Assembly (NCBI GenBank): GCA_965603825.1
Contig: CBFDEM010000062.1
Span: 434,001 to 498,000, forward strand
Origin: Blepharisma stoltei ATCC 30299
Taxonomy: Eukaryota; Protista; Ciliophora
Direction of reading: 5' to 3'
DNA length: 64,000 bases
The stretch's first letter is position 1; the number at the start of each line of letters is the position of its first letter. Of this stretch, positions 1 through 64,000 are shown piece by piece. The position numbers and the translations under genes are program-made. Under the pieces are notes generated by a model. The model saw only the letters and a program-made list of their open reading frames with translations. It had not been told where the DNA came from and ran no database searches.

Positions 1-79
1 CACAATATTTAAATTACTTTCATGAATTAATGGCTATTTTTATGTCTGATCAGATATGTATCTTCTATTTAATTTTAAA

Positions 80-865
80 ATGGGTTCGCAGACAAGCAGG
101 CATCTTGAAAGCAGTCAAACCAATTCATTTATCCACGGATTTGAAGAAGAAAGAACTGAAGACAGGCTCAATTTAGAAGATACAAGCAGAGAAAGCTCTC
201 TAGCATCATCTCTGACAGAAAACGATAATTTTATTAGAGACCCTAATATCGTCACTTATACGTTTAAATGGAATAATGGAGGAAAAGAAGTCTCAATTGT
301 AGGGGCATTTAATGACTGAAAAGAAATAATTCAAATGGAAAGAAGAGGCAACGAGTTTGCTTTGGACGTTTTGCTTAAAAGAGATACTGTTTATGATTAT
401 AAATTTTTAGTTGATGGAGAATGGAGATTTGCAAATGAGCAGCCGATTAAAAGAGATCCTATGGGAAACGTAAATAACTGAATTGATACGAATGCACTTA
501 ATGAGGAAGAAGATGGGACTTTGACTGCAAAAAATCCAGAGAAATACTCTCAGGATTTTTATGCAGATTTAACCACTATGGATCCTGACCCTTTACCATT
601 GCATCTTTGCTATGTTCTTGCAAATCATTCAGGATCTTTCGATTATAGGCAAAAAGATACAGTTCCAAGTAACTCTCCAATACATTTGACTAATGCAGAG
701 CTGGCTGGAGAAAATAATTTGCCGGTTAATGAACTGCCAATTCCGTCTCATGTAATATTGAATCATGTAGGAATCAGGGCAAATGAAAGAGTCATTGGCC
801 TGACAACAACCCAAAGGTATAGGGAGAAGTATGTGACTACTATTTACTATAAACCAATCAAATAG
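80..865 (+). CDS. PRKAB: AMP-activated protein kinase beta subunit (CBM48 glycogen-binding domain + C-terminal ASC domain), 261 aa
   Basis: MGSQ N-myristoylation-type start. CBM48 reads 'FKWNNGGKEVSIVGAFND(UGA=W)...YKFLVDGEWR...GNVNN(UGA=W)I'. C-terminus reads 'PSHVILNH...TTQRYREKYVTTIYYKP'. The two ORF fragments are in one frame, joined through UGA 317-319 and 479-481. Confidence 0.93.
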
Positions 866-1059
866 ATTATCTTTTTAGCTTCCTAGTAATGAAGTTTAAT
901 TCCTAGAATTCATGATATTTATTATTTAACTATTAGAGACCTTACTTATTTTTCAATATAACAATTCAGAGCATTTTTAGAAGTAGTTTTATATTTAAAT
1001 AAAAACCTATGCTGAAATAGAAAATCAAAATATTTTGGCGGTATTAATAGAAATTTCAT

Positions 1060-1476
1060 TTACTCCTTATTAGACTTAATTTCTGCTTTTCTTTTAACAT
1101 TTTCTCTAGAATTTGAATTGGAGCTTTTCCTTTTCAAAGATCTTGGCGGATATACCAGCTTTCCGTCATCACCATAGTAAACACCAAATTCATTATACTC
1201 TTTCGTCTGTCGGCGGTATCGTTGCTCGTCTTTATTTGCTTTTTCAATATAAATCTTCTTATTATAAGAAGATAGATGAGCCCATTTTTCAGTCGCCTCT
1301 TTAATAAAATCATCATAGTTAACTTGACGGTTGCTTTCTTGATTTTTCAGCTTCATCTCCATCAAGAAGAAAGTTAAAGCGCTTTTACCTTTCCTTGGAG
1401 GTAAAACTTTGAAGACTTCACAGGGGAGCTCTTCTGCTTGTTTTCTTGGCCTACCTCTTGGTCTTTTTTGTTCCAT
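1060..1476 (-). CDS. HMG-box protein with N-terminal AT-hook, 138 aa
   Basis: AT-hook KRPRGRPRK; HMG box 'PPRKGKSALTFF...EKWAHLSSYNKKIYIEKANKDEQRY'. Confidence 0.85.
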   Translation of the reverse strand: MEQKRPRGRPRKQAEELPCEVFKVLPPRKGKSALTFFLMEMKLKNQESNRQVNYDDFIKEATEKWAHLSSYNKKIYIEKANKDEQRYRRQTKEYNEFGVYYGDDGKLVYPPRSLKRKSSNSNSRENVKRKAEIKSNKE

Positions 1477-1528
1477 TTCAAGAATTATTTTAATTAGATT
1501 TTTGAGTTTGAAGAGATAATTTTTAAAT

Positions 1529-2875
1529 ATGAAGCCAAGAGCTAGAAGAAGCTCTTCTAAAAATCAACACTTAAAAGTAGACATCCCTTATGAAGTTAAA
1601 TTTATGGATATTCCCACACTTCAGGTTGAAATTCAAGAGTGGAAGCAGAAATTAAAGAAGGCCAAGGAGATTAATAATGCTAACCACGCTGAAAAAATGA
1701 AGATAAAAGATGAGCTAAAAGAGATGAAAGAAAACATTTTAGCACTTGACAATTCTTCTAGAAAAATAAAAGAAGAGTTTGAACAAGTGCAAGAAAGGAA
1801 TAAAATAGAACTGCAGACTTATTATAACCAAATTACATTCTTAGAAAAGAGGAAAACGCTTGATGAAATCAATAAAAATAATGAATATTTTTTGCTTGAC
1901 TGCAATAAAGAGGAGAAACTAAAGAATGGAATTGAAGATATCATGCGAGAAACCCGTAATACTACTGAGATTGTTCAAGAGTCTAATGATATAAATATAG
2001 ATTTACTTGAAAAAAACTCTACTACTTCTATTGCTAACTTAAGAATTGAATTAGAAAAAATTATTGCTGACTTAAAGAAATCTTATAAAACTAAATATAG
2101 CAAGCTAAAAGAAAATCTAGAAGGAAAATTAAAAGTTGCTATTTACGAAACTGAGCAAAAATATAATGAAATTAAAAGGCATCATGGAATAAAGCATAAA
2201 AATGCTTCAGAAGCTATGAGAAACTATTTCGATAAAATTAAGCTTGAAAATGCTAAGACAATAGAAAATCAAAAACAAGAAATTTTAGAAATAAAGAAAA
2301 ATATCGATGGAAACGCAGCTGAAATAGAAAAAGTCCAGAAAAGTAATAATGAGCTTGAAAAACCATTAAAAGAAATCAAGCATGAATTATTCTTGCTTGA
2401 AACAAGACTTGCTGATTGAGCAAAAACTAAAGAAGATCTAAGGGAAGCTAATGCAAAAATTGATTTATTACAAAAGGATTTAAAAACGAAAAAAGAGAAA
2501 TGGAATGCTCTCAGAGAAAAATATAACGAAATACTTGCAGAAAGAAATGAGCTTTATAAATGCTATGAGCTCTCAATATCAAAATTAAACACTATAATGG
2601 GAAATAAGGAAACTATTAGTTTAAATTCTGATGAATATGAAAATCAAGTTCTAAGAAAAGAAGAGCAGCTAAGCAATGTTCTTGAAGGAGTTGTTTTGAA
2701 TAAAACTTCAACAGAAACCATCAACAAAGAAATAAAAAAACAGATGAAGCACAAAGATGAGCTTTTGAAAAATTTAAAAGAATCACTTGCACAATCTGTA
2801 GACGCGTATTTTAAGACAGAAAATTTATTTAAAACCAAATTAAAAGAAAAATCTAATCAACCTGAAGACTTTTAA
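1529..2875 (+). CDS. GAS8/DRC4-like (dynein regulatory complex) coiled-coil protein, 448 aa
   Basis: 'KHKNASEAMRNYFDKIKLENAKTIENQKQEI' resembles the GAS-domain 'HEKAFxxIKNYYNDIT' motif. One frame through UGA 2417-2419 to TAA 2875. Confidence 0.7.
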
Positions 2876-2964
2876 TCACAAATTTTAGTGCTTCATTTTA
2901 ATTTTTAATTTTATATACAGGCTTAACCCAATATGAATTTTATGTTTAAAATTACTAAAGATAA

Positions 2965-4836
2965 ATGGAAGCAGACTTACTAGAATTAGAACACGTATTT
3001 GGATACAGTGGCAGGTACCAGCAAACAGCTCTATTTCATTCAACAGACCCCTCTTTCATTCTCTACACTATTGGTGCCCTGATTGTTATTGAAAATATTA
3101 ATGACAAGCATTCTCAGTTCTTTCTCAGAGGCCATGATAATGATATTTCTGCACTTGCCATATCAAGAAATGGCTTATTGATAGCCTCTGGCCAAATTGG
3201 CTCTCAGCTTCAAAAGAACCACGAAGCTCCAGTAATTCTATGGAATTACCGTAACCGCGCTCCAGTTACTCAATTTGGTGGCATGACAGGAAAGGTAACG
3301 AAGGTAGAATTCACAGCAGACAGTATGTTCTTAGCAGCATCTACAGAAGATGGAAGACTTCAAGTATGGGACTGCAGAGATGGCTCTGTTGTATTTAATA
3401 GAAGATCTGAATTCCCAGTCTCAACTTTTGCCTGGGGACCAGTTAGCGACTCTGGACAAGGACTTCCAGGAGCAAGTCGTCACCCATCTTATAAGCTCGT
3501 CATGAGCTTCTCAGGCCAACTTGTGGTAAACCGCTTTGACTATGACATTGCTTCCATGTCGTATAGGATTTCTCCATCAAATTGTCAGCAGCCCAGCAGT
3601 GGCATGAACAGAAACTTTTCATGCTCAATAATCGACTCTTCTGGAGACTATTTATTTGCAGGCACTCCAAGTGGTGAACTAGTGGTTTATAATATAACGA
3701 ACCAAGTCTTCAGAGGGAGTGTTCCAATCTCAAGCAATGGCTTATTGGCACTTCTGGAAATCAACGGAGTCATCTATGCTGGCTCTGGAGATGGAAAGGT
3801 AAAACAGCTTACCGGAAGGGATGGAAAATGGGCAGTTATTGCTGAAATACAAGTCCCTGGACGAGTTATGTCCTTATCATCACAGAGTGATCGGTCTGAA
3901 ATACTGTGTGCGACTTCATTAGGCTGCATTTTCAGGATGTCGCCCCAGAACTTGAGCAATGTTTTACACTCAGAAAGCCCTGTAGGGTCTGTAAAAGATG
4001 TTTCTTTTGGAAACCGAAGTGACATGTTTTTAGTTGTGGATGCCGCAGGTTTTGCAAGAATTTGGGATAGCAGCGACTATTCAGTTGTGTTTAGGTCTGG
4101 ACCTAATTCGCGAGCAGAAGGCACAAGCTGTGCGGTTGGTGATGATGGAAGTGTTATCACTGGCTGGAAGGATGGGTTTATTCGATGCTATGACCCTTCA
4201 AATTCTCAATTAAGGTGGGAAATCCAAAATGCCCATAGAGGTGCAGTAACCTCTGTATTTATGAATCAAAATTATATCTTATCTGGAGGAGAAGACGGAA
4301 CTCTTAGACTTTGGGGTAGGCAAAACCACCAGCTTCTGACTCAGTTCACTGATAATAGACGTGCCATTACTAGAGTGATGCCTGATGTAATTCAGCCACA
4401 TTTAGTTCATTCTTGTGGCATTGACAGAATTATAAATACTTATGACCTTAAACTTGAAAGAAGGGTCGTGAGGCATGAAATTGGCAATGGAGCTATCTTT
4501 GATATGTCACAAAGAAAAGATAACGAAAATGAGCTTATAACCTGTGGAATTGGAGGAGCTATTCTATTCTGGGACTGTGACGAAGTAAACCCTGTACAGC
4601 AAATCGTATATCGCGGACAGCTAAATGCTCTTGATGTATCTCCATCAGGGAGATATTTAGCAGCAGGGTCTGAAGAAGGAGAACTATTTATTTTTGAGAT
4701 TAGAACACTGCAATGCGTAGCTCAAGGAATTGGCCACTCTTCAAGAATTAACAGACTAAAATGGAGCCCAGATGAAAAGCAGGTGGTTACTGTAAGTGAT
4801 GACTGCTCGATCGCGTTGTGGAACTTTTATGCTTAG
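2965..4836 (+). CDS. CFAP52: CFAP52/WDR16-like WD40 microtubule inner protein, 623 aa
   Basis: 'LELEHVFGYSG...QFFLRGHDNDISALAIS...IASGQ' start and 'GIGHSSRINRLKWSPDEKQVVTVSDDCSIALW' end match the CFAP52 architecture. Confidence 0.8.
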   Translation: MEADLLELEHVFGYSGRYQQTALFHSTDPSFILYTIGALIVIENINDKHSQFFLRGHDNDISALAISRNGLLIASGQIGSQLQKNHEAPVILWNYRNRAPVTQFGGMTGKVTKVEFTADSMFLAASTEDGRLQVWDCRDGSVVFNRRSEFPVSTFAWGPVSDSGQGLPGASRHPSYKLVMSFSGQLVVNRFDYDIASMSYRISPSNCQQPSSGMNRNFSCSIIDSSGDYLFAGTPSGELVVYNITNQVFRGSVPISSNGLLALLEINGVIYAGSGDGKVKQLTGRDGKWAVIAEIQVPGRVMSLSSQSDRSEILCATSLGCIFRMSPQNLSNVLHSESPVGSVKDVSFGNRSDMFLVVDAAGFARIWDSSDYSVVFRSGPNSRAEGTSCAVGDDGSVITGWKDGFIRCYDPSNSQLRWEIQNAHRGAVTSVFMNQNYILSGGEDGTLRLWGRQNHQLLTQFTDNRRAITRVMPDVIQPHLVHSCGIDRIINTYDLKLERRVVRHEIGNGAIFDMSQRKDNENELITCGIGGAILFWDCDEVNPVQQIVYRGQLNALDVSPSGRYLAAGSEEGELFIFEIRTLQCVAQGIGHSSRINRLKWSPDEKQVVTVSDDCSIALWNFYA

Positions 4837-5038
4837 AGGTAATAATTATCGTTAAGTTAATATTTGAAATTAAAAAGGCTTTTGTAATTGTTGAGAACCC
4901 ACCTGGGTAAAAAATCTACAGCATTTAAATAATACTTAACTAATTAATCATTAAATGGCTTTAAAACAGTAAAAATTTCAAGAAAATGAATATTTGCTTA
5001 CAAACAATAACTAAAATATTTCAAAACCAAAATTATTT

Positions 5039-6733
5039 ATGGCAGAAAAAGTAAACTCAGAATACAAACCCTTCACGCATCCAAAATCAGCACCAGTTCG
5101 TCCAGCCCCAGAGTCATCAACCGCTACCTCTAGTTTTGGAGGTCACATATTTTCAATGCACAGTACTGAAGAGTCACGCAGACAAAAACAATTACAACAA
5201 AAAACTTACTTTCAAGAACTGACAAGGCAAATTCAAGAAAAAAAAGAAGACAAACCTATCGAGGCCTTTATTTCTAGCAAAGCTTCAACTCAAATAGAGC
5301 CATCACCCAGCACTTCTACTGATTTTGGCAGCGACTTAAAAAAACTTCCTTATCCTTGGGTTGATAGCAATAAGCCACTTCCCAGATACCAAAAAAAACA
5401 CGAAATTGAAAATCACCTAGGGCTAAGCGTAAATGGGAGCCACTTTTTAGGTGGTCCACTACAAAGAGATGAAGCTCTTCTTCTCAAATTAAAAAAAGAA
5501 GAACAGCAAAAACAAATGCAGATGATTTTAAATGCCCAAATTGAAGAAAAAAACAGAAAAGCTCAAAAAGAAAAAGAAGCAAGACTGAGCTATGAAATAC
5601 AGGACGAGGAAAGAATATTTAAAGATAGAGAAATTTTGAAGAGAGAGGAACAGCAAGAAAAATCTCCTGAACCAAAATTTTTGAATACTTTGACTACTGA
5701 AGCACCTCCAAAGTCAATGATTGTGTTTTCGACTGCAAAAGAGGTTGAAGAGCCACAGCAACAGACATTCATCTCTCCCCCAATTTCTCCGAAAAAAGAG
5801 GTTCCTAACGAGTCATTGGACTATTTAAGCCAATTGTGTAAGCAGCTTATGGAAGAGCAAGAACAGCTAAGAGGTAAATTAAAAAGCCAAGAAGATATCA
5901 TTGAAGATTTAAAACAAAGCAGAGACGAGCCTAAGAGAGCACCAAATAATAATAATAATTCAGCTCTGAGGAGAAAACCTCCAGCAAAGGTTAATATTCC
6001 TCCAACCAAAGCAAGCCAGAATAAGCTTAAGCAGCAGCATGATCTTGAAAATGCAAAAATTGCAGCTATTCAAGAAAAGATTGAAAATGCTAGAAAGAAA
6101 AAAGCAGAGCAAAGAGAATCCCAGGTACTCGCTAAGCAAGCAGAGTTCAGAAAGCGCAGCGAAACCCAGCAAGCCAAGCCAAAAACAGTTGTAAATAATA
6201 GAAGAATAAGTGAAGTCCCTGAAGTCAGACCTGACTCCAGAGAAATATATAAGCAAAACAATCAGATTTATAGATTGCAAAGTGCCTTCACACCTACTCT
6301 GCCTCCAGATTCTCCAGAGCTTCCGAACTCCTCACAAACGAACTTTCTTGTCCACGAATTATCCCCCAAAATGCCATTCGACCGACAAAATCTCGACTCT
6401 GCCGGGAAAAGCTATTTTATTTATCCTGACTCACAGGGCTCCTTTAATGTCGGTTTAGGACAAGATAACAAGCTTAAAGAATCCGGACACTTGAGCAGCT
6501 TTCTCCAAGAAGATGAGCTGAGAAACTCTCAAGCTGACGAACTTGACAAATTTGTCGAGGAGCACAATAAGAAAAGTCCTTACATTTCCCAATTCAATTC
6601 TGCTAGAAGCGTAGCAGACGAAAGAGAAAAAGCAAGATTTACCTGTACAACATTTGAAATTGCTAGAAAAGATGCGAAACCCCTTGTGGCCAATAAAGCA
6701 GGTTTTCCTAGCAATATTTTCAGAAGACCTTAG
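5039..6733 (+). CDS. Coiled-coil protein with CCDC66/CSPP1-like segment, 564 aa
   Basis: Long open frame; 'ILNAQIEEKNRKAQKEKEARLSYEIQDEERI' and 'YFQELTRQIQEKK' resemble the CCDC66-type 'L..Q.EEK' motif. Confidence 0.55.
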   Translation: MAEKVNSEYKPFTHPKSAPVRPAPESSTATSSFGGHIFSMHSTEESRRQKQLQQKTYFQELTRQIQEKKEDKPIEAFISSKASTQIEPSPSTSTDFGSDLKKLPYPWVDSNKPLPRYQKKHEIENHLGLSVNGSHFLGGPLQRDEALLLKLKKEEQQKQMQMILNAQIEEKNRKAQKEKEARLSYEIQDEERIFKDREILKREEQQEKSPEPKFLNTLTTEAPPKSMIVFSTAKEVEEPQQQTFISPPISPKKEVPNESLDYLSQLCKQLMEEQEQLRGKLKSQEDIIEDLKQSRDEPKRAPNNNNNSALRRKPPAKVNIPPTKASQNKLKQQHDLENAKIAAIQEKIENARKKKAEQRESQVLAKQAEFRKRSETQQAKPKTVVNNRRISEVPEVRPDSREIYKQNNQIYRLQSAFTPTLPPDSPELPNSSQTNFLVHELSPKMPFDRQNLDSAGKSYFIYPDSQGSFNVGLGQDNKLKESGHLSSFLQEDELRNSQADELDKFVEEHNKKSPYISQFNSARSVADEREKARFTCTTFEIARKDAKPLVANKAGFPSNIFRRP

Positions 6734-6801
6734 AGTCATAACATAAAAGAAATAATTTTATGATGTAATCATAATAATTCATATTAATTCGAGTGACAGT
6801 T

Positions 6802-8757
6802 ATGGTTGATGTTGAAGATGTAGTCAGGTGGATTGTCTATAAATGCAGAGAAGAAGGACATCCAGTTACCGAAGCTCTTGCAGCTTATGTGGCACATACT
6901 ACGATAAATCCAGATACCCAGCGATTTTTCTTGGAAACTGTATTATCCTCTGAAGCTGAAGCGAGGAAACTAGTTGACATTGCAGCTGGGAAACTGAAAC
7001 TGGAAGGACAGGCTTCCATGGAAACTTTGAGAATGCAAATCGCTTATGACTCAGCTTATGTCCAGCAAGAAACCTTTCAGCAGCATTTTCAAGGGGTGCA
7101 GAATCAAGAAACAAATGGGTATATTGATGAAATTGTGAATTGCGAAACTCGCAGTGGAAACGATTTTGAAGGAATCACACTTTTATACAAAAAGATTTTC
7201 AGCTTTTTACTTTTTAGAAATAAGCTTATGGGTCTGAATTACGCCCAAGCAATTATCAGACCAGGCGGGGGTGCAGGCAGTTTGAATGCCATCACAAATA
7301 TTGTACTGAATCCAAACATCTCTAATAATATTTTGAGCACCATTGAAAGAGAAGTGGCTGCAGCTCTAGAGAGTGTGCTCCCAAGGCCCGGGCTCAGACC
7401 TTTTGTGGCTATGTCTACACCTGAAAAAGTCAGCCAGCTAATGGAATTATCAAACATCGTCATTGGCATCCGGCTTTATAATAAAGAAACCGGAAAAGGA
7501 GGTGCGGGTCTTGAATCTTTTGAGCAGCTTGTATCACACCCTGCGAGAGATCTTATAAACGTTCTAAACAAAGAAGTCATTTTGACTGTTGAGCTCTGCG
7601 AAGACTATACAAATATACTAAAAGATAACCATGGACCTGAGTGGGAAGCATGACGAGATGAACTCACACACAGGAGACAACATTTAAGCTATCTGCTAGC
7701 ACTTCAAGAAGATGTCCAAAATTCTGAAGCAATTATTGAAGGACTGCACAGTAGATATATCCGTGAATTGGTCGAGCTAAAAGAGCTAATAGGCAATAAG
7801 ACATCAATACCTAAAGATCAGGTATATCCTAAGTTTGATACTCTGTGCCAGGTATACACACAGATGAACGAAGAAAAAAATCATTGCATCCTCAGAAAAG
7901 AGCTCTATAGGATTTTAAACGAGCATAAAGCTAAAGTACCTTTAACTATGACTCAAGAAGTTTTGCTAGGGGCTAAGCAGAGAAATGTGCAAACTCCAGA
8001 CAGGCTTGAGAATGAAGGATCAAGAATCCATCAGGGTGTTAATAGGCTGACAAATGAAAATACTCCTGAATTTATGCATTTGCCACTCGATTATCAAGGA
8101 TTTTGCATTTGAAGCTTGGTTAGAAGAAATGGACTTTTGGTGCCTGGAAAGCCAACATTAGGAGTAGTAAGATATAGAGACAGACACTTTGTCCTCTCTT
8201 CTCCTCAAGCTATGCTGGAATTTATGGAAAATCCAAACTTTTTCTTAGACGAGTGTTTGGCTATGGCAAGAATTCGGCCAGAGCTTATTCATCTGCTAAG
8301 GATGTCAGAAGAATTCCCCAACTGCTCACTTACCCACCTTTTACAAGGTAAAGACGGCACTCCTCTTTTTTCTGTCACAGCCCCACTTATGCTGGACCAA
8401 GGCTTAGAAACGCCTTTGCACTTTGTTGAGAGCCACATCGACCCGAATTATCACTGGAACGAATGGGTTCTTAGGAAAAAAGCCCTTCAAATGGCAGATA
8501 TAAGAAAACGACAAACGACTGGTGCTCAAACCGATCAAAGCAACTTCAAGAGAGATAACGAAACTCAGGTCTATTTGCCAAAGGAAGAGGAAACACAAAC
8601 GCTCATCACCAAATGGACTGATATGGATTGGATCTTAAACAGAATGGACTTAAAGCCTGGAGAAAAAGCAACTGATGAAACTCATGGCTTAGAAACACAA
8701 CTTAATTATATTGTTGGAGTAAGAGGTGATGACAAGTGGAAAAAAGTTAAAAAGTAA
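6802..8757 (+). CDS. CFAP206: Cilia- and flagella-associated protein 206, 651 aa
   Basis: 'EREVAAALESVLP', 'QLMELSNIVIGIRLYNKETGKGGAG', 'PKDQVYPKF', 'YQGFC', 'HFVESHIDPNYHWNEWVLRKKALQMA', 'QTDQSNFKRDNETQVYLPK'. Three ORF fragments joined through UGA 7651-7653 and 8110-8112. Confidence 0.93.
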
Positions 8758-8767
8758 AATTATTATT

Positions 8768-9265
8768 TTAAGTTGACATATCTTGATTAATAGATTTCAA
8801 AATTTCTCTAAAGAAAACAAAATCACCATTTGCAGCTTGTCGAAACCCTTCTTGAATTTCTTGCGAATTAACTTGCATCATCTTGAATTTTTCGATTTTC
8901 AGCAGCTTCATCATTTCTTCTTTTTGTGACCATTTTTTAATAAGCCAATCGGGTATAGGACATTCATCAAAAGTTAAGAGAAATTCTTCAAAAATTTCGA
9001 ATTTTTTAATATTTAAGCAGAGAAGCTGGTAGTATTTTTGATATTCTTCGTCGATAGAGCAAATGATGTCTTCTCTTAGCATAAATAATCTTTCCCTTGT
9101 AAGTGATTTATAGAGTTCTATTTTTTCTTTCATTACATCCATGATTGTAAAAAACATCATCTTTTCTGGGTTCTCGTCAATAATGGTTCAGCAAGATTCA
9201 CATACTGTGCTATTAGTTCTAATTTGAGACCCACAAAAGGAGCAATTCAGCACAGCTCTTTCCAT
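8768..9265 (-). CDS. Small protein with N-terminal CxxC-x10-CxxC zinc ribbon, 165 aa
   Basis: ATG at 9265 gives MERAVLNCSFCGSQIRTNSTVCESC(UGA=W)TIIDENPEK, in frame with ORF 8768..9160. Confidence 0.65.
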
Positions 9266-9725
9266 AATATATTTTATACTCTATATAATCGCGATATTTA
9301 TTATTTTAAAATAATCCTCTTTGATTAGTAATTTATATTTAAATGATTGTAAATACATAAAGAAAAACTTAAAGTTTTCCTCTAACTTCGCGCTTTAAGA
9401 AGGTCAAAGCATGGTTGCGAATGAAGCAACTAAATTTACTTCTAAATAGTTCTTTAAACAATAAATAAAGTAAATGTATCAAAAAATTAATTAAGTTTTG
9501 ACATTAATAAACTCCAAAACTATTGATATAAAATCTGACTTCCTAATGGTTAGGATATAGTAATAACAAAAATAATTCCCATAGCACAAATTTATTGACA
9601 TCGATGACTATAAATTAAAAAAATTCCAAGTTTTCATTCTTATTTTATACTAATATCTTAATGTGCTCATGATTTTAAATTTCACTTAATATTGATTCGG
9701 ACAATTGATCAGGAGAATTATTAAA

Positions 9726-10925
9726 ATGGCCAAGCGTATCGCAAAAGGAAAAACCTCTCGAGTGGTATGCAGAGGCCCTCCTGTGCTTGAAGCCGATTTC
9801 GGAATGAAGCTGCTAGAAAAAGAGCTAGAATTAGAAAAATCATGAAACATTGAAACCATTAATGAGCTTGTTCATATGTATACAGAAATGATCGAATACT
9901 ACGAGTACCACAAAGATCCTAAATATCTGGATTTCCAAGATAGAATGCACAAAATGCTGGTGAAGCCTCAAGTAATAGCCTCTATGAGAGAAGACAACAG
10001 AGCAAAAAATGCTTTGAAGCTAGATAAATCTTCTTCAAGCCAAAATACAGAAGGGAAAGCAAGAAGGCTAGAAGATTTTGAAGACTTGGAGTCTCCAAAA
10101 AGTGTTTCTACCGAAACAAGCACGGTCAATAGCGAGGCTGAGCTCAAGCAGGAAGAGCCAAAAGCACAAGATTTAGACGAACTTTCTGACGACCAGCTTC
10201 AAAGATCGCGATCAAGGCACCACACAGTTTCAGGTACACCCTCAAAAAGCCCTACTCAAAATTTAAATGACATCCAAAAGCGAAAACAAGACTCAGCTAA
10301 AATGAAAGAAGCCCTTTCTGCAGAACTATCCAAAACTTTAACCGATGTCTCCTACAAAGCAACCAAATTCTTTGACAGAGTTATTGGCCTCGTCCAAGCA
10401 TCTACGAAGGAAACAGCTGCAAAAGCAGTCTCAGACTTCAGATCCCAAGACTCCGATTTGAGTCGAAGACTCAGTTCTAGAAAACAGGTGACCATGAATA
10501 AATCAGTCATAAGCATCGAATTTATGCCTCCAGCTGAAAATGTTTCAGTTTCTGATATACATTTCAGCGATACCGAAGAAACTTTTGAGCAATGCTCATT
10601 TCTGTCAACTGCTTTGAATAAATCACACATAAATGAGCAACAAGAAAATTCAAGGATAAATGACTTTAGAATGGTAGAGTACCTGGAAAATAAGCTCGAG
10701 GAACTGATGGAAAAGAATTTTTCAGAAAAAGTGGCAAAGATGAGTGAAGTAAGGCTGAGGTATGAATCTCAAATGAAGGAGCTGGAAGGGCAAGGAGGTC
10801 TTGCCCAGATGATAGTAGGGCAAATGAAAGTTGATATGGAAAATGAAATCAAAGCTATTGCTGAAGAGTTTGATAACAAGAGAAAACAAGATGTGAGAGC
10901 CTTAAAACAGTCTTTTGTTGAATAA
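9726..10925 (+). CDS. Uncharacterised coiled-coil protein, 399 aa
   Basis: AAAATG start at 9726, in frame through UGA 9843-9845 into ORF 9876..10925. Confidence 0.75.
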
Positions 10926-11079
10926 ATATATAATTAATGTAAGAAGCATCAGGTAAAAATAATTTTTAGAGATTATATATATAAAAAGCACCTCTGAACT
11001 AAGAAATCTTTAAATCGCAAAATTGTTGCGTATTTGCATTACATTACTATATGGAGACTTCTAATATTTAATTTCAGTT

Positions 11080-11625
11080 ATGGCAACTAAAGGAAATCTT
11101 CAAAGACGGCAAGCACAGGCTCAGGCCCATAAAGCTCAAGCCCAAAAGCAAGGATATAAGCTTCCTGACTTTTTGGTAACTTTTATTTAGCTTGATGACT
11201 TGCGAGCAGCTGTTGCTTTATATGAAACTGAAGACCAACCTGGGGTCATTCAAATGAACCATGTAAGAGGAATTCTCTGAAACTTCGGCTTTTGGCGTAT
11301 GACAAGCAAGGACTTCGAAAAAGAACTCCAGAGTCATGATATTGACCCTAGAAGGACTTACTTAGAATGAAATGAACTTCTTAATATTGTTACTCGTAGA
11401 TACCACCAAGGGGGTAGAGAACAAGAAATCAAAGACACTTTTAAAATTTTTGACAAAAGAGAAAGAGGATATGCAAATGTAGCTGATATTAGAGCAGCTT
11501 TGCAGAGCAAGCTTGAAGTGCCTGTCACTGAAAGTGAAGTTAATGAAATGTTTGAAATGGCAGGAATTGACCCAAACAATCCAATTACGATGAATGATTT
11601 TATGAATGTAATGAAAAGCTTTTAA
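11080..11625 (+). CDS. Divergent calmodulin/centrin-like EF-hand protein, 176 aa (one intron); missed by the ORF track
   Basis: After removing intron 11176-11190 and reading two UGA as W: '...EQEIKDTFKIFDKRERGYANVADIRAALQSKLEVPVTESEVNEMFEMAGIDPNNPITMNDFMNVMKSF*'. Confidence 0.85.
11176..11190 (+). other. 15-nt spliceosomal intron GTAACTTTTATTTAG (phase 0)
   Basis: GT-AG ends, A at position 10. Its TAG is an in-frame stop, and removal restores the EF-hand frame. Confidence 0.9.
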
Positions 11626-11724
11626 GATAAAATTATAACAATAATATTATTTTTTATATGAATTTTAATATAAGAATTTATTGATTAATTTAATTTATTT
11701 ATCATAATTATGGAGAAAATTCAA

Positions 11725-13257
11725 TTAGCCGCGGCCTTTTTTATTAGAACTAATTTTTTGCGTTTTTCTCTTTTTCTTCACTATAGCTTCCCATTCTTTT
11801 CGTTTCTGTATGGCTTCGTGTATCATTTTTCTGTATTCAGCTTCCGTTATCACATAATTTGGCTTAGGTCTTGGAGGCAAACTTGGCCCTTGAAGCTTTA
11901 CATTGTTAAGCACTGCTTGAGCTTCTAGTTTATACAGATTTTTTGTAAACTCTTGCTTTAATAATTTGCATTCTTCATTATATATTTTTAACCTTTCTCT
12001 ATACTCATTCATTCTCATCTTAAGTATGTTCATAATTTTGAAATCTTTTACTGAGTCTGGAACGGATGATCTCCCTTTAATTGCTTCAAAACTAATGCGC
12101 TTTTCAAGCTCTGATGGTGGAATTTTTCGCTTTTTTATTCTACTCTCAATATACATTTTGTATTCTACTTTATTTCAGAGCAATCTTTTAATTATTAATG
12201 CACTTTTCCTTTGAATAAAAATAGATCTCATGGTACGTTGTATAAAAATAACTTTATTAATAAAAGATTTCATCAGTTTTGCAATTTGCTCCTCAGCAAG
12301 AACTCTTTCGCATATATCTACAGTCATTTCTGCCCATTTGGTTCGAATTTTTTCTGTTCACTTTAGAAATATTGGTAAATGTTTTTTTAAAGTTTTAAAA
12401 GCTTTTGAGATCCTTATTTTCTCCAAAATTATTTTGAACTTCCCAATTGATCTGCAAAAATTCATAAGCCATACAAGCACCTTGCTCGATCTTCTATGTA
12501 AATCTTTTCTTTCGCTTATTTGGCGACGAATATTATTTGCAGACCAAAAAATAGTGTAAAGCACCGACCAAGCTTTAGCAATCGAGAGTATTTCATATTT
12601 TTTAAGCTTTATTTCATATCTCCTTTCCTTTGACTGCAATTTCAATAATTTTTCTAACTTATTCTTTGTATAAATCATTTGTTTTTTTTCCTTAATTTCG
12701 AGAATTTTTGCAGAATCAGATTTTGCTTTGTCTCTCAAATGTCTTATTCTTTCACTTGGGAGATGTTTTTTCATGTCTTTATTTTCGTTTAAAATTTCTT
12801 GGTTTTTATCTAAATCACTGAAATTCAATTTTGGAACTAATGTTTGAGTTAGATTATTGGAAAACCTGGCGATTGTGGAAAAATGAAAGGAAGGCCCATT
12901 AAATGTATTCAGGTCATAATGATAATGCCCAGGACCTAATTTGCTTGAAGCAATTGTTTTCATACTGTAAGTATTTGCGAAAAGTAATTGAACAGAGCTA
13001 GAACGAAATGAGTCTGTGGAGTCTTTTTTGCGATGAATTCTTATATTATCTTGACTCTCACTGATAGAGTTATCATTTCGAGATTTATATCTATTGTCCC
13101 TGTTTAATCTTTCTGTATTGGCAATGTAGGGTTTCAGCTTTATTAATTGCAATTTTTTTAGCTCCTTTAAAGGCGACGATCTATTTATATGGGAGTTTAT
13201 GGCTTCTTGGCACTCTGCAATAAAGTTTTCACTGCTTAGAGAATCACTTGGCATCAT
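11725..13257 (-). CDS. Basic uncharacterised protein with one PGP/SHIPPO-like motif and an IQ-like segment, 510 aa
   Basis: ORFs 12358..13257 and 11725..12156 are in one frame via two UGA. Motifs 'LGPGHY...GPSFHFS' and 'VIFIQRTMR'. Confidence 0.7.
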
Positions 13258-13423
13258 TTTATCAACTCAAAACTTTATTAATACTTAGTCAAAAATGGAA
13301 TAAATTAGTTATTTCGCCTAAGATAAAACAGAAAAAGAGTATAAGATTATTTATAAGAAATATAAGTAATTCAAAAGACTTTTATAAAAAACCAGAAATT
13401 TTGTGATAATTAATGTTGCCAAT

Positions 13424-16306
13424 TTAATTATTATTCAAAATTTTACCTTTGGGTGCTGGAATTTTTGAACGACCTTTAGGCTGAATTAAAAATGGAGCTT
13501 GCGACTCAGAAGTTGGCTTTTTAAATTCAAGAAGAGCTTGAAACTCAGAATTTTTGCATTCAGTTTGAGTTTGTGACTCTGAAGCAGGGTTTTTAAACTC
13601 AGAGCTGCTTTCTAAAATAGATGAGTTTAGCTTTTTCGCATTTGATTCATGCTTTATTATGAATTTAGGCTGAATCTCAAACTCTTGTTTTGCTTTTATT
13701 TCTACAACTTGATTATTGTCTAAATGTTCCTTCACTAGATTTTCTTTTCCTAATTTTGTAACCATTTTCCCTCTAGATTTATTTGCCTCCCGTATCTTCT
13801 TCACTTCTTCTTTAGCAATTTTATTAACAACCCTATACTTTGGCGTTTCAATTTCAGCTTGCTCCTTGATTTCTCTCTTATCTATTTTATTTACAATTTC
13901 TGCTATCTCAACTTTTAAATTTAATCTTCCACTTTCTTCATTTTTATTAGAATGCATTTTGGAATTATTTTCTATAATTTTGTTGAGCTCTCCATTTTCT
14001 CCTTTTTTAGTAACTTGTATTTTTGTTTTGAATTCTAGGGGTTTGCTTGAGTCTTCTTTAACTTTTTTGATTATATGAATTTTTGTTTTTGTTTCGAGCG
14101 GTTTCTTGAAAACCTGGCTATCTTCTTTTTTTGCTACTAGTGTTCGATTTTTATTTTCAACTGGCTTTTTGAATTCTTCTAGCTCTGCTTTTTTGCTTTT
14201 GATTTCTACTGCTCTCTTAAATTCTTTTTCTATCTCTGTTTTGCTGGATATTGATGGTTTATTTTTTGGCTCTAAAAGTTTCTTTCTATTAAAATCTGTT
14301 GAAGTTTTATTTACAATTTCAAGTTGCATCTTTGAGACCTCGAGTTCAGTTTTGCTAGACTGAGCTTTATGCTTCGTTATAATGCTTTCTTGCTTCTTTT
14401 TTTTTACTTCTGTTTCTGTTTTTATAGCTCCTGCTTTTGCTTTTGAAATATTCAAATCCTGAGATTTCTTAAGATTTATCAGTTCTTTTCTTAAATTCTC
14501 AACCTCTTCAATACTTGATTTGTCCTTTACTTTAATTTTATTCATCAAAGTACTCAATTTGGTGTCCCTTTCTTTAATTCCTTTCTCCAATTCATCAATC
14601 TCTTTCCCCATTTTTTCTAATTTCCCCACAAGCATAGCTTTCTCATCTCTTTCTTTTCCAAGTAATTTTAAAGTTTTTTCGAGCTCTTGGCTTGTTTTAT
14701 TTCTTTTAACTACCCAATCAAGATCAACAGACTTTAATCGAGAGCCAAGCTCAAGTGTACAGATTGCCTCATTGTAATTTTCTATTTCTGGGCTACAATT
14801 CATAATAGCATTCACGTCAGTTTCAGTTTCTCCTAGGGTTGGCTTTAGAACTTTTGTTAGCATAGAGTTTCGATAAGGAATGTGTGACTGCTTGCTTTCT
14901 AATGCACCAATTACATCAACTAATGCAGAGAGAGATTTATTTATTTGGACTGTTTCTTTTAATGTGTCTCCTTTAGTTTGACTTTTATTAAGCCTTTCAC
15001 TTCCTGCAAGATCGACAAACTGAATTGTTCCTTCGTAATTTCTGAATGAAATTATTAAGGTGAAAACCATGTGACTTCTTGATGAGTTCTCATTTGACTG
15101 TGTTGATTTAGTAATTCGTTTAGAAAAAGCTTCGTTTACTGTTCTAATCACTTCTGGCACCCAATTGCCTTCAAACTTCATGTCAGCTATATTTACATTT
15201 TCCATCCAATTTTTGATGTTAGGCTCTTGTCTGAGTAAATTCTTTATTTGCTCGTTATAGATTTCAATACATTGTATAGATACTTTGGTTTCTTCGCATT
15301 TCAGCAATTTACTGAGATGCGATAAAGATTCTGCTATTAATCCGCTCATTGTGTGCGTCTTGCCTGATCCAGTCTGTCCATACGCTAATATACAAGTCCT
15401 ACCACCCAGACTGACTTTTTCAATACTCGGCATAATTTCTTGAAACACTTCATTTGTGCTGGCGTTCTGTCCAAACACTTTTTCAAAAGAAAAAGTTTTC
15501 CGCTGATTTTTCAGTTTTTCAACTGTCGGATTTGTTTGGATTTCCCCAGAAAAACATGTCAAACTGCAAGGCTTTAACTTATTTTGTGCTGGTCTAATCC
15601 TAACTAGCACTTTAATTTGTGCCTTTTTCGGCTCAGGAAAGGACAAACTGGACTGCATACTTCTCGGAGTAAAAGCTGAAGAATGATTGAGGGATATAGA
15701 ATTTTCTTTTTGCTCTAGGAGTTTTTGGAGCTCGTCCCTTTGAAACAGAAGTTCTGAAACTTCTTTTTCAAGTGAGCTTACTTGATTCATGTCAGCTTGA
15801 GATCGTAAAGATTCTATTTCTTGACTTAGTTCATTGCATTGATCTTTAAGCCTTTGAATTTCAATTTCTGTTTGTATTTTGTATTCGGATAGCTCTTCTT
15901 GATATAATATAGAATTTTCCTCAGCTTGATAGAGCTTTTCTTCTAAATCTTGCTTTGAAAACTCCAATGCCCTTACTGTGTTTTCCCATTGATCATTTAA
16001 CTGTTCTAGAGCTCGTTTTTGTTCTTCACATTTTTTTAGAGTGCTTTTTAATTTTTCCAGTTCCCCTTGATATCACGCTAACTCTTTTTCATCTTTATCA
16101 TACTTTTGTTTTATATGACTTAAAGATTCCTTAAGTTCACCGATTTTCCTCAAGGCATTTTCAAGCTTTTCTTGCTTTTCTGTAATTTCAGCTTCAAGGG
16201 CCTCTTCGTATTCTTTAGCTTGCTCTTGAAATCTAATTAGGGGTTACTCTTGGTATTCTTGTCTTATAATTTGTATATCAGCTTCTTGTGTTTCTTGAAT
16301 TTCCAT
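13424..16306 (-). CDS. Kinesin (kinesin-14-like motor, centrally placed) with N-terminal NudE/NDE1-like coiled coil, 955 aa (one intron)
   Basis: Motor motifs IKVLVRIRP, AYGQTGSGKT, IEIYNE, NENSSRSH, DLAGSER, INKSLSAL, HIPYRNS. The frame extends to ATG 16306 through one UGA and intron 16233-16247. Confidence 0.88.
16233..16247 (-). other. 15-nt spliceosomal intron GTAACCCCTAATTAG (phase 2)
   Basis: GT-AG ends, A10, in-frame TAA if retained. Removal gives 'RQEYQEFQEQAKEYEE'. Confidence 0.88.
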
Positions 16307-16620
16307 GATTGTTCAAACGAAAGTATCTAATTATTTATATTTTTTAAATAAATAAGCCTTTTTAGTATTAAACAGATAATATGGATAGTGCTTTTGATTG
16401 CAGCACTTGGTATGCATAATGTGTAAACTCTTAAAATTATTGAATTCATTGATTAAGCAAATAAAAAAAAATTTTTGAACTGCTAAATAATGGTGATTAT
16501 TATTATTAATTGGTTACAAAAAATCAGTATTCAGAAAAGACGACAAAAATTTGCAAATGTTTGATTAATTTAAAATTTAGTTTATTTAGAACTAAAAAAT
16601 ATATATTTTATGTTATAAAA

Positions 16621-19600
16621 CTAATCATTGTCTTTTTCTTGCTCTTTTCGAATTTGTATTGAGAATTTCATGATTTTATCTGAAACTGAAGGCCAAAGAA
16701 CTTTTTTTAATATTTGAACTCCATAATCTAATGTAAAAACAAAGCCAATTGCAACTAAAATGCAAACATAGTAATATTGTGTGGTGAGCATCTGATAAAG
16801 CGTTTTTGCAGTTGGAAGAGTAGTAAATGGGTCATAAACTACAATAAAAATGAAATAGCAGAGTATGCTTGTCCCTAGAATTGCAATATAATGATAAATG
16901 GACCATAGTTTTGTGTGAAGACCAAGCTTAAAATTAACAACAAAAATAATGCAAGAAAAAGAAGTCACAGATAGACCCCACTGGCTATAATTATAGCCTC
17001 TGCTATTCATAATGCCTTCTTCACTTGCATATAGAGGGATAAAGAAAACAGCAACTGCGTGAATATAACCCATTAAATTTCATGTCCAAAAGTGGAAAGG
17101 AGTAAATATCCGATTATCTCTCCCAACTTCATATACTTTTGGAATGAGGTGTCTTAATAAATCTTTTTTAGTTTGAGCTGTTTGTCCCACTTCTGATCTT
17201 TTTGGGATTTCTATGTCTCTTTCGAAAAGAGCTCTCATTAGCAGAGGCAGCGCAGTAAAAATCAGATTATAAAACGTGATATATCAGTCATCATAAAATG
17301 CTTGTCCACTGTATGCACAATAAAACCCAAAGAAAAAGTGAGGCATAGTAAAGACTAAGTTTTTATAGAAAAAATACATAATCATCTCACTTTGCCTTAT
17401 ATAGTTAAATCTCCCATGGACAAGAAGCAACTCTCATAGAAATTTAAACTCCCCAATAGAATAATCGCTCGCCTGTACAGCTTGCATTCCTTCTTCTCCA
17501 TAAATTCCTACCCCTATGTGGGCTTCCAAAATCATTGAAACATCATTAGCACCATCTCCTACCGCAAGTGTTTTTATTCCAGTATTATCTTTCATAAGTT
17601 TCACGATTTCTCGTTTTTCTCCAGGTGTTACTCTACAGCAAATAACAGTTTTGCATACCAGTGCCATTTTTAAAAACAGCTGCTTTATTTCTCTGGCTTT
17701 TTGAAGCGTAACCTGGCTTTTTGAGAGCTCTGGGTATTTTGTTATTTTAATGGGATCCCCTTCATCGAATAACACCTTTTCTAACGCTCCACCTTCTATT
17801 AATAAAGCTGCGGGCTTGTCTTTTTTCTCACTTTCAAATCTGCTGTTTATATATCTCATGCATTCTAAGCAATCGTCTAAAGATAAATTTCCTGGACATC
17901 TTTCGACAATCATGTTCTCATCAACTAATGAGCAGGTTTTGCCAATATTTTCAGCAGTTTCTAGCTTATCACCAGTTAGCATTCAAACGTTGATTCCAGC
18001 TGAAAGAAGTGCTTGTATAGTTTGAGGGACATCATCTTGCAGAGAATCTTCAACAGCAGTGCAGCCTAATAAGAATAAATCTTGCTCAATTTCTTCTGCA
18101 AGCTTATCAATTCTTTCTTCTCTTCCTTCAATTGAAGTGCTTGCTTCATCAAATCGTCGCTTTCACTCTATATAGTTTGCTTCCTCTAATATTTTATACG
18201 TAAACATCAGTGTACGGTATCCTCTTTCTGAATATGTCTGTAAATCATTAGAAACCTTATCAAGATAAGCTTTAAGATTTTCCTGAGATAAACGCTTCTT
18301 TATCTCGCTATCTGCACCTTTTGTGTAAAGAATCATTTTATTGGTCTGCAAATCTTTAACTATAACCGAGTTTCTTTTTCTGTCAGAATTGAATTCCAGC
18401 GTAGCACATTTTTCAAACCGTAGTAAATCGCATTGATCTTCCATGCCAAAGTGAAGTCTCTTTATATCCATAATTCCTGCTTTTAGCTTATCATACTTGT
18501 AGCCTATATGTGCAGCGAAATCAACGAGTACGATTTCATCTGGACTTTGGCCTATATAATTGCTTTCTTTATTTTCATTTTCTTCAATTAAGCATTCGTG
18601 GCAAATCGACATACACTTGACAAATTGGTCAAGCAGCTCTTTCTGGCTATAAAGTCCTTCTTTTCCATAAGACATCTCCATAACCACCGGAGAGCTCAAT
18701 GGAGCGTCTCCATCCTTTCCATATAAATCATTCTCTATTTCTTCAACCTTAAATGTAAAAATAATTTCTTTGGTTTGTCTAGTCACTTTTGAGCTGTATT
18801 GTCGACTGATTAAGAATTGCTTCTCTCCATACATTTTATTCCCCACAGTGCACAGCTTGAATTGCATCCTGTTAGATGTCAAAGTGCCGGTTTTATCAGA
18901 AAAAATATGCTCAATCATTCCAAGCTCTTCATTTAACGAGAATGCAGATACGTGGCAGGGGCGGTCTCTGATAGTACTGTACATCTCCAGATCTTGCTGC
19001 ATAAAGAATCCTTGTGCAATTTTTATAATTTCCAAGGAGACAATTAATGAAATTGGAAGCATAGTATTTAAAAGTAAAAAGTAAGTAAAATAGTTCAAGA
19101 AGCCTTGAAGACCTGCGCTGTAGTCAGGATCTGACAAGTAGTAGTGGTCATCGTATTCTTGATAGCTCCACACTCCATATAAAATAGCCATAATAACACA
19201 AAATCCAGTCTGGGCTGCCAAAATGCCTACAATATATTGATTAGTCTTTCTTTCAATAAAGCTCTGCTTTGATTTTCTCGACATGAGGTTTTGCCTTAAT
19301 TTTGTCTCTTTTCCAGTGTAGACAGCTGCTCCAACTATCCATGCAGTGTTTCTCAGAAACGCTCCTGCTAGCAGTAAGTTGTTTTTGTCTAGAGGCTGCT
19401 TTTTATCATTGTACTCCAAAGACCCTGAAAAGTGGTAAAGCCTTGCATTGGGATGCTCACACTCAATAAGTGAAAAAATCCTAATTATATCGTCCTTTCT
19501 CGTGTCATTCATTGTAGCAATGACCGCTTGCCTCGGCTTTAAAGTTTTTTCTCCATCAAGGCTTGACGTTTCAATATAGGCGATTCCATTATCAGCCGAA

Positions 19601-20052
19601 GAAGAAAGCATTACTAGGTCGCATGGAAAAGCTTCATCTTTCTGCACTAAAACTACATTCCCCACTTGCACTTCTTTAAAGGTGGCTTCTTCAAATTTCC
19701 CATTCCGGTAAATCATAGTCTTAGCTGAGTTCGTTTCTTTGTCTGATTTATACCTCAAGTAGTCTTCAAACCCTTCTCTAATCATACTAACTGCCAAAAT
19801 AAAAACAACTGCTACCAAGCCTGATCAAGACCTTAAAGGAGTAATTTGAGGAATCGATTGAAGAATTACAATGATGAGGAAATACACATTTGGAAGTCTT
19901 TTATATTGTTCCAAAAGACTCAGTGGGAAAAAGGTCACTAGGTTGTATTTGGTCGTGCTTACATAGTTTGACTGGAAATCATGGATTTGGTTGAGTTCAA
20001 AACCATTGACATAAAGAATGCGCTTTGTATTTGAATCAGAAACTTCGGCCAT
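16621..20052 (-). CDS. P4-type ATPase (phospholipid flippase), 1143 aa
   Basis: TTKYNLVTFFP, LDGEKTLK, PISL, SDKTGTLT, NV(UGA=W)MLTGDKLETA, CCRVTP, GDGANDVSMI, FFYKN. All fragments are in one frame via UGA codons. Confidence 0.95.
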
Positions 20053-20117
20053 TTAAAACAAATATGAGAGCTTTCAAGCTAGTTAATATATTAAGGATTA
20101 ATTTTAATGAAATTGCC

Positions 20118-21110
20118 TTAAGCTTCTGAGACAATCCGAGATTTACTTATTTCAAATACTCGCACAGTGTCGTCTCCACTACATATAGCTGCCCTATTTG
20201 ATGTATTGGCAAAGTCAATTCCATAAACTGATTTAGTTAGGTTCGAAAGCACAGCAAATGGTCTCAGAGTTAATGAGTCATAAAAGTAAGCCTCGTTACT
20301 GCCTGATCCCCCCACAGCAAAAATAGCGCCACTATCAAACTTGCTGTATTGAGCAGCATAAAGCATGCAAGGCTTATTTTCGTTTCGAAGAGTAGATGTG
20401 AATACATTTTCTCCATTAGGAAGAGTCCAGATTTGGATTTGGTCATTATTTGTATAGCTTCCTGTTAATAGTTCATTTCCTTTCACATCAATAGCGTCTC
20501 CACATATATGAGGGCCATAAATACACTTTTGAACTCGACGGGTTCTGACATCCCATATCAAAACATTATTATCCCATCCACCACTGATAACAGTTTGGTC
20601 TCCAAACCATCTGACTTTAAATATCCTATTTCCGTGTCCAGATCTTTCTCCTTCGCCAGGCAGCATATCAGAAATAAGCGTTTTCGTTGACTCATCATAA
20701 ACTCGAACGTGCATATCTTCACATCCAACTGCGAAATATTTGCCTTCGGAGTCATAATTGACAGAAAGCACTTGGCTGTTTTCCACACCTATTGTATGCA
20801 GGATTTTTCCTGATGTAGAATGCCAATGGATTATATATCCTTCAGCTGTGGTTGCGACTAGAACATGCTTGGTTTTAGCTTGAGATATTAGGGGTCGGAA
20901 TTGAATTGATGTAACTGGTAAGGCATCTATTCCTATTCGACAATTTAAGGTTCTGATCCAGTTCCCGGTAGCTGCAGAATAAATTTTTATAGTTCCATTT
21001 GAGCCTGCTGTCGCAATTTGCGAATCATCCATGCTCCATTTCACAGCAAAGACATTTGCATCTAAATCAACTATTGTTCGTTCATGCTCTATTACACGCT
21101 CTTGATCCAT
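20118..21110 (-). CDS. WD40-repeat protein, 330 aa
   Basis: 'GHGNRIFKVRW...ISGGWDNNVLIWDVR...IYGPHICGDAID' and further WD repeats. Confidence 0.88.
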   Translation of the reverse strand: MDQERVIEHERTIVDLDANVFAVKWSMDDSQIATAGSNGTIKIYSAATGNWIRTLNCRIGIDALPVTSIQFRPLISQAKTKHVLVATTAEGYIIHWHSTSGKILHTIGVENSQVLSVNYDSEGKYFAVGCEDMHVRVYDESTKTLISDMLPGEGERSGHGNRIFKVRWFGDQTVISGGWDNNVLIWDVRTRRVQKCIYGPHICGDAIDVKGNELLTGSYTNNDQIQIWTLPNGENVFTSTLRNENKPCMLYAAQYSKFDSGAIFAVGGSGSNEAYFYDSLTLRPFAVLSNLTKSVYGIDFANTSNRAAICSGDDTVRVFEISKSRIVSEA

Positions 21111-21249
21111 TTATATAGGTGTTTTGAAACAAGATTAATTAAAAAGCTTAGATCAGACTGAATATAATTTTTATCTTGCAATTTAGCAGGCTCTAACTAA
21201 GTTGTAATTAAAAAGCAACTGATATATTAAGATTCTATTTTATCCTAGT

Positions 21250-23799
21250 TTATCTATTTCTCAAAAACTCCAAAAACGTTTCTGCATCCACTTTCTCAGC
21301 TTGCTCTTTTAAGTCCTTAACTATTGAGCCCCACTTCTCAAGATCTTCCATGTTATACTGACTTGCCATATGCTCTCTGCATGCCTTTTCATAAATCTGG
21401 CTCATCAAGTCGTTGCAAATATCCACTGTATTCATTTCAAGGTTATTTAATTTTTGCACAAGCTCCTCGTCTTCTTCATCGATCTCTAGTTCATCAGGGT
21501 TGTTTTTTGCCTGCTGGAAATATTTTCTGTGCATTTTTTCAATCTCATCTAAATTTAATTTGAATTTTTTCTCATACCTTAATAAAACTATATTTTGATC
21601 AAATTTGTCCTTGGCATATGTAACATCCAGGCTGGGAAATTTTTCTTTGACATCTTTAATATGTTCCTCCACGTCGTCACCTTCATAAATATATTGCTTT
21701 GTATAGGCCATATCACTTTTTGCAGCAATTTCTGCCAAGAATCCTTCGATTTCCATATAATTTTGTTTTATTTGTACTCTTATGTTCTTTGTGTTTGTAT
21801 CATGAACTACGTTTGTCTTGACCCATGCTTGGAATTTTTCTTCTTCATCAGAATCAGTGTGGATACTTAGTTGTTTGCATGTCTCCTTGTTGAATAAATT
21901 GGTTTCCTCTTTTCCAAACAAGTTGCGAGGCTGAGGGGCTTCTTCAGTAGTAGCTTTGTCACTGGTCAAGCTTCTTATAAAGCTCATCATTTCTTCTTTA
22001 ACTGCAGATCTGCCAGCGGAGTCTGATGAAATTTTAGGAGCAGGCATGTCTGAGTAGTTAAATGGTCTCTTATAGACATATCTGACTTCAGGATAATCGC
22101 TAAATCTTGCTTTTGTGAGGAGCTCAGGAGATAATTTCAGTTCACTTGGTATTGCTTCGTGGAAGAACTGCTCAATGTCCACCATTCTCGTTCCGAATTC
22201 TTCTTTTTCAGACAAATTTGCCCAGACAGATTTAGGAGGGATTTTTCTTGGGCTAAAGAAATCAGGGCTCGTCCTCATCATATTAATTTCATCAGTGGTT
22301 TTTGGCAAGCTGCGACTATCAATAAGGTATTTATCCATAAGCCTTTTAGTGTAAGGATGGTTTGGATCATTAAGCCTTCCTCTGTTCTCATCTTCAAAAT
22401 GTTCTGTCTCTTCAGGCAGTTTAAGGATTTCGTCATCAGAAGACGCCAGATCAGTTACAGGGCTGTTAAATTTCTTTTTTTCTTGTCTTTCATTAGCACC
22501 ATATGGGTAAATATGGTCAATTGCTTCTCTTATTTCATTTGAATCCTCATAGCTGTCTACAATTTTTTGTAAAACTGGGTCTCTTTCTTCATCACTTCCA
22601 TAATAGTGGGTCTGCTGAGCAAGTTTTTTATAAAAAATGTCCTTGAATGCTGTTTCATGGTGCTCTTGAGAAATATAGACTCTTTGATACTCTTTTCTAT
22701 CTGTGTCTTTCTTTTTAGCAAACTCTTGGAAAAATGCTTCTCCTACAAGCTTATCACAGTAAAAATAGCCAGGAACTCCTCTATCAAAAGCCACTTCTAG
22801 ATTGCGGCCTTCTGGTCTTCCCACAGCTCCAAAATAAATAGCTCTTTCTGCTTGCTTTCTGGTGGCGTATGTGATGTGCACATACCCTCTAGTAATAAAC
22901 CAATAATCAATAAATTGTTTAGAGTCCAGCTTCATCATCATTAATATGTCGAGCAATTCGTTTCTTAAACTAGCAGAAGCCTTTTTCCCCAACAAATTAT
23001 TGAATTTTTCTTCAATTTCTTTTTCCATACTTGAAGCGTTCGTGTGCAGGGAGTCTTTGACAGCTCGAACATAGTCCCAAAGGTCATACATGTCTTCAAA
23101 GACTGCTTTGACTTCTTCGCTTATATTTTCCTCACCTAGCCTGTACTGAAGGTTGGAAATTTCATCTTTAATATAAACCCTAACATCATTTAAAGTATGC
23201 CTTGAGGTATATCCACTGAAATCTGTTTCTTTTTCTGTCCTTAAATGGAATTTTTTCAATGATTCTGGGATATTAATTCCACCATCGATCATCATTGGTG
23301 GAGTATTGTAGTCTCTAGGTAAGTGCATCCCCATAATGTCGCCTACTTGAGAGAACATCTTATAAATTTCTTCTTCATTCATAAGAGGGTTTAAATGGTA
23401 TGCAATGACTTTTCGAGAGTCGAAGCCTCCTACAATTTCAGGGCTGGCTGCCACAAATTCTTCAATTGTCTAATTAGGAATTACTTGAAGGTAGATTTTT
23501 CTGCCGAGGAAGGGTCTTTTGTTCAAACTTAAAGCCTGCTCAAAGCGAACTGGGTCGTCAAATTTTACGACTGCGTATGCAGGCTCGCCTTTGATATTAG
23601 GAAAGATGGAAACATCGTTTGAATTGAAAAGGGCCGAAATGTGCGTAGATAATGATTGCTGGGAGTAGCCTTTAGGGAGATGCCTTACAACGACACCCTT
23701 TTTGTCTGCTTTTGGCTGAGGTATAGGTTCTTCAATGTCAGATGCCGAAGAATAGTCCCTGAAAAATCTGCGGCCCAAACATCTTGCATAGCGAAGCAT
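21250..23799 (-). CDS. Putative mitochondrion-targeted RRM RNA-binding protein, 844 aa (one intron)
   Basis: Arg-rich presequence MLRYARCLGRRFFRDYSS. RRM-like 'VVVRHLP...PAYAVVKF', 'VIAYHLN...FSQVGDI' and 'RGYVHITY'. Two ORFs joined by intron 23470-23484. Confidence 0.75.
23470..23484 (-). other. 15-nt spliceosomal intron GTAATTCCTAATTAG (phase 0)
   Basis: GT-AG ends, A10. Its TAG terminates ORF 23470..23799, and removal fuses it in frame to 21250..23454. Confidence 0.88.
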
Positions 23800-23833
23800 T
23801 TTTATTCAGGATTATAAAAAGTTAGGAATTACC

Positions 23834-24343
23834 TTATATACTAAAAGCAAGACATTGAAAAAGATGATTAATATTTTCTCCTGACTTAGAGCTCACTTCC
23901 ATAAAGAAAGCATTATATTGCTTCGCACGAATAGAGCCTTCTTCTCAAAATACCCTTTCTTGTGCTCCAGGATCACTTTTATTCCCAACAATAAACAGTT
24001 TATGCTGCATATTTCTATCAATTTGTTTCTCAATCCAAAAAATAGTATTCTCAAAGCTCTGGCGATTTTGTATATCATAAATAACGACAATAATTTCTGA
24101 GTTACTCATATAATTTTTAATCTGATTAATAAATCTTGGAGATCCAGAAGAGTCTCATATTTGCAAATGGACAATTTCTTCGTTTCTTTCTATTCCTAAA
24201 GAATAAAAATCAAGCCCATATGTAGGGACATAAGGTTCAGAAAAGGTCCGCTGCTTGTATCTATGGATAATGCTAGTTTTTCCTACTTGGCAATCTCCTA
24301 TAAATATGATCCGCTTAAGAGCAGGGTGTTCCATTTTATTCAT
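23834..24343 (-). CDS. Divergent Rab-like small GTPase lacking a C-terminal prenylation tail, 169 aa
   Basis: G1 GDCQVGKTS, G2 PTYG, G3 I(UGA=W)DSSGS, G4 GNKSD, G5 EVSSK. Ends 'HLFQCLAFSI*' (TAA 23834-23836). The alternative start is ATG 24334. Confidence 0.85.
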
Positions 24344-24355
24344 TCATTAATTTAA

Positions 24356-26035
24356 ATGTCAAGAGTGACCAAATATTGGGATAAATATAGAGAAAGGCAC
24401 AAAGCGGAAAATCCTGAAGATTTGATTGACAAATCTTATATTTCGTTCCTAGAAGTTCAGTTGGAAAGGGTCTCACAAGCTGTATTATTGACTCAAAACT
24501 TCAGTGAAAGAATAGAAAATGTGCAGTCACAATTAAATTCTGCTGAAGAGAAAATTATTAACTTGACCAGGCTGGTAAAGCTTCAACAAAATTTCGCCGA
24601 AACCCAAGAAGAAGAGATAAATTCAATGAAAGCTCAACTTGAAGGAATAGATGGCGGTGGCAGATATTATGGATTGGAAGGACAAAAAAATAAAGACAAG
24701 AGTCATCATATTGAAGAAGAAATTTCTCAATTGGAAGAAAAGTTAAAAATTGTTCTTCAGAAGACAGAAAACTTTGAGGATCAAAGAAATAAATCTTATG
24801 AGAAATTTGTAAGAGATGTGAACTCAGCTTTAAAAGCAACGGAAGAAAAAGTTATGAGCTATCTTACACATGCAATAAATAGCACAGAGATTCAAAAAAG
24901 TGGCATTAAAAAGAATTTTGAAGGATTAACTGATGAAGGAGATAAAGAATTAGAGGAAGAGTTAAATGAGTTTCAGCTGAAATCAGAAAGAAATAAAGAA
25001 ATTAGAGGCTTAATGAGTTTTGGAGCTGGAGGGGATCTGCCAGAATTAAAACAAATATGGGCTAAGCTTGAAGAATTTGGAAACTTCAAAGATTATATCG
25101 AAAAAATAGTGATGGAAAAGGATACTGAAATTAAAGAAGCCACTGAAATGGTTTGGGCTTCAGAAAGGACTTGCAATAGACTTGCTGAAGACTGTACAAG
25201 TAAAATTTCTGACTGCGAAAGGGCGGTAAAAGATTTAGAGCAATTCCTTGTGGCTACTGCCAAAGAAATAAAAAAAATAGAAATTGCTCAAGGAATTCGG
25301 CCTATTGATACTGATGAAATTGAGAAAAATATTACTGAAAAAGTAAATGAAACAGTCAATAAGATTGGAGATTTAGTTAAAAAATATTTTAATTCACAAC
25401 AAGATTTACAAAAAGAAGTCAAAGTATTAGCTTCTAAATTTTATGGGAAAAGTACAGTCCCTCCACTATCCCCTAAATTCAAGTCTCCAATAAGAAAAAC
25501 TGAAAAACCTGACAAATCTGATAAACCACCCATTTCTCCTCTCACAAACACACTTCAAGAGCTTGAAACATCTCTTACCCAAAGTAGACATAAAAGATCA
25601 ATAAGTTCAGATGCAGAAAAGCATAGCAAAGATGATGACTCTCATGAATTAAAACATAAATCAAGATCAAAATCACCGAAACTAAAATTAAGTAAAAAAG
25701 TAAAATCTACAAGCAGCTTGACTCCAGACAGAAAAAGGTCAAAATCTTCTTCAAAATCAAAGTCGAGGTCAAGGTCAAGATCAAGGTCAAATTCAAAGAC
25801 AAGGACGAAGTCAATATCTGAGCTTCAGCTTTCCCCTAAGTCAACCAAAAAATCGCTTGCGATGGAATCAAGTATCAGGCAAAAAATCGTGGATATGAAA
25901 GCAAAAGAAGAAGAGGAAGAGCAAAAGATCAGCCAAAAAACAGTCAAAAGGCACAGCAAGCTGGATAAGAAAAAGAAAAAACTTGAAAAACTTGAAAAAA
26001 TTTATCAAAAATTATCAGCAAGGGATTTAAAATAA
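24356..26035 (+). CDS. Coiled-coil protein with Ser/Arg/Lys-rich C-terminus, 559 aa
   Basis: Long open frame; heptad-rich N-terminal half; 'RSKSSSKSKSRSRSRSRSNS' tract. Confidence 0.75.
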   Translation: MSRVTKYWDKYRERHKAENPEDLIDKSYISFLEVQLERVSQAVLLTQNFSERIENVQSQLNSAEEKIINLTRLVKLQQNFAETQEEEINSMKAQLEGIDGGGRYYGLEGQKNKDKSHHIEEEISQLEEKLKIVLQKTENFEDQRNKSYEKFVRDVNSALKATEEKVMSYLTHAINSTEIQKSGIKKNFEGLTDEGDKELEEELNEFQLKSERNKEIRGLMSFGAGGDLPELKQIWAKLEEFGNFKDYIEKIVMEKDTEIKEATEMVWASERTCNRLAEDCTSKISDCERAVKDLEQFLVATAKEIKKIEIAQGIRPIDTDEIEKNITEKVNETVNKIGDLVKKYFNSQQDLQKEVKVLASKFYGKSTVPPLSPKFKSPIRKTEKPDKSDKPPISPLTNTLQELETSLTQSRHKRSISSDAEKHSKDDDSHELKHKSRSKSPKLKLSKKVKSTSSLTPDRKRSKSSSKSKSRSRSRSRSNSKTRTKSISELQLSPKSTKKSLAMESSIRQKIVDMKAKEEEEEQKISQKTVKRHSKLDKKKKKLEKLEKIYQKLSARDLK

Positions 26036-26083
26036 TTTATAAAATTATTAAATTATATTAATTAATTAAAGAATTTAGTTATA

Positions 26084-27424
26084 TTATTCACCTTGCTTAG
26101 TACTTATTGAATTTTTATTTTTCTTTCGTTCAGCTCGAATAGTTTTAGTGTCTTTTATCGCGAATTTCATTAGAAGCATAACAGCGCAGCAGTTAACACA
26201 CAACATAAAGATAAATACATAGGCCCAACTAAAACCAGCTAAATATCCAATAAAAATCTGCCCACTGGCTGCTCCTAAAGCCCCAGTCCCATCAATAATT
26301 CCAGCAACAGTCGCTATTACATTTTCATTATTTCCTAGACTGCTATCGCTTCTCCCTAAATCTGTTGCCACAGCTCCTGAAATTAAATTATCAGAAGAAG
26401 CAATAAGAGTTCCTAATAAGAAAGTGATAAAAAAGAAAATCCATCATATGTCTGAATTCATAAGTTGAATGATTCCGAAGATTGGAAGACCTCCAATAAG
26501 CATTAAGCAAAGGGCTGGAGCTCTGAATCCCATTTTATCTGTCACCCAACCAAATGCAAATCCTCCTACCAGTCCTCCTATGTCATACAGGTTTGCTATT
26601 GTTCCAATTAACGATTTATCAACATGAATTTGCTTATCCAAAAAGAATGGCAACCACATGACCAATGACATATTGAGGAGCTTTACACAAGCATATGTAA
26701 ATGCATAAATCGCTACTCTAGGCAGCATCCAAGCTTGTAAAAATGAGATTGATTTTTTCTCTTGGTTTGAGGGTGCTTGGTCTTTTATTTCATAAAACGC
26801 TTGAGATTCTTCTAATAGCCATTCTGGGTTAGGGTTTTCTTTTGCAAGAGTTAAAAAGATCATAGCAATACTTATTAGAAAAATCGTCGTCGTTATTGTT
26901 ACAACTTCCCATGAAGCATTGATTACTGATAAGATTATAGATGCAATTTGGGCTCCCAGAATATTCCCAACTTGGGAGTTAGAACTCCATAAGCCTAAAA
27001 CTTTGCCCGTGTGTTTTGAGGAATACCAACGACCCATTAGTGATACTGTACCTGGCCATACTGTAGATAGTGTAAGACCGATTGCTCCGAATATGATTAC
27101 AAAAAGCCAAGGGTTGTCATAATTCGAAAACCCAAGGATAGCAATAATAACATAGCAGAAACTACCTAAAGCCATCCCTATAGGAACAACAATGCGTATA
27201 GGGAATGAATCTCCAAGAATTCCGCTAATGTAATTGCCAGTAGCATAGCAGAATAAATAGGTTGAGTCCATAGCTCCGAGTCATGTCGTCGAAAACCCCA
27301 AGTCGTCATTGACATCAGATTTTACCATAAATCATCCTTCAAGCCCAGCATGTCTAGCAACTATGCATAGATATGATATAACAAAAATCACAATTTGCCA
27401 CTTCTGATATACACTCAGTTTCAT
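26084..27424 (-). CDS. MFS sugar-phosphate/G3P exchanger (SLC37/GlpT family), 446 aa
   Basis: 'LGAMDSTYLFCYATGNYISGILGD', 'WPGTVSLMGRWY', 'GLWSSNSQVGNILG', 'ATDLG...ATVAGIIDGTGALGAA'. Fragments joined via UGA. Confidence 0.9.
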
Positions 27425-27727
27425 TTCTCTACTGATAATTTTCAACAAGAAAATATGAACAGAATAATGGATTTAATTTGAATAGCTGACTCATTTGCTT
27501 CTTGCCGCATGAGAAGCAACTCATAAGATTCAATATTTGCAATTTATATTTAATGCCATTATTTCATTTTTATAATTGTTAAATAATTTAAGAGTTTACT
27601 AAGCATTTAATTTATAACTTATAAGCTCTTATAGACAAATTGCTTTTGATTATTAGTTAGAATCTCATTTCCTTTAATATTGTATTAACTGTTTAGTATA
27701 CATTATTTGTTCGATTAACAGAGAATA

Positions 27728-29302
27728 ATGAAATCAAGCAAAACGAACTACTCACAAAAGCAAATACAAAAGCATTCAGCTGAAGATCTCAAACCAAGTC
27801 AAAGCTGGGTCATGAGCAGATTAGATTGGTTTTTATATGTCGAAGAGATCTTCAACTCTGCTAAATCTAATCCGAAATCGTTAAAGGTGAATGCATTTCA
27901 AGTAGTGAAATCCCTCGAAAAGATATCATCAAAGCTCCCGTTGGTTTCTCCATCCAAATACCGTGCGACCAAGCAATTGATTGCATACTCCTATAACGAA
28001 GTGGTCAAAAAGATATTAGAGTTTAATCAAGAATTCGATTGTGATGAGCTGCTTGACGCATTAATTGACATAAAAGATAACTACTCCCACAAAGATGAAA
28101 ACGCTAGTACCTTAAATATCAGTGGTTTGCAAGATGCTGGCAAATTTGACGTGACTAGACTATTAATCTCTCAAAATGATACAGCTAAAAGATGTGTAAA
28201 GCCTTCATCATCTAATTCTTTATCAATTACAAACATATCTCAAGGATTTTCTATGCCTCAGCTTCCAGTCCAGATTCTATATTTAAATTTGTCATCAAAT
28301 AACATTTCAGAGACGGAATGAAATATTCCGCAATCTTTGATTTTGCTTAATTTGAGCAATAATTTATTGACAGAATTTTCTAATTCATTACCACTTGTCA
28401 ATTTGCAGTATTTAAATTTTAATGAAAATCAGCTGAGCTATATTGATGGGATTGCTGGGTTCAAAGCACTATTGGAAATTTATATTAAAAAAAATTCAAT
28501 TGCAAACATTGGTTCTTTATGTAAAATCAGCAATTTAAAAATAATTGACGCTGAAGATAATATGATAGAAAAATATGAAGATGTGGCGCCTTTGGCACTT
28601 AGTACAAAACTGCAAACGCTAAATTTAAAAGGCAATAAAATTACGGAGGCACCAAATTACAAAGAGTTTATTCCTCATTTATTACCGAAACTCAGATATA
28701 TTGATCCCCCTGAAATTTTTTCTTTATCTCAATGCCAATTATCTGACTTTTTATTTCCAACTTCCTATAATATTGGTTTCCATCATAAAAAGCATCAAAG
28801 CTTGCCATCAACGCCAATTCATATATGCCCTATAAACATTCACGAAACCCCGATTCCTTCTAAGCCTCCCCAGAAGTACTTTAGCGAGCTCTCTGAAACC
28901 CATAAAATTGACTTAAGTCAAATTAGCTGCTCAGCAATTTTGAATTCGTCAAAAATATCGACCCCAAAAACCTGTACAAGGCCAGGCTCCCCTGTATCAA
29001 CTGATAAGAAAAAAATATCAAGAAGCACTAATGCATCGCCTAGACCAGGAAAAGTAGGTCTGAATAAGCAGTTTAGAACCCCAGGAAAGTCAAATAAATT
29101 ACTTAGATCTAGCCTAGTGTCTACAGCAAGGATAAATGAAGCTGACGAATCTTATTTGAATTTTTCAAATGCAAGCAAAGTGAGTGTAATCAATAGCGAA
29201 ACAATTACAAACTCTATGAAAATAGGATACGGGAACCCAGTTGCTGCTATGATGATTAAACCTGCCACACATGCTAGGAATAGAGTGAAATCAATGGGAT
29301 AA
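27728..29302 (+). CDS. Leucine-rich-repeat protein (SDS22-like LRRs), 524 aa
   Basis: LxxLNLSxNxI/L repeats on both sides of UGA 28319-28321; LRR cap 'PNYKEFIPHLLPKLRYID'. Confidence 0.85.
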
Positions 29303-29364
29303 ACTTTAATTAATGTATAAATATCATAGAAAGAAAATATATGAAAAAATAAACATTAAATAAT

Positions 29365-30252
29365 TTAAAGTCTTTTTAAACCTATGTAATCTGCAATTTT
29401 ATGTGTACTCAAAAAATAAGAAACATGCTCATAAGTGTATAGAGTAACAAAAGTGGATGGCATGACTCTCAGCAAGTTGACTGAAAATCCTGAATAAAAT
29501 CCTTTGATTCCTTCATTCTGTCATGTGTATTTCATAAGACTTCATAAGCCTGTGAACATTTGATCAGTATCTTTTTGGCTCATGAAAAGCCTTGCTCTCA
29601 AAACTTCATGAGGATAAGAGCATAAACTTGCCACAAACTTCGGGAAAATTGTGCATAAAATCATTTCTAAGATATGAGGGGGTTCATACTCTCTTTTAAT
29701 TAGCTTCTTTGTGAGTTCATATAGAGGAAACTGAACCACCACATGGATGGTCCCAAGCATTGATGCTTTACACCCATTAAACAATGCAAAGAAGCCTTCT
29801 TCCTTTATAATAAGTCTAAGAGAATCTGCAACACTTGTATATTTGCTATGGCCACTCTGCACTTGCATGCGAGCTCTTATCAATCATAAAGGATTAGTAA
29901 TGATGCTTCCTGTTAATCCAGCTATAGATGCTCCTGCAACATTTCCTAGGGTATCGTTATGAAAAAGATCGCCAAAATAGCTTCGGATTCTGTTATAAAG
30001 CATGAAATAAATACTTCACGAAGAAGGATAGGCAATAATCGATGCATTTAATCCTTGATATAAACTTTTCAGGCCTTCTTCTCTGTAAGTTTTACTTAAG
30101 GCCGATATAATTCCATTGTATTTCTTTTCATAAATGTTCTGGGTTTGAAGTCGAGTACGGGCAGTATCTAAAGGAGCACAGACAATGACGTTGGCGACTC
30201 CTGCACAAACACCTGACGCAAAATCTACTAAAGCACTAGTTTTTGACTCCAT
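29365..30252 (-). CDS. Mitochondrial carrier (NAD+/folate-FAD carrier subgroup, NDT1/SLC25A32-like), 295 aa
   Basis: Three repeats: PLDTARTRLQ, NPL(UGA=W)LIRARMQ, YPHEVLRARL. Also 'YPSS(UGA=W)SIYF' and 'HVVVQFPLYE'. Confidence 0.88.
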
Positions 30253-30599
30253 TTATGTATATTAATATTCCCCTAAGCTATGAGCAGTAGTCAGTCAAAC
30301 TCATGCAAATTATATAATGATCTGATTAGAAAATGGTTGAAAATTTATTTCATTTATGCAAGGATTTCTGATTATTTTCTGATCTTAAAATTTTATGATA
30401 GAAATTTATTTTTATTTAGAGAAGACTGATGCTTTTTAAAAGAAAAATTGTTATGAGCATTATAATCAAATTAATCTCTTAAGGAATCTGATTAAGTCTA
30501 TTTATAATTTTTATTGATAGTCCTTAAAAATGCAATATATTCTGACATCATCAATTTTTATTTGTTAAAAACCCATTAAATTTATAATTAAACAAAGCT

Positions 30600-31256
30600 C
30601 TAATCAGTCTTTTTTGATTCATGTCATTTTATTACTAGAACTCCTAATTTTTTCCAATAATTTCTGTATTCAATATCAATTCTAGTTTCCAATTGAACAG
30701 AAAGGCTTCTTCGTACATATGCTGCAAGTGGATTTCTAGATCACACTTGATATTTTTTGTTGATTTCTCTATCATAATTTCTAGTTCTTGCCCTAGATAT
30801 TCTTATATTTCTCAGAGGAGGCAGCGATGATTTGTTTCTCTCTATTGGAGTATCAGAAAATAATATATTTCATTTATAGTCGAAATTCAGTTCCTGATAT
30901 TTGAATCCTATCACTTTAAAATGCTCTGCCTTAGCTTTGTAAACAATCATAGGAGGTCAGGTTTCCCCATACAGTCTAAACATTACTTCTACACTATTTT
31001 TTCTGTTTTTGATAAGTGCTGCAAGCTGAGGGCTTATTTTTTGAAAAGCGTTTGAATCCATACCTCTACATAAGGCAAGGATAATCCGTTTAAATTTTTT
31101 ATAAATTATTTTGAACATAAATTTTTGAAATGTGTTAGTTACCTAAATAAAAGTTACACTAAGTGGTAAACATGAGGGTGATGAATTTTGATAGCATATT
31201 TTTCTTGAGCTTCTATATGAAGGTTTAAATGGGCGTTTAGGTGGAGATGGCAGCAT
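30600..31256 (-). CDS. C11orf65(MFI)/CXorf58-family-like protein, 213 aa (one intron); missed by the ORF track
   Basis: ATG 31256 plus intron 31143-31157 gives a continuous frame containing 'FQKISPQLAALIK...VMFRLYGET(UGA=W)PPMIVYK', resembling the family motif 'RFRLGG.xFPPxIxYK'. Ends TAG 30600-30602. Confidence 0.7.
31143..31157 (-). other. 15-nt spliceosomal intron GTAACTTTTATTTAG (phase 0)
   Basis: GT-AG ends, A10, in-frame TAG; identical in sequence to intron 11176-11190. Confidence 0.82.
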
Positions 31257-31508
31257 TGAAGTGAAATAAGAAATAAATTAATATTTTTGATGCTGCAAAT
31301 TATTTGTTAAGATATTAAATTGAATTTAATTAAATATTGAGCAGCAATAGTTATTTAAAAGAACAAATAGAACCTGTTTAATTATTTGAATTATTACGTT
31401 AAATAATATATTTTTCTTTAATTTATAGTTACTTATATTTGCTTTATTTTACAAGAAATATGTGCATCATTTTTCTGATTATTAAGCCCAAATTTCTTAG
31501 AATTATAA

Positions 31509-31826
31509 ATGTCTTTTGTTGATATTGATGAACTAGAAACATTGCAGCAGACAATTCCAGCTGAAATCGAAAATTTGGTTAATACATTAGCAATTGATTT
31601 TAGAGAAGCAGCAGAAACTACAATGAATCTTATGTCCCTATATGCATCACATTTAATCAATATTACTTCAAAATCAGATAGCACAGTTGATATGACAAAA
31701 GATTTTATTTTAAAATGTGAAAATTTAGAAGAGAACCTACAAAATGTTGAAAAGCTTGCCAAACAAATAAATTTCATGAGAAGATATTGCGAAGAACTTG
31801 AAAAGAAAATAAACAAGACTTTTTAA
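31509..31826 (+). CDS. BORC subunit 6 (lyspersin)-like helical protein, 105 aa
   Basis: 'FILKCENLEENLQNVEKLAKQINFMRRYCEELE' resembles the BORCS6 C-terminal helix 'LxAKCEELxxxMxxVxxLAxQIxxIKxxLDxLE'. Confidence 0.6.
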   Translation: MSFVDIDELETLQQTIPAEIENLVNTLAIDFREAAETTMNLMSLYASHLINITSKSDSTVDMTKDFILKCENLEENLQNVEKLAKQINFMRRYCEELEKKINKTF

Positions 31827-31862
31827 AAAGATATTTGTAGACTAATTTACATATTTTATCAC

Positions 31863-32753
31863 TTATTTAAGACTGTACTCTCTCAAATTTACTACAATAC
31901 AAGTAATGTTGTCCTTTGATCCTTTCATTATTGCTTCCTGGACCAACAACTCAGCCATTTCAAAAGGCTGCAAATCCTGTCTACTCCTAAAAATCTTCCC
32001 AATTTCTTCTTTGTTTAAGGTGTCAAAAAGCCCGTCTGTCGCTATAACTAAAGCCAGATCATTTTTAGAAATCTGCCTTTCAGTTACATAAGGCTCTGAA
32101 ATAACAAAATCTTTAAGCTTGGAGTGTCCTAAACTGCGGGAAAGTGCTAACTGTCCGTGTACTCTTAGCACTTTTCCAACAGGAAAAACATACCCACCAG
32201 CTTCTTCGATTCTGATTTGTTCGCTTTGGTCTGATGCTAGATGATCATGAGTGAGAAGTTCAGTTTCCTCATCACTTATAAGTAAAATTTTTGAATCTCC
32301 TACATTAGCGATTCGCAGAGTATTGTCTTCTATGATTGCTACTGCTGCTGTGGAGCCTCCTTCTTGACTTGAGTTAAGGGAGCAGTAAGCTTTGTCCGTG
32401 GTTTCAAACGCTTTTCTTAAGCCTTCATTGTCATTTTTTTCAAGATTATCTAGGAGTCGTTTTGAAGCAAATTTTGATGCTGTGTTGCCTGAATGGCCAT
32501 CAAAAACTCCAAAGGCGCTACAATGTGGCTTGTTTTGGAAGTTTTCGATGATTCGGTAAGCATCCTCCATTTGAGGTCGTAAGCCTTTCTTCATACAGAC
32601 ACCATGGCTGCTGCCTGTGACTGTAGTGTCTTCCCACTGATCGTAGGAAAATTTCATTTTCTTACGTCGGTATTCAGTATCTATATCTGGGATATCGATG
32701 TCCAGATTAAACTTTCTCCAGCTAGGTGTAACTCTTAATGTTGAAACTGCCAT
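31863..32753 (-). CDS. Protein phosphatase 2C (PPM family), 296 aa
   Basis: GLRPQMED, FGVFDGHSG, GGSTA, ANVGDS, DH, ALSRSLG, IATDGLFD, GSKDNIT. Confidence 0.93.
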   Translation of the reverse strand: MAVSTLRVTPSWRKFNLDIDIPDIDTEYRRKKMKFSYDQWEDTTVTGSSHGVCMKKGLRPQMEDAYRIIENFQNKPHCSAFGVFDGHSGNTASKFASKRLLDNLEKNDNEGLRKAFETTDKAYCSLNSSQEGGSTAAVAIIEDNTLRIANVGDSKILLISDEETELLTHDHLASDQSEQIRIEEAGGYVFPVGKVLRVHGQLALSRSLGHSKLKDFVISEPYVTERQISKNDLALVIATDGLFDTLNKEEIGKIFRSRQDLQPFEMAELLVQEAIMKGSKDNITCIVVNLREYSLK

Positions 32754-33012
32754 TTTAATTATATATATTTTGATTTCTAAAATTCGATTTGCTTATAGTC
32801 CTTTATGCATATAAAGATATAAATAAAATAGTAAATAGCTAGTCCATAGATATGTGCTTTTAAAAGCTACATAATAAGCAATTTATTTACGAAGCGATGG
32901 TTAGCATATTCACAATAATTTAACGGTTTTGTTTACACTGGAGCAAGTCGTCAATAGTTTGCCATTCATTTCTTTTTTATTGTACATAAGCTAAATCCAT
33001 TGTTTTAGAAAA

Positions 33013-34083
33013 ATGATCACAGGAAATGTTTATACTTTCGGAATTGGAAAAAGTGGCGAACTTGGATCAAGAAGCAATAAAGAAATAGTTCCATTTAGAA
33101 TAAGAGAACTTTCTAGTATAGTGCAGGTTGGAAATGGAGGCAGCTATGCACTGTGCTTGCAGAGCAATGGAAATTTGTATTTTTTTGGCAAAGGTAAAAA
33201 CGCAAGAGGTGGCTCGAATGTTGATTCTCCTGTGCCAAGACATCTAAGTTATTTACCTAAGATTATGATGATTGCTTGTGGATATTGACACTCATTAGTA
33301 TTAACTGAAAGTGGCTTTATAATGGCATCAGGCTATAATTCGCATGGTCAGCTTGGATTAGGCAGCACCCAAGAAGAGTCAAAATTCACCTCAACTAATA
33401 CAGAAGCAAAGATAATAAAGGCAGGAGGACATGCATCATTTGCTATTACTCAAGACAACACATTAGTCTCATGCGGGATCCGGGAATTAAATGCACACAA
33501 CCAAGATCGACTTGTTTTTACACCGGTGATGGAAAACGTAGAATATATTGACATTGGAATGGTTCATGCAGGGTGTATAAGCCAAGGCCAACTATATATG
33601 TGAGGAAATAATGCCTGAGGTCAATTAGGGATTGGCAATACGGCTCCAAGTTCGCGTCCTATTGCCGTTGCGTCTTTAGCTGGTATACAAATAAAGCAGG
33701 TTTCCTGCTCTAAAGGAGAAAAGTATGGGCATACTGGTTGTATTGATAATGATAGAAATGTTTACATGTGAGGCAGCGGATATAAAGGAAAGCTAGGGCT
33801 AGATGCTCATTGAAGCCATGAAGATCCAGCAGATCGGTATATCCCAGAGGTAATTCAAAATTTCAAAGCTGACTATGTAGAGTGCGGTGGAATCCACTCG
33901 TTAGCAATAAGCGATGCGAGATTATTCACATGGGGTTGTGGAAGTGATGGAAGACTTGGACACCCAGAAGTTCAGGGACATAGATATCTTTATAAAGAGC
34001 CGCTTCCAAGAGCGATTGGTAATCTGAACGGAGTAGTTCAGGTTTCGAGCTCATATTATAGCAATATAATATTAACGAATTAA
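33013..34083 (+). CDS. RCC1-repeat (beta-propeller) protein, 356 aa
   Basis: 'IACGY(W)HSL', 'GYNSHGQLG', 'YM(W)GNNA(W)GQLG', 'YM(W)GSGYKGKLG', 'CGGIHS', 'FTWGCGSDGRLG'. Five UGA are read as W; TAA 34081-34083. Confidence 0.92.
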
Positions 34084-34210
34084 ATATATAAAATTAATTT
34101 CAAAAGTTTTCACTATTTTATAATTTTTCATTATAAAGTCTTAAATTTCATATTTCTAAATTAATAATATTGAGAGCCGATAAGCAGTTTAATCGAAAAT
34201 TTAATTAGAA

Positions 34211-36667
34211 ATGAAGAAAAAGGTCAAACAAGAAATTTTGCAATGCAGCTTATTTAGCGACATATCAGCTTTGCTTCATGAACAATTTGTAGAATTCAAT
34301 GAAATAATTAACTATTTTGCTCAAGAACTAACTTCATTGCTGAACCTTGCCGAAATAAATAGAGCATTCAAACAAACTCATGAAGAATTAATTGAAAAAG
34401 CGAAATCTTCTCTTGCTTCAGCCTATGACTTAGAAGCTGAATTTTCAAAAGCTTTTCTCCATGCGGATTCCATTGCAAAAGACATGGACTCTTATATCTC
34501 CAAAGCAATCAAAAATATTCGCTTATCCCTAGATGATACCAAATTTATTAGAATGAGCACTAGTGAATATTTAAATTCAGAAACCTCAGAATTTACCCAA
34601 GAAATAACCCAAATTATCCACAGTTCTAGATGAAGAAAAAGAGTCCTAATATGAGAAGAAGACAATCACATTGCTACTGTTCAAGCGTATAAAAGGCCAC
34701 AGATTACAGTTGAAATCCGCTTTTCTAACTCTATTACGTCGAATTTTTCAGCCCTTGTACCTGAATTGCAACAAAGATGCACAGGGGCAAGAATGAAAGG
34801 AGTTCCAAGCTGCCGTGACAAGTTCGAGCATATTGAAAATTTATTTAACCATCATTCACAAATTCTGTGCAATATAAACCACTTACACAAGACATCATTG
34901 TATATTGGATTATATTTGGAGAAGCTGGAAAAATATTTTAAAGATCTAATGAAGCAGGGTGATTTGAAATTTAAAAAATATTATTATAAATCCATATTTT
35001 CAGACAAAGATAAGCTGGAAATTTGAGATATTGAGCATGAATCAAACTTCATTGACAGACTTATTCAAATCAGAAAACTAATAAAAGTCGAATATCTCAA
35101 GCTAGAAAGCCATATAAAGTATATTCCTCTACAGTTAAAATCATCAAGAGAAACATGCATTCCTTTAAAGTATGAAGAGTTTTCTTCAGAAAAAGATTCA
35201 TCAATCTTGCAAAAGTGCAATAATTTATTGCAATTTCTCAATAATATCATTCAGGCTATTGATTCTTGTACAGATCACAACTATAAACCTCCATCAGAAA
35301 AGCAAGAAGAGACCATTTGAAAATTTATTGAACTTTTTAAACCAGTAGTTGAAATTGGACTGAATGAGCTTAGAGAAGCTACTAAGACAAACTACGACTC
35401 TGAAGTTCTATTTAAAAAAAGAATGCAGAGCATTCCAGTCTATAGAAGTTTGCATATAAAATCTCAGCTTCTAAAAAGACTACAGCTCCATTCAATTGCA
35501 TCTAATCTTGTAGATTCAAGAAAGCAACTTATTGATGCAATGAAAATGACTATTGAAGAAACAGGTTTGGATATGCCACATTGAGAGAAAAGTATTAGGG
35601 TCTTATCAATTTCAGTTTTGAATATTAAGGCAATTGAATCCAAAGTAACTCATTCTTATACTCTTAACCATATAGGATATCATTCATATAATTCATCATG
35701 AGACTTAAAGAGCGAAAAAGAAAATCATCCAAACCAAGAAAATTATGTCGCAGAAATTTCTGATAGCTCAGAAAGCGAAAACAATAGCAGCTTTATAATG
35801 GATTTGAGCGAAAGCTCATTAGAATGTAGTATTCATTCAAATGGAGAATTTGTAGACCAAAATGCAGTTTCAGCTGTTAAGTCAAATAAGATGCTATATA
35901 AAGCATTAAAAAATTATCCGTCTGAAGAGAAAATCAAAGACAACAAAGCATTTTATTATATAAACAAATTAAATAAAGAAACCAAGGAAATACATTCTAA
36001 AGGAAAAAGTAGCTGGAAAAAGGAGATTATAAAGCTACGAGAAAAAGAGGACTCTAAGATTAGACTTGATATGATAAAAGATATTTACAATAGCAGAACA
36101 GAAAGAGAGAAGAAATTAGATCAATATTTACCTCAAGTCTCTCAGTCAAGTAATTTTAGTTTATCAAAAATCCAGTCGGAATCGATTTTAGATGACTATT
36201 CTGAACGGCTAGAAAAAGCAAAAAAAAGAAGGCAAGGTCTTAATACAAAAATGCTTTTATCATCTTTGGACATGGATAGGCTATCAATTGTAAAAGCTCA
36301 AAACCATCGATCTGAACTTGAATTATATAAAAAAATCCAAGATGAGAGCAGAGCAAAATCATCAAAATCCATAAGAAAAGGAACAAGAGAAATCGAAAGC
36401 GTGTCAAAACTGCTTAACAATTTAGAAGTATCCGATAAAATTAAAATCAATCGAGCAGTCACTTCAATGAAAAAATTCGCAGGAGGTAACTTGAGAAAAA
36501 GAGTAAGAAGTGTTCAGAGAGATAAAAGTGTATCTCCTCTATCGAAAATAAATAAAATACGACAGGAATTTGATTTATATAATAAAAGATCTGCAAGGGT
36601 TAATAAAACGTTAGCATCGAGTACTTTATGCAAAGATGGTGACACATTTTTAGTAAGTTTAAGATAA
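34211..36667 (+). CDS. Uncharacterised protein, 818 aa
   Basis: Three ORF-track fragments are in one frame. Only six UGA, and no TAA/TAG, interrupt 34211-36667. Confidence 0.75.
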
Positions 36668-36848
36668 CGAATGTTTTATTTAATATTAAAATATATTAGC
36701 AAAAAGTAACGTGAATTTTTAAATCAAAAAAAATTATAGTCCATTTCTATAGAGAGCATATAAAATATAATTATATCATAATCTCTCAAATGAAATCGAT
36801 CCATTATTTAGAATCACAAATATTAGATTTCAAGCATTAATTTAATTA

Positions 36849-37070
36849 TTAACTAGATGATAAATTTGATCTTTCTTCTGATAATTCAGCTTCACTAGAA
36901 GGCTCAATGGGAGATACTGCTAAACTTCGGTTTACTTCGACAGCCTCATTAAGCCGTTTTTGAAAATTAGAAATAGCTGAAGGTATTGTAGGAAATTCCA
37001 TGTTTTGCAAATCGTCCATTATCACTTCCAATGTATTGTTCTCTTTCATTCCTTCTAACAAATTTCCCAT
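36849..37070 (-). CDS. Small uncharacterised protein, 73 aa (MG- start)
   Basis: ATG-to-TAA ORF with coding-like composition between AT-rich spacers. Confidence 0.55.
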   Translation of the reverse strand: MGNLLEGMKENNTLEVIMDDLQNMEFPTIPSAISNFQKRLNEAVEVNRSLAVSPIEPSSEAELSEERSNLSSS

Positions 37071-37142
37071 TAAAAATTCGATTTTATAAGACCGATATCA
37101 TATGATATTATAAAATTATCTATGCTATATAAAATTCTTCAA

Positions 37143-38162
37143 TTACGATTTACCACTATTAGGCTGTCGACGGGGAGACTTATCAGTGTTTCCATATACT
37201 AATTTGGTGAGCTTTGATATTTTTCTGCTTAATTTTTCCTTCATTTTCATCTCAGTATTCAGATTCCTTTCCAATTTCCTTGCTTCTTTAGAAAATCTCC
37301 CTCCTTCTTCTTTATATGCTTCAAGAGATATTAATGTATCTTTAATTTCTTTTTCTTTATCTAATGCTTCTTTTGACATTGCCATCAGCTTTTCTTTTAA
37401 TTTCAAAATTTCTTGGCTTCTTATTTTTTCCTTCTGTTTGTGACTGTTCTTTGTTTCATTTAAATCAGTAATTAATTTTAATATTTCAGCTTGAGTGCCG
37501 TCAATTTCCCTCTTACAGTCTTCATGCTCTTTTTCTTTTTGTTTATTTAAATTTTGCAACTCTATATTATAATGATCTTTCATATGAAAAATGCTTACTC
37601 TCAAGCTAGGGATTTCTTCTTGAGTTAGGACTCGATTTCTCTCTTTTAAAATTTCTAACTCTTTTTTTATTTCTTTATTTTCAGACTCCATATGCAGACA
37701 GACATGTCTTAGCTCTTTTAACTGTTTTTCTAATTGAGCCTTCTCATTACTGATTTCTGTTCTTATCTTATCCAAATTCATATTTTTTTCGTCAATTTGT
37801 GTATTTATTGAAGAAAATTGCTTTTTGTGTGCTTCTCCAAATGTTTGAATTTTGATTTCATAAGAGAGTTTTAAATCATTAATTTCTTTGCTGTAAGAGG
37901 ACTTTTTATTCTCAATATGATCTTTTAGCCTTTCAATTTCTCTTTGTAAAGAATCTAGTTGAGCGAAATAATCGAATTTCTCATTTTCTTTATTATACCG
38001 AAATACTTTTTTCTTGCTATTGATTTGGTTATTCTGTAAGCTTTTGCATGAGATTGATTGAGATGAACCAGTTGGGGTTTGATTTCTTTGGAATTCCGGG
38101 TTAAGAGTATATAAGTCCGGAATATTTTGATTTATTCGTTGAGGTCTGTCAAGATTCGTCAT
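37143..38162 (-). CDS. Coiled-coil protein, 339 aa
   Basis: Long open frame with E/K/L-rich heptads. Confidence 0.75.
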   Translation of the reverse strand: MTNLDRPQRINQNIPDLYTLNPEFQRNQTPTGSSQSISCKSLQNNQINSKKKVFRYNKENEKFDYFAQLDSLQREIERLKDHIENKKSSYSKEINDLKLSYEIKIQTFGEAHKKQFSSINTQIDEKNMNLDKIRTEISNEKAQLEKQLKELRHVCLHMESENKEIKKELEILKERNRVLTQEEIPSLRVSIFHMKDHYNIELQNLNKQKEKEHEDCKREIDGTQAEILKLITDLNETKNSHKQKEKIRSQEILKLKEKLMAMSKEALDKEKEIKDTLISLEAYKEEGGRFSKEARKLERNLNTEMKMKEKLSRKISKLTKLVYGNTDKSPRRQPNSGKS

Positions 38163-38344
38163 ATTTGAATTGGATTTCGAAATTATTCATCTCTATACTT
38201 TATGTGTTTAAATGATAAATACTGAGCTTTAATCGTTCAAAAAAATTCATTAAATTTCTCCATAGTTTAGTTGGTGACTTTAGCTTGTTTTAGACTCAAA
38301 ATTATTATATTTCATATAAATTTAAATTTATTCGTGTCGAGATT

Positions 38345-38545
38345 TTAGCTATGCTTCTTCCTCTTATTTTTTATGAGTTCGTCAATAAAATGCAAGAGAT
38401 CTTCTCTTTGCCCAAGCTCATCCTCTAAATTTTTAATGTCTCCTTCTACAGCTTGAAGTCTTTGTCGTAATTTACCAACATCCAACCCCTGAAGCTTTTT
38501 TCTTGCTTCATCTTCAAATTGGCTGCTTCTTTTTTGTACTTCCAT
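38345..38545 (-). CDS. Small coiled-coil protein, 66 aa
   Basis: ATG-to-TAA ORF with heptad pattern and basic tail KNKRKKHS. Confidence 0.55.
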   Translation of the reverse strand: MEVQKRSSQFEDEARKKLQGLDVGKLRQRLQAVEGDIKNLEDELGQREDLLHFIDELIKNKRKKHS

Positions 38546-38743
38546 CTATTTTATTTTATAATTATTTAAATAACTATTTATCCTGATTGAAATCCAAAAC
38601 AAAATTTTACTGCTTTTATGTGAAAAAGTCAATAATCTTAAAAAAATTACAAAGCAGCCGACACATAAAGACAAGCAGACAAAAAATAAACAAGCAATTT
38701 ATTAATTGCTTCTTGATCTAATTTCATATTATAATTACTGCTT

Positions 38744-41700
38744 TTATTTGAACTCAATGAAATAGCTCTTGTGCTTTCTTTTAATAGACTTTGCTTCAAT
38801 TTCTTTATTGAATTCATATGAAAACATTGATGGATACCTTTCTTCCAATATTTCTCTTGTAATATCGCTAACATTAATATAGCCTGCCAATCCTCCACTT
38901 TCCATTTTATTTGCTATTAACACATCAGGGCCATATATATCATATCTAACAATAGTAGTTCCAATGATCCCTGCAATTACTTCGCCAGTATGCAATCCAA
39001 TTCTCATTTTTAATTGGCTATTATTTTCTCTATTAACTTCTTCAATAATTTCTATCATGGCTTTCGCCATATTAATCATATTTAAGCACTCTTGTGCTGG
39101 ATCTCTTGACTCATTGCCATTATATCCCATAACTACATAGCAATCTCCAATAGTATGGACTTTATAGACATTATGATTTACGCACATTTTATCAAATCTT
39201 GTAAACAGTTCAGAAAGCATCCCTACTACATCTTTCGGAGTTTTATTAGAACTCCAAGCTGTAAAGCCAACAATATCAGCAAATAGCAAAGTTACCCGAA
39301 ACAGCCTATCTGTAATAGCTTTTCCTTGCTTCATATTTTCTACTACATGAGGCGGCATCATTTGTGTGAGTAGCTTGTCAGTCTTTTCTATTTCTTTCTC
39401 AGCTAATTTCTGCATATTAAAATAAGTCCTCAGATTTTTTTCTCTTCCATATGCTGCTGAGGTGTTTATAATAGAAAACCCTAAGACAAGCAGCGCGTTT
39501 GCTATGTTTAACGATGGATCTGAGTTAAAAAACGCTATAGTGACTCATGGGATGAAAATCCCTAAGCTTGACCAAATAATGAGTGCTATATTAAGGGCTC
39601 CTGTAAAATTAAGGATCAAGATAATATACATGATTTCTAATGCTATTAAGTCAACAGGTCTCTTTGTGTCATTTGTAATATAAAATAAGGTATTGAGGAC
39701 CATCGTAAATAAAATAGCCATTAGAACAATTGGATAAATTCTTCTGATATATATCTTCTTATAACCCAAAAATAATACTAAAAGCGTTGCTACGATTACA
39801 GAGCGACATAAGATATTTTCTTTCTGAGAATAATCAGAAAGCAAAAAATACTCAAGAATGCAGAAAAATAAGAGTATAGATGAATTTATCAATGCTATAA
39901 GCAGGCTGTAATGCATCATAGCTTTGTTATTTAGCAATTTATCACGTCTGAATTTTCTTTGAAAGGCACTTTCTTTGCACTGAAAATCAAAAATATTGAT
40001 TTTTTCTAATATTTCTGCTTCGTTTTGATGCAAAAACTCTGGCTCTATGTTAAGTTGTGTCAGTCTTTGGGTGCTTCTGCCTTTTCGCTTTGGGCTTTGC
40101 GGGCTGCTATTATTGCTATCGTGCTCGTGAAATTGGAGTGATATTTTTCTGAATAAAGAATTGTTTCCTGGGGTTTTAGTATCAGGACTTAGCTGAATTG
40201 TTTCAATTTCATCTGAATTCTGCTGTAATCCTTCAGATACTATAAATGTGTCAAGAATTCCTTTGCCTTTAGCTTCAACCCTATTATTTATAAATGCAAG
40301 TCCTTTATAATCTCCTATCAAATCATAGGTTTCCTTAGAGATTTGTATTTTATTGTATTCTTCAAGGGTTGAACACATTCTACTCGCAGTATTAACAGTA
40401 TCCCCTACAAGAGAAAATTGGGGTTTATGATACCCTACAACTCCAGCAGTAACCTCGCCACTATTAATTCCAATTTTTACTTTCAACAAAGATCCATTTT
40501 TTAGCCCGACTGTTTGTACATGAGAAATCATTGCAAAAGCAAGCTCAATTGTTCTTCTAGCATGAGACACTTTTTTAATATAATCTTCCATTTCTAGCTC
40601 ACTGTCCTTTAGTCCAGCACATGCCATATACGTTTTCCCTACAGTTTCTATTTTAGTAACTCCAATAGCAGTGCAAAACTGATCAAATTTTTGAAAAAGC
40701 TCATCTAAAAATGTTGTCAACTCAATTGGTGTATACTCAGAGCAGATTGTGTCAAAATCACAAATATCGCAAAACAGTATCGTAACGGTGCCCTGGTCCT
40801 CAGCAATATAACGAGCTCCTTCTTTTACTCTTTTTTTAACAAAGGCTGGCAATAGAAAGCTTAAAATTTCTTGTGTTTTTTCGATTCCCATTTCTTTTAT
40901 CCGAGTGTATTTATATTCAAGTCTTTTAGTTCTATCCAAGACATATCCAACAATTGCAGAAGTAAATGTAATTGATGCATTTATAGTGATGAAACTAAGA
41001 ATTATCAAAGCAGCTTCTGTAGCACTCATATTTTGCTCAGCGTATGTGTATGATATAGATATAACGTGCAATATTAAGTTTTGAGCATTTAGAAAGGTTA
41101 TTAGATACCAGTCTACATTAAAAAGAATATATGTTAGAGATGGCACGCAACCTGTTGCTAAGGGTCCTGCTTTTGCATAAGCCATTTCAGTGCCGAATTT
41201 AACTAGAATCCCAATAAAAATAATTATTAACGTAAATTCCAAATAATTATTTTTAAAATAATCAGTAAAAACAATAATCAAAATTATTGTGAATGCGATG
41301 CACAGTATAATTCTCATTAAAATATATGAAAGCGTTACTGAGAGCAGAAATGATTCTAAAAAGGTTCAAATTATAAGCAAAACCCATAATAAGCTTACAA
41401 TAATTTTATAATATGTAAGGTTTTCATGGATATATCCTTCACTATAAAGCTTCTCTATATATGGTGTCAAAAACCTAAGCGTGAATTTATTCATCTCAAA
41501 AGCTTCTTTTTCTACATTACTCTTTGTATTGCTAGTAGGTTTATACGCTTTAACTAGACATGTAGAATATTCTTCTAGTCTCAAAAACTTATAAAACAAA
41601 GGTCGGCCAAATGACATCCGCTTAATTTTTACCAGTAGGTTTGGATGAAAAATAGTTTTATAAGCAAAGTACATCAATGAAGTCGTCACACATACCAAAG

Positions 41701-44700
41701 GAAGCAAAAATATGAGCATCAGTGACACAGAAGAATTTCCAATTTGTTCGCCAACCCCATATAAGTCATTATCACTAAAATCTATAGCAGTAACAATAAT
41801 AATTGCACATATCAGCAAAACTATTGACACAAAATGAGTGGCTACATATATAAATCCAATAGCATAAGTCTGTATCCAAATCTGAATAAGGACCGCAAAA
41901 ACTGTCGCTATATACAAGCTAGTCCCTATCAGACTATAATCCTCCACAAACCCTGCGTTATTTTGAATTCCACCAAATGCATACATTCCAAATAAAGAAA
42001 TAAAGAGGCCTTGGCATATTGCAAAAGCTATACATTCTATAAATCTCCAAGCATTAAAGTGAACACATTTTATTCCTTCTGAATAAATTTGAGGGTATTC
42101 CCTAATTTGGAAATTTGGCAGAGGATCATCAAAAACGCTCATAACTATAATGGGAAGAGTTGTAAAAAAGATATTATAGCCAACTAATAGAGTATCATTA
42201 AATATTGACGTGTCTGAGTAATCAGTGTATCAAATATATACAAATGTAATCATTGTTAGCACAAAATTTTTGTAAAAAAATAGCAAAACTCCTCTTGACA
42301 TTTTGTTATAATTCCAGTAGCCATGGAAAAGGAGCAGGTCTTCAAGCTGGGAGAAATTTTTTATGACGATTTCACTATAGTTTGGAGCTTGGCTTTCTTC
42401 TTTAGAAAGAACTCCAACGCCGATATCAGCTTCTTGTATCATCGGAATATCGTTATTTCCATCGCCAACTGCGAGAGTTAAAGGTTTGAACTTCACGTTT
42501 TCTTTCAAAAGTTTTACGACAAGAGCTTTATCTCTGGGGGTTAGTCCATAGAAGCAAGCAGACTGAGAAGCCAATAATAAACAGACCAAGAGCTTTCGAG
42601 ACTCTTCATCGTTCATGGCTGTTGATAAGGAAGCACTGTCTATTGAGATAGAAAAATCTACTGAAAAAGGGATGAAAGGTCTGTTCAAAAAAGCGTCACT
42701 GATTTTCTTTTCTTGCTTAGAAATATCTTGGAAAATCGGATGCACTGCAAGCATCTTTTCAACTCCATTCATAGCTACAACATTATCTGCATCTTCATTT
42801 TCATGATTTTCCCATATGGTATGACGAGGAGCATCATTTGCTTCCAACAGACTAAAATTTCTTATCTCATTAGCTGGCTTTCTATAAACTGACTGCTGCT
42901 TTCGTGACCTCGCGACAGAGCCCCACCTGGCAGCTGATGCCTTTCTTGAAACCGCAACTGAGTTATCTTTATATATATGTGTTAGAACTCCATTTTGCAG
43001 TGCTTTTGTACAGAGAAATTGGTTAATGAGATCATGAATTTTAAATAAAGTGGTTTCTCGGTTAATGATATGCGCCTTATAAGCAGTCGTAACAGTGGCT
43101 GCTTCACTGTCTCCACTTAATACCCATATTTTTATTCCTGCTCTTTTTAGATTGTCTATAGCATTTTGTGTTTCTTGAGTGACTATATCTTCAATTCCAG
43201 CGGTTCCGAGAAAGACTAAATTTGACTCAAGTTCTTGGTATACACTTTCAATTCTCCCTTCACGATTTATTGGGAAATTTTTGCAAGAGTCAAGCTTAGC
43301 TAAAAATTCGTTATAGTCATCTTTTTTTAGAATTCGGAAGCCAAGAAGAATTGTACGCTGTCCTAATAATTGCAAGGCTAATGATTGCTCTTCTATATCA
43401 TATTTTAATTGTGGGGATATATTGAAAAGAGGCAGCATTTCTGATACCGATCCCTTTACGTAAAGAGTGGCAATATCATGATCTTGTTTTTTTACTAGTA
43501 TCCTTGATTTTCTGTTTTCAGAAGAAAACGGTGAAGACGCAAGAATTTGAAAGCATTCCTTTGTACCATGCATTTTTAGCACACAGCTATCATTATTTCG
43601 GCTTATAAGGTTGATTCCCAGTTCATCAGCAGCCTCCACAAGTGCATTTTCGTCCATGCTGGTCCCAACAAATTCACTATTAGCATCTTGCCCAGGAACT
43701 GTATTATTACAAAGTGCCATACATTTCACAAATTCGTAGAGCTTCGTCCCTTCTCCCGAAAGCGTCAAATTTTCATACAGCTTCTGAAAGTTGAAAGAGG
43801 ACCCAGTTTGAAGGAAATCTGAGTTATTTTTTTCGCTTACGTAATTTGTAGAGTCGTGGTTATCTTGTGTTGAAACATAGAGTCCTTTTTCTTCATCATT
43901 AAGATTTATGCTTAAGTCGCAGCTGTATGGGTCTTCTCTGCAATATTTAGTGTTTTCAATGATGCAAGTCTGCAAGCACAGCTTGTTTTCTGTCAAAGTC
44001 CCAGTTTTATCAGCTAAAATGTACTCTACTTGTCCTAAATCTTCATTGATATCTCCAGTTTTGAAGATGATTTCTTTATTTGAATCTCTTTGTATGAAGT
44101 AGAGCTGAATAATTCTGATGATGTCCATTGTTACAAATAAAGAAATAGGAGTGATATTGTTATAAAGGAGGGTAAAGCTTATATAGGACTCAAATGGAGT
44201 GTCAGTATCGTCAGTTGTAGAAAGAACAAAGTGGGCTAAAACAGATCAGCTTACCATAATCAAAAGAAACATCAAAATATAAATCACATACTCATTCACT
44301 TTCTTTTCAATTCTACTCGTCTTTTTTGGCGGGGAACGAATATTCAATTGCGTTTTAGTCTCTTCTCCTGCATAAAGCACAATCCCAATTGCCCACTTCG
44401 AGCCTAGTACTGTGCTTCCCCGAAATATCAAATTATCTAAAGATAAATCAATTGATTTCGGATGCCCTTTTAAACTAAGAATCCCATGAAAGCTGCAAAA
44501 ATCACTGTTGGGTTGTTCTATTCTTATTAAGCCAGAAATCTTTTTAATAATAAATTCTCTTTCCATTGTTTGAAACAGCTTCTGAACATCACTGACAGCT
44601 ATTTTCTTTTTTAAGTTAGTTTCTCCAACAACCCCAGATGCTCTGACATAGCAAGCCCCATCTTTGCTTTCGGTTGCAATAAGCAAAATATCAGCTGGAG

Positions 44701-45124
44701 CTTGCTGCTGCGATTTCAATAAAAGAATATGGCCGACGAGGATGTCTTTGCATTTAATGCTTTGTATTTCTGAGCCATTTCAATAATCATAATCACTTGA
44801 ATTAACTTTGATGTCATCCTTATGTCGAAAATAGTCATTATAAGCATCTTTTAATAATGTAAAAAAGATCAAAATCCCAAGTGGGGCTATTGTTGTCCAA
44901 GAATTGGTGGGATTTAGCTGGATAGGGATCAATTGAAAAACTGAGACAAGTAAAAATCAAATATTTGATGTTCTTTGAAATTGCTCAAAAAGGTTTTTTG
45001 GGAGAAAGCTTGCTAAGGTGTATCTCCCAGAACTCACTTCATTTCCCATAAAAAGTGATGATATTATTGGAGAGCTCCCTGATAACTCAATCTCTCTCCA
45101 GTTTTCATTACTTATTTTGGCCAT
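38744..45124 (-). CDS. Bifunctional P4-ATPase-like / guanylyl cyclase (alveolate-type GC), 2126 aa
   Basis: One frame from ATG 45124 via UGA codons. ATPase half: PISL, ADKTGTLT, GDGNND, FFYKN. Then a TM block, cyclase domain 1 (KIETVGKTY, QFSLVGDTVNTASRM), a second TM block, and cyclase domain 2 (FADIVGFT, TIGDCY, RYDIYGPDV). Confidence 0.93.
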
Positions 45125-45488
45125 TTTAAGTCTTAATATTCAAAAGGAAGTAAATTTTATAAAAATGTCAAGTTATTGGGACTTGCTAATTTGCTTCACA
45201 TATTAATTGTGGCTGGAATTAATTTAAGAGCTAGAAATTAATTATGGGAAAATTAAATTAGTCTTTTTGATAATTGTATTTTTCGAATTATAAAGGTAAT
45301 TCTGAGTTCTGTTTTTGCTAATTAATATATGCTAGTGGCATTTCTTTAGAAATACTTCATTATTTGATATAATTAAGATCCTTATAAATAAAAATTATAT
45401 CAATATAAGAGTATCTATCAAAGAATTGTATTTTTTCAAATATTGACAATATAATTTATTTCTCTTCTTTAATAGGATTATAAGGCAT

Positions 45489-46136
45489 TTATTTAGTCAA
45501 AATTCGAGCACTTGAATTGCATTGATAAAGCTTGGATTTTCTTTTTCATATAGAGTCTTCATATAGCCGCAAATACGCAGGTTTGCTCCCAGGCTGCTTG
45601 GATTTGCTCTTTCCTTCAAAAATAGGAAACTCTGCTTCAAATTCGCTCAAATAATCAAATCTCTTTTTTATGCTACTTGCATCACTAAAGGTTTTTAAGG
45701 AACTCTCTGGATTCTCGTGGATCGGTGAAATACCTCCAACTAAAGGTTTAGGACTCTGACTTCTGAGTGGCGAAAAAGAAGTTCATTTCGTTTTACTAAA
45801 TTGCTTACGTAATCCTTTTTCAACAATTTTTCTTGGGTTTAAATTTCTCTCGTTATAGAGTCGATCCACAATTTCCTTTGTTTTGGCTTTACTAATTGTT
45901 TTTGGTTTGCCCTTTGTAATTTCAGTCATAAAAGATTGCTTAAATAGTCTCGGCGACACTTGATTCAACAAATTTTCGTAGTCATATGCGTTCTTGTCTG
46001 GAGGAATTATAGGCAAACTTGGTATTTTTAAGATTTTTGGAGCCAATTTTGATGCATTCTGCTTTATTTCAGTTTTCAAAAATTCAGAATTTTTTTCCTC
46101 AAACTCAATTTCTTCATATTCATCAAATATGGACAT
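45489..46136 (-). CDS. Uncharacterised protein with two 'RLY' motifs, 215 aa
   Basis: ORF 45783..46136 continues through two UGA to TAA 45489-45491. Motifs IVDRLY and AYLRLY. Confidence 0.65.
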
Positions 46137-46186
46137 TTATAAAAATTAATTAAAAAATATCAATTTATATCAAGAAAATTGTTAAT

Positions 46187-46711
46187 TTATATATTTGCAT
46201 GACGTTTTTGTATATGTTTCTTCAGCTTATATTTGTTATAAGCCATATATCCGCAGAGCTTACAGTTGACTCTTTTTGCTGTTTCGTGTACTTGTTCATA
46301 GTGGAATTTCAATGCATACTTGTGTGTAAAAAGCTTTCCACATACGCTACATATGGAATTTTTTGCATTAGCTGTATGCTTTTTCCCTACATGCTGGTTC
46401 AAGCCTTGACGACTTTCGAAAATTTTGTGACAAGTGGCGCAACTGTAAGGCTTTTTTAAGTCTTGCTCGCCATAGTATTCGCCTTTTGGTGAAGGCGTAT
46501 TAGGGTCTAGGCCTAATTCTGTATTAAGAATTGTAATCATTTCCCTTTCAATTGCGAACTCATTGATCATATGGTCTCTCAATATCATTAAACTATTGAA
46601 AGATTTGCCGCATAAGTCGCAGAAGCTTAGTATTTTGTTCCTTGATTGAAGGTTTGCTGCTTGAATTAATAATTCGTCTCTTATGATGTTTGAAACTTTT
46701 ACCTGTTCCAT
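46187..46711 (-). CDS. C2H2 zinc-finger protein, 174 aa
   Basis: CATC..HVGKKH, CSVC..HYEQVH, CKLC..HIQKRH, plus one degenerate finger (CDLC..H). Confidence 0.9.
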   Translation of the reverse strand: MEQVKVSNIIRDELLIQAANLQSRNKILSFCDLCGKSFNSLMILRDHMINEFAIEREMITILNTELGLDPNTPSPKGEYYGEQDLKKPYSCATCHKIFESRQGLNQHVGKKHTANAKNSICSVCGKLFTHKYALKFHYEQVHETAKRVNCKLCGYMAYNKYKLKKHIQKRHANI

Positions 46712-46865
46712 CTTTTAAATATAAGAGAGTCATTTTACAGAGTTTTTATCACCATATCTATGGTGTTAGCAAAATTTTATTCTCTTTAACCATATACGTT
46801 TTTTTTTAAAGAAAAAGGTTTATATGATATAGTATCAGTCTTTTTACCTTCTGAATCGTTGATAA

Positions 46866-47852
46866 ATGCGTAATTATATATTCACAAAGATGATAAGAGC
46901 TATTTACGGAGAACTCGGGCAGCAAAAAGGAGCCAATGGGAAAATTTCAATCATAGGTGGATGTCTTGAGTACACAGGAGCTCCTTATTATGCAGGAGCT
47001 TCGTGCTTGAGAGCGGGAGCTGATCTTGCACATGTTTTCTGTACTTATAATGCTGGAATTCCGATTAAATGCTACTCTCCGGAACTCATAGTCCATCCAG
47101 TCCTAAAAGCTGCAAACGAAAACCCAGAGCTTTCTGACAAAAGTGTGTGGCCTAAAGCCCTAGAAGAAATCTATGGAGAAGTGTCTAGATGGTATCCTTC
47201 AATGCATGCATTTATTGTAGGCTGTGGATTAGGAAAAGATGAATTTTTAGCAGATCATCTCGCACCAAGACTCCTGACTCTTGCAAAAGAGCAAGGAAAA
47301 ATCATTGTAGCTGATGCTGATGCGATCACAATTCTGTGCAAAAATATTGATATTTTAGCAGGATATCAATCGGCAGTGATAACACCAAACCCGAACGAGT
47401 TCAAACGACTGTGGGACGCTTATATCAATGAGCCTTTGCCGAATCAAGAATACAGATGCTTAGAAAGAGAAATAACAGAACTTCCAGCTAGCGATCCAAT
47501 GGTATCAAGCAGTGTAAGGCTTGCAAGAAGACTTGGAAATATCATCTTCCAGAAAGGACAAATCGACATAATCACAAACGGTGAAAAAGTTGTATGCGTA
47601 AGCACTCCAGGAAGCCGAAAAAGATGTGGAGGACAAGGTGATATTTTAGCTGGAATCATAGCTACTTTAAGCCACAACGCGACAAGAAACTCTTTAGAAA
47701 TGATTGATGGAGTTGTCGCAGCTAGTATGCTTATGAAGAGATGCGCTTATGTTGCTTTCTGCAAAAGAGGAAGATCGCTAACAGCACCAGATATTATAAA
47801 AGTGCTGCCAGAAGTTGTAGCGGAAGCACTGTCTTTAGATCCTAGCTTATAA
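46866..47852 (+). CDS. NAXD: ATP-dependent (S)-NAD(P)HX dehydratase, 328 aa
   Basis: KGANGKISIIGGCLEYTGAPY, GADL, IKCYSPELIVHP, GCGLG, DADA, ITPNPNEF, RCGGQGDILAG. The start could be ATG 46890. Confidence 0.93.
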   Translation: MRNYIFTKMIRAIYGELGQQKGANGKISIIGGCLEYTGAPYYAGASCLRAGADLAHVFCTYNAGIPIKCYSPELIVHPVLKAANENPELSDKSVWPKALEEIYGEVSRWYPSMHAFIVGCGLGKDEFLADHLAPRLLTLAKEQGKIIVADADAITILCKNIDILAGYQSAVITPNPNEFKRLWDAYINEPLPNQEYRCLEREITELPASDPMVSSSVRLARRLGNIIFQKGQIDIITNGEKVVCVSTPGSRKRCGGQGDILAGIIATLSHNATRNSLEMIDGVVAASMLMKRCAYVAFCKRGRSLTAPDIIKVLPEVVAEALSLDPSL

Positions 47853-47970
47853 ATTTATAGCAAGAAATCTATGTTTTTGAAAATATTAAAGGTCTGATTT
47901 CAATATAAGTTTAGTTTTTGTTAATTGATATTTGCTTCTGAGATAATTTTAATATTTGTAGCCAATTGAA

Positions 47971-48321
47971 CTATTTTCTTCGAGGAGGAGTCAGCTTTAC
48001 TATTTCTCGAGATAGCTCCTTTATCACATTTTCGTAGAATACTTTTTCTTCTTTTAAAAATTCTTGAGGGTCTTTAAGTTCAATTCTTAAGTCTGGCTGG
48101 TTTTTCTCTGCTAGTTGAGCTCTCAATCGTAGATTTTCTTCATTCAAGCGCTTGATTTCTGATTCAAGTTCCAATATCTTTGCTGGATAGTCATTTTCAA
48201 ATAGTGGAGATTCAATTACAGGATTAGGAGGGTCAGGAACAAAATTCAGTGATTTTTCTGCTCGAAATCTATAAAGCTAGATAAAAAATACTTCTCTTTT
48301 CCCTATTTCTAAATAATTCAT
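47971..48321 (-). CDS. Small coiled-coil protein, 111 aa (one intron)
   Basis: ATG 48321 MNYLEIGKRE, intron 48277-48291, then LYRFRAEKS..., in frame with ORF 47971..48174. Confidence 0.7.
48277..48291 (-). other. 15-nt spliceosomal intron GTATTTTTTATCTAG (phase 0)
   Basis: GT-AG ends, A10, in-frame TAG. Removal links the upstream ATG to the ORF. Confidence 0.8.
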
Positions 48322-48452
48322 TTATTAGCAAAGTTTATTATTCCTCTTTAGCAAAAATTAGTAAATTTATAATTTAAAATTTTTGTGCCCAGCTGAAATT
48401 GAATTTTAAAGATATTATTATCCTCTATATTATTAAATTATTTTGATTATAA

Positions 48453-50645
<2,193 letters not shown>

Positions 50646-50673
50646 ATAGACTAATTAGAGAGTATGTTTAAAA

Positions 50674-51612
50674 TTAACTAGGCGTAAAGGCTATAACAGT
50701 TCCAAACAAGAAATGTTTCATCACAGGCAGCTTGTTTAGAACTTCAGCTTGATACATCTTGATAAGTCCTGTTGAGACTTTTCCCCAATTAGGGACTCCG
50801 CTGATATCATTCAGCATAGGCGAGTGCTCTCCAAAGTGTCCTGATGATTTGACTTTTTTGATGAAATCAATGCAGTGGAAGTATAAGTATTCATTTGCTT
50901 CTCTTTGGACTGCGAAATCATCATGAATGGAGTTTGGGGTGTAATTGTCATGTCCAATCAGCTCTGAAGCTCCAAACAAAAAAGGAAGGAAATGATAGTC
51001 GTCTAAACCCCATACGCCATGTGACCCTGCAGGCTCCAGCCTATAAGTAGTTTGAATTTTTCTCATAAGAGTTATATAACTCCAAAAAATATGATGTATC
51101 ATAGCAGCCCTGTCAGTGTCTTCTAAGTACCCCAAGCAAAACAGCACAAGCAGAAACGAAATAAAATTAAGCTCGTGCCCTGTGCCATAATCAATCCTGA
51201 TTGGGTCTCCGAATGATTGCGATAGATAAGTATTAATCTCCAGATCTGCGTGACTGTCAACTAGCTCTTGTCCGAAAGGTTTTGTTAAAAGAAGAGTCCT
51301 AATCAATTCTCTTCCTGAATCAACAATCCTTTGTTGAAGCGTAGTAAAAGCTTTATTTCCATATCTTTGAGGACTCTCCAGAGGTGGTGTTTGGTCTACC
51401 CATTTGCTAATGGCATCAGTTATAGCAATAATATACGTACAGTTTGCCGTGCATTGAGTTCGAGATCTCCCCTTGCCTTGAACGCCGTCTTGTAAGCTCA
51501 ATATAAAGCCAAGCAAGTTTCTCTTGCAGTCTGATGCTTGGAATTGTGCAAGTTGCTGCTCTGTTGTGATAGTTTTTTGAGGGACTCCAAAAGTTGGCCT
51601 GGGATTGTCCAT
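50674..51612 (-). CDS. PTPA: PP2A phosphatase activator (PTPA/Rrd), 312 aa
   Basis: RYGNKAF, SFGDPIRIDYGTGHELNF, YRLEPAGSHGVWGLDDYHFLPFLFG, EHSPMLNDIS, EVLNKLPVMKH. ATG 51612 (MDNP) is chosen as the start. Confidence 0.95.
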   Translation of the reverse strand: MDNPRPTFGVPQKTITTEQQLAQFQASDCKRNLLGFILSLQDGVQGKGRSRTQCTANCTYIIAITDAISKWVDQTPPLESPQRYGNKAFTTLQQRIVDSGRELIRTLLLTKPFGQELVDSHADLEINTYLSQSFGDPIRIDYGTGHELNFISFLLVLFCLGYLEDTDRAAMIHHIFWSYITLMRKIQTTYRLEPAGSHGVWGLDDYHFLPFLFGASELIGHDNYTPNSIHDDFAVQREANEYLYFHCIDFIKKVKSSGHFGEHSPMLNDISGVPNWGKVSTGLIKMYQAEVLNKLPVMKHFLFGTVIAFTPS

Positions 51613-51643
51613 TTTCTCGTGAAATGTTATTAAATATAGCATA

Positions 51644-52042
51644 ATGTCAAGGCCTGACATCATGGCTGGCATGCCTTATACTGCTCTTCAGTGTAATGAA
51701 TTAAGACATAGCCTCCTTAGAGATATGATTAGCAACGACAACCCAAATCGAGAAATCAGAGATTGTGTAAGAAAAGAGCTGGCTTCAATAAAAAGACAAG
51801 GGCACGGATATGGAATATTACTAGTCGGATCATTTATAGCATTTACATATATTAAGGCTCCAAATGCGAAACCTCATTATGCTGGAATTGCTATTGGGTT
51901 AAGCTTAGCTTATTTTTTGGGAGGTGTATTTGCACTTGATGTTGGGAAACCTTATGTTCTGGATAATATTGGTATTATCAAAGAAAATCCAGATTTTGAA
52001 AAAAGAAGGCTAGAAATTGTCGAAAATTGCAAAAAATACTAA
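51644..52042 (+). CDS. Small two-TM membrane protein, 132 aa
   Basis: Two hydrophobic segments (YGILLVGSFIAFTYI; AGIAIGLSLAYFLGGVFAL). Confidence 0.7.
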   Translation: MSRPDIMAGMPYTALQCNELRHSLLRDMISNDNPNREIRDCVRKELASIKRQGHGYGILLVGSFIAFTYIKAPNAKPHYAGIAIGLSLAYFLGGVFALDVGKPYVLDNIGIIKENPDFEKRRLEIVENCKKY

Positions 52043-52511
52043 TAACACATTAAAAGCTAGTTATTGGAACATAAAATTTTATGAAAATATATTTCTTTAA
52101 TAATCTATACAAATAATAAAATCGGTATAAGCATGCTGATTCTATTATCCATTAATTCTAAAGCGCTATTATATTCCTCTTCTCTGTGCAGATGTCAAGT
52201 CGATACAAATGGTACTTTAAATTTAAATAACACTTTTACATCAGGCAAATCTTATCATTTAATTTACTTATCTTATGCAAGTTCATCATGAATTTTCATC
52301 AATAATTGGCTTACTATAGCAATTGAAACTAGTAGCCTTAATTGAATTTTTTAAAATAAACTCATAAATACTTTTATGTTCTACAGAAGAGAAAACTTAT
52401 ATTCTATATAGACTGAAAATTATTTTTAAATTTGAATGCCTATTTCTTGCATGAGTTTAGGTAATTCTAATTAAAGTTTAAAAAAATTCCTAATAAATAG
52501 CACTATAGCAG

Positions 52512-54512
52512 ATGTGGCTATTATGTTTCATCTTCACCCTTACTTCAGCGAGTTCTCAATGCTCCACTTATAAATGCAATACAGGCTACACTAAAGGCGA
52601 GTGTATTACAGAATCGACAGGAGAAGACGCTTCAATTGCCTACGATCAAACTCTTTGCTACCCTGAATATGTATGCACACCTTCCGGATCATCAACTAAT
52701 TGCACCCTTCGCCAACCATCTGTGAATTACCCAGGAGAATTTTGCAGCACCAACAGCCAATGCACGAGTGGTAGCTGCGACCAAGCAACATTTGTATGCA
52801 AAGGATTATCAGTTGGCCAGCAATGCGTCAATCCTTATGATTGTGGGCCAGGTATGTATTGTGATAGCGTCAAAAAGGTTTGCACCAATCAAGTTAAGTC
52901 TGGTAGCGCTTGTTCCCAGAACAACGATTATCAGTGTGCGAATGGGTTAATCTGCATTAATCTAGTCTGTACGTCTCTCTTTTCTGTTGCTACTGGCAAT
53001 CAAGTAGATAATGATTTTGTGAACGATGATACAGGCTTTTCAACAGCCTGTACTTCAGGCTATGCTGTATATGACGAAGATAACCAATTTTATACATGCA
53101 CTAAAGCTCCCCATAGTGAAAATGCACTTCCCATGAAATGCACACCTGGCTCTAAATGCGTCTCTTCAGATTTGCATTCCAAAAATTGCACTTGTGGCAT
53201 TAATCAGAATGGAGACAGCTACTGCCCACTGTTCGAAGGAGATAGTTACGTCCAAAGCATGATAACGTCTTGGAAAGCCATAGCTCAACTTAATTCAGGC
53301 TGCAATAGCTACAGAAGGTGGGGATACCAATGCTTTGCCACTCAGAGCATTGCAAATCAAATACAGTGGTACACATGGGCAGCTAATTATACGCTTTATT
53401 ATAATGAATTATATCCTCTAATACAAGAAAACCAAGAATGCACAAGACAGATAGAAACTTCTAGCTATTGGAATATTATGGCAGCTCTTTCATCGTCTTC
53501 AGCATCAATTCAATGTCCAGTTTATTTCTGTGGAACTGATAAAACTAATTGGGGTGCTGAGCAATGTATTTTCTATGAAAAGGATGTGCTTAATTATAAA
53601 GTCACTGACATTCTTTCTTTAAACCCATGCTCGACTGGGACTACATGTCCAACTTCGCAAACCAGCCAAAATTCTACATGTACAGCTTCTACTACTCAGC
53701 TTTCCTATGCTGGCGATTACTGCAAGAAAAATGAAGACTGTGCTTCAGGGACCTGCAAAAATAAAGTCTGCTCAGGAGCAGCTCTGGCAGGTGCCTGCAC
53801 AAATGTTCAAGACTGCAATCCAGGTCTTTACTGCAACACCACTACTAAAGTATGCGATGCTCAAAAAGTTGAAGGCGTCAACTGCGCTTCTGATTATGAG
53901 TGCTTGAACAACATGACCTGCAACCTTGGAATTTGCATTCCTTATTACTCACTGCCAGTAGGTAGTGTTACCAATAGTGTAAACTCTGCAGGGTTCTCAA
54001 GAGCCTGCAATTTCGGCTTCGCTAACTTAACCACGACCACAGCTCCATTGAAAGGAATTTGTGCTAAGCCTCCGGTGTCACCGAGTACAGGTCCAATCCA
54101 ATGCCAGCCTGGTGCTAAATGTCTTGATAAAACTGGAACTTATTCTAAAATCTGCACCTGTGGGTTGAACGAGTTTGGCACCGCTTATTGTCCATCATTT
54201 GAGGGTGATATATACTTAAAGAACTCAATTATTCATATGAAAACACTTATGACGAAAAACAAGATTTGCAACACTGAGTCAAGGTTTGAAGAAAGATGCT
54301 TTTTGAGAGACCTGAACAATTTGGAAACCTATTATTTCTATGTGACTAACTTCACGATGTATTTACAACTTCCAGCTCTTCAAGAGAATACTGAGTGCGT
54401 GAAGTCGATTTATACGGAGGACTTTTGGAGATGGATGAAAGAATCATATGACCATTCGGCAGGGATTATGGCAACTCTGGCTTCGTTGTTGGCAATCCAG
54501 GTCTTTATTTAG
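52512..54512 (+). CDS. Cys-rich secreted, probably GPI-anchored surface protein with two internal repeats, 666 aa
   Basis: Signal peptide MWLLCFIFTLTSAS; two homologous halves ending CTCG.N..G..YCP.FEGD; hydrophobic C-terminus SAGIMATLASLLAIQVFI. Confidence 0.85.
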   Translation: MWLLCFIFTLTSASSQCSTYKCNTGYTKGECITESTGEDASIAYDQTLCYPEYVCTPSGSSTNCTLRQPSVNYPGEFCSTNSQCTSGSCDQATFVCKGLSVGQQCVNPYDCGPGMYCDSVKKVCTNQVKSGSACSQNNDYQCANGLICINLVCTSLFSVATGNQVDNDFVNDDTGFSTACTSGYAVYDEDNQFYTCTKAPHSENALPMKCTPGSKCVSSDLHSKNCTCGINQNGDSYCPLFEGDSYVQSMITSWKAIAQLNSGCNSYRRWGYQCFATQSIANQIQWYTWAANYTLYYNELYPLIQENQECTRQIETSSYWNIMAALSSSSASIQCPVYFCGTDKTNWGAEQCIFYEKDVLNYKVTDILSLNPCSTGTTCPTSQTSQNSTCTASTTQLSYAGDYCKKNEDCASGTCKNKVCSGAALAGACTNVQDCNPGLYCNTTTKVCDAQKVEGVNCASDYECLNNMTCNLGICIPYYSLPVGSVTNSVNSAGFSRACNFGFANLTTTTAPLKGICAKPPVSPSTGPIQCQPGAKCLDKTGTYSKICTCGLNEFGTAYCPSFEGDIYLKNSIIHMKTLMTKNKICNTESRFEERCFLRDLNNLETYYFYVTNFTMYLQLPALQENTECVKSIYTEDFWRWMKESYDHSAGIMATLASLLAIQVFI

Positions 54513-54627
54513 GTAAGTAATTAGTAATATTAAGCTAATAGAGTCTCAACTATTGATCATATCGACTCAAAAGAAATGTTTTACTTTTTAATTTGATTTA
54601 AAATATATGAAATGTTCATAAGAATCA

Positions 54628-57600
54628 TTAATTATGAGCTGCTTTGTATTTTGGTTTAAGAATTGACCTAATTGATGATATCGGCATTTGACGGCCTGCG
54701 ATACTGACTCTTTGCTTCTTCACTATATTTTTTAATGTTTCTGCTTGGGCTTGGTCTAAATTACTTATAAGCCCTTCAATCTTGGAAGGAGTTGCAGTTT
54801 GAATGTATTTAATAGTTTCTTTGAAGTGATGATACTCATCAAACTGATTCATGGGGGATAAAAATGTCTTCAAAATCATATTGGCTTCTTGCTCTTCTGT
54901 TTTCTGCTTCTTTGTTTTTTTAGCTCCTTCTATAGCCATTTTGCTTCCTTCAACTGGCACAGCTCCAGATAATATTTGTATTATCATTTTGAATATCATT
55001 TCGTGTCCAATTGCCATTCCTTGAGGAAGGTCTTGCTGAACTAAGAGGTTGCAAAGTCCTTTTACAGCAACTTTTTTATCATATTGCTCTTTAAAGTGAT
55101 TAATAGATGCAAGGATTTGCTTTAAAGCATTATCCAAGCATGTATCATTATTGGGAGTCATAGCACTCGAAAGAATTGAGATGGAAAGTTGACAGTTATA
55201 GTCAAAAGAAGCTAAAATTACTCCTAAAAGTCTGACTCTGAAATAGTCTTTTTTTATACGACTGTTTAGGCGCTCCATTATTGAACTCAAAATAGAAGGT
55301 AAAATGGCATCTAAAACTTGTGGAAAAGACTGTAATAATTGCTGATATATTAGTGCTGCTTCCATATTTTCTCTCTCAGATGTTTTCTTTTTATATTTGG
55401 CGAATAAGCATTTTCTGCACATTTCTGTCAATTTCCCGATCAATTCAGGATTTCCAATAAAAGCAGCTGCCCCAAATTCTAAGTAGCAATTAATCGGCTC
55501 AAAAAGCTGAATAAAGGTGTTGTCAAATTTCTCTTGAACCAAAGTTAAAAGATTAAAGAGAATCCATCCAGCCTCACTTACAGATTTGGTTTTCCTCATA
55601 AGAGTAGTTTCGAATAAATAAATGTCTTCATCAAATTCTATATCATTAGGATTTTTCATATACTCAAAAAGTGGTATCAGCTGCTTTTCAATTTCAAGGA
55701 CTTGCTCAGCAGTCGTTTCTTTTACGTCTGCAATAAATCTTATCATATTCCAGCACTTAATTATAATAATATTTGTTTTCTTTTTCTTTTTACCTTCCCC
55801 AGACTCATTCAAGCTTGGCAGTTCATTCTGGATTTTTTGGACCAAAAGAGGAATTAAGGTACCTAAATGAGGCAAAGCAATTTCTGTGTTGCTGGATAGG
55901 ATCTCTTGGATAGACTCAAAAAAAGTTTTTGACCTCTGGTGAGGGATAAGCAGAATCATCGAGCTCAGGATAGGCGAAAACAAAGGCTCAAGTCTTCCCA
56001 TAGTCTCTTCGCTTTCTAATATATGGCAAAGAGCTTCTGAGCCTTGCATTGATACTATTTGATGATTATTTGTAGGATTGCAGAATCCAAGCAGAATTTC
56101 AATGAGTTTCATAAAAGTTTCGCTGTCTTTTTCATATAAATACCCTAAATAGTACCGAATGACCATGCAAAGTCTTTGGTGAATTATATTAGAATTAACT
56201 TGAGTCAAAGGAGCCAGATGTGCTTTAATCAATACTTCTACTGTTGTAAATAAATCTTTCCTTGATATCACATAATTAGATAAAGCAGCCAGCATTAATA
56301 AGCAAACCTCTACACGCTGCTGATCAGAAGACTGTAATATCTTGCTCTGCTGGAATTCATCTAAATACGTATAAGTCTCATGCTTTACCTGAGTTAGCGT
56401 CCAGCTTATAACCTGGCAAGCAAAACTCACTAAAAAGCTCAAAGCTCCATCAACTCTTTCTGCTAAGGCCTCTAAAAGTACCACTGCTGAGGTCTTAAAA
56501 GTGTCGGATTCTTGCCTTTCGCATGTTTCTAAAGAAGCGTTAACGAACTCTTCAGGGTACAAGTCAATTGACTCATAGTCTTCTCTGAATGCTTTAATTA
56601 GAGGTAGACAGACTTCAACGATAATTCCTTTAAAATTTTGGATAAAAAACCATAAAAATTTGTTTTCATTTGCAAGCTTGCTAAGAACGACCAAGGTCTC
56701 AACAAAATACTCTTTTATATAGTTATCGTCTAATATGGCTTCATAGTCAGGCCGCATTACAATTGTGTGCAAGGATAAAGTGAGTGGCTCTACAATTTGC
56801 TTCAAGAATTGGACTAAATAGGAATCAGGCTCTTCAATTAAGAACTCTTTTATTTTTTTCTCTTCGGCAAACTGCAAAATAAGGTTAAGGCCTTGCAGAA
56901 GCTGGGATTTCGAATGGTTAAGCTTGATATGCAAAGGCTTTTGGTCAATGCTTATAAGCGTATTTTGGCCTAACGAGTTATCTGCAGGCACAAAACTGAG
57001 GATGTTGTAATAAATTTGATAGAGGAGGTTCATGTCTTTTATTTCTTCCAATGCAGACCTGGATGTGATCTCAAAGTGCTCAATAGCAATTGTCAACCAT
57101 CCAGACACTTCACACAAAATATCAGCCAAAGCTATGTTTTCACTATTCAGCTTTAATTTTTGGATAGTTTTATCTGTAATAAGCAAAACTGGTTCCAGCA
57201 GATGCTTATAATAGACAATAAGTGAAGGCATATGGACAGCATCATTAAAGATCGCTCTTAAGGCTCTGAAAGCGCCTAAAACAGAGCACTCTAGCCCATC
57301 AAGAGCGGTGAACACATAAGGAAACATTTGAGATAAAAGCAGTTCGTTTTCATGACTAAAAATTGGAGTTAGAGCATACCCTAAAGACGCTCTGATTTGG
57401 ATTTCAATATTTGGACTTATTAGCACCGCAAATATAAGTTGAGCAACAGCTAGAGCATTTTCCTTGATTTTTCCTTCATCATCCTTCAGTTTAATTAATT
57501 TTTTCACACTAAGAGCTGCTGAGTTTTTGATCTGTAAAGAAACACTTGGGTTGTCTGATGCAATGATATTTAACAATGCTTGTAAGTAGTCGCCTTCATT

Positions 57601-57711
57601 TTTAGACAAAGCCTCAAGTTCTTCTTCAGCGGCTTTTCTCTCAGAACTGTTATTTGTGGTGAAAGTTTTGTTTAGTAAATCTGCAACTCTGAAAGCAAAG
57701 TCCTGATTCAT
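54628..57711 (-). CDS. Importin-beta family karyopherin (importin-7/8-like), 1027 aa
   Basis: IBN-N-like 'ERKAAEEELEAL...IKNSAALSVKKLI', 'PEEFV', HEAT-like helices, and length. Confidence 0.75.
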   Translation of the reverse strand: MNQDFAFRVADLLNKTFTTNNSSERKAAEEELEALSKNEGDYLQALLNIIASDNPSVSLQIKNSAALSVKKLIKLKDDEGKIKENALAVAQLIFAVLISPNIEIQIRASLGYALTPIFSHENELLLSQMFPYVFTALDGLECSVLGAFRALRAIFNDAVHMPSLIVYYKHLLEPVLLITDKTIQKLKLNSENIALADILCEVSGWLTIAIEHFEITSRSALEEIKDMNLLYQIYYNILSFVPADNSLGQNTLISIDQKPLHIKLNHSKSQLLQGLNLILQFAEEKKIKEFLIEEPDSYLVQFLKQIVEPLTLSLHTIVMRPDYEAILDDNYIKEYFVETLVVLSKLANENKFLWFFIQNFKGIIVEVCLPLIKAFREDYESIDLYPEEFVNASLETCERQESDTFKTSAVVLLEALAERVDGALSFLVSFACQVISWTLTQVKHETYTYLDEFQQSKILQSSDQQRVEVCLLMLAALSNYVISRKDLFTTVEVLIKAHLAPLTQVNSNIIHQRLCMVIRYYLGYLYEKDSETFMKLIEILLGFCNPTNNHQIVSMQGSEALCHILESEETMGRLEPLFSPILSSMILLIPHQRSKTFFESIQEILSSNTEIALPHLGTLIPLLVQKIQNELPSLNESGEGKKKKKTNIIIIKCWNMIRFIADVKETTAEQVLEIEKQLIPLFEYMKNPNDIEFDEDIYLFETTLMRKTKSVSEAGWILFNLLTLVQEKFDNTFIQLFEPINCYLEFGAAAFIGNPELIGKLTEMCRKCLFAKYKKKTSERENMEAALIYQQLLQSFPQVLDAILPSILSSIMERLNSRIKKDYFRVRLLGVILASFDYNCQLSISILSSAMTPNNDTCLDNALKQILASINHFKEQYDKKVAVKGLCNLLVQQDLPQGMAIGHEMIFKMIIQILSGAVPVEGSKMAIEGAKKTKKQKTEEQEANMILKTFLSPMNQFDEYHHFKETIKYIQTATPSKIEGLISNLDQAQAETLKNIVKKQRVSIAGRQMPISSIRSILKPKYKAAHN

Positions 57712-58133
57712 ATTTTCTTAGCTCCTTTATTACCTTTATTGAATATGGATCAATATCATATAATCAATAAAGCATCCTTATTAAACTATTTGTGTGAGTT
57801 TTTTAGAAGAATTTGACATATAAACTAATTAAAATAAATGTCTAAAAAGATATCATTTTTTATCAATTTGTTTTTTAGTTTTTTTAATTCAACTCTATCG
57901 CAATATTAGTTAAAATAAAAAATAGAAAATCAATATGCTTTCACAGAGAAACGCCCATAATAATGTCTGAAATGGCTCAGAAAAGCCAGTCAAGGCGAAA
58001 GCCTTTATCTATAAAGATCTAGAAATCAATAAATAAAAAACACTCTTAGTCCAGAGCAATTTATATAAATATATTGCCACCCTTAAGGCTTTGAGATGGC
58101 AGTTTCTATTAATTCGAATTTAAGTTTATAATT

Positions 58134-61100
58134 ATGATGTCAAATACCCAACCTTTCCCTACTCGTTTCAAAGAAGACACTCAAGAAGTCTCGTCTTCCT
58201 CTTCCGACGAGTCTCGCGAAGAGTATCAACTAAAAATCAAAGGCAAATATTCAGCTGAACGTTTAATGATGATGCTTGACAAAGAAAAGCTTGAAGCACT
58301 GGAAGAAGAATTCAACGACCACCCAGATGGGATCGAGCTTCACAGCTTTGTGTGATTAATGAAATGTGCAATGGCCGTGAGTCCTGAGGAAAAAGCCGAA
58401 TTGGTGCTCGGGCTTTATTATTTATTTCAAGAAATCGACATCAATGGGGATGAGCACATGGAGTGATCAGAATTCACGCAGTATATTATTGATGCTGTTA
58501 TGGGACAGCAAAGCAAAGAAAGATCTGAAGACAAAGAATTGACTCCTGCAGAAATTATGGAGCTTGCACATTCTCATAAATCGAGGAGATATCAGCTGAG
58601 CAAACTTGTTGATAGGAGCTTGCATACAGGAATTATTCGACAAATTTCTTATTACCCATCATTGGATTTAATCCCAGTCGTTGAAATGGGATCTCCAAGT
58701 GTCAGACTTTACACTGTAAACTGTGAAGTAAAATTTGCTATCACTCCGCCTTATTCCAGAAATGCATTCGTCCTGGCAGCTGCTTATTCCGAAAAAGAGT
58801 ACTTGCTAGTGATTATTGGCAGCGATAACTGCTTGCATGTCTATGAAAAAGATGGCAGCGGATTCAGGTTTTTTAAGAGTTTTCAAACAGAATGCACCCA
58901 TCTAGCTCTGTGGTATTTTGAAGAGCACAAAGCTTGGGTTTCAGCTTGTGATGACTTTACTCTTAGGCAGTGAAATGTAAGGAACGGCCAAGAAATAGGA
59001 ATATTTAAAGGTCATACCAATACGATCATGGATGCTATAGAAATTCTCAACCCTCTATGCATAGCTTCAGCCTCTATGGATGGATGCATTTTACTATGAG
59101 ATGTAACAGAACAAAAAAATATAGGAGTTCTCACTGGAAAGCACGCTCTGGGGGTCAGAAATATTGATTACAGCCCGGATTATGGAGGAAATATAGTAAG
59201 TGTTGGATATGAAAGAGATATCCATGTATGAAGCCCTGAAGTTTCTATATCAAAATGCTACACAGGAAAGCTAGAAGGGCACAACTGCCCTGTTGTTTCT
59301 TGCAAGTTTTTTAGAGGAAGGCCAGTTTGTGTTAGCGTTGATGAGAAAGGGAATGTGAGACTATGAGATGTAAGAGAGTTTCTGTGCTTACAAATTATTA
59401 GCCATGATAGAGGAAAAATAGAAGTAGCTAAGCTACTAACTGTAACAAAGCATGACAAATTTGTAGTAGCAGGAAGGAGATTAATATGGTATGAACTGCA
59501 TAAAGAATCGGCCATAAAAACCAATAGTAAAGATGTCTCTCCAGTTTATGCAGATTTTAACTCCTATTATTTACAGTTCGTAGTCGTCACAAAATATGAC
59601 ATAAGGATTTATGACTCAATTACAGGAAAATTAAAAAAAATATATACAGAAGTTCAAGACCCTAAAACTGAATCGGAACTCACAGCATTTTCTCTAGACC
59701 ACAGACACAGGATTTTCATCGTAGGAGACAACTCAGGCTCAGTTAGAGCTTACAACTTCTCTAATGGTGCTTTAATGAAAGTTATCCAAGGAGATACAGA
59801 AGAGCACAAAAATCTGAACACCTCAGAAACTGAAGAAAATCCTCAGCCTGCAAGTAAAATTTCTTCCCCAAAATCAAAATCTAAAGCAAAAAAAGTCCCT
59901 GAAAAAACAGAAAGTGAACAAAGTGGGGAAGGCCACAAGCTATTTTCAGGAGACGACTGAAATTCAGAGATCTCAAGCCTCTGCTTCTGCATGGAAGATA
60001 AAATTCTAATAGCATCAAGCTGGGATTCAACAATACGTGTTTATGATATGCAAAGCCTAGAAGAATCTTCTTTATTAAGAGTTATGACAGGGGGCCATCA
60101 AGGATCAGATATAACTTGTCTGACTTATTCTTCCCATCTTTCTCTGCTTGCTTCTGGGTCTAGCAATGGGATTGTAGCTGTGTGGGATTTTGAGATGGGA
60201 AAGCTCGAAGCTGCCTGCATCGGGCACACCAAAGAGATCACTGCAATTGCATTTATTGAGCCATACCCTATTATGGTGACTGCTTCTTGCGACAATACAA
60301 TCAGATTTTGGGCAGTTAGACCTCATGCTGGGAAAATGCGCTATCAGTGCTTTATGAAAGTGATAAACCGCTCCTGAGGCAACTGCCGTGATACAAAAAC
60401 ACCTACAAGTGTGTTTGTTAGTGTCCAAGAAAGAGCTCAAGGCATGCAGAGATATAAAAGAAAAAAACACTTTAAAGTTCCTAAAAAAGGGCAGCCTGAA
60501 GAAAGACTTAAAACTCCTGGAAATCCGAGTTCCTTACCACCAGTCCCAGCACCAAAGACAAAAGAAATAGAAAGAACGAGCATAAGTGGGAATCGACTGC
60601 CTTCATCTCACATAGGATCTCCAAGAGACAGCTCTCATTCATCATCAGATCAAGATGTTGATAGTGACACCGAATGGGTTGAGGAAAAGAATGCAGAAAT
60701 GATTGAGGATCCTAGCAACGAAGAAGTTAAAAAAAGATGCTATTTATATATGGGAGATAATAAAGGCTATATAAAGATTTGGTCACTAGATTCGGTTATT
60801 GCAAGATATAGAATTATTCCTTTGGAAAGATCAGAAAGAGACAAGCCGAGCTATAACCCTCGAAGAAAAGACGAAAAAAACGCAGAATCAGATGTGAAAT
60901 TTTGGATCAAAGAAGCAGAAACTATGCAACCGCCTGAATTAGTCAACCCAGAAGTTGACCTATTAGCAAGGGAATGGAAAGCTCACAACGAATCTGTTAC
61001 CTGTCTAAAATTAATAATTGATCCAAAAGGGCTGCTTTCTTGTTCAGGGGACAAAACTGTAAAAATATGAAACAGAGAAGGCGAGCCGTGGGGATTAATC

Positions 61101-62186
61101 AATCTTAATTCCCCAGAACTGCCTAAAAAATGGTATTTTCCTTTTGACTGGGAAGCCAAGCGTCAAGCTGATATCCAGAAAGTCATAGAAGTCTTATCAT
61201 TAATTGATGAAAAAGTTGATATAGATCCTAAAACATTACCTGTTGGGCCTACACCCGTCCAAACCACTAGAAAAACTCGCAGAGTTAAAGGAAAAAAGCC
61301 AAAAGCAAGACCTCAAGCAGGAAATAAAAAACTCCAAGCAAGTGTAAGCCAAGGAAACTTCTTCAGTGATGAGTACCAAGATGAAGATTTAGAAGAAATT
61401 AATGAAAGACCTCAACTCACACAGAAGAAATACGCTGGGTCTACAGCGAATTTGAAAAAACTTTTAGACGAAGAAGATGAAAAGAGATTTAAAGAAATCA
61501 CTGATCCGAAGCCGCTAGCTAGTAAAAAATTGCCAAATATGAAAAGGCCTAAGGATATAAATTTCGAAGATATTAATAGAAAATTGACTTTGGACTCAAA
61601 AGTCCCGAAAAATGAAAAAGCTCTTATGTCTTCCATGAAAAGAAGCAGCAAAAATAAAGTAAGCAAAGAAGAGGAAGAAACAAAACAATCCAGGAAGCTT
61701 TCAGCTACTCAATCCAATACAAACTTAGCAGCAATTTCCAAACTAGGAGCCACAAAATCATCCTTAAAAACAGAGGTGCCGCTCTCTATGGACAAAGCAA
61801 TAAATGCAATGAACCAGCTAAAAAAACGGCGACCAATTTTAGGCTACAATAATGGAGGTCTTCCTATATCCAATGTCCATGAGCGAGTAGGAGGAGAAAT
61901 GAATAGAATTAGGCTTAATGCAATTAATAAACAAAACGAAATGAAACAAGATGTTAGATACCGACCAGGAGAATCAATTAGACTACTTAATAGAGCAATA
62001 TCAAGCCAAATTTTAGTCCAAACTTCTGTTCTATCGCCTTATACAGAGGATATTGAAACTCTTCAAAAGAAAAATGAAATTCTGAGGAAGCTGGGAGAGC
62101 CTTCCCTAAGCAAAAAAGCTGGGACAAGCTCTATGGCAGACCTACAGCCGGCAATTCAGCAAGTAAAGAAAAATGCTCAACAATAA
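58134..62186 (+). CDS. EF-hand + WD40 protein (WDR49/EFCAB8-like architecture), 1350 aa
   Basis: EF-hand 'LFQEIDINGDEHME(W)SEFTQYI' followed by many WD repeats. All six + strand fragments are in one frame via UGA. Confidence 0.85.
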
Positions 62187-62433
62187 TATTCTTAATAAAT
62201 ATATAAACAATTATTAAAGTTATCAAAATCTTCTTATTATATTTTGTTTTTAGTTTCCTATAAACTTGCGATTTTAATAATAATTCTTGATTTTATTAAA
62301 AGTTTTTTATTGATAGCAGTTATAAGGATAATTATATAAAATTGTATTTTATATTTTTATTAGATACTCTCTCTTACTTCAAGATACCAAAATAAAAAAC
62401 CATAAAAAAACTGATTAACTTATAAATCACATA

Positions 62434-64000
62434 ATGTCAGTTCATCCAGTCGACGGATCTATTACTGATCTTAGGGCCGAAGAATTCGAAAATTGCCCAA
62501 ATGAAGAGACTTTCCTAGACAAATTAGAGAAAAGAAAGCCATCAAGAAAATTTAGTTTGAAATCTCCGGATGTTGATAATGCAAGAAAAATCAGAGTTAA
62601 TTCAATTGAACAAAATGAAGCTTTCCCCTCAAATAAAGTACGAACTTCAAAATACTCAATCATTACGTGAGCACCTAAAAGCCTACTCTGACAATTCAGG
62701 AGGGTAGCAAATATTTATTTCTTAATTATTTCTATCTTATCGGCAATGCCGTTCTCTCCGAAAAATGCTTTTTCAACTGGTGCCACTTTTGCAGCAGTTC
62801 TTGTATTTACTATGATAAAAGAAGCTTATGAAGATTATTTTAGGCATAAGCAAGACAATGCAGTAAATAATATGGAGACTCACATTTTAAACAGAAAATA
62901 TAATAAATTTGAAAATGCCCATTGCAAAGATGTAAAGGTCGGTGATATTTTACAAATTAAGGATGGGGAAACTTTCCCAGCGGATTTAGTATTCATTTCT
63001 TCCAGTGATCCAAATGGGCTAGCTTTTGTAAACACAATGAATCTAGACGGAGAAACAAATCTAAAAGAAAGAATTGCATTAGAAAGCACTAAAATCTGCC
63101 AATCCCAATCAGACATTTCCTCTCTTTCCTGCGAAATCTGGTGCGATCAGCCCAATATTTCAATGGTGAAATGAAATTGCAATATAAAATTAACTGAGCA
63201 AGATTGAGAACCAATGAGTATGAAGCAACTGCTAATGAGAGGATGCGTATTAAAAAACGTTGAGTATATATATGGAATTGCTGTTTACACAGGCCATGAC
63301 ACAAAAATTATGCTTAACAGCAAAAAAGCTCCAAGCAAAGTTAGCAATGTTTTGAGGAAAATGAACAGGATTTTGTATACAGTTTTTGCATTCCAAATCG
63401 GAATTTGTGTTTTATTTGCTGGGCTAAGCATGACTTGGAACAAAGAAAATCTTGAAAAGCACGAATATCTGCATCAAAGTAGTTCATCTAGTGGATCAGC
63501 ATTTTTTATTCAAATTCTGACGTATTGGGTAGCTTACTCACACTTGATTCCTATTTCTTTATATGTTGCGCTTGAAGTGATAAAGTTACTTCTTGCTTAC
63601 TTGATTAATCAGGACCTTGAAATGTATTACGAAACTAACGACAAACCTGCGAATTGTCGATCGTCAGATTTAGTAGAAGAATTAGGACAGGTCGAATTCG
63701 TGTTTAGTGACAAAACAGGGACACTTACCTGCAACATCATGGAATTTAGAAAATGCTCTATCAATGGTGTAGTCTATGGAAATACAGGAAGCAAGTTTGG
63801 ACAACTTGATTCTCGTCCAACCTTAATTTTAGCAGACAAAGATCACAAAGAGCATAAAGCTGTCAGCGATTTCTTTAAACTCCTTGCAGTCTGCCACTCT
63901 GTATTCCCAGCAAAAGATAAACAAAACGGCGAAATTCATTATCAAGCCGCCTCACCGGATGAGCTCGCCCTTGTAGAATGCTCTTCATTTATAGGAATAA
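62434..64000 (+). CDS. P4-type ATPase (phospholipid flippase), 5' part; runs off the window
   Basis: NKVRTSKYSIIT(W)APKSLL(W)QFRRVANIYFL, NLDGETNLK, YTGHDTK, LIPISLYV, ELGQVEFVFSDKTGTLT, YQAASPDELALV. Confidence 0.95.

What the first reader, a model, noticed from the sequence alone, without database searches (positions are those of the whole stretch)
15780..16306. Kinesin fused to a NudE/NDE1-like dynein-LIS1-binding coiled coil
Seen: behind a 15-nt intron and one UGA, the kinesin has an N-terminus the ORF track misses: 'RQEYQEFQEQAKEYEEALEAEI...KRALEQLNDQWENTVRALEFSKQDLEEKLYQAEENSILYQEEL...EIQRLKDQCNELSQEI'. Established: NudE/NDE1/NDEL1 begin with a coiled coil of the form 'EEL.EFQE.SREYEAELE...IRELEQANDDLERAKRA...[22 protein letters not shown]...VQRLKDE.RDLRQEL'. 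Its early acidic part binds dynein intermediate chain and its later part binds LIS1. By eye, the motif order and spacing agree over about 170 aa, more than generic heptads would. The coil is followed by an intact kinesin-14-like motor and a long K/E-rich tail. Inference: one polypeptide may couple a kinesin motor to dynein/LIS1 recruitment, acting as a built-in dynein-delivery or motor-coordination device. I know of no described NudE-kinesin fusion.
Basis: partly seen in the sequence, partly recalled or inferred. Interest (0 to 1): 0.8.

Follow-up and report, generated by a model that had tools for sequence, protein, structure and literature searches.

The report
NudE coiled coil fused to kinesin
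This ciliate gene joins the front half of NudE, the protein that normally brings LIS1 to the dynein motor, to a kinesin-14-type motor. One chain could therefore link the two opposing microtubule motor systems, although no binding has been tested.

Summary
The gene lies on the minus strand at 13424-16306 in Blepharisma stoltei macronuclear DNA. It has one 15-nt intron (16233-16247) and one UGA=Trp codon (16073-16075), and it encodes the deposited 955-aa protein P0001.

- **NudE homology.** Residues 6-169 belong to the NudE/NDE1/NDEL1 coiled-coil family and are not a generic coil. A profile built only from animal and fungal NudE scores them 93.5 bits, against a maximum of 19.5 for 1000 heptad-preserving shuffles. 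hhalign gives probability 99.8% and E 3e-28.
- **Reciprocal search.** A profile built only from the ciliate kinesin N-termini finds NDEL1 first in the PDB (E 7e-12). It also retrieves hundreds of NudE proteins from 1.84 billion sequences.
- **Conserved residues.** The NDEL1 residues needed for dynein binding (E36, E39, E48, E52) and LIS1 binding (E119, R130) are all kept.
- **Motor and tail.** The motor is intact and kinesin-14-like. The tail ends in an SxIP-type motif.
- **Expression.** RNA contigs splice the intron and bridge the coil and the motor.
- **Distribution.** The architecture is shared by 3 paralogs, by Stentor, by more than 40 unnamed sequences, and by a stramenopile alga.
- **Genomic context.** Blepharisma has LIS1, EB1 and four short stand-alone NudE-like genes that lack the LIS1-site residues.

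Binding to dynein or LIS1 is inferred, not shown. The scan has already reported paralogs of this gene on other DNA of this genome (s1-646643, s1-629541).

The parts
13424..16306 (-). Whole coding region (two exons, stop included) of a 955-aa NudE-coil/kinesin-14-type protein (= P0001)
   Evidence: The spliced model equals the deposited B. stoltei protein.
16248..16306 (-). Exon 1 (M1 to Q19 plus two bases of E20). A stop lies two codons upstream of the ATG.
   Evidence: RNA contig X1 record 8 reaches 16305.
16233..16247 (-). 15-nt GT..AG intron, at the same codon position in all three paralogs
   Evidence: 15 letters are left out at 16233 in an RNA contig.
16073..16075 (-). In-frame TGA read as Trp (W73)
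   Evidence: The deposited protein has W here. Code support.
15785..16291 (-). NudE/NDE1/NDEL1-homologous coiled coil (aa 6-169)
   Evidence: Atlas neighbours.
16193..16258 (-). Acidic motif QEYQEFQEQAKEYEEALE. E17, E20, E29 and E33 correspond to NDEL1 E36, E39, E48 and E52 (dynein-binding residues). The motif spans the intron.
   Evidence: Alignment. Mutational data in PMC3101096.
15896..16063 (-). Equivalent of the NDEL1 LIS1-binding segment (aa 77-132). E96 (16004-16006) corresponds to E119 and R107 (15971-15973) to R130. This is the most conserved stretch of the coil in the family.
   Evidence: and for the residues.
15620..15784 (-). End of the coil plus a Ser/Pro-rich linker (aa 170-224) between the coil and the motor core
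   Evidence: Sequence read directly.
14726..15619 (-). Kinesin motor domain (aa 225-522). P-loop GQTGSGKT is at 15356-15379, switch I SSRSH at 15071-15085, and switch II DLAGSE at 14996-15013.
   Evidence: Pfam Kinesin 1.6e-69 and Microtub_bd 5.4e-22. Best PDB hits are Kar3, KIFC3 and KCBP. Coordinates.
14372..14725 (-). Conserved post-motor segment and heptad-rich region (aa 523-640; family motif RKNLKNEEVERTLxLLEKER)
   Evidence: Family sequences. Read by eye; no coiled-coil predictor was run.
13427..14371 (-). K/E-rich tail (aa 641-955; 20% K, 14% E), much longer than in the paralogs
13457..13468 (-). SKIP within PKGRSKIPAPKGK, an SxIP-type (EB1-binding-like) motif near the C-terminus
   Evidence: 34 of 48 family members have [ST]x[IL]P in their last 45 residues. 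EB1 genes are present.

Best explanation
Shown: this is an expressed Blepharisma stoltei gene for a single 955-aa chain with these parts in order. (i) A genuine NudE-family parallel coiled coil (aa 6-169). (ii) A Ser/Pro-rich linker. (iii) A catalytically intact kinesin motor whose nearest relatives are kinesin-14s. (iv) A post-motor heptad-rich segment. (v) A K/E-rich tail ending in an SxIP-type motif. It is one of four paralogs, and it belongs to a family that is well supported in heterotrich ciliates. The same architecture also occurs in at least one stramenopile alga.

Inferred: the coil dimerises the motor and keeps the scaffold function of NudE. Its acidic N-terminal part (E17, E20, E29, E33) would bind the dynein intermediate chain. 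Its strongly conserved middle part (E96, R107) would bind the LIS1 beta-propeller. The kinesin would then carry or anchor dynein-LIS1 on microtubules, and the SxIP motif would add EB1-dependent concentration at growing plus ends. In one polypeptide this would do what budding yeast does with the separate proteins Kip2, Bik1, Bim1 and Pac1. The direction of the motor is unknown.
For: - **Gene model.**. It is identical to the deposited P0001.
- **Expression.** Contig X1 spans 15958-16305 with the 15-nt intron removed. Contig X3 spans 14397-16170 and bridges the coil and the motor. There is no coverage of the 16359-16592 spacer.
- **NudE homology by single sequence.** phmmer puts only NudE-family chains on top of the PDB: 2v71 at 2e-5, then 7e1t and 2v66. 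A paralog aligns colinearly to NDEL1 chain residues 36-184.
- **NudE homology by profile.** The family profile hits NDEL1 at 7e-12, and the next non-NudE hit is at 3e-3. The same profile against 1.84e9 proteins gives 551 hits. Of 100 hits scanned, 79 carry Pfam NUDE_C. hhalign against 20 canonical NudE proteins gives probability 99.8% and E 3e-28.
- **Functional residues.** All family-invariant NudE residues in the dynein-site and LIS1-site regions are kept except S44, which is Ala here but Ser in the paralogs. Their roles are documented in PMC3101096. The family's invariant columns cluster in the LIS1-site region.
- **Partners in the genome.** Two LIS1 genes are present and seven loci carry an EB1 domain.
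- **Motor class.**
- **Analogous system.** PMC4046564 (title and abstract only).
Against: - No binding was tested. The single complex prediction (coil dimer plus LIS1 propeller) gave no verdict.
- The NudE C-terminal region is absent.
- No dynein intermediate chain N-terminal helix was detected in the genome with the short Pfam model PF11540. This is inconclusive.
- The genome also has four stand-alone NudE-like genes that could serve dynein instead.
- This paralog is the most divergent of the four, with a long branch of 0.87.
- A kinesin-14-type N-terminal neck next to the motor core is not evident, so direction cannot be predicted. A 'delivery to plus ends' role therefore cannot be inferred either.
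Confidence: 0.6

Rival explanations
1. The coil descends from NudE but now serves only as the dimerisation stalk of the kinesin, or binds some other partner. It no longer binds dynein or LIS1.
For: Coiled coils are often reused as stalks. The NudE C-terminal region is gone (NUDE_C only 17.6 bits, below the cut-off). Separate NudE-like genes exist. The complex prediction gave no support, which is no evidence either way.
Against: A stalk needs only the heptad core positions. Yet the charged residues that define the NudE family and bind LIS1 and dynein (E36, E39, E48, E52, R116, E119, N122, D123, E126, R130, S135) are kept, and they are invariant or nearly so across the kinesin family. The LIS1-site region is the best conserved part of the coil.
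Confidence: 0.25
2. The coil binds LIS1 but not dynein. LIS1 would then regulate or be sequestered by this kinesin, or the protein would act as a microtubule-bound LIS1 store rather than a motor-motor coupler.
For: The LIS1-site region is more strongly conserved than the N-terminal acidic part. The stand-alone NudE-like genes keep the acidic N-terminal motif but lack the LIS1-site residues, which suggests the two functions were divided between paralogs.
Against: The four glutamates required for dynein binding in Ndel1 are all present here. No data separate the two activities.
Confidence: 0.1
3. The resemblance to NudE is a chance similarity between E/K/L-rich heptad repeats.
For: Coiled coils give many weak cross-hits (see the low-scoring Pfam list).
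Against: The score is 93.5 bits against a maximum of 19.5 for 1000 heptad-preserving shuffles. hhalign gives E 3e-28. Only NudE chains top the PDB list. 79 of 100 reciprocal hits carry NUDE_C.
Confidence: 0.01
4. A gene-model artefact: a NudE gene and a kinesin gene lie next to each other and were merged.
For: None found. In principle the reading needs an intron and a reassigned stop codon.
Against: From the LIS1-site region into the motor the frame is open without any stop (ORF 13424-15967). One RNA contig spans 14397-16170. More than 50 relatives have the same architecture, and the paralogs share the same intron position.
Confidence: 0.02

Closest known systems
NudE / NDE1 / NDEL1 (dynein-LIS1 scaffold; structure 2V71)
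   Same: The N-terminal ~165-residue coiled coil is homologous and colinear. It has the conserved FQxxSKExE...LE acidic motif and the RxLExxNDxxE...R...S LIS1-site signature.
   Different: There is no NudE C-terminal region: Pfam NUDE_C is below its cut-off and matches only the coil part. In its place are a kinesin motor, a second coil and a long tail. Canonical NudE has no motor or enzymatic domain.
Kinesin-14 (Kar3, Ncd, KIFC3; plant KCH/KIN-14 with an internal motor)
   Same: The motor sequence is closest to kinesin-14s and its ATPase motifs are intact. As in plant KCH kinesins, the motor is internal, with coiled coil on both sides.
   Different: The motor is not C-terminal. A Ser/Pro-rich linker, not a neck helix, precedes the motor core. 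The N-terminal domain is NudE, not a CH domain or a microtubule-binding tail. Directionality is unknown.
Yeast Kip2-Bik1-Bim1-Pac1(LIS1) pathway that carries dynein to microtubule plus ends (PMC4046564)
   Same: Functional analogy only: a kinesin, an EB1 link and LIS1 act together to position dynein.
   Different: In yeast these are separate proteins held together non-covalently, and the kinesin is not a kinesin-14. Here the NudE scaffold, the motor and an EB1-type motif sit on one chain. No experiment supports the analogy yet.
Stand-alone NudE-like genes of the same genome (G000 C33:701175, C50:7889, C51:861215, C51:236459)
   Same: They have the same N-terminal acidic motif (YQEMSKTLEEEIERELE) and the distal QRLKDQ segment.
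   Different: They are short (about 235 aa by eye) and have no motor. A C-terminal SALGMVxxLLSDLNGK segment recalls, from memory, the NDEL1 C-terminal helix. They lack the LIS1-site residues R116, E119, N122, D123, R130 and S135.

Membership tests
NudE/NDE1/NDEL1 | N-terminal long coiled coil homologous to NDEL1 residues ~8-190 | tested here: met
   hhalign probability 99.8%, E 3e-28, 164 columns. PDB profile hit 2v71 at 7e-12. 93.5 bits against shuffle controls.
NudE/NDE1/NDEL1 | Acidic residues needed for dynein binding (Ndel1 E36/E39 and E48/E52) | tested here: met
   E17, E20, E29 and E33 align to them. Roles are from PMC3101096. This shows sequence conservation only.
NudE/NDE1/NDEL1 | LIS1-binding segment with E119 and R130 | tested here: met
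   E96 and R107 are kept, together with R116, N122, D123, E126 and S135 equivalents. This is the best conserved part of the coil in the family.
NudE/NDE1/NDEL1 | C-terminal NUDE_C region (Pfam PF04880) | tested here: not met
   PF04880 scores 17.6 bits against a cut-off of 30.9, and the match covers only profile positions 3-107, which are the end of the coil. A kinesin motor follows instead.
NudE/NDE1/NDEL1 | Physical binding to LIS1 and dynein | not testable with these tools
   The complex prediction of the coil dimer with B. stoltei LIS1 gave no verdict. It needs biochemistry.
Kinesin superfamily | Motor domain with P-loop, switch I and switch II | tested here: met
   Pfam Kinesin 1.6e-69. 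GQTGSGKT, SSRSH and DLAGSE are present.
Kinesin-14 | Motor sequence groups with kinesin-14 members | tested here: met
   Best PDB hits are Kar3, KIFC3 and KCBP. Outside its own clade, all nearest named proteins are KIN-14 or KIFC2/3. No tree containing the other kinesin families was made.
Kinesin-14 | C-terminal position of the motor | tested here: not met
   The motor is aa 225-522 of 955. It is internal, as in plant KCH kinesins.
Kinesin-14 | Neck coiled coil directly abutting the N-terminal side of the motor core, and minus-end-directed motility | tested here: inconclusive
   A Ser/Pro-rich stretch precedes β1 (…SLSFPEPKKAQIKVLVRIRP). The expected neck motif is recalled from memory only. 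Motility cannot be tested here.
SxIP (EB1-binding) microtubule tip localisation signal | [ST]x[IL]P in a basic, Ser/Pro-rich unstructured region | tested here: met
   PKGRSKIPAPKGK at aa 942-945. 34 of 48 family members have the motif in their last 45 residues. EB1-domain genes are present. Binding was not tested.

The most novel reading that the evidence does not exclude
A kinesin-14 lineage, possibly of single and ancient origin within the SAR group, uses NudE itself as its cargo-binding tail. On this reading one chain tip-tracks through EB1 and carries or anchors dynein-LIS1. In heterotrich ciliates it has taken over the LIS1-recruiting half of NudE function, because the stand-alone NudE paralogs have lost the LIS1 site. 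This would be a hard-wired kinesin-dynein coupler.
Probability: 0.3. Interest if true: 0.85.

Novelty: new variant of a known kind. Interest (0 to 1): 0.72.

Why it matters
How cells position dynein and coordinate it with kinesins is an open question. In the known cases this is done by loose multi-protein assemblies such as Kip2/Bik1/Bim1/Pac1 in yeast and kinesin-1-dependent dynein transport in neurons and fungi. A natural protein that fuses the dynein/LIS1 scaffold to a kinesin motor would be a minimal, directly testable coupler. It would also show that the NudE coiled coil can act as a portable module. The apparent split of the dynein-site and LIS1-site signatures between fused and stand-alone paralogs offers a natural separation-of-function experiment. 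Stentor, which has the same family, allows RNAi.

Tried and rejected
- **Complex prediction.** The coil dimer (P0001 60-172, two copies) with the B. stoltei LIS1 propeller (P0296 95-417) scored 0.09 against a mark of 0.34. The tool's verdict is no answer, so this counts neither for nor against binding.
- **Pfam NUDE_C in the genome.** Only sub-threshold hits. The model mostly covers the C-terminal region, which these proteins lack.
- **LisH search for LIS1.** The strict threshold found only TBL1-like and GID8-like genes. LIS1 appeared only at the lenient threshold.
- **Dynein IC N-terminus, PF11540.** No credible hit. The one weak match is in an unrelated 679-aa ORF. This is inconclusive.
- **Motor tree (quick method).** The heterotrich clade has 100% support, but its relation to the other NudE-kinesins is unresolved. 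The AU test does not reject one clade of all NudE-bearing kinesins (p 0.62). That does not prove a single origin.
- **Tandem repeats in the tail.** Nothing of note.
- **Literature searches.** None returned a paper on a NudE-kinesin fusion. The library is incomplete, so this is weak evidence of novelty.
- **Generic coiled coil and merged gene model.** Both were considered and rejected (see rival explanations).
Full report
**1. What is in the sequence**

On the minus strand an ATG at 16306 opens a frame that is preceded by a stop two codons upstream. After 19 codons comes GA|GTAACCCCTAATTAG|A, a 15-nt GT..AG intron at 16233-16247. Removing it keeps the frame and gives ...RQEYQE-FQEQAKEYEEALEAEI....

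One in-frame TGA lies at 16073-16075. From there the frame is open for 882 codons down to the stop at 13424-13426. The genome is 41.46 Mb in 64 contigs.

A protein search returned a deposited 955-aa 'unnamed protein product [Blepharisma stoltei]', P0001. In a local script, my spliced model with TGA read as Trp is identical to it.

Two observations support TGA=Trp. TGA codons in the paralogs align with a TGG-encoded Trp of this gene. A TGA also sits at a conserved Trp of LIS1.

Searches used the exon pieces by reference, or the deposited protein id that a tool returned. The joined model was only compared with P0001 inside a script.

**2. Is it expressed as one unit?**

Four runs of one study hold the stretch. 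When laid on 13200-16700:
- One contig (X1, record 8) covers 15958-16305 with exactly 15 letters left out at 16233, so the intron is spliced and the material is RNA.
- One contig (X3, record 16) runs uninterrupted from 14397 to 16170, from the motor into the NudE-like coil.
- None of the runs covers the spacer 16359-16592.

Contigs cannot give transcript ends.

**3. Is the N-terminus NudE-like beyond generic heptads?**

Yes, by several lines of evidence.
- **Single sequence against the PDB.** phmmer of the post-TGA coil piece against all PDB sequences puts three NudE-family chains on top: NDEL1 2v71 at E 2.1e-5, then NDE1 7e1t and NDEL1 2v66. Everything else is at E above 0.2.
- **Paralog coil.** An uninterrupted paralog coil aligns colinearly to NDEL1 chain residues 36-184, E 4.3e-6.
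- **Family profile against the PDB.** A profile of 13 kinesin N-termini (A2) hits NDEL1 at 7e-12. The best non-NudE hit, a coronin coiled coil, is at 3e-3.
- **Family profile against 1.84 billion representatives.** It gives 551 hits at E up to 1e-3. Below the family's own members these are animal and fungal NudE proteins. Of 100 such hits scanned, 79 carry Pfam NUDE_C at E up to 1e-5.
- **Profile against profile.** hhalign of A2 against an alignment of 20 canonical NudE N-termini (A3) gives probability 99.8%, E 3.1e-28, over 164 aligned columns.
- **Controls.** The canonical-only profile A3 scores the real N-terminus 93.5 bits and the reversed sequence 10.6. It scores 1000 composition shuffles at most -1.0 and 1000 heptad-register-preserving shuffles at most 19.5 (mean -4.2, sd 4.8). 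The family's post-motor coiled coils score at most 4.5.
- **Atlas look-up.** NudE clusters are among the nearest by features and first by structure. This is a lead only.

**4. Functional residues**

In A3 the invariant columns, in NDEL1 numbering, are S44, E48, L51, R116, E119, N122, D123, E126, R130, S135, E148, Q168, R169, D172, E173 and E180.

Żyłkiewicz et al. 2011 (PMC3101096) report the following:
- Dynein binds Ndel1 residues 8-99.
- E36A/E39A and E48A/E52A impair that binding.
- The LIS1 site lies at about residues 100-155.
- E119A/R130A abolishes LIS1 binding.

In the alignment this protein has:
- E17, E20, E29 and E33 at positions 36, 39, 48 and 52.
- F21-Q22-E23 at positions 40-42.
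- L32 at position 51.
- R93, E96, N99, D100, E103, R107 and S112 at positions 116, 119, 122, 123, 126, 130 and 135.
- Q-R at positions 168-169.
- Ala at S44, although the paralogs have Ser there.

Within the kinesin family all invariant columns lie at or after P0004 residue 86, and most fall in the LIS1-site stretch EEQKRELEHLNDQWENSxRxLEFSKQDLEEKLYQAEE.

**5. The rest of the protein**

Pfam finds Kinesin (1.6e-69) and Microtub_bd (5.4e-22). The P-loop, switch I and switch II are intact.

The best solved relatives are Kar3, KIFC3 and KCBP, ahead of kinesin-1. In the large protein search, every nearest named protein outside the family is a kinesin-14: plant KIN-14A/L/I/H/G with CH domains, KIN-14C/M, and 'kinesin family protein C2/C3'.

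The motor is internal (aa 225-522). It is preceded by a Ser/Pro-rich linker rather than an obvious neck helix. It is followed by a conserved segment (RKNLKNEEVERTLxLLEKER in relatives) and a heptad-rich stretch. Directionality therefore cannot be inferred.

The tail is K/E-rich and ends in PKGRSKIPAPKGK. An [ST]x[IL]P motif, usually SRIP flanked by S, P and K, occurs in the last 45 residues of 34 of 48 family members. This is the form of an SxIP EB1-binding signal (general knowledge). Seven loci with an EB1 domain exist in the genome.

**6. Relatives**

- **Paralogs.** Three paralogs in the genome (C11, C29, C14; P0002, P0004, P0003; 708-713 aa) have the same architecture and the same intron position.
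- **Stentor.** Stentor coeruleus has several members, including SteCoe_27048, 21395, 34447, 19836 and 15192.
- **Unnamed sequences.** More than 40 unnamed metagenomic or run-assembly proteins belong to the family. Some have precomputed PF04880+PF00225 hits.
- **Profile check.** With the canonical-NudE profile, every member of this clade is hit (E 1e-13 to 1e-30). The Chara, diatom, oomycete and plant kinesin-14s in my set are not.
- **Outside ciliates.** Three further kinesins carry a NudE coil. They are P0116 from the stramenopile alga Chrysoparadoxa australica (1165 aa), P0057 (EukProt, 918 aa) and P0136 (1266 aa).
- **Tree.** A quick ML tree of the motors gives the heterotrich clade 100% SH-aLRT support, with this window's protein on a long branch. 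An AU test does not reject a single clade of all NudE-bearing kinesins (p 0.62; the constrained tree is 3.8 lnL units better). A single origin is therefore possible but not shown.
- **Degenerate motors.** Some Stentor relatives keep the NudE coil but have a degenerate motor (P0019 / SteCoe_4327, P0024).

**7. Context in the genome**

The canonical-NudE profile finds the four kinesins first (E 8e-27 to 3e-23). It then finds four short genes (C33:701175, C50:7889, C51:861215, C51:236459; E 2e-15 to 2e-7).

These four encode proteins of about 235 aa (by eye) without a motor. They keep the acidic N-terminal motif and the distal QRLKDQ segment. They do not keep R116, E119, N122, D123, R130 or S135 (aligned exon by exon). 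So stand-alone NudE-like genes exist, but the canonical LIS1-site signature is found only in the kinesin-fused copies.

LIS1 itself is present as two near-identical genes (C9 and C20). One piece aligns residues 1-298 to human LIS1 residues 1-297, E 2e-118. The deposited protein P0296 is named 'Lissencephaly-1 homolog'.

The dynein intermediate chain N-terminus was not detected with the short Pfam model. That is inconclusive. That ciliates have cytoplasmic dynein-1 is general knowledge and was not tested here.

**8. Mechanism**

Shown: the architecture, the homology, residue conservation, expression, family conservation, and the presence of LIS1 and EB1.

Inferred: the coil dimerises the motor and still binds the dynein IC and LIS1, so the kinesin tethers or transports dynein-LIS1. 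The SxIP motif would add EB1-dependent tip localisation.

The closest functional analogue is the reconstituted yeast system in which the kinesin Kip2, with Bik1, Bim1 and Lis1, carries dynein to plus ends (PMC4046564; I saw its title and abstract only).

The main rival is that the coil is only a stalk. The conservation of surface charged residues, which a stalk does not need, argues against it. The one complex prediction gave no verdict and is not used as evidence.

**9. Novelty**

Both modules are well known, but their combination is not described in any paper my searches returned. The proteins sit in databases as unnamed or 'kinesin-like' entries.

The scan's own notes show that paralogs of this gene on other contigs were already reported and followed up, with the same reading (s1-646643, s1-629541). 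I reached the points above from my own tests.

I rate this a new variant of known kinds: a new domain architecture with a plausible new way of coupling motors. Interest is about 0.7.

Noticed in passing
window 13530-13565 (-): RNA contigs of two runs skip 36 nt here. The ends are AG..TT on the + strand, so this is not a GT..AG intron on the gene strand. The same contigs carry several SNPs. The skipped part lies between two similar tail segments (SEFKNPASESQ / LEFKKPTSESQ). It is probably an allelic 12-codon in-frame indel rather than splicing.
   Followed up: partly
window 16621-20052 (-): A large P-type ATPase gene (DKTGTLT and GDGANDV motifs), probably a phospholipid flippase. In the bacterial-code ORF list it is broken into pieces by in-frame TGA codons and probably by tiny introns.
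   Followed up: no
window 20118-21110 (-): A 330-aa WD-repeat protein gene directly upstream of the ATPase. It has no LisH motif and is not LIS1.
   Followed up: no
L021, L022, L023, L024/L025 (G000 C33:701175, C50:7889, C51:861215, C51:236459): Four stand-alone NudE-like genes of about 235 aa, each with one short intron. They keep the dynein-site acidic motif and a C-terminal SALGMVxxLLSDLNGK segment, but lack the LIS1-site residues that the kinesin-fused copies keep.
   Followed up: partly
L028:355-1632 (-) and L029:1459-2709 (+) (G000 C9 and C20): Two nearly identical LIS1 genes, each with one TGA=Trp inside a WD repeat. The neighbouring genes also look duplicated, which suggests a segmental duplication.
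   Followed up: partly
P0019/P0165 (Stentor SteCoe_4327), P0024, P0027, P0033 (SteCoe_23085): Relatives that keep the NudE coil but have a degenerate kinesin domain: no P-loop, switch I or switch II matched my patterns, and P0024 keeps only a Pfam Kinesin remnant. They may be pseudo-motor derivatives of the family.
   Followed up: partly
L013, L014 (G000 C35, C52): LisH + WD40 genes that resemble TBL1-type proteins by eye, and a LisH-containing gene that by eye resembles GID8 (L015). They turned up while I was looking for LIS1.
   Followed up: no
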